A stretch of DNA of 12,086 nt from a virus (taxonomy: Duplodnaviria > Heunggongvirae > Uroviricota > Caudoviricetes). The stretch lies in IMG/VR virus record IMGVR_UViG_3300029517_000086, one strand, 5' to 3'. The notes under the pieces were generated by a model. It made no database searches and had not been told where the DNA came from. It worked only from the letters and a program-made list of their open reading frames with translations. Positions 1 through 12,086 of this stretch are shown here, piece by piece (positions within the stretch are counted from its first letter, which is position 1; each line of letters begins with the position of its first letter). The position numbers and the translations under genes were made by a program.

Positions 1-347
1 ATCTCGACCTTCCCTTCCGGGATAACCGGTCCCCACTCCACCAGCATTCTTTTCACCTGACTGTCGTCTTCCCACACACCCGCGTGGGTCAGGGCGTCAA
101 ACAGCGCCTTGTTATAGTTGTCCAGATCGCGGATCCGGTTATCCGGTGGAAACAACACGATCTCCACTGCAGCAGGTGCCGACGTTGGTTTCGGCAGACG
201 ACGTAACTGCTCAACTATTGCTGCGCACGCCGCGCTCTGGAATTTTCGCCCCGCCGTGCTTATCAGGCTCTTACCAGCAAACGCCCCTTTGTTGGGGTGT
301 CGCCAGTACGTGTTCACGCTGGGCGGAAAAGGCAGAATAAGCTTCAT
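1..347 (-). CDS. rusA: Crossover junction endodeoxyribonuclease RusA (Holliday junction resolvase), C-terminus runs off window start
   Basis: Manual minus-strand translation from ATG at 347..345 gives MKLILPFPPSVNTYWRHPNKG...DLDNYNKALFDALTHAGVWEDDSQV..., with no stop down to position 1. It matches conserved RusA blocks (LP-PPS-N-Y-R and DLDN-KA-FDALT-AG-W-DD-QV). Its ATG overlaps the upstream stop (ATGA). Absent from the ORF track, presumably because it is truncated. Confidence 0.85.
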   Translation of the reverse strand, partial: MKLILPFPPSVNTYWRHPNKGAFAGKSLISTAGRKFQSAACAAIVEQLRRLPKPTSAPAAVEIVLFPPDNRIRDLDNYNKALFDALTHAGVWEDDSQVKRMLVEWGPVIPEGKVE

Positions 348-670
348 ACTTTCAGGCCCCTCTCATGTAACCAGTGGGCTGCACGCAGCCTGGCGTTTTC
401 CTCACCGGCAAGCAGTGAGCGGATAATCCCGACCGCCTCGCTGTCGTCGTCCTTCACCGCGGTATGAAGCGTTATCCCCCGGGCCACGCCACGCTTTATC
501 GTGATGACGCCTTTTTTCTCCAGAGCACGAAGATGCTCCACCGCTGCATTCACCGAACGGTATCCCAGCATGGTTGCCACCTCCTGATTGGTTGGTGGGA
601 AGCCACGTTCTTTCTGATAAGAAATCAGCATATCCAGCACCTGCTGCTGGCATTGAGTTAACGTCGTCAT
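344..670 (-). CDS. LexA N-terminal DNA-binding-domain homolog (winged HTH only, no S24 peptidase domain)
   Basis: MTTLTQCQQQVLDMLISYQKERGFPPTNQEVATMLGYRSVNAAVEHLRALEKKGVITIKRGVARGITL aligns by eye with E. coli LexA residues 1-70 ([68 protein letters not shown]). Protein is about 108 aa. Start chosen at ATG 670..668, which overlaps the upstream TAA (TAATG coupling), rather than the longer ORF-track start at 703. Confidence 0.75.
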   Translation of the reverse strand: MTTLTQCQQQVLDMLISYQKERGFPPTNQEVATMLGYRSVNAAVEHLRALEKKGVITIKRGVARGITLHTAVKDDDSEAVGIIRSLLAGEENARLRAAHWLHERGLKV

Positions 671-1164
671 TAAGCCCCCACGTAATTCCCTGACAGATAC
701 CACTCTTCACCCGATGCAGCGCGCTTGCTGCTTTTCCGTAAGCACCGCTCACGACGCGCCAGAAAATTGTTTCGTTCTGGCTGGGAGTGGCTTTCACGGA
801 ATGCCGCCATCCACACGGTTGCAGCACGACGGTATAAGCCCCTGGACTCCAGTTCTTCCGCCTGGCGGGTCAGGCACAAAATCACCCGGGGATCGTTAGT
901 GCCGACATAGAAATTACGCACAGGTCTGGTTTCACGAACTGGTTGTGGTTTCGGCTCCTGCGCTCTCTCAGTCAGGCGCGGGAAATGTCTGCGTGTATCT
1001 CCTTCACAACGGTGAGCCACACGTCCACTCTGACGTAACTTGCTTGCTGACTGCAGAACGCGCTGCCGTGAGTAACCAGCAAAAGCATCCGCAATGTCTC
1101 CGGAAGTACACCCCGGATGGGCTTCAATGAATTTCTGAACGTCATTCAAAAGACTCATGATCAC
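670..1164 (-). CDS. Hypothetical protein with PerC-like C-terminal region (putative transcriptional activator)
   Basis: C-terminal segment AEELESRGLYRRAATVWMAAF resembles the conserved PerC/Pch motif, recalled from memory and not searched. GTG start at 1164..1162 overlaps the replication-gene stop (GTGA); an alternative ATG lies at 1158..1156. Confidence 0.6.
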   Translation of the reverse strand: MIMSLLNDVQKFIEAHPGCTSGDIADAFAGYSRQRVLQSASKLRQSGRVAHRCEGDTRRHFPRLTERAQEPKPQPVRETRPVRNFYVGTNDPRVILCLTRQAEELESRGLYRRAATVWMAAFRESHSQPERNNFLARRERCLRKSSKRAASGEEWYLSGNYVGA

Positions 1165-2102
1165 CCCCTGAATCCTGCCGGGATCTGGCTGTAGTCCACA
1201 TTGTCGTAACTGGATTTGAAGTACGGGTCTTCGCGTTTTTCGGTGTACGTGCTTACGGACGGCGATAAGCGCAGGGAAAGCTCATCCCATTTTTCCCGCA
1301 GCTTCGACGGGCTGAGCACGTTACGGCACCAGAACGGATCGCGGCTGACGCGGCTGTACATCTCGCAGATTTGTTTGTGAGTACGACCATCCTGCACACA
1401 CATCAGGCGAATTTCGTTTGCCCAGGCTGTCCAGTTCGGTTCTTTGGGACGAACCACCTCGCCGTCACATTCGGCAGCCTGCTCGTACAGGGCGATGATT
1501 TTTTTCCAGAGCCACTGTGCGCAGGTCAAATCATCCTGCGTCCCCCACTGGCGCTTTTTAGGGCTGAATACAACCGCATCAGGATGGCGAGTTAAAAAAT
1601 CCTGTTCAGCCGTCTGCGTGTCCGGTTGCGAAGCGTCCGGACGAGAAGTTTTTTTATCTGACGGATCATGTTTTGATTTTACTGACGGATCCCCGCCAGA
1701 TTCTGACGGGTGAAAACCCGCTTTTTTGCCAGATTTCGACGCATCAAATTTTGACGGGTCAGATTTTGATGCGTCAGATTTTGACGGGTCAGAATCTGAC
1801 AGTTGAGAAAAAGCCGCAGCCTGAAGCTTCGCAACGTTAAGCTGATAAACATTCGACGCATTGCGGTTACCCTGGCGACGCGCCTTACGCGTTAACCAGC
1901 CTTCTGCTTCCAGCCGTGCGATAGCCGTTCTGACGGTACTCATCCCCGCGCCAATCTGGCGGGCAATGGTTTCAATTGATGGCCAGCACACACCTTCGTC
2001 ATTACTGAAATCAGCCAGGCGTGCCATAATTGCCACGCTGGATAATTTCATGCCTGACGCTGCGCAACCATCCCATACATAGCCGGTTAATTTAGTGCTC
2101 AT
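1161..2102 (-). CDS. Phage replication initiation protein: N-terminal winged HTH, low-complexity linker, DnaT-like C-terminal domain
   Basis: N-terminus (SIETIARQIGAGMSTVRTAIARLEAEGWL) is HTH-like. C-terminus ends ...DYSQIPAGFRG, which parallels the E. coli DnaT C-terminus ...SEPDSQIPPGFRG. The Ser/Asp/Lys-rich linker (SDSDPSKSDASKSDPSKFDASKSG) is encoded by a DNA iteron array. RBS AGG lies upstream of ATG at 2102..2100. Confidence 0.85.
   Translation of the reverse strand: MSTKLTGYVWDGCAASGMKLSSVAIMARLADFSNDEGVCWPSIETIARQIGAGMSTVRTAIARLEAEGWLTRKARRQGNRNASNVYQLNVAKLQAAAFSQLSDSDPSKSDASKSDPSKFDASKSGKKAGFHPSESGGDPSVKSKHDPSDKKTSRPDASQPDTQTAEQDFLTRHPDAVVFSPKKRQWGTQDDLTCAQWLWKKIIALYEQAAECDGEVVRPKEPNWTAWANEIRLMCVQDGRTHKQICEMYSRVSRDPFWCRNVLSPSKLREKWDELSLRLSPSVSTYTEKREDPYFKSSYDNVDYSQIPAGFRG
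1655..1805. repeat. Iteron-like direct repeat array inside the replication initiator gene (putative phage origin)
   Basis: Six roughly 15-bp units sharing a TGACGG-type core: 1698-1712 agattctgacgggtg, 1731-1745 agatttcgacgcatc, 1746-1760 aaattttgacgggtc, 1761-1775 agattttgatgcgtc, 1776-1790 agattttgacgggtc, 1791-1805 agaatctgacagttg. Further ctgacggatc copies at 1655-1667 and 1677-1692, with an adjacent T-rich stretch at 1645-1658. Confidence 0.6.
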
Positions 2103-2111
2103 GACCGACCT

Positions 2112-2450
2112 CTATTTCCCTGAATTTACGACGAAACTTTTCGAGCGGACTGAAGCATTCATGCTCATAGCCTTCGCGGAGGTAGATAACCCGTTGTGTT
2201 TCCGGCTCCCAACGAATGACTCTGACGGGTACTCCGTAGTGATCTTTGAACCAGCGGTTAACTTGTCGCAAAGGACTGTCTCCTTTTGCCGGTTAAAATC
2301 ACCCACAGCCCACTCTGCAAAGCTGTGGGTTACAATTACCCTGCCACCTGGTACATTTACTGCATAGCAATACTCCACCTTCGCTTTTCCACCCGGTACA
2401 GGAAGCGCAATCAGTTGCGAGCGACGGTAGTGTGTTGTTAAACTATTCAT
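2112..2450 (-). CDS. Hypothetical protein (112 aa), between the CII-like gene and the replication gene
   Basis: ATG at 2450..2448 overlaps the TGA of the upstream CII-like gene (ATGA coupling) and its stop lies 9 nt before the replication-gene ATG. Position and length are consistent with the e14 ymfM slot, as recalled. No recognisable motif. Confidence 0.55.
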
Positions 2451-2998
2451 GCGTTAGTTTCTCCACAGTCACGACACGCCACGGCGCCCGGAGCTGCACA
2501 CTCGCGGGCGTCATTACTTTCTGAAATGCAAAAAATTTTGTAGACCAGTGCTGCATGCTCCTGCAGCTTCGAAATTGAGAGGTACAGCTCGTCGTTAATT
2601 GCTGTCTTCTCATGCGGTTCCACTACACCGTCTTCAATTGCTGAACGAATCTGTTTTGAATAACTGCCGATCTGTTCAATGACCTCCAGCAGGCGTTGGT
2701 TGATATCGGCGTTGTCCACATCCTCGACATCAGGAAGAGACACAAAGACGCCATTTGCAGACTGCGCCACAGCGTCAGCAATGAAGTGAGTTCCACCAGC
2801 ACGTTGCAAAATCATTGCCCATCCCAGCGGGAAAATCTGATCGCCATCGGCACGAAGGCGGTTAAATAATGCGTTCTCTGTTACATCCAGCCAGTCAGCA
2901 GCTTCAGCGTAACCCCCCGGCAACGCTGCGATAGTTTTTCTGACAGCTTTCACGTACCACTCAGGCTGTTTTTCTACTTTCCAGTGATGCTTACCCAC
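2447..2998 (-). CDS. CII-like phage regulatory protein (YmfL/CP76-type, tentative), 183 aa
   Basis: Second gene of the rightward early operon, directly after the cro-like gene and overlapping its end by 8 nt. GTG start at 2998..2996 is preceded by AGGAGG. The family assignment comes from position and size only. Confidence 0.6.
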
Positions 2999-3251
2999 GG
3001 TTCACCTCCTGTTCCTGTGGTTTAAACCCATTCTGGTTTTGGCTAGATTGAAAACGTGCCGGATAAAGAATCTGCATTTCGCTGACTTCACCCTTAAAAA
3101 AATTGGCTAAACGTTCTGCAAGCTCGATAGATGGAATCTGCTCCAGCCTCTCAATACGACTCAACGTCGCTGGATTGACTTGAACACCCGCAGCAACATG
3201 CTGCAAAGTGAAACCATGCGCCTTACGCACATTTCGTAATAGTGATTGCAT
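2991..3251 (-). CDS. Cro-like HTH (XRE family) transcriptional regulator
   Basis: 86 aa with an HTH core (FTLQHVAAGVQVNPATLSRIE). Divergent from the CI-type repressor across an operator-rich region. GGAGG sits 4 nt upstream of ATG at 3251..3249. Confidence 0.8.
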   Translation of the reverse strand: MQSLLRNVRKAHGFTLQHVAAGVQVNPATLSRIERLEQIPSIELAERLANFFKGEVSEMQILYPARFQSSQNQNGFKPQEQEVNRG

Positions 3252-3348
3252 ATAACCTCCAAATATTGCGCGTTATGCATGTTATTTCACGCAATTATTT
3301 TGCGCAAGTTGATTTGCTTATCACGCAATAAAGAAATGTAATAAACGC
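3252..3348. promoter_or_regulatory. Divergent immunity promoter/operator region (OR-like) between the cro-like and cI-like genes
   Basis: 97-bp AT-rich intergenic region with repeated ATTGCGYG / CACGCAA half-sites in both orientations: about 3265-3280 aatattgcgcgttatg, 3286-3300 atttcacgcaattat, 3300-3312 tttgcgcaagttg, 3322-3336 atcacgcaataaag. Confidence 0.6.
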
Positions 3349-4041
3349 ATGAACATAGGAAACCGAGTCAGACAACTTCGCCAAGCGAAGAACATGAAAA
3401 TCGCCGATCTCGCTGAAGCAATAGGAGTAGATGCGGCGAACATCTCGCGCTTAGAAACGGGTAAGCAAAAACAATTTACCGAACAAACACTGAGTAATAT
3501 TGCCAAGAGCTTAGGTGTTGATATTGCTGATCTCTTTACCTCTGCCCACAAAAGTAATACTGTATATAAAAACAGTAATAATGAGGATGTTGCGCAGGTG
3601 AAGGATGTGTTCCGTATTGAAATGCTGGATATCAGTGCCAGTGCGGGAAATGGCCTTATCCAAGGCGGTGATGTCATTGATGTGATTCATGCCATCGAAT
3701 ACAGAACTGATAATGCTGTATCAATGTTCGGCGGACGACCAGCCAATCACATCAAAGTTATCAACGTTCGTGGGGACAGTATGTGTCCAACCATTGAGCC
3801 AGGAGATCTCATCTTCGTTGATGTCAGCATCAATCAGTTTGATGGTGATGGTATATATGTCTTTGGTTTTGATGACAAAATATACGTTAAAAGACTTCAA
3901 ATGATTCCTGACAAACTGCTGGTGATTTCTGATAACCAGATTTACCGTGAATGGGGAATTACTAGCGAAAACGAACACCGATTCATGGTCTTTGGAAAGG
4001 TCTTAATCAGTCAGTCGCAAACCCTTAAGAGACATAATTAA
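3349..4041 (+). CDS. CI-type prophage repressor: N-terminal XRE-family HTH plus C-terminal S24 (LexA-like) peptidase domain
   Basis: HTH region (IADLAEAIGVDAANISRLETGK). C-terminal domain with a GDSM serine motif (RGDSMCPTIEPGDLIFVD) and a downstream lysine (IYVKRL), typical of autocleaving repressors. Same strand as int, as for lambda cI. Confidence 0.9.
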   Translation: MNIGNRVRQLRQAKNMKIADLAEAIGVDAANISRLETGKQKQFTEQTLSNIAKSLGVDIADLFTSAHKSNTVYKNSNNEDVAQVKDVFRIEMLDISASAGNGLIQGGDVIDVIHAIEYRTDNAVSMFGGRPANHIKVINVRGDSMCPTIEPGDLIFVDVSINQFDGDGIYVFGFDDKIYVKRLQMIPDKLLVISDNQIYREWGITSENEHRFMVFGKVLISQSQTLKRHN

Positions 4042-4060
4042 CCTCAATATCCCATCCATC

Positions 4061-4085
4061 GGCCACCGAAAGGTGGCTTTTTATT
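4061..4085 (+). terminator. Rho-independent terminator downstream of the repressor gene
   Basis: Stem gccacc (4062-4067), loop gaaa, stem ggtggc (4072-4077), then ttttt (4078-4082), 20 nt after the cI-like stop. Confidence 0.7.
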
Positions 4086-4095
4086 ACCTATAAAT

Positions 4096-4146
4096 TTGCA
4101 TACCTCGCAAATATTACTTGCATATCTCGCAATTTAATTTTATCTT
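4096..4146 (+). promoter_or_regulatory. Candidate leftward-operon promoter with tandem operator-like repeats (OL-like)
   Basis: 20-bp imperfect direct repeat: ttgcatacctcgcaaatatt (4096-4115) and ttgcatatctcgcaatttaa (4118-4137). The CTCGCAA core resembles the half-sites in the cI/cro operator region. A possible -35 TTGCAT (4118-4123) and -10 TATCTT (4141-4146) are spaced 17 nt apart. Confidence 0.45.
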
Positions 4147-4420
4147 TTGTTCCAGACCAACTACCGGATTACAACAAAATCTGGTTGCAACACGGTGCAT
4201 GTGTCGTAAGCAGTCAGTAAATGTCAAAAACGAACAGGCAGGACGCCCACGAAGTAGCCGCCTGGGGCATATGAAGTCCAGGATGATTCGTTGAGTCATG
4301 TTGTGCCACCAGGCACTCATGTTAAAGCAGGTGTATGAAATGAAAGTCCAGATTTTAAACAATAACTGTGAAGTCGTTTGGGCGTAAAACATGACCGCGC
4401 GTAGACCAAGGGAGGAAAAA

Positions 4421-4597
4421 GTGGGAATAGTTAGAAATCAAGCAGATATATTGAAAATCAGCTCTGAATTGCTTGGAGTTTTGAAAAGTGAGCTCACCGC
4501 ACATGGCATCGAGCCCACTGACGAAAATTTAAGTTGGGTTTTGTCGATTATTCAACAATCACTCAAGCCCAGCCTCAGCAAACTTTTTATCGAGTAG
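4421..4597 (+). CDS. Small hypothetical protein (about 58 aa)
   Basis: In-frame GTG at 4421 preceded by GGAGG (4411-4415); the ORF track's longer ATG at 4391 lacks an RBS. Sits between the repressor and the recombination module, where lambdoid phages carry small early genes. Confidence 0.45.
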   Translation: MGIVRNQADILKISSELLGVLKSELTAHGIEPTDENLSWVLSIIQQSLKPSLSKLFIE

Positions 4598-4750
4598 TGC
4601 TTCGAACTTATCGTAAAGCTTGCTTATGTCGTCTATCGGGTTTTCTGACGTACTGTAATTTTTATCTGATGTCATGGCAGCAGTCTGATATGCAGTGTGA
4701 GTCTTAACCGATAGTTGGAATAAATAAAGAATTTTTTCTTCTTTGGTCAT
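4559..4750 (-). CDS. Small hypothetical protein (about 63 aa)
   Basis: ATG at 4750..4748 with AAGGAA 6 nt upstream. Its 3' end overlaps the 3' end of the plus-strand small ORF by 39 bp (convergent). Confidence 0.45.
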   Translation of the reverse strand: MTKEEKILYLFQLSVKTHTAYQTAAMTSDKNYSTSENPIDDISKLYDKFEALLDKKFAEAGLE

Positions 4751-5004
4751 AACTATTTCCTTCTTGGCTATATGAAAACACCAAGATACCACCGAGCCTG
4801 AAGTGGTGAAAAGACAGGCACATAACAGCTAAGTATTTTCAACCAGAGAGAATCCTTAGCGTTGTGGTGAATGCGGCTCAGCGCACGCGGGTTAAGGTTG
4901 AGGCTGACAGTCGACCTTCTGTGGATACCCACCCGTCTGGTGTGCAACCTTCGCCAGGCACCGGGAGGCACCCGGCACCACAACTTTATGCTGTGTGTAG
5001 TCTT

Positions 5005-5051
5005 GACGGTACCAGTTTGTACCCTTGCTTCCGGCTGGTACCGTCCTTTTT
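5005..5051 (+). terminator. Strong rho-independent terminator at the end of a GC-rich non-coding stretch
   Basis: Perfect 11-bp inverted repeat gacggtaccag (5005-5015) / ctggtaccgtc (5035-5045) around a 19-nt loop, followed by c-ttttt (5046-5051). The minus-strand reading has no T-run. Confidence 0.65.
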
Positions 5052-5269
5052 ACAAAACAGAGAAGAGCATCACCGGACGACGGGCTCATAACCCAATCCA
5101 TCCAGGCGGCTGCCACCGCAGGTGTTCTTCACTGTTTTGTGGAGAAACTAACCGCCCCTACGGGGGCATTCATGGAAATGTAATTGACTCGACTCAATAA
5201 TCGCCGGACGGTGAGGGCTTCCTTTTACCCGAATTCAGCGCGGTGCAGCGCATATACGTGGAGAACAAA

Positions 5270-5806
5270 ATGTCATTTATTAAAACTTTTTCTGGGAAGC
5301 ATTTTTATTATGACAGGATAAATAAAGACGACATCGTTATTAACGATATCGCGGTTTCCCTTTCAAATATCTGCCGCTTTGCCGGTCATCTTTCGCACTT
5401 CTACAGCGTCGCCCAACATGCGGTTCTTTGCAGCCAGCTGGTGCCGCAGGAATTTGCTTTTGAAGCGTTAATGCATGATGCAACAGAAGCGTATTGCCAG
5501 GACATTCCCGCACCACTGAAACGCCTTCTTCCTGACTATAAACGGATGGAAGAAAAAATAGACGCCGTAATCCGTGAGAAATACGGGTTACCCCCAGTTA
5601 TGAGTACACCCGTGAAATATGCCGATCTCATCATGCTGGCAACCGAACGCCGCGATCTCGGGCTTGATGATGGCTCTTTCTGGCTTGTACTGGAAGGTAT
5701 CCCGGCAACAGAGATGTTCAACGTGATTCCACTGGCACCGGGCCATGCCTACGGGATGTTTATGGAACGTTTTAAAGAGCTGCATAAGATGCATAAGCAA
5801 TCCTAA
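5270..5806 (+). CDS. HD-domain phosphohydrolase (YfdR-like 5'-deoxynucleotidase family)
   Basis: HD-domain signature residues: H in SVAQHAV and HD in LMHDATEAY. Start chosen at ATG 5270 (MSFIKTF...) with GGAG (5259-5262) upstream, rather than the ORF-track GTG at 5243. Confidence 0.8.
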   Translation: MSFIKTFSGKHFYYDRINKDDIVINDIAVSLSNICRFAGHLSHFYSVAQHAVLCSQLVPQEFAFEALMHDATEAYCQDIPAPLKRLLPDYKRMEEKIDAVIREKYGLPPVMSTPVKYADLIMLATERRDLGLDDGSFWLVLEGIPATEMFNVIPLAPGHAYGMFMERFKELHKMHKQS

Positions 5807-5860
5807 CTGCGAAATTAACTTGTGAAATAGTTTTGTAGCAAAAGAAATGAGGTTATCAAA

Positions 5861-6106
5861 ATGCTTCAAATGCTGACACTTGAGGAATGGGCTGCGGAAA
5901 AATTTAGGAGTAACCCTCCAAGTGTGTCCACATTGCGTCGTTATGCTAAGCAGAATTTATTTTGTCCACCGGCAATGAAACAAGGTCGACTATGGCGAGT
6001 ACGTGAGGACGCAGAGTTAGTTGGGGAATTAGTTACTCCTGTCATTAAGAAAAGTGATTCTATTATTCTACAAAGGATTTTAAGTAATGGCAGCCAGACC
6101 ACGTAA
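5861..6106 (+). CDS. xis: Excisionase (lambda Xis family)
   Basis: MLQMLTLEEWAAEKF...STLRRYAKQNLFCPPAMKQGRLW parallels lambda Xis MYLTLQEWNARQRRPRSLETVRRWVRECRIFPPPVKDGREY. Sits immediately upstream of int and overlaps it by 20 nt. Confidence 0.85.
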   Translation: MLQMLTLEEWAAEKFRSNPPSVSTLRRYAKQNLFCPPAMKQGRLWRVREDAELVGELVTPVIKKSDSIILQRILSNGSQTT

Positions 6107-7214
6107 GAATAATGTTTCAGTCCCGAACTTGTATCCGCTCTATAGCAGAAAAGTAAATAAAGTTTATTGGCGATATAAGCATCCAGTGACCGGGAAGTTT
6201 CATTCTTTGGGCACAAACGAAGCTGAAGCCATTGCTATTGCCACTGAGGCCAATACACGCCTAGCTGAGCAAAGAACCCGGCAGATTCTAGCTATCAGTG
6301 ACAGGATCGCAACCAGCAAAGGAAAAGCAATCACAACGTCAACCTGGTTAGATCGCTATCAAGCAATCCAGGAAGACAGACTGAAAAGTGGCGATATAAA
6401 GCTCAACACCTATAAACAGAAAGCCAAACCAGTATCCTTGCTCAGGGAACGAGCAGGACTGAAGTTGATATCAGCCGTTGATGTCAGAGATATAGCACAA
6501 TTACTTGATGAGTATATCTCTGCTGGACAGCCTAGAATGGCCCAGGTCGTAAGGTCTGTATTGATCGATGTGTTTAAGGAAGCACAGCATTACGGCGAAG
6601 TTCCACCAGGGTATAACCCTGCTCTTGCAACGAAGCAACCCAGAAGGAAAATTAGCCGTCAACGCCTCAGCCTAGAAGAATGGAAAAAAATATTCGATAT
6701 CGCAGACGCCGCTCATCGTTATATGGGAAATGCCATGCTCCTAGCTTTGGTCACTGGGCAGCGTTTAGGAGATATATCCAAAATGAAATTTAGTGATATT
6801 TGGGAGGATCATCTTCACGTCATTCAGGAAAAGACCGGGAGCAAAATCGCTATCCCTCTTTCTTTACGTTTGAATGCTATCAACTGGTGTTTACGTGATG
6901 TAGTAGCTCGCTGCCGTGACTACGCAGTCAGCCCATACTTAGTGCATTTTTTCCGTACTACATCACAGGCTGAACGTGGCGCACAGGTAAAAGCTAATAC
7001 ACTAACGATGAACTTTAGCAAGGCACGTGATCTGGCAGAAATTGATTGGGGTACTGGAACTCCTGCAACTTTTCATGAACAAAGATCTTTATCTGAACGT
7101 CTTTACAAGGAACAAGGGGTTGATACCAGAAAGTTACTGGGCCATAAAACCCAGCAGCAAACCGATCGTTACCATGATGACCGAGGCAAAGGATGGAGCA
7201 AAGTAGCGTTGTGA
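6087..7214 (+). CDS. int: Tyrosine site-specific integrase (lambda Int family)
   Basis: 375 aa. N-terminal arm-binding region (PNLYPLY...YWRYKHPVTGKFHSLG) parallels lambda Int (PNLYIRNNGYYCYRDPRTGKEFGLG). Catalytic-domain blocks LVTGQRLGDISKMKFSDI, HEQRSLSERLY and LLGHKTQQQTDRYHDDRG match the lambda Int R...HxxR...Y signature. Confidence 0.95.
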   Translation: MAARPRKNNVSVPNLYPLYSRKVNKVYWRYKHPVTGKFHSLGTNEAEAIAIATEANTRLAEQRTRQILAISDRIATSKGKAITTSTWLDRYQAIQEDRLKSGDIKLNTYKQKAKPVSLLRERAGLKLISAVDVRDIAQLLDEYISAGQPRMAQVVRSVLIDVFKEAQHYGEVPPGYNPALATKQPRRKISRQRLSLEEWKKIFDIADAAHRYMGNAMLLALVTGQRLGDISKMKFSDIWEDHLHVIQEKTGSKIAIPLSLRLNAINWCLRDVVARCRDYAVSPYLVHFFRTTSQAERGAQVKANTLTMNFSKARDLAEIDWGTGTPATFHEQRSLSERLYKEQGVDTRKLLGHKTQQQTDRYHDDRGKGWSKVAL

Positions 7215-7302
7215 GTATTTAAGAGTCCCAACGCCACCTTGAACTCACAGCCAATAGCAGTCATCATGCTATGCTAATGAACAGCAACAGGCCAATAGTT
7301 AC

Positions 7303-7785
7303 TTGATAAAAAATATGATAATCAATCAACTCAAAATCACGTATAACGACGATATTTTATCTGCACTTTCAGGAAAAGTGTTTCATGTTACTACTGCAGC
7401 TAATATGCTCCTTATAAAACAATCTGGAGCTTTGGTTCCAAATTCGGAATTATTGCAATTTTCAAGATTTGGAAATACATCTAATGGTTTTTTTAGGCAG
7501 CGCAATTGCGTGTCTTTTTTCGACTATAGATGCTATGGGACTAGATTCTGGAAAGAGCATGCTTATAAATGTTTTCCAACTCAGATCCTTAAACGCGAAC
7601 AAGGTGATAAGATTTCAATACTGTTTCTTCACGAAAGCAAGTTCGAGAAACTGATTCCATGGACTTCTTGGAAAGAAGAAAAAGCATGGGGCGAGAGGGT
7701 TGTCCCGTATGTTGAGACTGGATATAAAGGCATTGTTTCCCTAAGCGATATTACCGAAGAATTAGTTGTTGAGTTTGACTGCTAG
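7303..7785 (+). CDS. Hypothetical protein (156-160 aa), AT-rich cargo gene between int and the host junction
   Basis: Open frame of protein-like composition, no recognisable motif. Start is uncertain (TTG at 7303 or ATG at 7315), both with weak RBS. AT-rich by eye compared with the phage core. Confidence 0.5.
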   Translation: MIKNMIINQLKITYNDDILSALSGKVFHVTTAANMLLIKQSGALVPNSELLQFSRFGNTSNGFFRQRNCVSFFDYRCYGTRFWKEHAYKCFPTQILKREQGDKISILFLHESKFEKLIPWTSWKEEKAWGERVVPYVETGYKGIVSLSDITEELVVEFDC

Positions 7786-8170
7786 CAAAGGCGCACTGAT
7801 TGGTAACGACTAAAGAACATAATTAATGAATGAGACAGACAATCAATAGGATAACATTAATATTTTTCCGGCATCCGTGCCAATTGGAATATACCATTTA
7901 AAACATAGAAGCAATCCCGAATATTCATTTTCTACTCAAAGAGGATCTTTATCCCCCACTTATCTCCTCGACCCAAATTTATCCTGAGATTATCTCTCTC
8001 GTTTTCATATGGCGTGACTGTCAGTCTCAGACTTTAAGGATTTCCTAACCCCAAAAGCAGAAAATAAACATTGGGCATTAAATAACATTAAATTAAAAGT
8101 CATTACATTAATTGTATATTAGCACTAACGGTAATGTTTTTTAGATATTATTTACATCACCGCAATGATT

Positions 8171-8206
8171 CCGGCTGAGCAGAAATAATGCGTCCCGCTC
8201 AGCCGG
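8171..8206. other. 10-bp inverted repeat (hairpin) just downstream of the 1040-aa gene
   Basis: ccggctgagc (8171-8180) / gctcagccgg (8197-8206) with a 16-nt loop; no clear T-run on either strand. Confidence 0.4.
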
Positions 8207-8211
8207 ATTTG

Positions 8212-11200
8212 TCAGAGGTGTTCGAACCTAGCCACCACAGCACCTTCAATTTCTAGCACTTGATTCCAGGTCGTGGTCACCGAGCCAGTCAGAGGATCTT
8301 GACTGTCTGTCTGCCATGAGGAGTTGAAAAGCAGGCCGTCAGGATCGCTCTGCAGGTGAAGGTTGCCGAAGATACTGTTCCGGACGAGCAGGGAATAACA
8401 TCTCTCAGAAGCAAACTCCTGATAGATTCCACAGCCGTTGATTCTGATTGGCATCAGGCCTCCCGGACGCGACGACCTGTCCAGCGTGATCCCCAGTTCC
8501 GCATGCCTGTCCGCGTGGTAAATCAGTTCACGCAGGTCACTCCCTAGACGGGTGCCGAAAAATATAAGCGTAGAGTCGTCATTATCGACGGTCATCTCCC
8601 GTAAATGCTTCAGCAGTCCCTTCACGTCGCGAACGATTTCGGTCCGGAGAGGCTGCAACTGACTCAGGCCTCGGTAAACATCACGAAGCAGAGAATATTT
8701 GACGTCAGAAAGCGATGTCAGATCACCGTAGACATTGCTGTTGATCCCCCGAGCAATGATATTTTTAGGCATGGTTCCTCGAACCGACCTAGCTGTCCAT
8801 GGTATCTCCCCGTTCTCAGAGTTGCTGTAAGAAAAACGGGAAAGCAGTGCATCCTGAGCAAGCATTTCGGGCAGTTCGTGGGTCAGAGTCAGATCGGTTT
8901 TTTTCAGCCGTTCTGTATCAATCTCTGCGTTAAGAAGTTCATCATGCAGGCACTGGCTGAAAGCCAGAATATAGGCATCGAGAGTTTTATTGAAAGAAAT
9001 AATTTTCGCTTTAAAAACCATCTCAGACATTAAATATCCGTCTGGGGAACTGTCTTCACGACGTTTCATCCCATGAAGCTGATTTATAATTTGTTCCTTT
9101 CTGGAATACGTGAAGAGATTGTCATTCAGAGCATCCTGCACGCGTCGGCTGACAGGCTGCGGCCCAGCGGAAAGATAAAAAGCAATATCAGCGTAACTGC
9201 CGTACAGATTCCTTACATCTTCATAGGTTCCCATATAAATGCGACCGGTTATAGTTTCGGTTTCATTAAAGGCTGAAAAGGTTTTTATGAGGCCGGACAG
9301 CGCTTCGTACCAGCCGTTCTCATGACGATTGTTCCGGTATTCCAGCCTGATGATGCTGTCAATAATATCAGTGGCTGACTTAAATGAAGGTGTCATGCGA
9401 TCGTGTGCACCAGTAGGATAGACAAGCTCTGAATTCAGGAGTCGCTTAACAACGCTTTTAAGGGGGACATTCTTTTTCTGCCTGATATGAGAAAGAATAT
9501 AGCTTGCAGTCAACAAACGCACGTCAGCTAGGGCGTTATAAAATACCGTGTTCAGCGTCTTATTTTCTGAATATTCATTACCTCGCAGTACAGCCTGCCA
9601 GTCATGTCCTTCAGAAGTCTGCGTTAATAAGGCTGGTGTGATGAAAAAACTGTGCCAGCGGTACTGGTCAAAATGCTCTTCAAAGTTATTCCGGCCAAAC
9701 CAGAGCAACAGCATATCTGAGCTGTGTTCTGAGGCGAAACGGTCATCTTTCATGACTGCTGTTATGACTGTCTGAGCAGTGTAGAAAAGATGAGACAGCA
9801 GGCAAGCCGGGTCATTATCAGACCGTTCCCCGTTACGGTTATGAATACGTCGCCACATGTACCAGCTTTCCCATTCACCGATAAAATCTTTAACAAGCTC
9901 CCGGTGACGCAGCTCCTGGCCAACCGTCAGATTTTCTCCATACCCCGTTTTCCAGTCTATCAGCGCATGCCAGACGTGGAAAAGAGACTGAATATATTGC
10001 TGAAAATCGCCCAGCTGGCAGCTGTCGGCATCACGATACACCGAGAATGGGATGGTTAATACATTACGAAAATATTCCCCTGTGGTTTCCAAAGATTTTA
10101 CAGTAACGTGACTGAATGAGTAAAAGTCTCTATGGAATGACTGGCTGAATGTCACCATAAATCCTGTATCACTACATTCATCAATATAGTTACCGTCAGC
10201 ATACCGGAAACTTTTTTTCAACGTTGTGTAGGTGTCCACCAGCCTGTCTGTTGCACTGATGAAGGAACTAATATTTCTGTCTTCCAGAGCATCGTAGGCC
10301 TCGCCATAAAAATCACGGGTAATGTAGCGGTATTCTTTCCAGTTTTTTTTAAAACCTCTGATAAAGCATCGCCTGAACAAAAACGGCCACCAACAGGGAA
10401 AAATCACATCCGTAGATGCGAGCAGAGTTATTGTATCCTGCTTACGACCCAAGGATGGGAGTAAAATTATTTTTCCTACGCTGTTATTAACTGGTCGCAG
10501 AAATCGTAACAGAAAATTAAATAACCGCATCCGGACATCGGTAATATCTTTCCCCTCACCTAAATGATGAGGTAACAAATTCATATTCTCTTCACCTGAA
10601 ACATACCAGCGGAGGACCTCAATCCCATTGATGTAATTTTTATCGATATAATTCCCTGGGTGCTGAAGCCATGAGTTTATCCGCGAATGAAGAATGAAAT
10701 TTTCGACAATCTCTGACTGAAAATATTTTAACATAAGGCGGTCGCGTTTTTTATCGTCAAGAATATTCAGGCTTGAAATAAAAAACCATATAGATAGCAC
10801 GATGTTGAACAGCATCCAGATTAAGGCTGTAATGGCAAAAGCGGTCGTCCGGTATTTATCGCCGGCAGATGAAAATAGCCCACCAATCACTATAAATGCA
10901 GCCAGTGACAGCCCGCTGAGCCCGGCAAACATGTAACCCGAATGCAACTGATAGGCAGACTGAATATGTATGCGGGACGATTTTTTCTGAAAAAGCACGC
11001 TGATAAGGCCCACAACCAGCGGAAAAACGATCCCGATAATCGTCAGCTGAGCGCCCAGCAGGTTTGACATCCATGCCGGCAGCTCCGTAACACCTTTCAG
11101 ATAGGAAGCGGCAAAAGAATGAAATTCTGGACGAAAATATTCCGCAACAATGACTGCACCTACTGCCGTTGCCCAGAGCAACAACATGGCCTTCAGATAG

Positions 11201-11334
11201 TGCGTGGAGCAGTAAACCTGCGCTCTCTCAAGCAGACTCCAGCGATGTTTTTTATACACCGAATTACCTTTAAGGTTCCGTTTGAGATCGGCTCTGACTT
11301 TAGCTGAAAGGCGTGTAAAGAATATGCCAGACAT
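8212..11334 (-). CDS. Large membrane-anchored protein of unknown function (1040 aa): four predicted N-terminal TM helices plus a roughly 850-aa soluble domain
   Basis: Single uninterrupted 3.1-kb ORF. ATG at 11334..11332 with AGGAG 4 nt upstream. Hydrophobic helices at about residues 48-66, 92-115, 134-155 and 164-188. No nucleotide-binding, nuclease or other motif recognised by eye. Sits in the int-to-att cargo slot. Confidence 0.85.
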   Translation of the reverse strand: MSGIFFTRLSAKVRADLKRNLKGNSVYKKHRWSLLERAQVYCSTHYLKAMLLLWATAVGAVIVAEYFRPEFHSFAASYLKGVTELPAWMSNLLGAQLTIIGIVFPLVVGLISVLFQKKSSRIHIQSAYQLHSGYMFAGLSGLSLAAFIVIGGLFSSAGDKYRTTAFAITALIWMLFNIVLSIWFFISSLNILDDKKRDRLMLKYFQSEIVENFILHSRINSWLQHPGNYIDKNYINGIEVLRWYVSGEENMNLLPHHLGEGKDITDVRMRLFNFLLRFLRPVNNSVGKIILLPSLGRKQDTITLLASTDVIFPCWWPFLFRRCFIRGFKKNWKEYRYITRDFYGEAYDALEDRNISSFISATDRLVDTYTTLKKSFRYADGNYIDECSDTGFMVTFSQSFHRDFYSFSHVTVKSLETTGEYFRNVLTIPFSVYRDADSCQLGDFQQYIQSLFHVWHALIDWKTGYGENLTVGQELRHRELVKDFIGEWESWYMWRRIHNRNGERSDNDPACLLSHLFYTAQTVITAVMKDDRFASEHSSDMLLLWFGRNNFEEHFDQYRWHSFFITPALLTQTSEGHDWQAVLRGNEYSENKTLNTVFYNALADVRLLTASYILSHIRQKKNVPLKSVVKRLLNSELVYPTGAHDRMTPSFKSATDIIDSIIRLEYRNNRHENGWYEALSGLIKTFSAFNETETITGRIYMGTYEDVRNLYGSYADIAFYLSAGPQPVSRRVQDALNDNLFTYSRKEQIINQLHGMKRREDSSPDGYLMSEMVFKAKIISFNKTLDAYILAFSQCLHDELLNAEIDTERLKKTDLTLTHELPEMLAQDALLSRFSYSNSENGEIPWTARSVRGTMPKNIIARGINSNVYGDLTSLSDVKYSLLRDVYRGLSQLQPLRTEIVRDVKGLLKHLREMTVDNDDSTLIFFGTRLGSDLRELIYHADRHAELGITLDRSSRPGGLMPIRINGCGIYQEFASERCYSLLVRNSIFGNLHLQSDPDGLLFNSSWQTDSQDPLTGSVTTTWNQVLEIEGAVVARFEHL

Positions 11335-11740
11335 AGCGCTCCTGCTCTTGGGGGGAAAATCTCTCTATCATACGTCCTGTTTGTATAGTTTTCCTTTAAA
11401 AATCTCTACATTGCTTACTAGTGTTCAACTCAAACAACTTCTGGATTTACCTTATTCGGTTTTCATTTTGAGAAGAGAGATTGATGCGGAAATGCACTAA
11501 TGATGGAAGATTAATGTGGAATAAGCATTATTGTTTTGAAAGCATCCATCGATTGAACTCACAACACAAAACAGACCTAAATATTAGCGAGTATCCGCCA
11601 GCAATAATCATAAAACGCGGAGGTACCCCTGATTGGAACCTGGCAATAGAACTACCACCGGACCATCCAGCCTCCCCCAAACTACCAAGGGGTTTTGATA
11701 ACTTGTTTTGATAAAATTTTGATAACCGTTAGCAGCCTAA

Positions 11741-11769
11741 CAAAAAAACGGGAGCGTTACGCTCCCGTT
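11741..11769 (-). terminator. Rho-independent terminator of icd
   Basis: Hairpin cgggagcg-tta-cgctcccg (11749-11767), followed on the minus strand by a 7-nt U-run (plus-strand aaaaaaa at 11742-11748), about 25 nt past the icd stop. Confidence 0.7.
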
Positions 11770-11792
11770 AATGAATTTAACAAATCACCGCA

Positions 11793-12086
11793 TTACATGT
11801 TTTCGATGATTGCGTCACCAAACTCTGAACATTTCAGCAGCTTAGCGCCGTCCATCAGACGTTCGAAGTCATAGGTTACGGTCTTGGCGTTGATCGCGCC
11901 TTCCATACCTTTAACAATTAAGTCAGCCGCTTCAGTCCAACCCATGTGGCGTAACATCATCTCAGCGGAGAGAATAATAGAGCCAGGGTTTACTTTGTCC
12001 TGACCGGCGTATTTCGGCGCAGTACCGTGGGTGGCTTCAAACAGGGCGCATTCGTCACCGATGTTTGCACCAGGGGCGATACCGAT
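11793..12086 (-). CDS. icd: Isocitrate dehydrogenase (NADP), 3' portion (C-terminal 97 codons plus stop)
   Basis: Minus-strand translation gives ...[90 protein letters not shown], the E. coli Icd C-terminus as recalled. The gene continues beyond the window end. Confidence 0.95.

Follow-up and report, generated by a model that had tools for sequence, protein, structure and literature searches.

The closest described relatives of the locus analyzed here are phage origins embedded in an initiator gene. In phages P22 and L, each type of ori-binding protein encoded by gene 18 comes with its own family of repeats, situated in its own coding region (PMC8022706; bioRxiv 10.1101/2020.10.05.325894), and the origins of Stx phages carry a variable number of iterons inside O (PMC7466680). 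On the protein side, the C-terminal domain of lambda O is the part assigned to P binding, and the last five residues of lambda O are essential (PMC6022878). In the domesticated O-like protein DopC, an HTH_36 domain is combined with the C-terminal motif of DnaT (Brezellec et al. 2017, PMC5509034); the dopC gene, in which iterons were looked for and not found, is paired with the P-like DopE (PMC5509034). As for the host protein DnaT, preprimosome structures show that it meets PriB through an acidic linker (Asp66/Asp70) and PriA through its globular C-terminal domain, with the tail left undiscussed (PMC13377028), while reviews describe this tail as a flexible segment of 20 residues and document no contact between DnaT and DnaC (PMC5778457).

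The window—i.e., the whole stretch of 12,086 bp under analysis—represents one end of a lambdoid prophage that resembles e14 and is inserted at icd; its early-right operon is divergent and lies on the minus strand. The genes of relevance are as follows:

11793-11960: 3' fragment of icd
6087-7214: integrase
5861-6106: excisionase
3349-4041: CI-type S24 repressor
2991-3251, minus strand: cro-like gene
2447-2998, minus strand: CII/CP76-like gene
2112-2450, minus strand: small ORF
1161-2102, minus strand: rep gene, encoding a modular initiator of 313 aa (ORF list, Pfam, PHROG, AlphaFold2)
670-1164, minus strand: PerC-like gene
344-703, minus strand: LexA-DBD-like gene

The rep gene belongs to PHROG 391 ('replication initiation O-like', E = 9e-136), and the region around it is 98-99% identical to that of SfII and SfIV, two viable Shigella phages, and of several E. 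coli phages. Whole or in part, rep was matched in 3,357 of 5,426 complete E. coli genomes, with further matches in Klebsiella and Yersinia phages. SfII and SfIV are serotype-converting phages of Shigella; a remnant persists in strain K-12 as the truncated yfdO of CPS-53, and the gene is annotated merely as 'helix-turn-helix protein' or 'primosomal protein'.

A conspicuous set of direct repeats lies within rep. Tandem Repeats Finder reported an array at 1730-1793 (period 15, 4.3 copies, 81% matches) and no other repeat array in the window, and a second repeat search returned six copies at 1694-1809 (spacings of 33, 15, 15, 15 and 15) plus two further copies, 24 bp apart, at 1653-1691—the same count of six 15-bp repeats with two outliers that had been reached by a previous, sequence-only reading of this DNA. 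The repeated element and the segments defined around it below are:

1695-1706, 1728-1739, 1743-1754, 1758-1769, 1773-1784 and 1788-1799 (+ strand positions): iteron array of six units (repeat searches, 12-mer scan, position weight matrix)
1665-1676: degenerate seventh unit, within the AT-richer segment
1645-1692: AT-richer conserved segment distal to the array, a candidate unwinding region (GC, stability, codon conservation)
1620-1811: conserved cis-acting DNA element, codons 98-161, the proposed origin core (synonymous codon entropy)

Seven copies of a 12-bp unit thus lie within 1620-1811, reading TCARAATCTGAC on the coding strand followed by three variable bases, with a period of 15 bp; five of the six array units stand in tandem at this period. 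Across 385 units compared, the conserved core was TCARAATCTGAC on the coding strand, or GTCAGATTYTGA on the + strand. The repeats of the sequence-only reading are real, although the 'CGG' of the TGACGG core it proposed falls largely in the variable 3-bp spacer. On the coding (minus) strand, the array runs ...TCA GAT TCT GAC / CCG TCA AAA TCT GAC / GCA TCA AAA TCT GAC / CCG TCA AAA TTT GAT / GCG TCG AAA TCT GGC..., after which come three more copies, each starting with CCG TCA. A scan with the 12-mer GTCAGATTTTGA at up to three mismatches gave 24 matches in the 12,086-bp window versus ~14 by chance, with 11 of the 24 concentrated in 1665-1800, where ~0.16 would be expected; at up to two mismatches, this interval held eight of ten matches. 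Partial dyad symmetry (TCA-N5-TGA) is evident in the unit; at several sites, the consensus was matched by either strand, and the repeat search also listed inverted repeats (I3, I5 and I9). No enrichment of DnaA boxes was seen. An antisense terminator-like hairpin at 1707-1720 was set aside, as it is not conserved in relatives.

In terms of coding, the array spans codons 98-151 of the 313-aa rep ORF, the seven units being located at codons 102-146, and the encoded peptide is SDSDPSKSDASKSDPSKFDASKS...DPSVKSKHDPSDKK. The same DNA had been proposed to encode the linker between the N-terminal HTH and the C-terminal domain, and codons 98-151 do specify a stretch predicted to be disordered. All units encode D-x-S-K-S pentapeptides in a single reading frame (spacings of 15, 21, 24 and 33); hence, the window alone cannot separate constraint on the DNA from constraint on the peptide, and the case rests on relatives. 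ORFs in other frames overlap the array at 1673-1840 (+) and 1679-1861 (-), and these frames stay open because the repeat unit leaves them open by construction.

We collected 80 related loci from one-genome-per-species contigs, among which 65 distinct genes with the N-terminal domain type of the window were codon-aligned; these come from many enterobacterial genera, including Escherichia, Shigella, Pantoea, Providencia, Proteus, Yersinia, Rahnella and Tatumella. Mean normalised synonymous codon entropy across the 65 genes was 0.79 for codons 1-97, 0.23 for codons 98-161 and 0.71 for codons 162-200. The Mann-Whitney p for codons 98-161 was 4e-20, a value that overstates independence because the sequences are related, with all three regions sharing one tree. 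A single codon was used in all sequences in 25 of 59 columns in codons 98-161 versus one column in codons 1-97, where the protein is highly conserved and synonymous sites are near saturation; the same-codon fraction was 0.85 for codons 98-161 versus 0.42. Within the conserved stretch, individual columns were fixed or nearly so for Ser TCA (64/64, 62/62 and 64/65), Lys AAA (46/46, 47/47 and 60/60), Val GTA (64/64), Asp GAT (65/65) and Phe TTT (62/62). The refutation proposed with the sequence-only reading, conservation of the repeats at the protein level alone, does not apply: in the homologous rep genes, the repeats are conserved as DNA (entropy of 0.23 versus 0.79).

The pooled consensus, derived from a position weight matrix of 385 units in 65 loci, is TCA(A/G)AATCTGA(C/T), and the three bases after it are poorly conserved. 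This variable part corresponds to a Pro/Ala/Thr codon that changes at its first and third positions, and variation of this kind, as read from these alignments, points to putative protein-binding sites separated by a spacer and not to a repeated peptide. The relatives contain between 2 and 10 units (median 6). Moreover, the number of units changes by one or two between genes with 99% identity elsewhere—as expected of a tandem array of sites. A scan of viral contigs with the C-terminal domain, which gave only genes that are 99-100% identical, served for copy-number variation and module swaps, not for the tail statistics given below.

In the relatives, the conserved region does not end with the tandem array: it also takes in a further unit and an AT-richer stretch, GATCCGTCAGTAAnTTCAAAACAAGATCCATCAGATAAAAA, where two GATC sites are kept. 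In the window, this segment (1645-1692) has a GC content of ~0.43-0.45 versus 0.55-0.62 in its flanks, and holds the degenerate seventh unit, an A7/T7 run and GATC at 1664 and 1688; the corresponding GAT-CCR codons are kept in 65/65 and ~58/65 loci. The T-rich stretch previously described as adjoining the repeats is present as a T-run at 1645-1655, though the AT-richness is modest: the least stable 30-mer of rep, 1652-1681, ranks at the 94th percentile of the window.

The relationship between the repeats and the protein that presumably reads them became apparent from initiators of mixed composition. The rep gene of phage mEp460_4F5 is identical to that of the window from ~codon 151 on (the C-terminus being 99% identical), but it encodes an unrelated N-terminal domain and carries other repeats, CCATCGGGTCAAAATG, with a 23-bp period. 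The swap junction between the two module types, at ~codon 151, lies just past the repeat array. Conversely, the N-terminal domain and array of the window form a module that occurs with two different C-terminal domain families, the parts meeting at codons 161-169. We found eight N-terminal clusters on one C-terminal domain family, in seven of which a distinct repeat family is clearly present at the same relative position (the array is weak in L056, the eighth); the repeats are ATCGGGTCAAAATG in L003 and L067, GCAAACAAGAATGCGG in L018 and GCAGAATCGCGGAACC in L081, and L078 likewise has its own. In L067, L018, L081 and L078, the periods are 21-24 bp and the copies occur in frames 0, 1 and 2, such that coding cannot explain those repeats. 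H16, considered as a further instance of the N-terminal domain on a different body, was rejected as an uninformative deletion pseudogene. Since the repeats change with the type of N-terminal domain, the array travels with its reader domain, following the paradigm of lambda, phi80, P22 and L (PMC8022706). As a positive control, the identical script applied to lambda gene O recovered the four annotated iterons at codons 117-143. The likeness to the lambda origin within O, which had been pointed out from the layout of the repeats, extends to position, polarity and linkage with the N-terminal domain. In a broader sense, lambda-type initiators consist of four exchangeable pieces: a DNA reader, an origin, an effector domain and a tail.

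The Rep protein itself is built from an N-terminal winged helix, a disordered linker, a lambda-O-type C-terminal domain and a DnaT-like tail, encoded as follows:

1812-2102, minus strand: codons 1-97, winged-helix DNA-binding domain (HTH_36), the presumed iteron reader (Pfam, Foldseek)
1263-1589, minus strand: codons ~172-280, helical C-terminal domain, homologous to the C-terminal (P-binding) domain of lambda O
1164-1190, minus strand: codons 305-313, tail motif SQIPAGFRG, common to DnaT (8/9 identity)

Pfam places HTH_36, rather than Phage_rep_O, at residues 23-70. AlphaFold2 predicted a winged helix for residues 1-98 and a helical domain for residues 185-280 (pLDDT 84-98), with disorder both in the linker between them (102-166, pLDDT 30-38) and in the tail (283-313); the C-terminal 149 residues were also modelled separately. 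With the full-length model as query, Foldseek matched only the winged helix, the top hits being MarR-type and other winged-helix proteins, and a sequence search of solved structures likewise gave matches to MarR-type winged helices alone, with no chain of DnaT among them. An NCBIfam search with Rep yielded nothing useful. The C-terminal domain, part of a family with 2,670 cluster representatives, aligned with that of lambda O (BLASTP, E = 4e-26). The DnaT domain PF17948, carried by all DnaT hits, had no match in Rep at E <= 0.01 and was absent from the precomputed Pfam domains of 120 homologues. Furthermore, hhalign aligned only the last 34 columns of Rep and DnaT (38% probability), in a comparison where the DnaT alignment is shallow (members all >=71% identical) and a distant globular kinship is possible; DnaT residues 1-146, comprising the N-terminal oligomerisation domain and the acidic PriB-binding linker, gave no alignment to Rep. 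By the lambda O match, the lack of PF17948 and the restriction of the hhalign match to the tail, the globular C-terminal domain is lambda-O-type and not DnaT-like. What survives of the DnaT-like C-terminus noted from the sequence is its end: the last nine residues, SQIPAGFRG, are identical in eight of nine positions to SQIPPGFRG at the C-terminus of E. coli DnaT, whereas the domain preceding them is that of lambda O.

This tail is invariant in DnaT and nearly invariant in the homologues of rep. Tails of the xGFRx type occur on two C-terminal domain families (lambda-O-type and Phg_2220_C), and one protein, P0302, carries the motif twice. Other tails found in the C-terminal domain family of Rep are W-E-N-T-L-type, lambda-type (DWIYG...), SSB-like DDDFI and a longer extension. 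The type of tail was associated with the neighboring genes: a lambda-P homologue was present within 2.5 kb of rep in 0/49 xGFRx-tailed genes (one has a DnaC-like gene), and a lambda-P homologue (Pfam PF06992) follows in 7/7 WENTL-type genes (Fisher p = 4e-9, ignoring shared ancestry). In the two xGFRx genes found to adjoin a phage-encoded loader, L078 and L086, this loader is DnaC-like. In a Rac-like E. coli prophage, an xGFRx-tailed rep lies directly upstream of a gene for a DnaC-like ATPase—mirroring the chromosome, where dnaT is directly upstream of dnaC. No gene for lambda P or another loader was found next to rep in the window, the neighbors being PerC-like and LexA-DBD-like by Pfam. The early-right operon of SfIV also contains no loader or helicase, and rep is the sole annotated replication gene in the 26.5-39.8 kb interval of SfIV that includes this operon.

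The presence of the same tail on two domain families, together with its anticorrelation with lambda-P-like neighbors, suggests that the tail specifies the partner for helicase delivery and that xGFRx engages a host factor also engaged by DnaT. On this basis, it is plausible that Rep acts as a DnaT mimic towards DnaC-DnaB. A more general proposal, which we put forward tentatively and regard as possible rather than probable, is that IPxGFRG is a portable docking peptide common to host DnaT and to the O-type initiators of loader-less phages: the tails would pick the partner, with WENTL- and lambda-type tails directed to lambda-P-like proteins and xGFRx to host DnaC-DnaB or a phage DnaC-like protein, and Rep would be an origin-specific DnaT mimic. 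If true, the flexible tail of DnaT would gain a function in the handover from the preprimosome to DnaB-DnaC; the proposal would also fit the idea that dnaT-dnaC descended from a phage gene pair of initiator and loader.

The repeats, their conservation at the DNA level, the way they follow the type of N-terminal domain, and the lambda control led us to conclude that 1620-1811 is, with high probability, the replication origin of this e14/SfII/SfIV-type lambdoid prophage, positioned inside its own initiator gene. Several other explanations were weighed against this conclusion. The units could be Rep-binding sites for control only—acting in autorepression of the early-right transcript, titration or handcuffing—with the true origin elsewhere in the prophage. 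Plasmid iterons also serve copy control, the adjacent AT-rich stretch is weak and DnaA boxes are not enriched, all of which agree with a purely regulatory role; the match with ori-lambda in position, polarity and N-domain linkage, the extension of conservation beyond the units into the AT-richer GATC segment and the lack of another repeat array in the window nonetheless make such a role very unlikely. The idea that the repeats are simply a slippage-prone, low-complexity protein linker rich in Ser, Asp, Lys and Pro, with no cis-acting DNA role, would account for D-x-S-K-S pentapeptides in one frame, copy numbers changing by whole units and the predicted disorder of the linker. However, synonymous sites almost frozen across genera between saturated flanks contradict a protein-only constraint, the variable part of the unit is precisely the amino-acid-changing middle codon, and the repeats of sister initiator types are out of frame with each other, so we give this account hardly any credence. 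A constraint from structured RNA or single-stranded DNA was considered as well, in the form of an mRNA hairpin affecting rep translation or decay, or a hairpin in the unwound strand serving as a PriA-type primosome assembly site. Predicted folding of the region does beat shuffled sequences on both strands (z of -5.94 and -5.95), and 12 relatives gave z between -2.9 and -6.9 versus values mostly ~0 in the N-domain control (one locus at -3.1). Yet repeated binding sites with dyad symmetry will, by construction, score alike on the two strands, Rfam gave no match, the hairpin at 1707-1720 is not kept in relatives, and structure leaves the change of repeats with the N-terminal DNA-binding domain unexplained. 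As the source of the constraint, structure is therefore highly improbable, while according to the folding predictions it could add to the synonymous constraint.

The remaining alternative concerns the manner in which the helicase is brought in. The sequence-only reading had proposed that the C-terminus makes Rep recruit the PriA/PriB/DnaT restart primosome of the host to the origin rather than a lambda P-type loader. Recruitment of PriA/PriB/DnaT would be consistent with the 8/9 identity of the tail to that of DnaT, the missing phage loader and the predicted capacity of the origin region to form hairpins when single-stranded. However, possession of the DnaT tail suggests that Rep takes the place of DnaT and does not bind to it; the parts of DnaT that contact PriB and PriA are not found in Rep (PMC13377028), the globular domain is lambda-O-type, and the phage loaders beside xGFRx-tailed initiators are DnaC-like. 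We thus find PriA/PriB recruitment unsupported and this route unlikely.

Returning to an origin within rep, we infer the following course of events. Each 12-bp unit TCARAATCTGAC, with its partial dyad symmetry, is probably bound by a dimer of the Rep winged helix (codons 1-97). The resulting nucleoprotein complex on the array would destabilise the adjacent AT-richer segment at 1645-1692, with its two GATC sites, upon which the lambda-O-type C-terminal domain and the flexible tail would bring in the helicase. As no lambda-P or DnaC-like gene lies beside this initiator, that helicase would have to be host DnaB with host DnaC, and the SQIPAGFRG tail is the best candidate for the docking element. 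Such an arrangement is standard for lambdoid phages; what differs is the family to which the initiator and the iterons belong.

Several implications follow from these observations. An origin at codons 98-161 would explain the odd codon conservation there and carries a warning, namely that these codons should be neither recoded nor truncated. The region would also supply a ready-made replicon module and, for these prophages, a determinant of incompatibility, and the tail shared with DnaT bears on how both DnaT and loader-less phage initiators bring in DnaB-DnaC. The initiator type is very common yet undescribed in the literature searched, which likewise yielded no description of the origin type or the GFRG tail; subscription journals (e.g., the SfV genome paper) were outside the scope of this search, and an earlier mention is possible.

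Compared with known systems, the locus is closest to ori-lambda. In both cases, the central part of the initiator gene, where the flexible linker is encoded, holds direct repeats that are internally dyad-symmetric (codons 117-145 of 299 in lambda, 98-151 of 313 here); the array comes first, with AT-richer DNA downstream in the direction of transcription; and the N-terminal domain and iterons form one exchangeable module next to homologous C-terminal domains. There are also differences. The units are 12 bp long with a 15-bp period, a multiple of three, versus 18-19 bp at 20-24 bp in lambda, and there are seven of them (2-10 among relatives) instead of four. [quoted passage not shown] Lambda has a P gene, whereas none is present here, and lambda O ends in ...TDWIYGVDL, as opposed to IPAGFRG.

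The origins in gene 18 of P22 and L resemble this one in having type-specific repeats inside the initiator gene; both phages encode a DnaB-type helicase (gene 12), whereas no helicase or loader was found in the regions examined here. Stx phages share the variable number of iterons in the initiator gene but differ in combining lambda-type O N-terminal domains and iterons with a P gene. DopC has the same HTH_36 domain and DnaT-like C-terminus as Rep, although rep, unlike dopC, has conserved iterons and lacks a P-like gene. Finally, E. coli DnaT (primosomal protein I) matches Rep in its last nine residues, SQIPPGFRG versus SQIPAGFRG, and both proteins have a helical domain followed by a flexible tail, at the end of which the motif lies.

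Among homologous initiators, compared over the 3' end of the replication-initiator gene (rep) and the gene that follows it, the C-terminal tail was found to differ. A tail of the WNSPEAWENTL type is present at L012, L014-L016, L056, L062 and L069, loci at which a lambda-P homologue comes next in every case; at L013 a lambda-like tail (...TDWIDGIENDL) is likewise followed by a P homologue, and at L074 the tail is SSB-like (...GGTDDDFI) and the next gene is DnaC-like. The initiators of L017, L019-L025, L039, L055, L057, L066, L071, L073, L076, L077, L079, L082 and L085 make up a third class, which lacks both the GFRG and the WENTL tail and carries instead a C-terminal extension of about 50 residues with the pattern ...ERDxAYxRF...RxMSxFxxxxAWxxIWK/QQ...; no loader gene was found within 2.5 kb of rep in this class. 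In one homologue, the protein P0302, the GFRG tail motif stands twice at the end (...YSIPKGFRGHDENEGYRGFGSPQKHVSDDVETEIPHGFRG), a doubling that is typical of short docking peptides.

Two features lie within the proposed origin (1620-1811):

1664-1667 and 1688-1691, a pair of GATC sites at a 24-bp spacing, in its AT-richer part
1707-1720, plus strand, a hairpin resembling a terminator (CGGGTGAAAACCCG), with a T-run after it, antisense to rep, in a spacer inside the iteron array

The GAT-CCR codons underlying the two GATC sites are kept in 65/65 and approximately 58/65 of the aligned homologues, and a gene for an adenine methylase, Dam-type or other, comes directly after rep in many relatives; it is possible that firing of the proposed origin is under methylation-dependent control. 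Strong self-complementarity was predicted for the region on either strand (z of about -5.9), as well as for the equivalent region of 12 relatives, and the proposed origin might form a cruciform or a single-strand hairpin upon unwinding. The terminator-like hairpin showed no conservation among relatives, and is therefore probably a chance occurrence.

In E. coli K-12, the CPS-53 copy (yfdO; records H13 and H14) matches only positions 1100-1869 of the window. Along with the C-terminal domain, yfdO retains the iteron array, while most of its N-terminal DNA-binding domain is gone, leaving what we regard as an orphan proposed origin deprived of its reader.

Two genes are located directly downstream of rep, and the Shigella phage SfIV also has this pair:

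670-1164, minus strand, a PerC-family activator gene
344-703, minus strand, a 119-aa protein consisting of the LexA DNA-binding domain only, devoid of the peptidase part

As a product of the prophage early operon, the LexA-type protein could act as a competitor of LexA at SOS boxes.

Two adjoining ORFs occupy low-GC DNA flanked by the integrase gene and the icd attachment site, and no match to Pfam or PADLOC was obtained for either of them:

7303-7785, plus strand, a 160-aa ORF
8212-11334, minus strand, a 1040-aa ORF with hydrophobic segments at its N-terminal end

The corresponding position in e14 is occupied by lit and mcrA, and this region of prophage cargo is therefore a candidate for a defence or moron gene.

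Follow-up and report, generated by a model that had tools for sequence, protein, structure and literature searches.

Operator-like dyads on both sides of the cI-like gene in an SfII-like prophage suggest a lambda-type OR/OL switch

The question raised by this locus is whether a cI-like repressor acts only on the spacer between its own gene and cro or also on the plus-strand genes that run from cI toward xis and int. The window, a stretch of 12,086 bp that was analysed as a whole, was a lambdoid prophage of the SfII/SfV/e14 family. It was SfII-like and integrated beside the 3' end of icd. Positions 2900-4700 had 99.2% identity to Shigella phage SfII and 100% identity to one E. coli chromosome. 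The genes and RNA elements used in the analysis were as follows.

2447-2998, minus strand: ymfL, CII-like (Pfam Phage_CP76, PF06892), next to cro
2991-3251, minus strand: cro-like gene, 86 aa (Pfam HTH_3, E 5e-10), annotated as cro in SfII
3252-3348: cro/cI spacer, 97 bp
3349-4041, plus strand: cI-like repressor gene, 230 aa (HTH_3, E 1e-11, also HTH_26; Peptidase_S24, E 6e-19)
4061-4083, plus strand: intrinsic terminator of cI, GGCCACC GAAA GGTGGC (stem 4061-4078) and then a T run; annotated as a terminator in SfII
4225-4296, plus strand: leader RNA, 72 nt, with helix P1 (4229-4234/4287-4292), helix P2 (4261-4265/4278-4282) and an invariant core (4237-4258)
4831-5054, plus strand: STnc100-like small RNA (Rfam RF02076, 44.7 bits against a gathering score of 47, E 1e-8, full-length alignment)
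5243-5806, in the plus-strand stretch after cI: YfbR-like nucleotidase gene
5861-6106, in the plus-strand stretch after cI: xis
6087-7214, in the plus-strand stretch after cI: int
11793-11960, minus strand: icd ORF

The cI-like protein consisted of an N-terminal Cro/C1-type HTH domain and a C-terminal S24 peptidase domain, and its PHROG match was a transcriptional repressor. An Ala-Gly site was found in ISASAGNG, a Ser in GDSM, and a Lys in VKRL. The gene was divergent from the Cro-like HTH gene, which is the arrangement of a lambdoid switch. The cro-like gene was the first gene of the rightward-type early operon (minus strand here), with the CII-like ymfL next in line. Among the solved structures closest to the CI N-terminal domain was the 434-repressor derivative 1sq8 (E 4e-4). 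BLASTP between the CI N-terminus and Cro gave no alignment; an SR(L/I)E motif that both share by eye is generic in XRE-type HTH domains and was not counted as evidence. Two cargo ORFs near icd had no match in PADLOC, Pfam, or PHROGs.

An earlier note on this DNA had described at least four ATTGCGYG or CACGCAA sites between cro and cI, and two 20-bp direct repeats with CTCGCAA just after the cI terminator. All of the former were present in 3252-3348: ATTGCGCG at 3265-3272 (reverse complement CGCGCAAT), CACGCAA at 3288-3294 and 3322-3328, and the palindromic TTGCGCAA at 3300-3307. However, they did not form four equal sites. The operator unit was a 15-bp dyad, TTGC-N7-GCAA, with the fuller consensus TTGCATAYCNCGCAA, and the spacer contained two full dyads and three further half-sites. 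The repeated pair after the terminator was also found, but its unit was the same 15-bp dyad and not a 20-bp repeat. The sites are listed below, those in the cro/cI spacer as OR and those after cI as L1 and L2.

3266-3280: OR dyad A, TTGCGCGTTATGCAT; TTGC-N7-GCAT, one mismatch to TTGC-N7-GCAA; cro-proximal, at -83 from the cI start
3288-3307: OR middle; half-sites CACGCAA (3288-3294) and palindromic TTGCGCAA (3300-3307), no full 15-mer
3314-3328: OR dyad C, TTGCTTATCACGCAA; perfect TTGC-N7-GCAA, at -35 from the cI start
4096-4110: downstream dyad L1, TTGCATACCTCGCAA; outer bases conserved, centre and flanks hypervariable among relatives
4118-4132: downstream dyad L2, TTGCATATCTCGCAA; spans a candidate -35 and part of the promoter spacer, low diversity

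The OR middle may be a weak, cooperativity-dependent OR2-like site, which would make it a third operator. L1 began 18 nt past the terminator stem, and L1 and L2 were at +55 and +77 after the cI stop. Their starts were 22 bp apart and 14 of their 15 positions were identical, the well-matched core being 15-16 bp. A repeat finder placed 3314-3328, 4096-4110, and 4118-4132 in one 15-nt family and paired 3265-3285 with 4113-4133 in inverted orientation. The half-site search across the prophage that the earlier note had suggested confined the exact dyad to the two clusters: TTGC-N7-GCAA occurred 3 times in 12,086 bp (3314, 4096, and 4118) against 0.17 expected, and a single mismatch added only the copy at 3266. 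CGCAA occurred 24 times on both strands of the window, with 7 copies within 115 nt against 0.23 expected (binomial P ~2e-9). The 7-mer CNCGCAA was not enriched across the whole window (7 found, 7.5 expected); therefore, the clustering is the non-random part. Two clusters with the same dyad thus flank the repressor gene, as the note had claimed.

Whether the downstream sites follow the repressor or the neighbouring genes was investigated in related loci. A search for YmfL relatives gave 80 viral contigs in which YmfL was ~99% identical, combined with five different repressors: type A (that of the window), type B (208 aa), type C (253 aa), type D (228 aa), and type E (the SfV type, 224 aa). For each type, the dyad was defined from the cro/cI spacer and then scanned over the whole locus. 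The type B dyad, CTAA-N6-TTAG, was at -85 and -36 from the cI start, and the sole other exact copy in the locus was 66 nt past the cI stop. The type E dyad of SfV and SfIV, TGTACC-N7-TACA, was at -84 and -34, with copies 47 nt and, with one mismatch, 67 nt after cI. The -83 and -35 positions of the type A dyads were common to types B and E, dyad A matching the -85 and -84 sites. In type C, TGCTA-N7-TAGCA adjoined cI, and its sole other copy was 1.47 kb downstream, beyond inserted genes and 13 nt ahead of the conserved leader RNA. Best 15-mer identity and a matrix of shared 6-mers and 7-mers between spacers had also been tried; both were too noisy in AT-rich DNA and were replaced by the dyad scans.

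Four further phages, YeP2, SPN3UB, ST64B, and ZF40, were found through the conserved leader. Both places carried a phage-specific motif in YeP2 (GTCAGATAT) and in SPN3UB (ATCGATA). ST64B, a type-A variant, had TTGC-N7-GCAA at both places. In the ZF40 record cro and cI overlap, so that only the post-cI promoter was looked at and no OR comparison was made. CI of mEp460 was 96% identical and CI of ST64B 83% identical to that of the window, with the same HTH segment in all three proteins, and all three loci retained the outer TTGC and GCAA both at OR and after cI, while the dyad centres differed. The spacing between L1 and L2 was 22 bp in the window, 24 bp in mEp460, and 23 bp in ST64B. Both clusters changed together with repressor specificity in types B, C, and E, YeP2, and SPN3UB, and the co-variation was repeated in at least six independent immunity types. 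These comparisons indicate that the post-cI sites follow the repressor type, not the flanking genes. A blind 8-mer test, which is crude, was also applied to 51 upstream types; 17 were above the null maximum, often 600-950 bp upstream.

Diversity was then compared among 81 near-identical type-A modules in which CI was essentially identical throughout. OR was identical in 66 of the 81. Nucleotide diversity was as follows.

cI four-fold sites: 0.007
OR, 3262-3348: 0.005
Upstream flank, 4084-4095: 0.105
L1 outer bases (TTGC/GCAA): 0.006
L1 centre, 4100-4106: 0.171
Inter-dyad spacer, 4111-4117: 0.137
L2 outer bases: 0.018
L2 centre, 4122-4128: 0.048
4133-4150, including the -10: 0.012

The centre and flanks of L1 were ~20-fold more variable than its outer bases. 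These outer bases stayed intact within a hypervariable tract, which shows directly that selection acts on the dyad itself, and the pattern indicates purifying selection on the outer half-site bases of the downstream dyads inside a very variable stretch. In at least one relative, a deletion took out one downstream repeat, and L1 is evidently dispensable there.

Two polymorphism hot spots were observed in the type-A modules. Of the 59 common polymorphic sites in 2829-4290, 15 fell within 4084-4132, a stretch with 49 haplotypes among the 81 sequences; all four gametes were present there in 49 of 105 site pairs. Diversity was 0.26, with 11 haplotypes, at 3252-3256, five bases that separate the cro ATG from its Shine-Dalgarno sequence. 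The type-B modules had no such hot spots. The recurrent changes fall where tuning of operator affinity and of Cro translation is expected, which suggests selection on the set-points of the switch. The hot spots may instead come from local hypermutability or very short conversion tracts.

The earlier note had also placed a plausible promoter over the repeats after cI. A candidate was found there.

4118-4146, plus strand: candidate early-left (PL-like) promoter; -35 TTGCAT (4118-4123), 17 nt, -10 TATCTT (4141-4146)

It was the best candidate in the window after cI, and between 4085 and 4230 nothing better was found. However, it matched the consensus at only 7 of 12 positions, and a consensus scan of 2900-4700 gave no site reaching 9/12. 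Relative to this candidate, L2 would span -35 to -21 and L1 about -57 to -43. The candidate was nearly invariant among the 81 modules, and both hexamers were retained in mEp460 despite a different 17-nt spacer. The early-left promoter of the window is thus a putative one, placed by position and conservation and not by sequence match. In other phages, promoters pointing away from cI and toward xis/int were found between the cI terminator and the leader (SfV 11/12, ZF40 10/12, SPN3UB 10/12), with the phage's own dyads in or beside the promoter spacer. Candidates for the divergent promoters PR and PRM matched at 7-8/12. A putative cI maintenance promoter was read by eye as TTGCTT, 17 nt, TGTAAT, 6 nt, and ATG, without a Shine-Dalgarno sequence; dyad C overlaps its likely -35. 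SfV cI had the same 6-nt geometry with TTTAAT. From this geometry, the cI mRNA is probably leaderless.

Among temperate phages of Escherichia, Shigella, Salmonella, Yersinia, Pectobacterium, Pantoea, Klebsiella, and Citrobacter, the leader RNA sequence (4225-4296) was 82-100% conserved, in DNA without annotation, and it lay after a cI-like gene in all four loci fetched (ST64B, ZF40, YeP2, and SPN3UB). Its core (21-22 nt) was exact in >120 viral contigs and in 93 stretches of species-representative genomes, nearly all from Enterobacterales, with genera including Xenorhabdus, Photorhabdus, Serratia, and Erwinia. In an alignment of 74 distinct copies two helices were supported. The helices were paired in 94.2% of cells against 64.1% in shuffles, and both sides had changed in 254 cells against 85. 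The covariation score was 0.743 against 0.193 and was reached by 0 of 500 shuffles. Controls in which the partner was slid by 1-3 columns gave 19-43% pairing. A covariance model (R1) found one copy per phage at 83-93 bits and no copy in mEp460. Rfam gave no match for the leader RNA at E <=1, and the core sequence was not found in print in the literature searched. The fold of the whole 193-nt leader had z = -0.29; structure within it is confined to the 72-nt element. On the minus strand, a 'terminator' at 4250-4234 was the complement of the core hairpin beside an A run and was regarded as incidental.

A same-strand promoter scoring 9/12 or better was present in 60 of 126 distinct regions upstream of the leader RNA, and for 52 of the 60 the -10 ended 0-29 nt before P1, with a mode of 12 nt. 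The leader RNA therefore normally stands at the very 5' end of the early-left transcript, and as a family it shares with put RNAs a place in nascent early RNA directly behind the promoter. In the window, it was 83 nt after the candidate -10.

This distance bears on the explanation that most nearly competes with a repressor-controlled early-left promoter. The downstream dyads could bind the repressor without any promoter at 4118-4146, serving as a roadblock to cI read-through or as a looping partner of OR, with the operon starting elsewhere. The 7/12 match, the empty consensus scan, and the 83-nt gap would fit this, since in most other phages the leader RNA follows the transcript start by ~6 nt. 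However, mEp460 keeps both the dyads and the candidate -10 although it has no leader RNA, the -35 and -10 have outlasted the divergence of their spacer there, no better promoter exists between 4085 and 4230, and sibling immunity types have strong promoters at exactly the equivalent position. This explanation is considered improbable. A different ligand could also be proposed. The direct repeats, spaced by about two turns of the helix, lie on either side of a poor -35/-10, as is typical of activator-dependent promoters; activators of the CII kind use direct repeats around -35, and a Phage_CP76 (CII) protein, YmfL, is encoded beside cro. The repeats would then mark a CII-dependent int or establishment promoter outside repressor control. 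But the repeats are dyad-symmetric with a consensus identical to that of the OR dyads, and a ~99% identical YmfL occurs in loci whose post-cI repeats are wholly different and match their own cro/cI dyads. Since YmfL stays constant while the sites change, it is ruled out as the ligand of the post-cI sites, and the activator explanation as a whole is very unlikely.

Chance resemblance in AT-rich intergenic DNA, or a duplication left over without function, is the least credible of the alternatives. The flat window-wide count of CNCGCAA and the noise in crude k-mer comparisons between phage spacers could be cited for it. It would have to account for three exact dyads where 0.17 were expected (and for the P of ~2e-9), for repeated co-variation with the repressor, and for half-sites whose outer bases persist inside a hypervariable tract.

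A lambda-type OR/OL switch with repressor operators on both sides of cI is therefore preferred, and from the sequence comparisons its probability is put at about 0.8. The likeness to lambda OR/OL that the earlier note had drawn, with repressor control of the operon toward xis/int, is thus supported by the common dyad, by its co-variation with repressor type, and by the conserved outer bases. In such a switch, a dimer of the CI-like repressor, with its 434/XRE-type HTH and S24 self-cleaving domain, would bind the 15-bp TTGC-N7-GCAA dyads, and Cro very probably binds the same dyads. The OR cluster would overlap both the cro promoter and the divergent promoter that maintains cI expression. The OL-like cluster would consist of the two dyads 22 bp apart just past the cI terminator. 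The promoter-proximal L2 would cover the -35 and spacer of the early-left promoter, and the distal L1 probably aids L2 by cooperative binding; looping between OL and OR may also occur. In the lysogen, the repressor would also silence the plus-strand operon, predicted to comprise the structured leader RNA, small ORFs, the STnc100-like RNA, the nucleotidase gene, and then xis and int. SOS-induced self-cleavage of CI would free both promoters.

The function of the leader RNA was considered by comparison with put. Like the put RNA of HK022 and the putL-like RNA of HK639, it is an RNA of ~70 nt right after the early-left promoter in lambdoid phages without N, with one copy per phage, as annotated in HK639. 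However, the window element is a closing helix with an inner hairpin, while put is two tandem stem-loops. Membership of the put family was rejected: the two tandem stem-loops and the conserved CGAACGGCGCG...UAAACCAUGCGUCGG of that family were absent from 4225-4296, the R1 model had no match on HK022 putL, HK022 putR, or HK639 putL, and blastn between the leader RNA and put gave only 8-mers. The STnc100-like RNA ends in a 3' hairpin and U run, which would be an internal terminator inside the early-left operon. Because these phages have no N and the operon holds an internal terminator, it is a reasonable hypothesis, by analogy with put, that the leader RNA may act as a cis-acting antiterminator. 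A further proposal, tentative and on balance doubtful, is that the leader represents a second, put-independent class of RNA antiterminator that is gated by the repressor, with the hypervariability at L1 and at the cro ribosome site acting as tuning knobs. If true, it would provide read-through, for example of the STnc100-like RNA terminator, toward xis/int in lambdoid phages without N.

A repressor type that is common among prophages of E. coli, Shigella, and Salmonella now has an operator consensus, TTGC-N7-GCAA, and a map of its operators. Carriers include SfII, mEp460, and several Stx2 phages, with ST64B as a variant. The map is useful for immunity-group prediction, engineering, and prophage annotation, and its value is modest. 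It also suggests that SfV/e14-like phages, which have no N, retain the two-operator logic of lambda. Two by-products could matter more than the operators. The leader RNA is a widespread, unannotated structured RNA at early-left 5' ends. The natural variants of operator centre under one identical repressor form a ready set for studying how non-contacted bases tune a switch.

In the dyads, as in those of phage 434 (ACAA-N6-TTGT), each half-site keeps four outer bases while the centre varies. The centre of the 434 operator is not contacted by the repressor, yet it tunes affinity. The presence of a 434 derivative among the nearest solved relatives of the CI N-terminal domain fits such a layout, with the outer bases conserved and the centre free. 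The half-site sequence of the window differs from that of 434, and its spacer is odd in length.

Lambda has the same divergent cI and cro with a multi-site operator between them, and the consensus of this operator recurs in a second cluster at the early-left promoter, which lies downstream of the cI terminator and points toward xis/int. In both, the repressor combines an HTH domain with a RecA-sensitive S24-type domain, and the sites are spaced 22-24 bp from centre to centre. The window differs in its 15-bp dyad (17 bp in lambda), in having two downstream sites instead of three, and in the distance between the clusters, ~0.78 kb without rexAB between them against 2.4 kb in lambda. It also has no N gene, and no full dyad can be recognised at its middle OR site.

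Among closer relatives, SfII, SfV, SfIV, and e14 have the same gene order, ymfL-cro-cI-...-xis-int, and SfII, SfV, and SfIV have no N, CII, or CIII homologues (PMC3851460). In the SfV record, the stretch between cro and cI carries the annotation 'putative operator region'. Neither SfII nor SfV has an operator or promoter annotated after cI in its record, and the SfIV paper mentions an operator/promoter region only in general terms (PMC3851460). The OR/OL layout described here is ordinary lambdoid architecture; the new part is limited to the consensus and the map of the operators in this immunity type.

Polymorphism among the 81 immunity modules carrying the repressor type of the window (type A) was concentrated in two sharp hot spots, at 4084–4132 and 3252–3256, and the modules were near-identical elsewhere. 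The hot spot at 4084–4132 covered the centre and flanks of L1, the distal of the two putative operator dyads after the cI terminator. It comprised 49 haplotypes, with numerous four-gamete pairs. The hot spot at 3252–3256 consisted of the 5 nt that separate the ribosome-binding site of cro from its start codon, with 11 haplotypes. No comparable hot spots were found in the type-B modules, which carry another repressor.

Operator rearrangements were observed in two relatives. IMG/VR contig 2529293213_000044 (L053) had a deletion of 22–23 bp at the equivalent of window 4096–4117, which takes out one downstream repeat precisely and leaves the other as a lone dyad at the promoter. Yersinia phage YeP2 (L167) had a tandem duplication of the post-cI operator/promoter segment and a repressor gene fragment at 1236–1600, upstream of the leader RNA. 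This RNA is the following element:

4225–4296, plus strand: structured RNA element, 72 nt

The core of the leader RNA, GGCAGGACGCCCACGAAGTAGC, was invariant, and covariation backed two helices. Many Enterobacterales prophages, with dozens of distinct immunity regions among them, had one copy each, directly 3' of the early-left promoter. No Rfam family matched the element, and its relatedness to the put RNAs of HK022 and HK639 was not detectable. Mosaic junctions among relatives were located near 4201 (mEp460 group) and near 4292. A 22-codon remnant of SfV orf33 (MLKQVYEMKVQILNNNCEVVWA) at 4317–4385 stopped at another junction near 4381.

Farther along the window, one small RNA and two ORFs were annotated:

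4831–5054, plus strand: STnc100-like small RNA (Rfam RF02076; E 1e-8; 44.7 bits, gathering score 47)
7303–7785, plus strand: ORF of 160 aa
8212–11334, minus strand: ORF of 1040 aa

The small RNA ended 3' in a hairpin and U run within the operon linking the immunity region to xis/int, and contained a weak DicF-like match (4992–5046). Both ORFs are located in the interval from int to the 3' end of icd, and neither had a match in Pfam, PADLOC or PHROG. Their cargo position is that of lit, ymfD and ymfE in K-12 e14, and they are possibly uncharacterised accessory or defence genes.

The cI start codon had no Shine-Dalgarno sequence, and a −10-like hexamer, TGTAAT, lay exactly 6 nt 5' of it (3337–3351 for hexamer and codon together). 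The SfV counterpart of this hexamer, at the same distance, was TTTAAT (L002, the SfV locus, 2917–2936). The missing Shine-Dalgarno sequence and the 6-nt distance suggested that the cI mRNA is leaderless, like the cI mRNA from lambda PRM.

Follow-up and report, generated by a model that had tools for sequence, protein, structure and literature searches.

A conserved convergent pair of overlapping small genes next to PL in SfII/SfV/e14-type lambdoid prophages as a possible excludon-type switch

Two small open reading frames (ORFs) that run towards each other and share their 3′ ends on opposite strands raise the question of whether both are genes at all, and, if they are, whether the shared DNA ties the expression of one to that of the other. 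Convergent overlaps this long seldom occur in bacteria and often turn out to be errors of annotation. The pair considered here occupies positions 4421-4750 of a 12,086-nucleotide stretch of viral DNA (the window), which represents an E. coli prophage of the SfII/SfV/e14 lambdoid type: its sequence matches the chromosome of strain AMSHJX01 with 100% identity and Shigella phage SfII with 98.9%. Within the window, 113 ORFs of at least 30 aa occur, and therefore a pair of such size is by itself not above chance, and a comparative test was needed.

The plus gene extends from a GTG start at 4421 to a TAG stop ending at 4597 (58 aa), and the minus gene from an ATG at 4750 to a stop at 4559 (63 aa; WP_000159356.1, SfII_36), so that their 3′ ends overlap tail to tail by 39 bp (4559-4597); the original prediction, which had described ORFs of about 58 and 63 aa with an overlap of this length, was exact in its coordinates. 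The good ribosome-binding site that it claimed for each ORF was also found: the GTG is preceded, at a distance of 5 nt, by the Shine-Dalgarno sequence (SD) AAGGGAGG (4408-4415, +), and the ATG at 4750 by AAGGAAA (4762-4756, -). Longer forms can be read from an ATG at 4391 for the plus gene (68 aa) and from a GTG at 4792 for the minus gene (77 aa). The ATG at 4391, occurring only in the E. coli lineage and lacking an SD, is probably not a start, and the 58-aa call was preferred because every lineage has both a start codon at 4421 and an SD before it: four homologs have ATG instead of GTG at the same position, and SD-like purine runs lie in the same place upstream in all eight diverged loci. Only the minus gene is annotated, the plus gene having no annotation from PGAP/RefSeq or in the SfII record.

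Both frames are open in all 27 distinct versions of the module. To look for coding constraint, the module DNA was aligned from eight diverged loci, and variable sites were counted by codon position in seven of them (L014 was left out). In the part that belongs to the plus gene only (4421-4558), plus-frame positions 1, 2 and 3 were variable at 22, 12 and 36 of 46 sites, and in the part that belongs to the minus gene only (4598-4750), minus-frame positions 1, 2 and 3 were variable at 18, 11 and 39 of 51 sites; the third-position periodicity thus changes strand at the overlap. Across 36 sequence pairs analysed by the Nei-Gojobori method, pN/pS outside the overlap was 0.235 for the plus gene in its own frame versus 1.07 in the antisense control frame, and 0.196 versus 0.86 for the minus gene. 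Inside the 39-bp overlap, pS fell to 0.085 in the plus frame and 0.20 in the minus frame, versus 0.5-0.65 over most of both genes, a collapse of the kind that dual coding predicts. The phase of the overlap places codon position 2 opposite codon position 2, and this position is invariant in 13 of the 13 codons. Additionally, both proteins give full-length profile matches, the plus protein to phrog_15476 (E 7.4e-50, 1-68/68) and the minus protein to phrog_2605 (E 1.4e-33, 1-63/69). This per-frame substitution check, of the dN/dS type, had been set beforehand, and coding-type conservation was found on both strands and not on one. Comparative analysis of the DNA thus shows both ORFs to be protein-coding genes under purifying selection, and the earlier reservation that either one may be non-coding is refuted by the pN/pS values in both frames.

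The two genes also travel together. Homologs of each protein, from 97% down to about 64% identity, were found in E. coli, Kluyvera, Atlantibacter, Klebsiella and metagenomes, and in the more than 80 loci examined both genes are present, convergent and overlapping, down to about 40% amino acid identity. All 71 loci with a minus-gene homolog, 53 of which are IMG/VR viral contigs, also carry the plus gene in convergent, overlapping orientation; conversely, the 49 retrieved viral contigs with the plus gene all carry the minus gene. A scan of more distant relatives, with minus-gene identities of 37-66%, returned both genes in 10 of 10 loci, and the arrangement is kept in Edwardsiella phage EPP-1, where both proteins are about 40% identical to those of the window, and in further viral contigs at 44-51% identity. 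The two proteins diverge roughly in step, with plus/minus identities of 83/92, 81/81, 64/78, 53/64 and 41/40% in successive relatives. The length of the overlap varies among relatives (15, 24, 27, 33, 39 or 45 bp) in multiples of three, with the sole exception of a 46-bp frameshift variant, and the arrangement persists even where the plus protein has 92-201 aa and the 58-aa sequence forms only its C-terminal domain. In that variant (the IMG/VR loci L067 and L068; P0019 and P0022), a natural 1-nt frameshift alters the minus C-terminus inside the overlap, the plus protein is still 98% identical, and the copy may be a decaying one.

With regard to its spread, 63 of 5426 complete E. coli genomes carry the module, and in all 12 sampled rows of those 63 no more than one annotated gene lies under the match; a scan of species-representative genomes returned a Kluyvera locus only, and a collection scan with P0024 gave no match. 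We hold with high confidence that both ORFs are genes and form a conserved linked pair. Strict pairing over such deep divergence suggests that the two products may act on each other or in the same process, and the co-occurrence could partly reflect the physical linkage of overlapping genes.

The position of the pair in the prophage is equally constant. In the window, a cro-like gene (2991-3251, -) is followed by the gene of a cI-type repressor (3349-4041, +) directly upstream of the PL region, with an intrinsic terminator at 4061-4078 (+), then by the convergent pair on both strands (4421-4750), the STnc100/PasD-like RNA region (4831-5054, +) at the right flank of the slot, and further 3′ by yfdR, xisE and intE on the plus strand. 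In every locus with an available upstream flank whose genes were read or compared with Pfam, the pair lies directly 3′ of the gene for a cI-type repressor with HTH and S24 domains, which has the orientation of the plus gene; different loci carry different alleles of this repressor. The pair is a two-gene cassette of SfII/SfV/e14-type lambdoid prophages, and its slot is an accessory site between the cI repressor gene and the early-left region. At the far end of the prophage, just past the integrase gene and in the position of lit in e14, lies a 1040-aa ORF (8212-11334, -), adjoined by a 160-aa ORF (7303-7785, +); neither has a Pfam or PADLOC match, and the larger is a candidate defence or accessory gene, a large cargo gene at the prophage end.

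Just past the cI terminator, two 15-bp OL operators of the sequence TTGCATAyCTCGCAA (4096-4110 and 4118-4132, +) overlap PL, of which the -35 box TTGCAT (4118-4123) and the -10 box TATCTT (4141-4146) are separated by a 17-nt spacer on the plus strand. The operators belong to a repeat family (D2) and share TTGC-N7-GCAA with the OR copy at 3314-3328. In other loci, the PL position holds equivalent promoters whose operators differ in sequence, and a consensus scan calls these promoters in L010 and L006. The plus gene thereby lies downstream of, and co-oriented with, a predicted promoter overlapped by operators that match OR, as expected of a PL-proximal early-left gene.

Between PL and the plus gene, a conserved leader of about 60 nt (4229-4290, +) carries a 5-bp hairpin (4261-4265 paired with 4278-4282) supported by covariation, in that 98% of cells are paired, three of the five pairs are changed on both sides and none of 500 shuffles was as good; its loop is 12 nt long (GGCRTAYGAA...), and the single-stranded invariant part reads GAACAGGCAGGACGCCCACGAAGTAGCCGCC. 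In 34 distinct sequences, the leader directly follows PL promoters that belong to different immunity types, and it also lies upstream of ymfJ in the e14 element of K-12; it has no match in Rfam, and could be a nut/put-like or processing site. A 92-aa minus-strand ORF across this region (4114-4392) was rejected as a gene, as it has no family matches, covers the conserved leader and PL and contains a terminator-like site, and a minus-strand hairpin at 4250-4234 was too weak (three G-C and four G-U pairs) to be taken as the end of a minus transcript.

The distance from the leader to the start of the plus gene is about 30 nt in most loci, and the window has about 120 nt extra; here 75 nt and a 22-codon remnant ORF stand between PL and the plus gene. 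The remnant (MLKQVYEMKVQILNNNCEVVWA, 4319-4387, +) comes from the 5′ end of SfV orf33, shares the reading frame of the plus gene and has its TAA stop 3 nt ahead of the ATG at 4391. It is a scar that marks the left recombination junction of the cassette and shows most of orf33 to have been replaced. A tblastn match of SfV orf33 to 4319-4561 was discarded as evidence of homology to the plus gene, being an artefact of 21 identical N-terminal residues and read-through of a stop.

On the other side, a putative sigma-70 promoter for the minus gene lies at 4812-4783 (-), with TTTTCA (4812-4807), an 18-nt spacer and the extended -10 TGg-TATCTT (4791-4783), within the conserved element CCTGTCTTTTCACCACTTCAGGCTCGGTGGTAT (4783-4830, -). 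Across lineages the element before the minus gene reads CCTGTCTTTTCACCACTTCAGGCTCGGTGGTATCTT and is kept in 8 of 8 diverged loci, and the same element precedes unrelated minus-strand cassette genes in e14 (L073, before ymfI), L004, L008 and L005. We infer that 4783-4812 may serve as a minus-gene promoter facing PL, one that has 8 of 12 matches to the consensus hexamers, falls below the threshold of the scan and was not called by it. The spacer of the element is invariant and can form a 4-5 bp hairpin without covariation, and therefore the element may do something besides, or other than, promoting transcription: it may be a site for a regulator, drive the STnc100-like RNA as a divergent promoter, or anchor recombination during the exchange of cassettes.

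Terminator prediction found none between the two genes on either strand. The first terminator on the plus strand after PL is an 11-bp hairpin (5005-5015 paired with 5035-5045) followed by CUUUUU (5005-5051), at the 3′ end of the STnc100-like RNA. The match to STnc100 at 4831-5054 (+) is near threshold (44.7 bits versus a gathering score of 47, E 3.8e-7); STnc100 is a prophage sRNA family that has been related to PasD in a 2026 preprint. PGAP places a "frameshifted hypothetical protein" at 4864-5183 that covers this RNA and corresponds to the ymfH region of e14, and 4831-5054 is probably an RNA gene rather than a pseudogene. Since the coding sequences themselves overlap and no terminator was predicted between them, the transcripts, if both are made, are expected to overlap far beyond 39 bp.

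The slot is widespread and holds other pairs of the same design. Its flanks, from the PL leader to the STnc100-like RNA, match in 2819 of 5426 complete E. coli genomes. In e14, the slot between the cI-like repressor gene ymfK and ymfH/xisE is filled, like that of the window, by a pair, ymfJ/ymfI; the flanks are homologous to those of the window (85% for the leader, 89% for the right flank with the 5′ region of the minus gene), and the two genes are also convergent, with a 3′ overlap of 63 bp, whereas the proteins differ, YmfJ and YmfI having 102 and 113 aa, being unrelated by eye to those of the window, and YmfI having its own NCBIfam model. Further same-slot pairs are SfV orf33 with an unannotated 81-aa gene (overlap about 80 bp), a 68-aa gene of phage Kati with an ECs1072-family gene (29 bp), two 77-aa genes in L077 (23 bp) and genes of 108 and 69 aa in L008 (4 bp); in some loci, two convergent cassettes are stacked. 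The 81-aa gene lies on the minus strand opposite orf33, at about 1812-2054 in SfV (L003) and at 2860-3105 in L004, and the SfV record marks a "putative terminator" where this gene lies and leaves the gene itself unannotated. This repeated design among the occupants of the slot supports the view that the convergent layout is functional rather than accidental.

Based on these findings, we propose, as the reading we favour by a modest margin over doubt, that the pair may be an excludon-type switch governed indirectly by cI and PL, a proposal drawn from sequence features and from analogy. The plus gene would be the first intact gene of the cI-repressed PL transcript, and therefore is expected to stay off in the lysogen and to come on upon induction. 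The minus gene would be driven by its own promoter at 4783-4812, which would be tied to no immunity type and would fire towards PL. Transcription from PL would cross the whole minus gene together with its promoter, and transcription on the minus strand would cross the whole plus gene. With PL held off by cI, the minus gene would be on and its transcript would be antisense to any leaky plus mRNA; upon cleavage of cI, strong transcription from PL would turn the plus gene on, and the minus gene would be silenced through transcriptional interference and the formation of a sense-antisense duplex. The original prediction had suggested that convergent transcription could give mutual antisense regulation, and this idea fits the anatomy, with PL upstream, a putative minus promoter facing it, no terminator predicted between the genes and an analogue in e14; it stands as a plausible part of the proposed switch.

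The e14 pair would lend support by analogy. In MG1655, ymfI-ymfJ belongs to the excludome as a convergent pair, having been found in 50% or more of 58 RNA-seq samples (PMC12288877). Late in the SOS response, ymfJ, the gene on the PL side, is induced along with other e14 genes under cI control, with a log2 fold change of 4.05-4.83, versus only 1.0-2.0 for ymfI (PMC11002266). As evidence for a switch in the window this is a positional analogy with unrelated proteins. PMC5001618 sets out the concept that a repressor can relieve transcriptional interference between convergent promoters.

The proposed switch can be set beside several known arrangements, each of which it resembles in part. Excludons, known from Listeria, S. 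aureus and E. coli, are convergent or divergent genes whose transcripts overlap and whose expression is mutually exclusive; like them, the window pair consists of opposite-strand neighbours (4421-4597, + and 4559-4750, -) for which either/or expression is predicted, but here the coding sequences themselves overlap, and not untranslated regions alone. In the immunity region of phage lambda, the oop RNA is a convergent transcript over the 3′ end of the regulatory gene cII, which it down-regulates in an RNase III-dependent manner; oop, however, is a short non-coding RNA to the right of cro, whereas both partners in the window encode conserved proteins and lie downstream of cI. In coliphages 186 and P2, promoters stand face to face and the strong lytic one interferes with the weaker opposing one, an interference that is relieved by a repressor bound at the lytic promoter. 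In 186, the opposing promoter drives the repressor gene and the transcripts overlap at their 5′ ends, whereas in the window it would drive an accessory gene and the overlap is at the 3′ ends.

The strongest rival to the proposed switch, which we consider unlikely, is that the pair reflects compact packing only, namely two independent accessory genes (morons) with unrelated proteins and a chance 3′ overlap, no effect of one on the other, and co-occurrence by linkage. Phage genomes are compact, the length of the overlap is not fixed (15-46 bp), and no function linking both proteins was found, all of which agree with packing. It sits less well with a pairing that is kept down to about 40% identity and across plus-gene architectures from a protein of 58 aa to proteins of 92-201 aa that bear further N-terminal domains, with the recurrence of convergent overlap in unrelated cassettes of the same slot (63 bp in e14, 29 in Kati, about 80 in orf33/81-aa and 23 in L077), or with the lack of a predicted terminator between the genes, by which overlapping transcripts are expected if both genes are transcribed.

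A second rival, somewhat less probable still, is that the pair is a toxin-antitoxin-like addiction or abortive-infection system, one product being toxic and the other, a protein or an antisense transcript, neutralising it. Such a reading draws on strict two-gene linkage, on the fact that the slot can hold a SieB exclusion gene, and on the layout, as 3′-end overlap is that of the txpA/RatA and bsrG/SR4 type I systems of B. subtilis, which are prophage-borne and convergent, with a small membrane peptide as toxin and a non-coding RNA as antitoxin. The window pair shares the 3′ overlap with these systems, but has neither a membrane peptide nor a non-coding partner: both partners are coding, both proteins are mildly acidic, and the longest uncharged stretch measures about 12 aa in the plus and about 9 aa in the minus protein, neither protein being hydrophobic over a length sufficient for a membrane helix. 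In AlphaFold2 models, the plus protein (pLDDT 68) and the minus protein (pLDDT 76.5) are each predicted as a two-helix hairpin of soluble type. A type II system is also not indicated, the layout being convergent, unlike type II operons, and no toxin or antitoxin domain being found in Pfam, NCBIfam or PADLOC.

Searches of both proteins against Pfam, NCBIfam, PADLOC and PDB sequence profiles gave no matches, that against the SieB family (PF14163) in Pfam included, and in one locus (L075) a true SieB gene adjoins the pair. With Foldseek against the PDB, the minus model had 0 matches and the plus model only those with E > 1 typical of helical hairpins, two-helix models being too simple for fold assignment. 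In the literature, no mention was found of WP_000159356 or of either PHROG identifier.

The weakest rival, that only the annotated minus gene is real and the plus ORF only reflects constraint that acts on the 3′ UTR or the antisense strand of the minus transcript, has in its favour that PGAP and the SfII record annotate the minus gene only, and is highly improbable given the third-position variability of the plus frame with its pN/pS far below that of the antisense frame (0.235 versus 1.07), the conserved plus start codon and SD, the occurrence of the plus domain as the C-terminus of longer called proteins and the match of the plus protein to phrog_15476 (E 7e-50).

Returning to the excludon-type switch, what the two proteins might do is a more speculative matter. 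The two small acidic helical-hairpin proteins may be matched to each other; the minus protein, for instance, could be an accessory or exclusion factor expressed in the lysogen, with the plus protein as its antagonist in the lytic phase. Some relatives have the plus domain joined to a domain that resembles the first PL gene of phage Kati, others to a C4 zinc finger of ClpX type, as in one metagenomic relative (P0035). Just upstream of the plus gene, E. coli strain G5 has a ClpX-zinc-finger ORF that stands by itself, and some loci (L004, 1827-2030, +) have a ClpX-type C4 zinc-finger ORF between the PL leader and the plus gene. These zinc-finger neighbours and fusions hint at a link to ClpX-dependent proteolysis.

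At its widest, the proposal would extend to the slot as a whole, which might be an exchangeable array of convergent pair cassettes. The minus genes would share a portable promoter and be made lysogeny-specific through cI-relieved interference, without an operator of their own; the plus partners would be cognate lytic-phase antidotes or antagonists, whether of defence with self-immunity or of toxin with antidote; and the dual-coding overlap would lock the partners together during exchange. Taken jointly, these elements make a doubtful conjecture.

In conclusion, the pair is a well-supported instance in which the two strands of one piece of DNA each encode a conserved protein, and the analysis recovers the plus gene, which had been missed by RefSeq. 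The pair is new, and convergent overlapping prophage pairs of the excludon type are already known as such. The practical importance is modest for now. The uncharacterised ymfJ/ymfI genes of K-12 belong, together with this pair, to a wider class of convergent pair cassettes that are placed directly against PL. If the proposed switch is true, such a placement would be a simple way to make any accessory gene of a prophage lysogeny-specific and to turn it off at induction.

Follow-up and report, generated by a model that had tools for sequence, protein, structure and literature searches.

A divergent relative of the STnc100/PasD RNA family at the start of the early-left region of a lambdoid prophage of Escherichia coli

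The stretch of DNA analysed here (the window, 12,086 nt long; IMG/VR record IMGVR_UViG_3300029517_000086) is a lambdoid E. coli prophage of the e14/SfV/SfII type, in which the gene order runs from cI through an RNA module to yfdR-xis-int (Table 1). The gene yfdR lies 285 nt from the structured RNA domain of this module, and a convergent ORF (4559..4750, minus strand) stands between the putative pL and the element. In a PHROG search, the small upstream ORF matched only phrog_15476 (function unknown). The segment 4780-5270 has matches of 100% identity on several E. coli chromosomes and of 97% in the Shigella phages SfII and SfV; used as a query against 5,426 complete E. coli genomes, it gave partial matches in 3,005 and matches over at least 80% of the query in 413. 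Mosaic joints flank the module at ~4780-4813 and ~5166. A second copy of the element, as in a put-like arrangement, was found neither in the window nor in the pR operon; the match in '2 places' of phage records, taken up as a candidate second copy, is due to a yfdP-yfdQ insertion instead.

Table 1. Positions of the genes, signals and RNA structures discussed in the text (coordinates are those of the window).
Feature	Coordinates	Strand	Remarks
cro-like gene	3251..2991	-	divergent
cI-like repressor gene	3349..4041	+	own terminator at 4061-4078
Putative early-left promoter region	4096..4146	+	operator-like 15-mers TTGCATACCTCGCAA (4096-4110) and TTGCATATCTCGCAA (4118-4132)
Two small ORFs	between the cI terminator and the element	+	
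Small predicted 5' hairpin and purine-rich AGAGAGAA tract	4831..4857	+	MFE fold; weakly supported
Conserved structured RNA domain, STnc100/PasD fold	4858..4987	+	RF02076, 44.7 bits; R1, 67.2 bits
P1, 5' strand GUUGUGGUG	4861..4869	+	pairs with CACCACAAC at 4976-4984; closes the domain
P2 hairpin, GCGGC / UCAGC loop / GC-A-CGC	4873..4888	+	100% of cells paired
Predicted pseudoknot, strand a, AAGGUUG	4894..4900	+	complements the P4 loop CAACCUU (4945-4951)
Small hairpin, GUGG AUAC CCAC	4921..4932	+	window cluster only; MFE fold only
P4 hairpin, GUCUGGUG / loop UGCAACCUU / CGCCAGGC	4935..4959	+	4935-4942 pairs with 4952-4959
P5 hairpin, CCGGG AGGCA CCCGG	4961..4975	+	within the near-invariant 21-mer CACCGGGAGGCACCCGGCACC (4959-4979)
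Single-stranded linker UUUAUGCUGUGUGUAGUCUU	4985..5004	+	nearly invariant in 58 cluster variants
Intrinsic terminator	5005..5051	+	11-13-bp stem, 15-19-nt loop, U5; 5' half DicF-like
Long imperfect hairpin	5052..5140	+	25-nt arms 5052-5076 / 5116-5140; inverted repeat I2, 80% complementary
GC hairpin, UACG tetraloop	5154..5167	+	right end of the conserved module
yfdR, HD-type 5'-deoxynucleotidase	5270..5806	+	followed by xis and int

A preliminary description of this DNA had singled out 4800-5051 as a GC-rich, structured and apparently non-coding stretch that ends in a strong terminator, and had proposed it as a candidate prophage small RNA or a structured UTR. Its main claim, a structured non-coding RNA ending at a plus-strand terminator, is supported by homology to STnc100, by a covarying fold and by the lack of a conserved protein frame. 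The GC content is 54.0% at 4801-5000 and 55.5% at 4901-5100 (200-nt windows), compared with 37.5-41.5% upstream (windows within 4301-4900) and 43-45% downstream (windows within 5201-5500). The hairpin-forming repeat that had been noticed by eye is the P5 hairpin of Table 1, which proved to be the best-conserved motif of a large RNA family, and the terminator has the perfect 11-bp stem ascribed to it (5005-5015 with 5035-5045), followed by a C and then by UUUUU (5047-5051). It has the form of a terminator in the plus direction only, as had been said, no U-run following the stem on the minus strand. Of the boundaries, the right end at 5051 was kept, whereas the conserved domain really spans 4858-4987 and is followed by a tail and the terminator, the module as a whole continuing to ~5166.

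The stretch holds only overlapping ORFs, as the preliminary description had observed (4864..5091, 4871..5200 and 5025..5183 on the plus strand; 4768..4983 and 4892..5116 on the minus strand). None of these ORFs had a Pfam match, and the two that cover the element had no PHROG match; phrog_33599 matched only a 52-aa ORF over the long hairpin and was probably built from miscalled ORFs. A protein-coding gene could nevertheless be argued from ORFs of 75 and 109 amino acids that are open in the window and from existing CDS annotations, SfII_35 ('hypothetical protein') in SfII and ymfH (b1142) in the e14 prophage of K-12. The e14 homologue lies upstream of xisE-intE and is 90.5% identical over 4786-5165; in K-12, ymfH spans 1,201,081-1,201,458 of NC_000913.3 on the minus strand, and a plasmid clone of it has a phenotype, the triggering of the retron-Sen2 toxin (bioRxiv 10.1101/2020.06.22.160242). 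Against this, YmfH runs through three window frames because of two 1-nt deletions, and the ymfH substitutions are spread over codon positions 1, 2 and 3 as 13, 12 and 9, with no third-position excess. In ST64B the 109-aa frame is interrupted by four stops, and its own open frame has no start codon. None of the frames stays open throughout the 19 subfamily clusters, seven of which have stops in all six frames, and the indels in the cluster variants are not multiples of three; a coding frame conserved among homologues, which the preliminary description had itself set against the RNA reading, was not present across the relatives. PGAP labels the window region a 'frameshifted hypothetical protein', that is, a pseudogene. 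The stretch 4800-5051 does not encode a protein, and the most suitable view of ymfH is that of a miscalled ORF lying over a structured RNA, given its frame-hopping, the absence of a third-position excess and the lack of a conserved frame.

An Infernal/Rfam scan, which had been suggested as a check, aligned STnc100 (RF02076) end to end with 4831-5054 in E-value mode (44.7 bits, E 2.8e-8; E-values of covariance models, here and below, are rough). At gathering thresholds Rfam gave no match anywhere in the window, because this score is just below the STnc100 gathering score of 47 bits. A covariance model, R1, built from eight relatives with the window excluded, scored 4858-4987 at 67.2 bits (E 1e-13) and also recovered canonical STnc100 copies (52-132 bits with the Rfam model). 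Folding of the whole element gave z = -2.66. Both STnc100 signatures are present, GGUGAAU (4866-4872) and CACCGGGAGGCACCCGGCACC. This 21-mer occurs in at least 120 IMG/VR contigs with otherwise highly diverged flanks (44 clusters at 85% identity), in a sample that is biased by the retrieval of most family members through motif patterns. Most of the contigs that bear it carry canonical STnc100 genes, often as tandem arrays of 4-6 copies beside tRNA genes, with a TTGACA-N17/18-TAAATT promoter ending ~6 nt before P1 and a terminator of their own.

Several members of this family have been detected as RNA, and Hfq binding and northern blots are on record for it in both EHEC and EPEC (PMC5331693, PMC4104026, PMC8550237). 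In EHEC, where STnc100 also goes by the names EcOnc27 and sRNA103, 11 copies of it are expressed in EDL933, one of them verified by northern blot (PMC5331693), and STnc100 overlaps the Hfq-crosslinked EcOnc27 downstream of stx2 (PMC4104026, PMC12711010). The PasD sRNAs of EPEC are Hfq-dependent and have RIL-seq targets (PMC8550237); they were tied to STnc100 by Zhu, Shabalina and Storz 2026 (bioRxiv 10.64898/2026.05.13.724894). The literature reports no mechanism for the STnc100/PasD family.

By fold and motifs, the window element is a divergent relative of STnc100/PasD/EcOnc27. It shares with STnc100 the end-to-end model alignment, GGUGAAU after P1, the 21-mer, the P1/P2/P4/P5 architecture, an intrinsic terminator and a lambdoid prophage as carrier. 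It differs in a C/G-swapped P2 and an extra small hairpin, and in that no adjoining sigma-70 promoter was found for it, whereas canonical copies have one. The window copy is also single, without an array or a convergent sRNA pair, and it lies by cI in the early-left operon, whereas canonical copies occupy the late 'moron' region, close to Q, tRNAs and stx. Two features of the STnc100 family are not shared by the window copy, the curated score and the late-region setting of the stand-alone genes. PasD1 and PasD2, compared by description only, are prophage sRNAs of up to ~240 nt with a 3' terminator and a reported STnc100 fold, but they lie near Q and lpxR in late regions.

The domain consists of five helices within 4861-4984 (~125 nt) and a predicted pseudoknot. 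One model accommodates both the window and the canonical copies, with a closing helix, a 5' hairpin, a variable middle and two 3' hairpins in common. The preliminary description had also called for a covariation analysis across homologues. In the 76-row R1 alignment, 93.5% of cells were paired, compared with 72.6% after shuffling and 37-51% when the strands were slid, and 22 of the 30 pairs change on both sides. The G.U pairs are consistent with the plus strand only.

For the closing helix P1, the same signal appeared when the 19 subfamily clusters were aligned by sequence alone with MAFFT, where 8 of 12 pairs change on both sides (reached by 0 of 500 shuffles) and pairing is 93% in the real register versus 26-53% in slid controls; the model alignment raises the count to 10 of 12. 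An invariant AAU (4870-4872) directly follows its 5' strand. At three of the five P2 pairs, the main family has C-G where the subfamily has G-C; one P2 pair is A-U in L010. P5 was examined in genomes retrieved through the P2 motif, because sequences retrieved with the 21-mer cannot vary there; these yielded two independent compensatory variants, CCUGG...CCAGG and UCGGG...CCCGA. Upstream of the domain, the AGAGAGAA tract is kept between the window and ST64B.

P4 and the pseudoknot were approached with own-versus-other scripts and the covariance-model alignment, because the MAFFT columns were out of register; P4 was given a separate own-versus-other test because the R1 alignment is fitted to the model. 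In the model alignment, all eight P4 pairs change on both sides. The copies have 43 distinct 3' strands, and the complement is longer for a copy's own 3' strand (6.8 nt) than for the strands of other copies (4.0 nt; p = 4e-20); in the K-12 e14 copy a change of U4936 to C turns the U.G pair of P4 into C-G. The best complement of the P4 loop begins at element positions 34-38, just past P2, in 30 of 39 diverged members. Duplexes formed there are more stable with a copy's own loop than with the loops of other members (-9.1 versus -5.6 kcal/mol, p = 3e-11), and their sequences differ between copies. The P4 loop and the segment after P2 are therefore predicted to form a pseudoknot, which is absent from the Rfam consensus. 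In the window subfamily, AAGGUUG could alternatively form a local hairpin with 4911-4918.

Beyond the domain lies the linker, which may serve as a seed or as an RNase E region. Its part GUGUGUAGUC is common to the window and L185, and GUGUG(U/A)AGUC is common to the window and ST64B. The terminator stem has 11 perfect pairs, or 13 if two G.U pairs are counted, and folds with a dG of -24.4 kcal/mol (z = -4.56 versus shuffles), although its U-tract is of 5 U only. A consensus terminator scan missed it because its 19-nt loop exceeds the 8-nt limit of the scan. The terminator is conserved: in ST64B, at 77% identity, the loop carries a 20-nt insertion, yet several compensatory changes re-create the stem, and in K-12 the pair A5006-U5044 has become G-C. 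The core 4846-5001 is almost invariant over the 58 cluster variants, while the flanks vary. Structure continues on the downstream side, where 5040-5270 folds with z = -3.14; the C5155-G5166 pair of the last hairpin is A-U in a second haplotype and in K-12 e14. Only the segment 5003-5165 is also found in mEp460, cdtI and Stx2c phages, at 93% identity.

The window copy is part of a subfamily that mostly escapes the standard Rfam thresholds and has the P2 sequence AAUGCGGCU..GCGC.CGCG; among the subfamily copies scanned at the gathering threshold, only L191 passed (51.3 bits). Its hosts cover at least nine enterobacterial genera (Escherichia, Shigella, Klebsiella, Raoultella, Buttiauxella, Pantoea, Enterobacter, Citrobacter and Pseudescherichia). 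Their place in the operon is conserved: the copies lie just downstream of a same-strand cI/DicA-type repressor gene with a divergent cro-like gene, at the head of a repressor-controlled early-left operon. In K-12 Qin, an unannotated copy (Rfam 34.4 bits, R1 133 bits) sits exactly between the dicF terminator and dicB, in a dicF-dicB spacer at 1,649,451-1,649,584 of NC_000913.3. Phage P1 has another, also unannotated, in its ban operon, shortly before tciA; this operon is under C1 control and carries tRNAs and an annotated 'dicF-like region' as well. Other genes downstream of subfamily copies are ydfA-like or encode small membrane proteins. An R1 search of HK022 and lambda found nothing; judged by eye, lambda has an apparent degenerate relative.

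In Qin, the small RNA with the corresponding operon position is DicF, which arises from the operon transcript through termination combined with cleavage by RNase III/E (bioRxiv 10.1101/2023.04.14.536235). Both the window element and DicF lie downstream of a cI/DicA-type repressor and have a terminator hairpin in the early-left operon, and Qin holds the same structured domain between dicF and dicB. The 5' half of the window terminator, UUGACGGUACCAGUUUGUAC, resembles UUGGCGGUAUCAGUUUUAC of DicF; with the start of the loop, 16 of 19-20 nt agree, and mEp460 is closer still (18/20). However, the DicF model (RF00039) scores the window at 19.9 bits (E 0.12, 4992-5046), compared with a threshold of 48 and 76.7 for K-12 DicF; the loop sequence differs, and the order is reversed, the window having the domain before the hairpin and Qin having DicF before the domain. 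DicF-like targeting of ftsZ was considered and is not supported, the duplex energy being no better than that of shuffles (fraction 0.52, by a crude method).

A scan for sigma-70 promoters found none adjoining the element, the best candidate agreeing at 8 of 12 positions. By eye, AAGACA-17-TATTTT (4811-4839) and GAGAAT (4848-4853) were considered as an own promoter and rejected, being weak and not conserved in the second haplotype. Further upstream, after the cI terminator, lie a candidate -35 (TTGCAT, 4118-4123) and -10 (TATCTT, 4141-4146), and TTGC-N7-GCAA-type sites are found also in the cI-cro intergenic region (3266-3328). Early-left transcripts are proposed as the source of the RNA because operator-like sites lie upstream and no credible promoter adjoins the element; 4118-4146 would then be a cI-controlled pL and the likely origin of transcription into it.

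On balance, and with modest assurance, we favour the reading of this locus as an early-operon small RNA combined with an attenuator, in the leader of the cI-controlled early-left operon. RNA polymerase would enter from upstream, probably from the putative pL, mainly upon induction or spontaneous derepression. The domain would be transcribed and fold, and transcription would largely stop at 5051, so that a discrete structured small RNA is released, with a 3' hairpin and U-tail of the type that binds Hfq. RNase E or RNase III may trim this RNA, as they do DicF, and it would act in trans on its presumed targets. The terminator would in addition limit read-through into yfdR-xis-int, as an attenuator. 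In line with this reading, ymfH is co-regulated with e14 induction genes in K-12 (PMC12133099). Counting against it are the lack of a convincing adjoining promoter, the convergent ORF between the putative pL and the element, the many terminator-less relatives, the score under the Rfam threshold, the short U-tract, the weak DicF score and the ftsZ complementarity no better than that of shuffles.

It is possible, if doubtful, that the domain acts instead in cis, as a leader of early phage operons or as an element between their cistrons, and that the terminated small RNA is a by-product. The domain would then fold during transcription and affect the transcript that carries it; it could be a signal for processing by RNase III/E, stabilise the 5' end, serve as a translation platform for the next cistron, or modify elongation and termination in a nut/put-like way. 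Action of the domain itself in cis is suggested by the fact that most subfamily relatives are terminator-less and close to a start codon: in 12 of the 19 clusters there is no terminator, and the domain lies 25-45 nt upstream of a ribosome-binding site and start codon (that of dicB in Qin and of tciA in phage P1). In many subfamily copies P1 is extended to 17-20 bp and resembles an RNase III substrate. The conserved place right after the repressor gene, the failure to find an own promoter and the further conserved structure past the terminator (5052-5167) point the same way, as do the several terminators of the SfV early-left operon, which imply a need for antitermination. On the other side, canonical members are stand-alone genes for Hfq-bound sRNAs with their own promoter and terminator (PMC4104026, PMC8550237), and in the window a terminator and the full distance to yfdR follow the domain. 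The genes that follow the domain have no relation to each other, which makes a riboswitch specific to one gene unlikely, and the Qin copy cannot aid read-through of the dicF terminator because it is placed downstream of it.

Comparison with known antitermination elements bears on the same question. Like HK022 put and the lambda nutL/N-leader, the window element is a structured RNA at the start of an early-left operon, upstream of terminators. Lambda-type nut sites comprise boxA and a boxB hairpin and are recognised by the N protein. By contrast, a GCUCU-type boxA is absent upstream of the element in the window and present before only 3 of the 19 clusters, there is no homologue of N in the window, and the loop of P5 does not resemble GNRA. 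The put RNA of HK022 is a two-stem RNA of ~70 nt that acts on RNA polymerase and is found in both early operons, pL and pR (PMC9378689), whereas the window domain has five helices and ~125 nt, lacks a counterpart in the pR operon and has no sequence or model similarity to put; the R1 search, moreover, was empty in HK022 and lambda.

More speculatively, the domain could be a distinct functional fold, either a protein-binding decoy or sensor or a new kind of cis-regulator, and not a seed-pairing sRNA. We think this unlikely. The domain would then be more than the 5' part of a base-pairing sRNA, namely a junction of several helices with a pseudoknot, in which the nucleotides of the junction and loops hardly vary. 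On this unlikely reading, temperate enterobacterial phages, both lambda-like and P1-like, would use the fold in three formats: as stand-alone multi-copy genes, as 5' leaders and as intercistronic spacers before toxic early genes such as dicB and tciA. One specific molecular partner would be implied because the fold is conserved across unrelated contexts, and it might be RNA polymerase, the ribosome, part of a defence system, or some protein of the host or the phage. The ymfH clone that triggers the retron-Sen2 toxin carries essentially this RNA and offers a lead to such a partner.

We regard it as quite improbable that the window copy is a decaying STnc100-type remnant, or nothing more than a conserved recombination joint bordering the immunity region, without present function here. 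The module does lie exactly between the two mosaic joints, its score is below the Rfam threshold, the 21-mer has two lesions in the K-12 e14 copy, and lambda seemingly carries the degenerate relative seen by eye. Yet the window copy retains all helices and invariant motifs, its core has been kept while the flanks vary, ST64B keeps the domain and re-creates the terminator, and the subfamily shows covariation across its genera.

Three other candidates were rejected. A metabolite riboswitch, which a junction and pseudoknot followed by a terminator or ribosome-binding site would fit, is unlikely given unrelated downstream genes and canonical copies without a regulated gene; a tRNA-like mimic is unfit in its arm sizes and loops and has no ARAGORN-type features; and HnrS is an unrelated 66-nt sRNA of the late region (PMC13502914). 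That ymfH or SfII_35 is a genuine protein-coding gene is barely credible and already largely refuted by the frame and substitution evidence given above, to which the compensatory nature of the substitutions in the RNA helices adds.

These results have consequences beyond this locus. A widespread RNA is currently mis-annotated as a hypothetical protein, as a pseudogene or, in K-12, as ymfH. The STnc100/PasD family is extended from the late region of Stx-type phages to repressor-controlled early operons, its fold gains a predicted pseudoknot, and new unannotated copies are added in well-studied systems, in the dicF-dicB spacer of Qin and upstream of tciA in phage P1. Both the gating of toxic early prophage genes (dicB, xis/int) and the question of whether retron triggering by ymfH originates from the RNA or from a peptide become directly testable with strains and data that exist for K-12.

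The structured domain of the RNA element, an STnc100-like fold preceding a DicF-like terminator, recurs in two well-studied enterobacterial systems. In the Qin prophage of K-12, the domain copy fills the interval from the dicF terminator to the start codon of dicB, lying about 25 nt before the ATG, and its P5 helix reads CCUGG/CCAGG, a compensatory variant. The copy in phage P1 lies directly upstream of tciA, within the C1-controlled ban operon, where tRNA genes are also found and a 'dicF-like region' is annotated; the P5 loop of this copy is AAGCA, as against AGGCA. Coordinates of these and the other features are collected in the table.

Features of the window and of the compared sequence records (L-numbers, each with its own coordinates)
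Feature	Location	Strand	Remarks
Domain copy, K-12 Qin	L226 2952-3085 (NC_000913.3 about 1,649,451-1,649,584)		Unannotated
Domain copy, phage P1	L229 2499-2628 (NC_005856.1 about 70,075-70,204)		
Canonical STnc100 arrays	L016 2265-3380; L066 4349-5513 and 8357-8555; L008 8044-8560		
Long hairpin (25-nt arms) and UACG-capped GC hairpin	Window 5052-5167		3' of terminator
Promoter-like site TGGAAA-17-AATAAT	Window 5173-5201	+	Sole site to pass the scan
Two 15-bp operator-like sites, TTGCATACCTCGCAA and TTGCATATCTCGCAA	Window 4096-4146		Spacing 22 bp start to start
Two small convergent ORFs	Window 4391-4597; 4559-4750	+; -	Between putative pL and element
Four direct repeats, CAGATTTTGACGGGT-like	Window 1730-1804		15-nt spacing; inside replication-protein gene
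Perfect 15-nt inverted repeat	Window 2453-2467 and 5138-5152		
ymfH (b1142, e14 prophage)	L232 5070-5381 (NC_000913.3 1,201,069-1,201,380)	-	Over RNA module

In phage mEp460 (L005 3345-3480) the domain has diverged further: helix P1 and GAAU are retained, P5 is CCGG AGAUCAGCA CCGG and the same DicF-like terminator follows. This version was not detected by R1, the covariance model built without the window. By eye, we also noted a degenerate relative in lambda between tR' and S (L227 11846-11935, lambda about 44,845-44,934), reading GTGCTCTTTCCGTTGTGCTGAAT...CAGCACAAC, which was detected neither by Rfam nor by R1 and whose 5' flank is the same as in the copies of phage P1 and record L163. The canonical STnc100 genes form tandem arrays, with 4-6 diverged copies per single viral contig, adjoining tRNA gene clusters. 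Three genome-contig matches (L235, L253 and L257) carried the labels of Microbacteriaceae, Veillonella and Collinsella MAGs. The Microbacteriaceae match looks like a chance one. The other two probably reflect mis-binned contigs, since Qin-type enterobacterial sequence is found on them.

Conservation extends to both hairpins 3' of the terminator, which include one compensatory pair; phages of other immunity types (mEp460, cdtI and Stx2c phages) share them at 93% identity. Miscalled ORFs across this stretch are the probable source of the protein family phrog_33599. The promoter-like site comes shortly after the end of the conserved module, about 70 nt 5' of yfdR; given this position, yfdR may have its own promoter in the window haplotype.

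On the other side of the element, the operator-like sites immediately 3' of the cI terminator are similar to those of the cI-cro intergenic region (3266-3328) and probably mark OL/pL. The convergent ORFs that come next overlap by 39 nt and match phrog_15476 and phrog_2605, both of unknown function; the plus-strand ORF has an Arg-rich N-terminus (MTARRPREEK), and RefSeq annotates only the minus-strand one. Elsewhere in the window, the CAGATTTTGACGGGT-like repeats resemble origin iterons, and K-12 has the same repeats in CPS-53, 5' of yfdP (L231 about 2900-3040). Through the inverted repeat, transcripts of the pR and pL operons both carry the same UGUGGAGAAACUAAC; the match length is close to that expected by chance for 12 kb.

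The K-12 gene ymfH is an ORF laid over the RNA module. Compared with the window, two 1-nt deletions make it switch between three frames, and the otherwise invariant 21-mer containing P5 (window 4959-4979) has two lesions in the K-12 e14 copy. Overexpression of a 'ymfH' clone has been reported to trigger the RcaT toxin of retron-Sen2 (bioRxiv 10.1101/2020.06.22.160242). As ymfH is essentially the RNA module, the trigger supplied by this clone could be an RNA.

Follow-up and report, generated by a model that had tools for sequence, protein, structure and literature searches.

Organization of the prophage left arm

The window, i.e., the whole stretch of 12,086 nucleotides analyzed here (virus record IMGVR_UViG_3300029517_000086), is matched at 100% by the chromosome of E. 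coli ESBL 15. It constitutes the left arm of a lambdoid prophage that is e14-like and has inserted at the 3' end of icd. Its features are the following:

1161-2102, minus strand: O-like replication initiator
Minus strand: genes for a PerC-like activator and a LexA-like repressor
2447-2998, minus strand: CII/YmfL-like gene
2991-3251, minus strand: Cro-like helix-turn-helix (HTH) gene
3349-4041, plus strand: CI-type repressor at the head of the leftward region (Pfam HTH and S24 peptidase)
4061-4078: terminator-like hairpin after cI (terminator scan)
4831-5054, plus strand: probable prophage sRNA of the STnc100/PasD family (Rfam RF02076)
5154-5269, plus strand: leader of 116 bp co-inherited with yfdR; homology to CPS-53 begins at 5154, just past the expected end of yfdQ
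5270-5806, plus strand: yfdR, HD-domain ORF of 178 aa (RefSeq CDS; ORF and ribosome-binding site)
5779-5806, plus strand: mosaic joint, within the last codons of yfdR
5861-6106, plus strand: xisE excisionase (Pfam Exc, E=1.5e-12; RefSeq xisE)
6087-7214, plus strand: intE, lambda-type tyrosine integrase (Pfam Arm-DNA-bind_1, E=1.7e-37, and Phage_integrase, E=2e-16; RefSeq intE)
7303-7785, plus strand: 160-aa ORF directly after intE, GC about 35-41%
8212-11334, minus strand: ORF of 1040 aa in the cargo slot between int and icd; its N-terminal part has hydrophobic segments
From about 11793: icd

Read along the plus strand, the order is cI, terminator, small ORFs and the sRNA, yfdR, xisE, intE, two unannotated cargo genes and icd. 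The original prediction had placed an HD-domain nucleotidase beside xis/int in the early region, and this placement holds: xisE starts 54 nt downstream of yfdR and overlaps intE by 20 nt, and the terminator scan gave no terminator-like site in the gap between yfdR and xisE. The hairpin distal to cI (4061-4078) is marked as a terminator in the annotation of phage SfII too. The location of yfdR downstream of this terminator and inside the xis-int operon suggests a gene that is expressed upon induction, not in the lysogen. Against an early expression stands the terminator of the sRNA, situated between the presumed pL and yfdR. The search for operator repeats, comparing the cI-cro region with the region after cI, gave nothing convincing, and sigma-70-like sites were not enriched over shuffled sequences (5 found versus 7.9 expected). 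The site at 5173-5201 gives no evidence of a private yfdR promoter: the sigma-70-like match is weak (9/12) and belongs to a class of sites that does not exceed the shuffles.

The probable sRNA and the cargo genes

Two neighbors of yfdR deserve a separate description, as both the sRNA and the 1040-aa cargo gene are more novel than yfdR itself. The probable sRNA matches the RF02076 model over its full length with 44.7 bits (E about 2e-8), slightly below the gathering score of 47, and ends with an 11-bp hairpin followed by CTTTTT. It is encoded on the yfdR strand, some 215 nt ahead of this gene. It contains a weak DicF-like match (4992-5046), and the same stretch is 98% identical in phage SfII, where it is annotated as a hypothetical CDS; STnc100 is a relative of PasD tied to Stx-type prophages. 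RefSeq proposes at 4864-5183 a "frameshifted hypothetical protein", for which we found no PHROG or protein-family support and which the sRNA explains better.

The cargo between int and icd is rare (10 of 5426 E. coli genomes carry it), and neither its 1040-aa nor its 160-aa ORF has a match in Pfam, NCBIfam, PHROG or PADLOC. The 1040-aa family comprises 116 clusters, nearly all labeled "hypothetical protein", from Enterobacterales, Vibrio and Aeromonas, and its members adjoin McrBC in Salmonella (locus L011) and SIR2_2/PIN genes in Vibrio (L012, L013). The 160-aa ORF is co-inherited with it in E. coli and was not seen beside the distant homologues examined. We consider the 1040-aa gene a candidate for a novel single-gene defence or conversion cargo, and of the genes of the window it is the more promising one for finding something new.

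Identity, mosaicism and selection of yfdR

The yfdR reading frame starts with the ATG at 5270, in front of which stands GGAG (5260-5263), and its product has 178 aa. RefSeq annotates in E. coli ESBL 15 a CDS at exactly 5270-5806 as "yfdR: 5'-deoxynucleotidase", and the protein is identical at 168 of 176 residues (95%) to YfdR of the K-12 prophage CPS-53; ahead of the C-terminal tail, the two proteins differ at no more than 2 residues. Identity and family model both place it in the YfdR orthologue group (K-12 b2361; PHROG 318). The description "YfdR-like" given by the original prediction is therefore correct and understates the case: judged by its sequence, the gene of the window is K-12 yfdR itself. 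It is also a very common gene: of the 5426 complete genomes of E. coli searched by megablast, 2969 (about 55%) carry it, mostly at 95-99% identity and always labeled yfdR or HD family hydrolase. Beyond E. coli, tblastn detected YfdR homologues in 330 phage records, and an exhaustive phmmer search gave 22,689 cluster representatives at E<=1e-3, of which 15,231 reached E<=1e-10.

What distinguishes the window is the surroundings of the gene. Comparison with K-12 by blastn gave homology to CPS-53 over 5154-5778 at 94.6%, i.e., over the leader and yfdR minus its last ~10 codons. The tail of the window protein reads KELHKMHKQS, versus NDLSELRKCA in K-12 and SfII, where yfdS would overlap. For most E. 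coli copies the alignment covers only nucleotides 1-510 of the query, and 109 of the 5426 genomes have the yfdR-xisE-intE joint. The joint at 5779-5806 is a case of lambdoid mosaicism, a recombination break within a coding sequence. K-12, SfII and the Stx2 phages have after yfdR a yfdS-like gene and a yfdT/ea22-like gene, followed by xis-int, while yfdQ precedes yfdR in K-12, ST64B and the Stx2 phage; searching the window by tblastn with YfdP, YfdQ, YfdS, YfdT and TorI gave no match. A second stretch of the window, 667-1869, which carries the PerC-like yfdN and O-like yfdO genes, is 97.7% identical to CPS-53, and the two prophages have in common two separate modules, though their integrases and attachment sites differ.

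Comparing alleles shows how the gene is maintained. Within the first 165 codons, 17-20 synonymous and 2-5 non-synonymous changes separate the window allele from those of K-12, SfII and the Stx2a phage; among the alleles generally, the differences are 13-22 synonymous and 2-6 non-synonymous, and dN/dS is 0.03-0.10 for all six pairs. yfdR is maintained under strong purifying selection and is not decaying. This bears directly on the possibility that yfdR has lost its function and drifts along in a cryptic prophage undergoing decay, a view for which one can cite the cryptic state of CPS-53 in K-12, deletions that gave no phenotype and the truncated copies present in databases. It is largely refuted by the dN/dS values, and in addition the ORF is intact in about 2940 E. 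coli genomes and the gene is carried by the functional phages SfII, ST64B and Stx2; we hold it to be very improbable. The window carries at 5270-5806 an allele of yfdR that is intact and under selection, the gene itself being already known and very common in prophages. One allele is peculiar: in the copy of Shigella phage SfII (locus L003, 6161-6697), a functional phage, a tyrosine replaces the first metal-binding histidine (H50Y). This change could reflect a sequencing variant, or it may hint that SfII can do without catalysis.

Fold and active site of YfdR

The assignment as an HD-domain enzyme, also part of the original prediction, is borne out by several searches. The best PHROG family is phrog_318, annotated as "deoxyribonucleoside 5' monophosphate phosphatase" (E=1.7e-106, 357 bits). 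The nearest solved structure in sequence searches is 2GZ4 (Atu1052), for which the single sequence gives E=3.5e-13 and the family profile 2.4e-31, followed by Lin2634 (3MZO) and YfbR (2PAQ) at about 1e-5 to 1e-4. AlphaFold2, run with the homologue alignment, predicts a helical protein forming one 178-aa domain (pLDDT 97.7, pTM 0.92), and Foldseek recovers for this model the all-alpha HD fold through 2GZ4 (E=3e-10, TM 0.79), with TM of 0.8-0.9 to many phage HD proteins and weaker matches to OxsA, YfbR and HDDC2.

The metal-ligand motif of the HD superfamily, H...HD...D, is present and hardly varies: H50, H69, D70 and D119 are kept in 251, 249, 246 and 243 of 252 homologues, respectively (97-100%). 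The alignment of 80 diverse full-length homologues showed R36, F37, G39, H50, H69, D70, E73, D78, K84, E94, D119 and E126 to be invariant or nearly so. Some family members have 350-410 aa (P0122, P0127, P0128, P0138 and others) and contain two YfdR-like stretches, i.e., tandem HD domains, and in several of them one copy seems to have lost motif residues (e.g., "HSKG" in P0127).

To read these residues we relied on YfbR, for which a review of the superfamily reports that H33, H68, D69 and D137 hold a single Co2+ and that R18, W19 and D77 give the enzyme its deoxyribose specificity. Profile alignment sets H69-D70-E73-D78-K84 of YfdR opposite H68-D69-E72-D77-K of YfbR, and the chain of the E72A mutant (2PAR), which sets E72 opposite E73, confirms this register. 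E73 is securely aligned with the catalytic E72 and D78 with D77, which contacts the deoxyribose. The probable correspondence of R36, F37 and H50 with R18, W19 and H33 is deduced from motif order, as the N-terminal register of hhalign is unreliable. YfdR is nevertheless not a YfbR orthologue: the score for the Pfam YfbR-like family PF12917 is below gathering (24.3 versus 25.9 bits), and that for the NCBIfam YfbR equivalog NF003009 is far under its cut-off (19.9 versus 122 bits). The match to Pfam HD_3 is also below its gathering score. Since the YfbR family cut-offs are missed, the label "5'-deoxynucleotidase" rests on the K-12 experiments and not on family membership. T5 Dmp, suspected to be the source of the annotation of phrog_318, belongs to phrog_415, and its homology to YfdR was discarded (hhalign probability 0.07%). 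Taken at the level of sequence and predicted fold, YfdR appears to be a small stand-alone HD phosphomonoesterase from a very large phage-associated family (PHROG 318), with Atu1052/2GZ4 as its solved relative.

Genomic contexts of the homologues

The family reaches phages of Bacillus, Caulobacter and Vibrio, and its contexts are of two kinds. The temperate phages SfII, ST64B and Stx2a_WGPS2 carry yfdR in the same slot as the window, between cI and xis-int. The virulent phage phiKT has its homologue between the genes for a DNA helicase and DNA polymerase I; in Bacillus phage Thrax2 the homologue lies between thymidylate synthase/DHFR and thymidine kinase/Pol III, and in VpKK5 it belongs to the recombination module, between the SSB/annealing module and a Cas4-type exonuclease. 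The match in Vibrio phage VP16C falls under a CDS labeled helicase. That virulent phages keep their homologues in modules for replication or nucleotide metabolism favors a conserved enzymatic role in phage DNA metabolism, and the same distribution speaks against a defence role protecting the lysogen.

Biological role of YfdR

yfdR is a named gene with published biochemistry, cited here second-hand, and with a described DnaA interaction, so that the finding at this locus is real but ordinary. Noguchi and Katayama (PMC4776307) showed that multicopy yfdQ and yfdR, together with yfdS or yfdT, suppress over-initiation mutants and inhibit initiation at oriC, and that purified K-12 YfdR binds domain I of DnaA directly via Phe46, the F46A mutation weakening the binding. 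Deletion of yfdQRST gave no replication phenotype, and the authors cannot exclude artefacts of overexpression. The same article, citing Zimmerman 2008, describes K-12 YfdR as structurally homologous to YfbR but far weaker in its affinity for nucleotides, and its function as one that "remains elusive"; the phosphohydrolase activity on nucleotides reported for K-12 YfdR is thus of low affinity, and on the affinities we follow this summary. A metabolic-engineering study lists yfdR among the genes reported with CMP phosphatase activity and found the CMP yield unchanged by its deletion. Our literature searches on Atu1052/2GZ4 and on phage HD-domain deoxynucleotidases found no papers.

On this basis YfdR is probably a metal-dependent nucleoside-monophosphate phosphatase of the early lytic cycle, for which DnaA binding would be secondary; gene order, motif and fold point in this direction. 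Once the repressor is inactivated, yfdR would be transcribed together with xis and int, as gene order suggests. YfdR would then remove the phosphate from deoxynucleoside monophosphates, unless its true preferred substrate is a related but non-canonical nucleoside monophosphate, and the nucleotide pool would be reshaped early in lytic growth. The binding of DnaA would be a secondary, lineage-specific property which may dampen initiation at the host oriC where the partner genes exist. Besides the sRNA terminator mentioned above, further points count against the monophosphatase: the low affinity for canonical dNMPs in the cited summary, and the absence of effect of the yfdR and yfdQRST deletions in published work. 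The H50Y of SfII is another, as it may mean that one functional phage at least does not need the catalytic activity.

In an alternative reading, YfdR acts mainly as a non-enzymatic protein that binds domain I of DnaA at Phe46, competes with DiaA and DnaB and halts initiation at the host oriC during induction, the HD site being vestigial or regulatory. The direct binding and its loss of strength in F46A argue for it, as does the inhibition of initiation by multicopy yfdQRS or yfdQRT; the window allele, nearly unchanged from K-12 before the tail, would keep this ability, H50Y is compatible with a non-catalytic role, and the adjoining DicF/STnc100-like sRNA recalls the dicBF operon of cell-cycle inhibitors. 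However, the effect in vivo requires yfdQ plus yfdS or yfdT, none of which is in the window, so that the in vivo consequence of DnaA binding cannot be assumed here, and the caveats of the authors on overexpression and on the silent deletion apply as well. Furthermore, catalytic residues that are near-invariant across a family extending to Bacillus, Caulobacter and Vibrio phages are unexpected for a mere scaffold, and the conservation of a DnaA contact over so wide a family seems unlikely. We regard a mainly DnaA-directed role as a serious alternative which is nonetheless rather unlikely, and keep the early monophosphatase as the preferred reading.

The original prediction had left the role of the enzyme open between anti-phage defence and counter-defence. 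The candidacy for defence or counter-defence finds no support: no PADLOC model matches YfdR (E<=0.01) or its neighbors, the domain stands alone, homologues are common in virulent phages, and the operon is probably one expressed on induction. Defence by depletion of nucleotides, in which the prophage would shield its lysogen from superinfection, starts from the fact that HD-domain dNTPases are real defence effectors and that the left arm of the prophage holds other cargo. YfdR does not group with the anti-phage dNTPases (dGTPase, CloA, SAMHD1-like): these enzymes combine the HD domain with a C-terminal helical bundle, as in CloA, and form large oligomers (octamers or hexamers for defence dNTPases such as CloA), whereas YfdR has 178 aa and is devoid of the large oligomerization regions. 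Its gene lies inside the early operon and not in the int-att cargo slot, its homologues are widespread in virulent phages, and its reported activity is on monophosphates, not triphosphates. Among all the roles considered, this one appears to us extremely improbable.

Counter-defence by degradation of a signal was the second proposal. The extended motif H...HD...H...HH...D of the polynuclear HD phosphodiesterases is absent, the only conserved histidines of YfdR being H40, H50 and H69, none of them located after the HD dyad, and the degradation of cyclic nucleotides by an enzyme of that class is not borne out, a test that bears on polynuclear enzymes and leaves mononuclear phosphodiesterases outside its reach. 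A related version makes YfdR a non-homologous analogue of T5 Dmp which destroys dNMPs or a nucleotide-derived signal read by host immunity. According to preprints, m6-dAMP released during phage attack activates PUA-Cal-HAD, and phage Dmp alters dNTP pools, mutations in Dmp letting T5-like phages escape the dTTP-sensing Clover system; the weak affinity reported for canonical dNMPs, as far as that source goes, also leaves room for a non-canonical substrate. Yet YfdR has no homology to T5 Dmp and lacks the additional histidines, lambdoid prophages are not known to degrade the host chromosome, and none of the 31 papers in which YfdR is named ties it to immunity. A role of YfdR in counter-defence is hence quite improbable.

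A broader speculation, which we also judge improbable, would generalize this idea to the family: instead of being dNMPases of the housekeeping type, the YfdR-family HD monophosphatases would be tools of phages in a nucleotide conflict with immunity, removing dNMP danger signals such as m6-dAMP or reshaping the pools read by Clover-like dNTPases, possibly with an added brake on oriC through DnaA in enterobacterial lambdoid phages. Their preferred substrate would be non-canonical, which, if true, would explain the poor affinity for standard dNMPs. Bacterial immune systems are now known to read dNMPs and dNTP pools, and this makes it easier to approach the question of what yfdR does for a phage.

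Comparison with known enzymes

The enzymes to which the early monophosphatase can be compared share with YfdR either the fold or the setting. DatZ-type dATP triphosphohydrolases (phrog_7076) and the defence dNTPases are, like YfdR, HD-domain nucleotide hydrolases engaged in phage-host nucleotide conflicts; the match to phrog_7076 is marginal (22.9 bits, E=1.2e-4, versus 357 bits to phrog_318), and the defence dNTPases (dGTPase/CloA/SAMHD1-like) are much larger and oligomeric. T5 Dmp is also a phage-encoded early enzyme and catalyzes on paper the same reaction (dNMP -> deoxynucleoside + Pi), with documented remodelling of the pools; T5, however, degrades the host DNA, which lambdoid phages are not known to do.

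YfbR of E. coli (2PAQ), a chromosomal Co2+-dependent 5'-deoxyribonucleotidase, has the same mononuclear H..HD..D site and an aligning hHDAxEaxxGDxPxPxK block. The resemblance is limited to 13 identical residues out of 40 in this single alignable block and to a TM of about 0.44; F37 of YfdR would stand in place of W19, and the nucleotide affinity of YfdR is much lower in the summary cited above. Atu1052 from Agrobacterium tumefaciens (2GZ4) is closer: it presents the motif R-x-x-G...H...HD..E....D...K and a near full-length profile match, with about 25% identity and insertions of ~20 residues that YfdR does not have. Closest of all is K-12 YfdR from CPS-53/KpLE1 (WP_000008183), with the same 178 aa, the same motif and the same 116-bp upstream leader. 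It differs by its context: yfdQ/S/T and torI/intS surround the K-12 gene, whereas yfdR of the window is joined to xisE-intE in a prophage that integrates at icd. The locus constitutes a natural yfdR without yfdQ/S/T and is as such convenient for separating the enzymatic role of YfdR from its DnaA-binding role.

Follow-up and report, generated by a model that had tools for sequence, protein, structure and literature searches.

Gene order and coordinates of the locus

The window, by which we mean the whole stretch of 12,086 nucleotides under study, belongs to an e14-like prophage of the lambdoid type which has inserted at icd; positions 11793–12086 are taken up by the 3' end of this gene. The gene order comprises cI/cro-like regulators, yfdR, xisE, intE (6087–7214, plus strand), a gene encoding a 156-aa protein (WP_024232540.1), a convergent gene encoding a 1040-aa protein (WP_024232539.1; 8212–11334, minus strand) and, finally, icd. 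Megablast detects the section from 7200 to 8250 with 99.8–100% identity in 10 out of 5,426 complete E. coli genomes, where it is always chromosomal. In the program-made list of open reading frames the gene of interest starts with TTG and spans 7303–7785 (plus strand, 160 aa), which is the frame singled out by an earlier reading of the letters alone (henceforth the sequence-only reading). It contains an in-frame ATG at 7315 which is used as start codon by RefSeq/PGAP and leads to 156 aa. Since PGAP selects this ATG, since the start codon has the same position in all close orthologues and since the stretch homologous to DNA of other genomes starts ahead of it, the real coding sequence, designated ORF156 in the following, is on these grounds 7315–7785, with the stop codon at 7783–7785. 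This assignment is backed by PGAP, homologues, dN/dS values, an AlphaFold2 model and structural matches to ADP-ribosyltransferases (ARTs).

The GC content of the coding sequence amounts to 0.372 (GC3 0.338) compared to 0.531 within the first 3 kb of the window, which hold phage genes, and 0.45 within intE, so that the impression of a foreign composition, gained by eye in the sequence-only reading, holds. The same applies to the start, which had been called weak: no Shine-Dalgarno sequence is present ahead of the ATG (TTGATAAAAAAT-ATG). Such a sequence is likewise absent from the Pantoea, Morganella and Salmonella orthologues, while some distant homologues do possess one. Because the feature is common to the enterobacterial orthologues, the missing Shine-Dalgarno sequence is, as judged from this comparison, a property of the cassette and not a sign of decay.

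DNA homology with ORF156 loci elsewhere covers 7313–7790 and reaches upstream to 7275 in Morganella and to 7262 in Pantoea-type cassettes; at the other end, the homology of the E. coli sequence stops 5 bp past the ORF156 stop codon. ORF156 thereby appears to move as a coding sequence plus a leader of about 50–75 bp. The leader carried with the cassette (7262–7314, plus strand) contains a conserved block, GCCAATAG ... TGCTATGCTAAT, which is kept in cassettes with three different upstream contexts. Within this block, TGcTATGCT, located some 40 nt ahead of the ATG, resembles an extended -10 element and may serve as promoter. A generic two-hexamer scan detected no sigma-70 site in the leader, and a generic scan for sigma-70 promoters and terminators gave nothing convincing for ORF156.

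The spacer separating ORF156 from the 1040-aa gene had been described as AT-rich and 425 bp long; it is indeed AT-rich (GC 0.359) and its length is 426 bp (7786–8211). The three ACATTAA motifs reported for it are found at 7854, 8085 and 8105, i.e. all within 7791–8116. Three copies compare with 0.17 expected, and about 0.0008 of mononucleotide shuffles reach this number, so that the motif is enriched in the spacer; its occurrence in the whole window (5 found, 2.0 expected) is not significant, as 11 of 200 shuffles reach 5. The spacer holds no antitoxin-like small ORF of more than 36 aa, gives no Rfam match below an E-value of 0.3 and shows no remnant of the 472-aa gene which accompanies some relatives of ORF156 (see below). 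Its RNA fold z-score of -2.8 is largely due to a hairpin at 8170–8207, downstream of the 1040-aa gene.

ORF156 is under purifying selection and belongs to a wide family

A word-indexed search for close homologues of the ORF156 protein yielded 32 clusters which are 42–99% identical to it and almost all of which measure 153–156 aa. The profile and structure searches suggested in the sequence-only reading were carried out as well. The structural matches are to the ART fold, as described in the next section, and the profile search against 1.84 billion representatives returned 569 clusters at E ≤ 1e-3, 297 of them at E ≤ 1e-10, nearly all between 150 and 200 aa long. Ten longer members (202–295 aa) carry extensions without any Pfam domain and therefore provide no functional hint. 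According to a genome scan, the family is present in Gamma- and Betaproteobacteria, Desulfobacterota, Acidobacteriota, Planctomycetota, Gemmatimonadota and Elusimicrobia.

Pairwise dN/dS values among the E. coli, Pantoea, Morganella and Salmonella copies range from 0.09 to 0.31, and ORF156 behaves in these sequence comparisons as a real gene under purifying selection. That ORF156 might be a degraded frame, one of the options named by the sequence-only reading, was consequently rejected in view of its conserved length, the low dN/dS, the invariance of catalytic-type residues and a confident fold prediction. That the frame arose by chance or is decaying within AT-rich junk DNA, as the AT-richness, the missing Shine-Dalgarno sequence and the merely hypothetical annotation might have suggested, has practically no probability left in the face of hundreds of length-conserved homologues.

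The family is absent from 50,697 genomes of isolated phages and nearly absent from plasmids; in IMG/VR its members are mostly found at prophage ends. The absence from isolated phages and the near-absence from plasmids fit a host- or prophage-side cargo better than a counter-defence gene of lytic phages.

Predicted fold and active site

Sequence searches with the ORF156 protein in Pfam, NCBIfam, PHROGs, PADLOC and the PDB returned nothing. A Pfam scan of 78 diverse family members gave marginal matches only, namely to DarT in 2 of the 78 (E 0.034) and to DUF7002 in a single one (E 0.0078). The lone match of the family profile among PDB sequences, to eS26, was discarded as spurious. AlphaFold2, supplied with the family alignment, predicts a single domain with a pLDDT of 92.7 and a pTM of 0.88. 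The best 19 Foldseek matches of this model in the PDB are all ARTs, with E-values no better than 0.02, and two phage proteins labelled “DarT” and “RNA 2'-phosphotransferase” are among the matches to viral models (BFVD). The modelled protein shows the split β-sheet of the ART fold, recognisable by structure comparison, and is structurally closest, as far as the model tells, to the DarT/Tpt1/DUF952 branch.

Three segments carry most of the conserved residues. The first one (residues 20–43, G-K-V-F-H24-V-T26-x3-N30-x3-I34-x3-G38-x3-P-N43; 7372–7443, plus strand) comprises strand β1 and helix α1 and constitutes the predicted NAD+-binding motif; among the 78 members H24 is conserved in 77, T26 and I34 in 74 each and N30 in 45. 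The second one (residues 59–72, [FY]-F-R61-x-[RK]63-G-C65-V-S67-x-F69-D70-[YL]-R72; 7489–7530, plus strand) consists of a short helix and strand β2 and provides the aromatic residue predicted to stack on nicotinamide as well as conserved Arg, Ser and Asp residues. Here, D70 is present in 78/78 members, F69 in 72, S67 in 71 (Cys in the remaining 7), R61 in 62 (Lys in a further 6) and R72 in 70. The third one (residues 129–139, V-V-P131-Y-V-E134-x-G136-x-x-G139; 7699–7731, plus strand) forms the end of a long ARTT-like loop and the start of the following strand and includes E134, which is found in all 78 members, while P131 and G136 each occur in 75. D70 and E134 are hence invariant, and H24, T26, I34, F60, S67, F69, L113, V130, P131 and G136 reach at least 90%. 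Conserved cysteines are also observed within the family.

In the model H24 is located on strand 22–27, S67, F69 and D70 on strand 65–70, and E134 opens strand 134–138 after the loop formed by residues 116–133. This placement corresponds in the model to the layout of the catalytic positions of ARTs, i.e. a His on β1, an aromatic residue and a Ser on β2 and an acidic residue after the ARTT loop, the positional equivalence being judged from secondary structure and the motif aligned by hhalign. By analogy with ART glutamates such as E160 of DarT, E134 is the candidate catalytic glutamate, and F69 probably is the counterpart of DarT Y71 on the VPFYF strand.

The hhalign comparison was made with 13 DarT sequences, one from a sister prophage and 12 from plasmids. 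It aligns solely 26 N-terminal columns, SGKVFHVTTAANMLLIKQSGALVPNS with h-r-n-a-YHFTSVDNLESIIETGLFSTNQ (E 1.4e-4, probability 52%). In Thermus DarT, H13, T15 and N19 bind the adenine-proximal ribose and the backbone of I14 binds the nicotinamide amide; Y71 provides a stacking contact to nicotinamide, and catalysis depends on R51 and E160 (PMC9967889). H24, V25, T26 and N30 of ORF156 are in the same register as H13, I14, T15 and N19; in addition, ORF156 possesses an aromatic-rich next strand, the conserved R61 and the invariant E134. The alignment indicates that ORF156 keeps a DarT-type H-x-T-x3-N motif with predicted NAD+-binding function, and its putative NAD+ pocket is apparently competent in sequence and model alike. 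The median pI of the family is 6.4 (7.65 for the E. coli protein), and this near-neutral value makes a protein or a small molecule a slightly likelier target than DNA or RNA.

Comparison with characterised ADP-ribosyltransferases

DarT (DUF4433, PF14487), the ssDNA ADP-ribosyltransferase toxin of DarTG, measures about 200–215 aa whereas ORF156 has 156 aa. The Pfam DarT model gives no match to the ORF156 protein at E ≤ 1, and the sequence link between both is restricted to the 26 profile columns mentioned above. DarT lacks the GCVSxFD[YL]R signature of ORF156, the invariant Asp included; conversely, it has a basic DNA-binding groove (PMC9967889), a character missing in the ORF156 family with its pI of about 6.4. 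No macrodomain or NADAR antitoxin gene is located beside ORF156 in any locus examined; within the stretch fetched, a macrodomain gene is annotated beside 11 of the 13 retrieved plasmid and prophage DarT genes. By sequence, size and partner gene alike, ORF156 thus falls outside the DarT family.

Neither the RNA 2'-phosphotransferase Tpt1/KptA nor DUF952 (CC0527) shows a sequence match to ORF156, and the Tpt1/KptA model PF01885 matches neither ORF156 nor the 78 family members. The N-terminal winged-helix lobe of Tpt1/KptA with its R-H-R-R tetrad is missing in ORF156, which forms a single domain of 156 aa. Moreover, the invariant glutamate of ORF156 is typical of true transferases, in contrast to the H-H-h motif of the Tpt1 clade (PMC9967889).

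In concept ORF156 resembles AcrIF11 and the T4 proteins Alt, ModA and ModB, which are likewise small, antitoxin-less ARTs on a mobile element with a specific protein target. There is, however, neither detectable sequence similarity nor top-ranking structural similarity to any of these. Unlike AcrIF11 and other solo phage ARTs, ORF156 does not occur in genomes of isolated phages and is not adjoined by an aca-type regulator. PADLOC-DB v2 contains no family matching ORF156 or the 1040-aa protein at E ≤ 1, and the literature searched mentions neither the protein accessions nor a solo defence ART of the ORF156 type. Fold and chemistry as such are familiar. Neither Pfam, NCBIfam and PADLOC nor the literature searched, however, describes this sequence family, its minimal architecture devoid of an antitoxin or its signature, [FY]FRx[RK]GCVSxFD[YL]R ... 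VVPxVExG.

The intE–icd slot and further genomic contexts

Homologues of intE are present in about 500 E. coli genomes, and their homology ends about 30 bp past the stop codon. What follows downstream of intE differs between sister prophages: lit, ymfE and ymfD in K-12, a gene for DarT(+HD) accompanied by one for a macrodomain protein (DarT–DarG) in APEC O2-211, genes for an AAA_21 ATPase and an HNH endonuclease in SCU-204, and a gene for a single 348-aa hypothetical protein in Ecol_545. Judged by its contents, the intE–icd slot is a variable defence hotspot, and ORF156 occupies the very place which elsewhere holds lit, the DarT/macrodomain pair or the AAA_21/HNH pair. Lit is a prophage-encoded abortive-infection enzyme. 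Being a peptidase, it is unrelated to the ART-fold protein ORF156, yet its position in an e14-like prophage is the same, and its presence therefore creates a functional expectation for the occupants of this slot.

Outside E. coli the surroundings of ORF156 relatives vary widely. In two Pseudoalteromonas genomes the gene lies directly upstream of GajA/GajB (Gabija), in a member of the Gemmatimonadales it is convergent with a PDC-M23B/HamB-like helicase (Hachiman-like), and in a further case it is located beside EcoRII. Other copies are found after lambdoid tail-fibre genes, after the primase of a P4-like satellite (Salmonella), between an integrase fragment and a DUF2971 gene (Morganella), among Ea47 and DUF2971 accessory genes of a Citrobacter prophage and in a colicin/Tlde1 toxin island (Pantoea). 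The association of the family with defence islands is, however, a qualitative one, because the remaining neighbours are simply housekeeping genes; many distant homologues lie in ordinary housekeeping or metabolic surroundings.

No neighbour family recurs in more than two loci, either in an all-versus-all BLASTP comparison of the neighbours at 43 loci (about 35 of them non-redundant) or when 111 neighbours were scanned against Pfam and PADLOC. Accordingly, no conserved second gene in tight linkage, as is generic for type II and type IV toxin–antitoxin systems, was found for ORF156. Among the options of the sequence-only reading it is that of an independent accessory gene which agrees with these data, ORF156 being a self-contained cassette in many unrelated contexts.

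Proposed role of ORF156

We favour, with moderate confidence, the reading that ORF156 is a functional, mobile single-gene cassette encoding an ART-fold enzyme with intact active site which acts in conflicts between mobile elements, most likely by phage exclusion. The protein would bind NAD+ and, during such a conflict, would either ADP-ribosylate a specific target or cleave NAD+ there; the most likely outcome would be the prophage-encoded exclusion of other, superinfecting phages. The lysogen itself might be protected, without any antitoxin, by narrow target specificity and low expression, the latter being expected because a Shine-Dalgarno sequence is missing and the putative extended -10-like promoter is weak. 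To our knowledge, expression of an ART without antitoxin is unusual for a defence toxin, as both DarT and CmdT need one, and by this analogy the solitary state of ORF156 would count against phage exclusion. Its role in the conflict could be one of defence or of anti-defence.

ARTs are recurrent weapons in bacterial conflict, as exemplified by DarT acting on DNA, CmdT on mRNA and AcrIF11 on Cascade. We know of no characterised defence ART that manages without an antitoxin. Tentatively, and with less confidence than in the role just proposed, we put forward the broader idea that ORF156 founds a family of minimal, antitoxin-less ARTs. On its own, each member would be a one-gene module of immunity or counter-immunity; in addition, it could be plugged in as exchangeable first gene of the widespread defence-island system involving the 472-aa gene. 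These ARTs would combine a DarT-like NAD pocket with the distinct constellation H24 / S67-F69-D70 / E134 and with a new macromolecular target. If true, the repertoire of conflict ARTs would gain a new branch of about 570 clusters which Pfam, NCBIfam and PADLOC all lack, and one would have to ask how a lysogen can live with an ART enzyme that has no antitoxin. ORF156 is small and resides in E. coli, which makes it easy to test.

Alternative explanations

Among the alternatives, a counter-defence function survives best, although we regard it as rather unlikely. ORF156 would then, in the manner of AcrIF11, ADP-ribosylate and thereby silence a host defence protein so that the mobile element can establish itself or persist. 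A precedent exists in AcrIF11 itself, reportedly a solitary ART of about 130 aa which is encoded by phages and plasmids and acts as anti-CRISPR. ORF156 is similarly small and solitary, lacks an antitoxin and resides on prophages, a P4-like satellite and islands; its near-neutral pI would suit a protein target, and the adjacency to Gabija or restriction–modification genes could equally mean anti-defence loci.

A somewhat smaller chance is given to the view that the E. coli gene is an orphaned module of a two-gene operon, being either inert or active in a reduced mode. The 76–80% identical cassettes of the Pantoea type carry, 105 bp downstream on the same strand, a gene encoding a 472-aa protein, and this pair occurs in at least three upstream contexts (loci L004, L013/14 and L068–L072). 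The 472-aa protein contains no Pfam domain and is unrelated to the 1040-aa protein as well as to the E. coli spacer. Its family comprises at least 821 clusters; in Yersinia, Xanthomonas and Cupriavidus it is located in defence islands, with an upstream gene of 588 aa, of 445 aa or none. Such variable upstream partners, the 156-aa ART included, suggest swappable first genes, and as far as gene order can tell, the ART is among those able to fill the first position of a 472-aa unit. The end of the E. coli homology 5 bp after the ART stop codon would be in keeping with the loss of a second gene. Most copies of the ART, however, that of E. coli included, are solo: Morganella, Salmonella, Citrobacter and E. 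ruysiae as well as about 25 distant copies are devoid of the 472-aa gene, which makes the solo state the commoner one. Furthermore, two Pantoea allii genomes have a 472-aa gene split into 290 and 176 aa next to an intact ART, and in the E. coli protein the conserved residues are intact while dN/dS is low versus solo and paired copies alike.

We consider it improbable that ORF156 is a small-molecule-modifying or housekeeping ART, i.e. an Arr-like detoxifying or NAD+-metabolising enzyme outside phage conflict. Arr rifampicin ARTs are similar to ORF156 in size, and a small, solitary protein in no need of an antitoxin, with near-neutral pI, conserved cysteines and many distant homologues among metabolic neighbours, would be compatible with such a role. 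Against it stand the scattered distribution of a horizontally mobile gene over prophage and island hotspots and the lack of any match to the Arr Pfam model or an Arr structure; besides, the nearest folds are those of nucleic-acid- and protein-modifying ARTs.

Finally, the sequence-only reading had placed emphasis on ORF156 as a possible second component of a cargo module formed with the adjacent large membrane protein, a proposal which we now deem highly unlikely. In its favour, both genes stand next to each other, in convergent orientation, at one hotspot in each of the 10 E. coli carrier genomes, and both encode orphan proteins without assigned function. The convergent orientation, however, rules out an operon. 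In addition, each gene has a homology block of its own, 7262–7790 for ORF156 and its leader and 8117–11513 for the 1040-aa gene, the latter being shared, at 88%, with a Pantoea ICE, and the 326-bp junction between them (7791–8116) is present in no E. coli genome other than the ten carriers. The co-occurrence check proposed along with this idea was run in both directions. With the exception of the same E. coli prophage, phmmer detected no 1040-aa homologue in about 40 loci harbouring ORF156 relatives, nor did any of five 1040-aa loci contain an ORF156-like sequence in any frame, so that the two are found together in this E. coli prophage lineage only. Because of the separate homology blocks and the lack of co-occurrence elsewhere, ORF156 and the 1040-aa gene are, by the comparisons at hand, two unrelated cassettes side by side.

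The description of the large neighbour as a membrane protein was borne out, as it is predicted to start with about four N-terminal hydrophobic helices which are followed by about 850 soluble residues. Its family comprises 116 clusters, mostly from Enterobacterales, and homologues occur alone on ICEs or plasmids beside an integrase fragment, GmrSD/HEPN, McrBC or an IncFII replicon. The 1040-aa membrane protein therefore merits study on its own.

The slot located 3' of intE in e14-like prophages (7244-11790 in the window; compared in L049-L052) varies strongly in its contents and is a potential source of new defence genes. Between intE and icd, K-12 carries lit/ymfE/ymfD, APEC O2-211 a gene for a 448-aa DarT-HD domain fusion together with one for a 413-aa macrodomain protein, SCU-204 genes for an AAA_21 ATPase and an HNH protein, and Ecol_545 solely the gene of a single 348-aa hypothetical protein.

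In the present window, the cassette of ORF156, which encodes the 156-aa protein with ADP-ribosyltransferase (ART) fold, is separated from that of the 1040-aa protein by an AT-rich junction of 326 bp (7791-8116; GC content 0.344) which, among E. coli genomes, is present only in the ten, out of 5,426 complete ones, that carry this region. The junction contains a 10-nt direct repeat, ATAACATTAA, whose copies at 7851 and 8082 lie 231 bp apart. ACATTAA occurs a third time at 8105, and positions 7948 and 7978 mark the two copies of an imperfect direct repeat 19 nt in length. The junction harbours no open reading frame longer than 36 aa and gives no match to Rfam.

The 1040-aa protein gene (8212-11334, minus strand) belongs to a module extending from 8117 to 11513. 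The N-terminal part of its product contains about four transmembrane helices (residues 45-67, 89-118, 132-158 and 162-193), the soluble part about 850 residues; the protein matches no model of Pfam, PADLOC or NCBIfam. The family to which it belongs comprises 116 clusters, and its members are carried singly by ICEs and plasmids, where they neighbour McrBC genes, GmrSD/HEPN genes or the IncFII rep gene. The 1040-aa gene looks like an independent candidate for a single-gene defence system. Directly downstream of its stop codon, within the block conserved in Pantoea, we observe a perfect inverted repeat of 11 bp (TCCGGCTGAGC / GCTCAGCCGGA; 8170-8207) with a loop of 16 nt, which is probably the terminator of this gene; no T-run follows the repeat.

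In the Pantoea-type cassettes the ART gene is followed by a gene encoding a 472-aa protein (6576-7994 in locus L070, 4486-5901 in locus L004). The family of this protein, to which members in L075, L077 and L079 also belong, is very large (at least 821 clusters) and uncharacterised, and spans Yersinia, Burkholderia, Cupriavidus, Xanthomonas and Pseudomonas at 51-79% identity. Its members lie in defence islands, where the upstream partner changes: ART156 in some cases, in others a protein of 588 aa or one of 445 aa, or no partner at all. In two Pantoea allii genomes the gene is broken into parts of 290 aa and 176 aa.

In a single viral contig (L073), the gene of the ART homologue is overlapped at its start by a gene (5555-5953) for a 132-aa protein with a double zinc ribbon, and P0091, an ORF156-family member of 266 aa, bears an N-terminal extension with a CxxC...CxxC pattern. 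A zinc ribbon may be an occasional accessory of ORF156-family ARTs. The Pfam model PF22531 (DUF7002) weakly matches both residues 12-60 at the N-terminus of the E. coli DarT (E = 0.0015) and a single member of the ORF156 family (E = 0.0078); DUF7002 may represent a further ART family with the common H-x-T NAD-binding motif.

Elsewhere in the same prophage, PGAP annotates a frameshifted hypothetical gene immediately 5' of yfdR (window 4864-5183, corresponding to 9665-9984 in L001).

Follow-up and report, generated by a model that had tools for sequence, protein, structure and literature searches.

The HK97 fold is, to our knowledge, known so far only from the capsids of tailed viruses and herpesviruses and from encapsulins. 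Recognition of a capsid protein by a bacterial cell is familiar from the abortive-infection protein Lit, a peptidase of 297 aa that cuts EF-Tu and is triggered by a peptide from the major capsid protein of T4. Membrane components also belong to this field, and RexB, KwaA and the S_4TM proteins have four transmembrane (TM) helices each. CapRel is a fused sensor-effector defence protein that is directly triggered by a phage capsid protein (bioRxiv 10.1101/2022.05.30.493996), while Ccm, a satellite-encoded HK97-fold protein of SaPIbov5, co-assembles into the helper procapsid (PDB 7rwz). KwaA is an inner-membrane component of the anti-phage system Kiwa (PMC11785009). The defence systems of E. coli are mostly carried by mobile elements (PMC10121019), and prophage hotspots house defence systems, with the TM proteins found there being regarded as suicide effectors (PMC9122126).

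In the window of 12,086 nucleotides, an e14-like prophage of E. coli carries a gene for a 1040-aa membrane protein in the interval from intE to icd/attL. The predicted role of its product is most likely that of a new kind of single-gene phage defence. The locus contains the following features:

5861–6106: xisE
6087–7214, plus strand: intE, a lambda-type tyrosine integrase of 375 aa with Arm-DNA-binding and Phage_integrase domains
7215–11564: variable cargo slot, from the intE stop to the conserved attL arm, differing in content in each e14-like prophage examined
7315–7785, plus strand: second cargo ORF (ORF156), a 156-aa orphan annotated as a hypothetical protein and convergent with the large gene
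8170–8207, minus strand: 15-bp stem-loop beginning 5 nt past the stop codon of the large gene
8212–11334, minus strand: gene for the 1040-aa membrane protein, with an ATG start and a TGA stop at 8212–8214
11339–11343, minus strand: Shine-Dalgarno element AGGAG, read from the sequence, 4 nt upstream of the ATG (positions -9 to -5)
11565–11792, minus strand: conserved e14-type attL arm downstream of icd
11693–11725: three TTATCAAAA direct repeats inside the attL arm, probable Int arm-type sites
11747–11769: icd terminator, inside the attL arm
11793–12086, minus strand: 3' end of icd (isocitrate dehydrogenase), the integration target

The RefSeq annotation of the identical locus concurs with the icd, intE and xisE assignments, and an identity of about 92% to other E. 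coli starts at the attL arm. The reading frame at 8212–11334, proposed in the initial annotation as a 1040-aa gene with a ribosome-binding site, is real: homologues of the same length are present in hundreds of clusters, and the frame is therefore not a product of chance. M1 is nearly invariant among these homologues and is followed by conserved positions (consensus MxGxxxxSL), which makes the annotated ATG behind the AGGAG element credible. The product is listed in RefSeq as WP_024232539.1, a 'hypothetical protein'. The stem-loop past the stop codon folds with -33.1 kcal/mol (z = -5.3), a value equalled by none of 200 shuffles, and lacks a downstream U-tract on the minus strand; it could act as a terminator or as a transcript-stabilising hairpin. 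A search of the whole window against Rfam gave no match.

The family is represented by 116 clusters of homologues when grouped at 90% identity and by 792 when grouped at 50%. Its members, nearly all 1030–1150 aa long and conserved from end to end, come mostly from Gammaproteobacteria, with hosts that include E. coli, Salmonella, Enterobacter, Edwardsiella, Vibrio and Shewanella, and they are carried by prophages, satellites, ICEs and plasmids. The genome-collection scan for distribution, which used an alignment of closer relatives, shows a patchy occurrence across species (17 species representatives), with several copies disrupted.

The slot itself holds more than the one gene originally described, as ORF156 is placed in the same slot, on the int side of the large gene. 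A two-gene system comprising both was rejected, because no ORF156 homologue is found near the family gene at any other locus. The view of the int-proximal slot as a place for accessory cargo is borne out by comparison: eight e14-like prophages have eight different contents between intE and icd, including a DarTG-type pair of DarT with macro, an AAA ATPase with HNH, an AAA ATPase with Dam, DUF262 and, in K-12, lit, which indeed occupies the position given for it in the initial annotation. Recognised defence modules are thus found in the sister slots. At other loci, a homologue on an ICE adjoins HsdR and McrBC, one on a P4-like satellite adjoins an AAA_15/21 ATPase, and one on a Vibrio island shares that island with SIR2 and PIN_12; DUF4238, HipA and RES are also among the neighbours of homologues on mobile elements (ICEs, satellites, plasmids). 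Further homologues are found on plasmids, among them an IncF plasmid version with 39% identity, and in lambdoid and P2-like prophages (IMG/VR). Integrases, resolvases and PADLOC-type ATPases are frequent in the neighbourhoods of the family. Some loci, for example those on a Pseudoalteromonas chromosome and on an IncFII plasmid, have no obvious defence neighbours. The gene is solitary, each neighbour family being common to at most 3 of 22 loci, and a partnership with PIN_12 was rejected as sporadic, since PIN_12 is the direct neighbour on one plasmid but lies at a distance of 6 kb in the Vibrio island. Judged qualitatively, the gene is cargo of a defence hotspot, located in a variable slot that houses known systems in relatives and having defence genes nearby elsewhere.

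Sequence searches do not connect the protein to described families. It has no match in Pfam, NCBIfam, PADLOC (no family at E ≤ 1) or PHROGs. The PDB sequences gave none either, whether queried with the protein alone or with two profiles, nor did a tblastn search of 50,697 phage genomes. For 42 distant relatives, Pfam gave no domain match and PADLOC one chance-level match only, while a further profile search, started from distant members against a large protein database, yielded the set already obtained, free of annotated or domain-swapped relatives. 'MFS transporter' and 'chromate transporter', the names that a few members bear at source, have no Pfam support and apparently stem from hydrophobicity-based annotation. 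In the literature, no paper on this family was found by accession, by genomic context or by the combination of HK97 and defence. The initial statement that the soluble part has no recognisable motif consequently stands at the level of sequence; at the level of predicted fold it does not, because the last ~300 residues are predicted to be HK97-like. From the N-terminus onwards, the protein is divided as follows (all on the minus strand):

11200–11334, residues 1–45: basic cytoplasmic N-terminal helices, with N24 at least 90% conserved
10759–11199, residues 46–192: four-TM module, the proposed effector and the best-conserved part of the protein
10639–10758, residues 193–232: long linker helix exiting the membrane in the AF2 model
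10345–10638, residues 233–330: small beta-rich domain, the quickest-evolving segment
9115–10344, residues 331–740: large all-alpha domain
8215–9114, residues 741–1040: domain resembling HK97-type capsid proteins, with two long helices and then, at about 835–1040, an alpha/beta body

The four N-terminal TM helices first noted are recovered both in a hydropathy scan (about residues 48–66, 93–115, 134–156 and 166–188) and in the AF2 model (46–66, 82–114, 134–155 and 160–192). The first 47 residues contain 10 K/R and 2 D/E, and, following the positive-inside rule, this basic N-terminus points to an N-in orientation. Both termini are predicted to be cytoplasmic (N-in/C-in), with a C-terminal part of ~850 residues in the cytoplasm, a topology that agrees with the suggested membrane anchor joined to a large cytoplasmic part. 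Within the TM module, P105 and N177 are invariant, and conservation reaches at least 90% at Q96, V107, Y128, G138, S140, L144, W173 and F184. The module is ~72% identical where the whole protein is ~45% identical, the beta and capsid-like domains reaching ~30–36%. Invariant residues are located in the TM and alpha domains.

Among the soluble domains, the beta-rich one (233–330) gave no structural match. Conserved residues of the alpha-domain include W455, W461, W488, E489, W491, H515, D540, W545, N600, D604, R663, R698 and Y700, and its G697-R698-x-Y700 motif falls in a low-confidence loop (692–702). The last ~300 residues are predicted to adopt the HK97 major-capsid-protein fold. Structural matches of this domain are T4 gp24 (1yue), lambda gpE (7sj5) and HK97 gp5 (3qpr/1ohg), and linocin-type encapsulins (7bcv/7k5w) are also among its structural relatives. 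The likeness, seen with predicted structures, is one of fold only, with TM-scores of 0.4–0.46 and sequence identities of 4–13%. Sequence profiles (Pfam, PHROGs, PDB sequences) do not assign the protein to any family of capsid proteins or encapsulins; at E ≤ 10, Pfam gave a single isolated SU10_MCP match for one of 17 C-terminal domains (E 0.026), which is not counted as evidence. Portal, protease, terminase or encapsulin cargo genes show no conserved association with the gene at the family loci.

The preferred reading, with a probability of roughly 0.4, is that the gene encodes a stand-alone, horizontally mobile inner-membrane immunity protein directed against phages or other mobile elements, in which a capsid-like sensor is combined with a membrane effector. 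The cytoplasmic capsid-like domain would serve as a bait or sensor, binding freshly synthesised capsid protein of a phage, capsomers or further partners in head assembly; it could engage such head components because it shares their fold. The engagement signal, possibly generated through oligomerisation, would be relayed by the alpha-domain (E489, H515, D540, D604, R663, R698) to the four-TM module (Q96, P105, S140, N177), which would then compromise the inner membrane and abort the infection. By tethering capsomers to the membrane, the protein may in addition block head assembly directly. Conservation of the TM module alongside rapid change in the beta and capsid-like domains is the pattern that would be expected of an effector and a sensor, respectively. 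The model assumes that the TM module forms a pore; alternatively, the effector could be the alpha-domain, which is strongly conserved and might, for instance, be an unrecognised enzyme. The resident prophage presumably makes an HK97-fold capsid as well, and self-triggering would therefore have to be avoided. A more specific proposal, and a rather doubtful one, is that a captured major-capsid-protein fold fused to a membrane effector forms a one-protein immune receptor acting by capsid mimicry: the HK97-like domain would join or cap nascent capsomers, and this homotypic-style recognition would cause the four-TM module to collapse the inner membrane.

The suggestion of a defence function made in the initial annotation is therefore retained in part: the hotspot location, the defence-gene neighbours and the topology speak for it, and the analogy to RexB is not supported, since it comes down to the number of TM helices, with no RexA-like partner conserved and no PADLOC or Pfam match. 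An unlikely alternative is a non-defence accessory membrane protein that has hitch-hiked into cargo slots, whether for element maintenance, as a host-physiology 'moron' or as a membrane-anchored encapsulin-like assembly. Encapsulins are indeed HK97-fold proteins with cellular roles, but the gene here has no conserved partner among cargo, portal, terminase or protease genes. Some neighbourhoods lack defence genes, whereas the sister prophages fill the same slot with recognised defence modules. The lack of homology to known defence proteins would also suit such a role; however, the gene is found alone in unrelated element types, and a patchy occurrence with decayed copies, as seen here, is typical of defence genes.

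Less likely still is a direct, non-suicidal interference with head assembly, in which the capsid-like domain co-assembles with the capsid protein of the invader, so that capsomers are poisoned or become tied to the inner membrane, and the TM module is mainly an anchor or docking site. A mere anchor need not be the best-conserved part of a protein, with invariant polar and proline residues, and the conserved 400-residue alpha-domain would be left unexplained, even though the predicted HK97 fold fits such interference and there are precedents both in SaPIbov5 Ccm (7rwz), a mobile-element HK97-fold protein entering a helper capsid, and in the Tai systems, for which assembly blocking is a known defence strategy (PMC11364771). 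Superinfection exclusion or genome-entry defence, with an inner-membrane protein blocking or attacking incoming DNA or the injection machinery and the capsid-like fold serving only as a scaffold, is improbable despite the inner-membrane location, the carriage by a prophage and the example of the membrane-bound SNIPE, which acts during injection (bioRxiv 10.1101/2025.11.03.685801), because no nuclease or other catalytic family is detected (Pfam, NCBIfam), exclusion proteins of the classical type are small, the predicted topology puts almost the entire mass in the cytoplasm, and the fast-evolving capsid-like domain points to a specific, variable ligand.

If the capsid-mimicry proposal is true, this would be the first known HK97-fold protein acting as neither a virus capsid nor an encapsulin shell, and it would represent a new principle of pathogen sensing in bacteria, in which a copy of the virus's own building block is used as bait. 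Confirmation of the sensor-effector reading would add a defence family without detectable sequence kinship to known systems and a further use for the HK97 fold, together with a testable model of the direct cellular detection of head assembly. In e14-like prophages, the intE–icd slot in which Lit is known to reside emerges as a general exchange site for defence cassettes and is therefore a useful place to seek further systems.

RexB, Kiwa KwaA, SNIPE and the S_4TM effectors of CBASS are likewise inner-membrane parts of anti-phage systems. However, they are small or have known domains, and most need partners, whereas the 1040-aa gene has no conserved partner. The Rex system pairs a small four-TM RexB with RexA, from which the present protein is set apart by size and context. 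Kiwa joins the four-TM KwaA to KwaB with DUF4868, and CBASS and Pycsar combine an S_4TM/SLATT domain with an adjacent cyclase; the 1040-aa protein has no PADLOC or Pfam match to the former and no Pfam match to the latter (42 relatives included), and no neighbour of either kind is conserved. Lit shares the intE–icd cargo slot with the 1040-aa gene, but no similarity of sequence or domain was found, and the protein gave no Pfam or NCBIfam match to the peptidase U49 domain. CapRel resembles the 1040-aa protein in joining a conserved effector to a variable C-terminal sensor within one polypeptide; in contrast, CapRel is a soluble, toxin-antitoxin-derived tRNA pyrophosphokinase whose sensor does not have a capsid fold, and the two are not homologous. 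Ccm of SaPIbov5 is a soluble, full capsid-protein homologue used for satellite packaging, with neither a membrane anchor nor a large alpha-domain, and no sequence homology between such satellite capsid homologues and the 1040-aa protein was detected. HK97 capsid proteins and encapsulins show a predicted likeness of fold and no sequence similarity. Unlike in these proteins, the HK97-like domain sits here behind ~740 residues that include four TM helices.

The DNA of the window is E. coli chromosome, with 100% identity to AMSHJX01 and nine more complete genomes among the 5,426 compared. Its main features at the icd end are the following:

12086..11793 (-), icd 3' end (sequence and RefSeq annotation)
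11769-11747, icd terminator
11334..8212 (-), ORF under study, 1040 aa
7315-7785 (+), 156-aa orphan ORF (ORF156)
6087-7214 (+), intE (domain search and annotation)
5861-6106 (+), xisE (domain search and annotation)

The start codon of the large ORF is sound, because AGGAG is read 4 nt upstream of the ATG and the N-terminus is kept across aligned homologues. The ORF and strong RBS described in the initial annotation are thereby borne out, as are its four TM helices, on which hydropathy analysis and the AF2 model concur. The cargo slot between intE and icd, described there as holding one gene, contains two. The second, ORF156 (WP_024232540.1), separates intE from the large gene, with which it converges, and occupies the stretch of the window where GC is lowest (~39%). 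Searches of Pfam, PADLOC, NCBIfam and PHROGs gave no match for it, and it was not found beside the family gene at other loci (22 surveyed). A very stable 15-bp hairpin (8170-8207; -33 kcal/mol, z -5.3) begins 5 nt past the large-gene stop codon; it has no U-tract after it on the coding strand and is followed by a non-coding AT-rich gap of 426 bp (7786-8211). Directly downstream of the icd terminator, three direct TTATCAAAA copies (11693-11725 (-), 11- and 13-bp spacing) are located inside a block of ~230 bp (11565-11792) with ~92% conservation relative to other E. coli, including K-12 e14. These repeats probably serve attL as arm-type binding sites for the integrase. Directly upstream of xisE, a gene for a YfdR-like HD-domain 5'-deoxynucleotidase (5243-5806 (+)) is kept in most, not all, e14-like prophages examined and is missing from K-12 e14. 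In AMSHJX01, another prophage has its head genes (small terminase subunit, decoration protein and major capsid protein; L001 25252-28887) just past phoQ, ~8 kb from icd on its chromosomal side.

The intE integrase family is present in 501 of 5,426 E. coli genomes. The comparison of icd-integrated prophages proposed in the initial annotation revealed eight different slot contents in the eight e14-like prophages examined.

Contents of the intE-icd slot (loci other than the window: L013, L014, L015, L033, L034, L035, L036)
AMSHJX01 (the window): 1040-aa gene and ORF156
MS1679: DarT and macro domain
EC8: AAA ATPase and HNH
STEC17-183: AAA ATPase and small protein (188 aa)
GF31: AAA ATPase and Dam methylase
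RM7190: DUF262 and small protein (216 aa)
Ecol_545: one 348-aa orphan
K-12: lit, ymfE, ymfD

Assessed qualitatively on these eight prophages, the slot has the make-up of a hotspot for defence cassettes, a pattern already reported from other prophages (PMC9122126) and, more generally, from mobile elements of E. coli (PMC10121019). Several slot gene pairs in other E. coli are themselves unannotated candidate systems.

The 1040-aa protein has no match in Pfam, PADLOC, NCBIfam, PHROGs or PDB sequences, nor in 50,697 phage genomes. A search of 5.8 billion proteins yielded 116 homologous clusters of 1030-1100 aa, all labelled 'hypothetical' and none with a Pfam domain. A few members (P0035, P0113, P0114) carry the UniRef or NCBI names 'chromate transporter' or 'MFS transporter'; these names lack the backing of any Pfam family and look like mis-annotation caused by the TM region. 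Searching 1.84 billion representatives exhaustively with a profile gave 792 matches at E<=1e-3 (339 at E<=1e-30), and since nearly all are full-length, the architecture is conserved end to end. Named members belong to Enterobacterales, Vibrio, Photobacterium, Aeromonas, Shewanella, Pseudoalteromonas, Alteromonas, Psychrobacter, Bermanella, Aliikangiella and Sedimenticola, with one Desulforhopalus. Truncated or split copies in several species-representative genomes (L018, L027, L028, L029, L030, L031; Pantoea allii, P. rodasii, Alteromonas, Psychrobacter, Edwardsiella anguillarum, Vibrio) suggest frequent decay.

The family gene is solitary throughout: among 258 neighbouring ORFs, no neighbour family occurs in more than three of 22 loci, and the only one reaching three is a resolvase. 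Its carriers include the e14-like prophage of the window, a second lambdoid prophage (L037), again beside a 375-aa lambda-type integrase, P2-like prophages, where it follows gpD (L042), and a P4-like satellite with an adjoining AAA_15/AAA_21 ATPase. It also occurs in an ICE, between HsdR/McrBC and transfer genes, in an ICE-like island of E. coli alongside DUF4238, HipA and RES, on plasmids with a TrlF-type ATPase, 'abortive infection protein', DUF4238 and PIN_12, and in a Vibrio island that also has SIR2 and PIN_12. Scanned as a pool, 148 neighbours yielded integrases (6), resolvases (4), AAA_21/AAA_15, DUF4238, PIN_12, PLDc_2, McrBC and S_4TM, together with PADLOC model matches to AriA, PtuA, GajA, Old, HEC-01A, AbiLi and DrmC. 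On a Pantoea plasmid a PIN_12-domain gene directly follows the family gene, whereas in the Vibrio island the distance between the two is 6 kb (L012 6774-7916; L007 19294-20382); this is too sporadic for a partnership. On this comparative evidence of slot contents and neighbourhoods, the defence role proposed initially is plausible, although the PADLOC check of the protein itself returned no match.

The full-length AF2 model, built from a 48-sequence alignment, is confident (pLDDT 84.3, pTM 0.71) and comprises the following segments:

1-45, basic helices
46-192, four TM helices
194-224, long linker helix
238-328, small beta domain
344-770, large all-alpha domain
771-827, two long helices
835-1040, alpha/beta body

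The N-terminus is basic (10 K/R versus 2 D/E), which by the positive-inside rule implies an N-in/C-in topology, with the remaining ~850 residues predicted to face the cytoplasm. The soluble part, initially described as lacking a recognisable motif, indeed lacks one at the sequence level, but is not featureless in its predicted fold. Residues 741-1040, modelled separately (pLDDT 92.5, pTM 0.85), gave 95 Foldseek matches at E<=1e-3 among predicted viral structures; the best reach E 6e-8 and probability 1.00 with moderate TM-scores of 0.4-0.46, and those with names are almost exclusively major capsid or head proteins. Capsid signal at the sequence level is absent (Pfam on the C-terminal domains, PDB sequence search). 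Two models, two methods and two libraries thus agree in predicting for this module an HK97-type capsid fold of a very divergent kind.

Conservation is by far the highest in the TM module: at ~45% whole-protein identity it retains ~72%, as against ~30% in the beta-domain and ~35% in the capsid-like domain. Across 103 aligned sequences, down to ~15% identity, P105, N177, W545 and R698 are invariant, and N24, Q96, V107, Y128, G138, S140, L144, W173, F184, F358, W488, E489, W491, H515, D540, N600, D604, R663, Y700 and F834 are at least 90% conserved. The G-R-x-Y motif of the alpha-domain lies in a flexible loop (692-702) of the AF2 model. Judged from the alignment, conserved polar and proline residues within the TM helices speak against a membrane part that is only an anchor, and the clustering of charged residues and tryptophans argues for a conserved biochemical or transduction function of the alpha-domain. 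The fast-evolving beta- and capsid-like domains are candidates for recognition of variable ligands.

The tentatively favoured reading, with a probability of about 40%, is a single-protein immunity device causing abortive infection. The cytoplasmic capsid-like domain would engage phage head proteins, the alpha-domain would pass the signal on, and the four-TM module would harm the membrane. What was computed here is the architecture and topology, the fold, the conservation pattern and the context; ligand, signal and effector action are proposed. One precedent is Lit, whose gene fills this slot in e14 and which senses a peptide of the T4 capsid. Further precedents are a fused sensor-effector triggered directly by capsid protein (bioRxiv 10.1101/2022.05.30.493996), TM proteins as suicide effectors (PMC9122126), and a satellite HK97-fold protein that enters the helper capsid (7rwz). 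Set beside the comparative evidence for defence, a non-defence accessory role is unlikely, though it is the best placed alternative. Direct poisoning or tethering of phage head assembly is somewhat less probable still. An entry-stage, SNIPE-like block is improbable.

Compared with known systems, the protein falls outside Rex, Kiwa, Lit, CBASS-type TM effectors and all PADLOC families (PADLOC 2.0, 2023), and a literature search found neither a paper on the family nor a defence protein with an HK97-fold domain. The family is therefore rated as outside known kinds, with a putative function. Its C-terminal domain resembles the HK97 superfamily in predicted fold, but differs from it in sequence and genomic context. 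In place of the initial analogy to RexB, which the Rex comparison does not sustain, the capsid-mimic hypothesis is preferred and is open to simple experiments.
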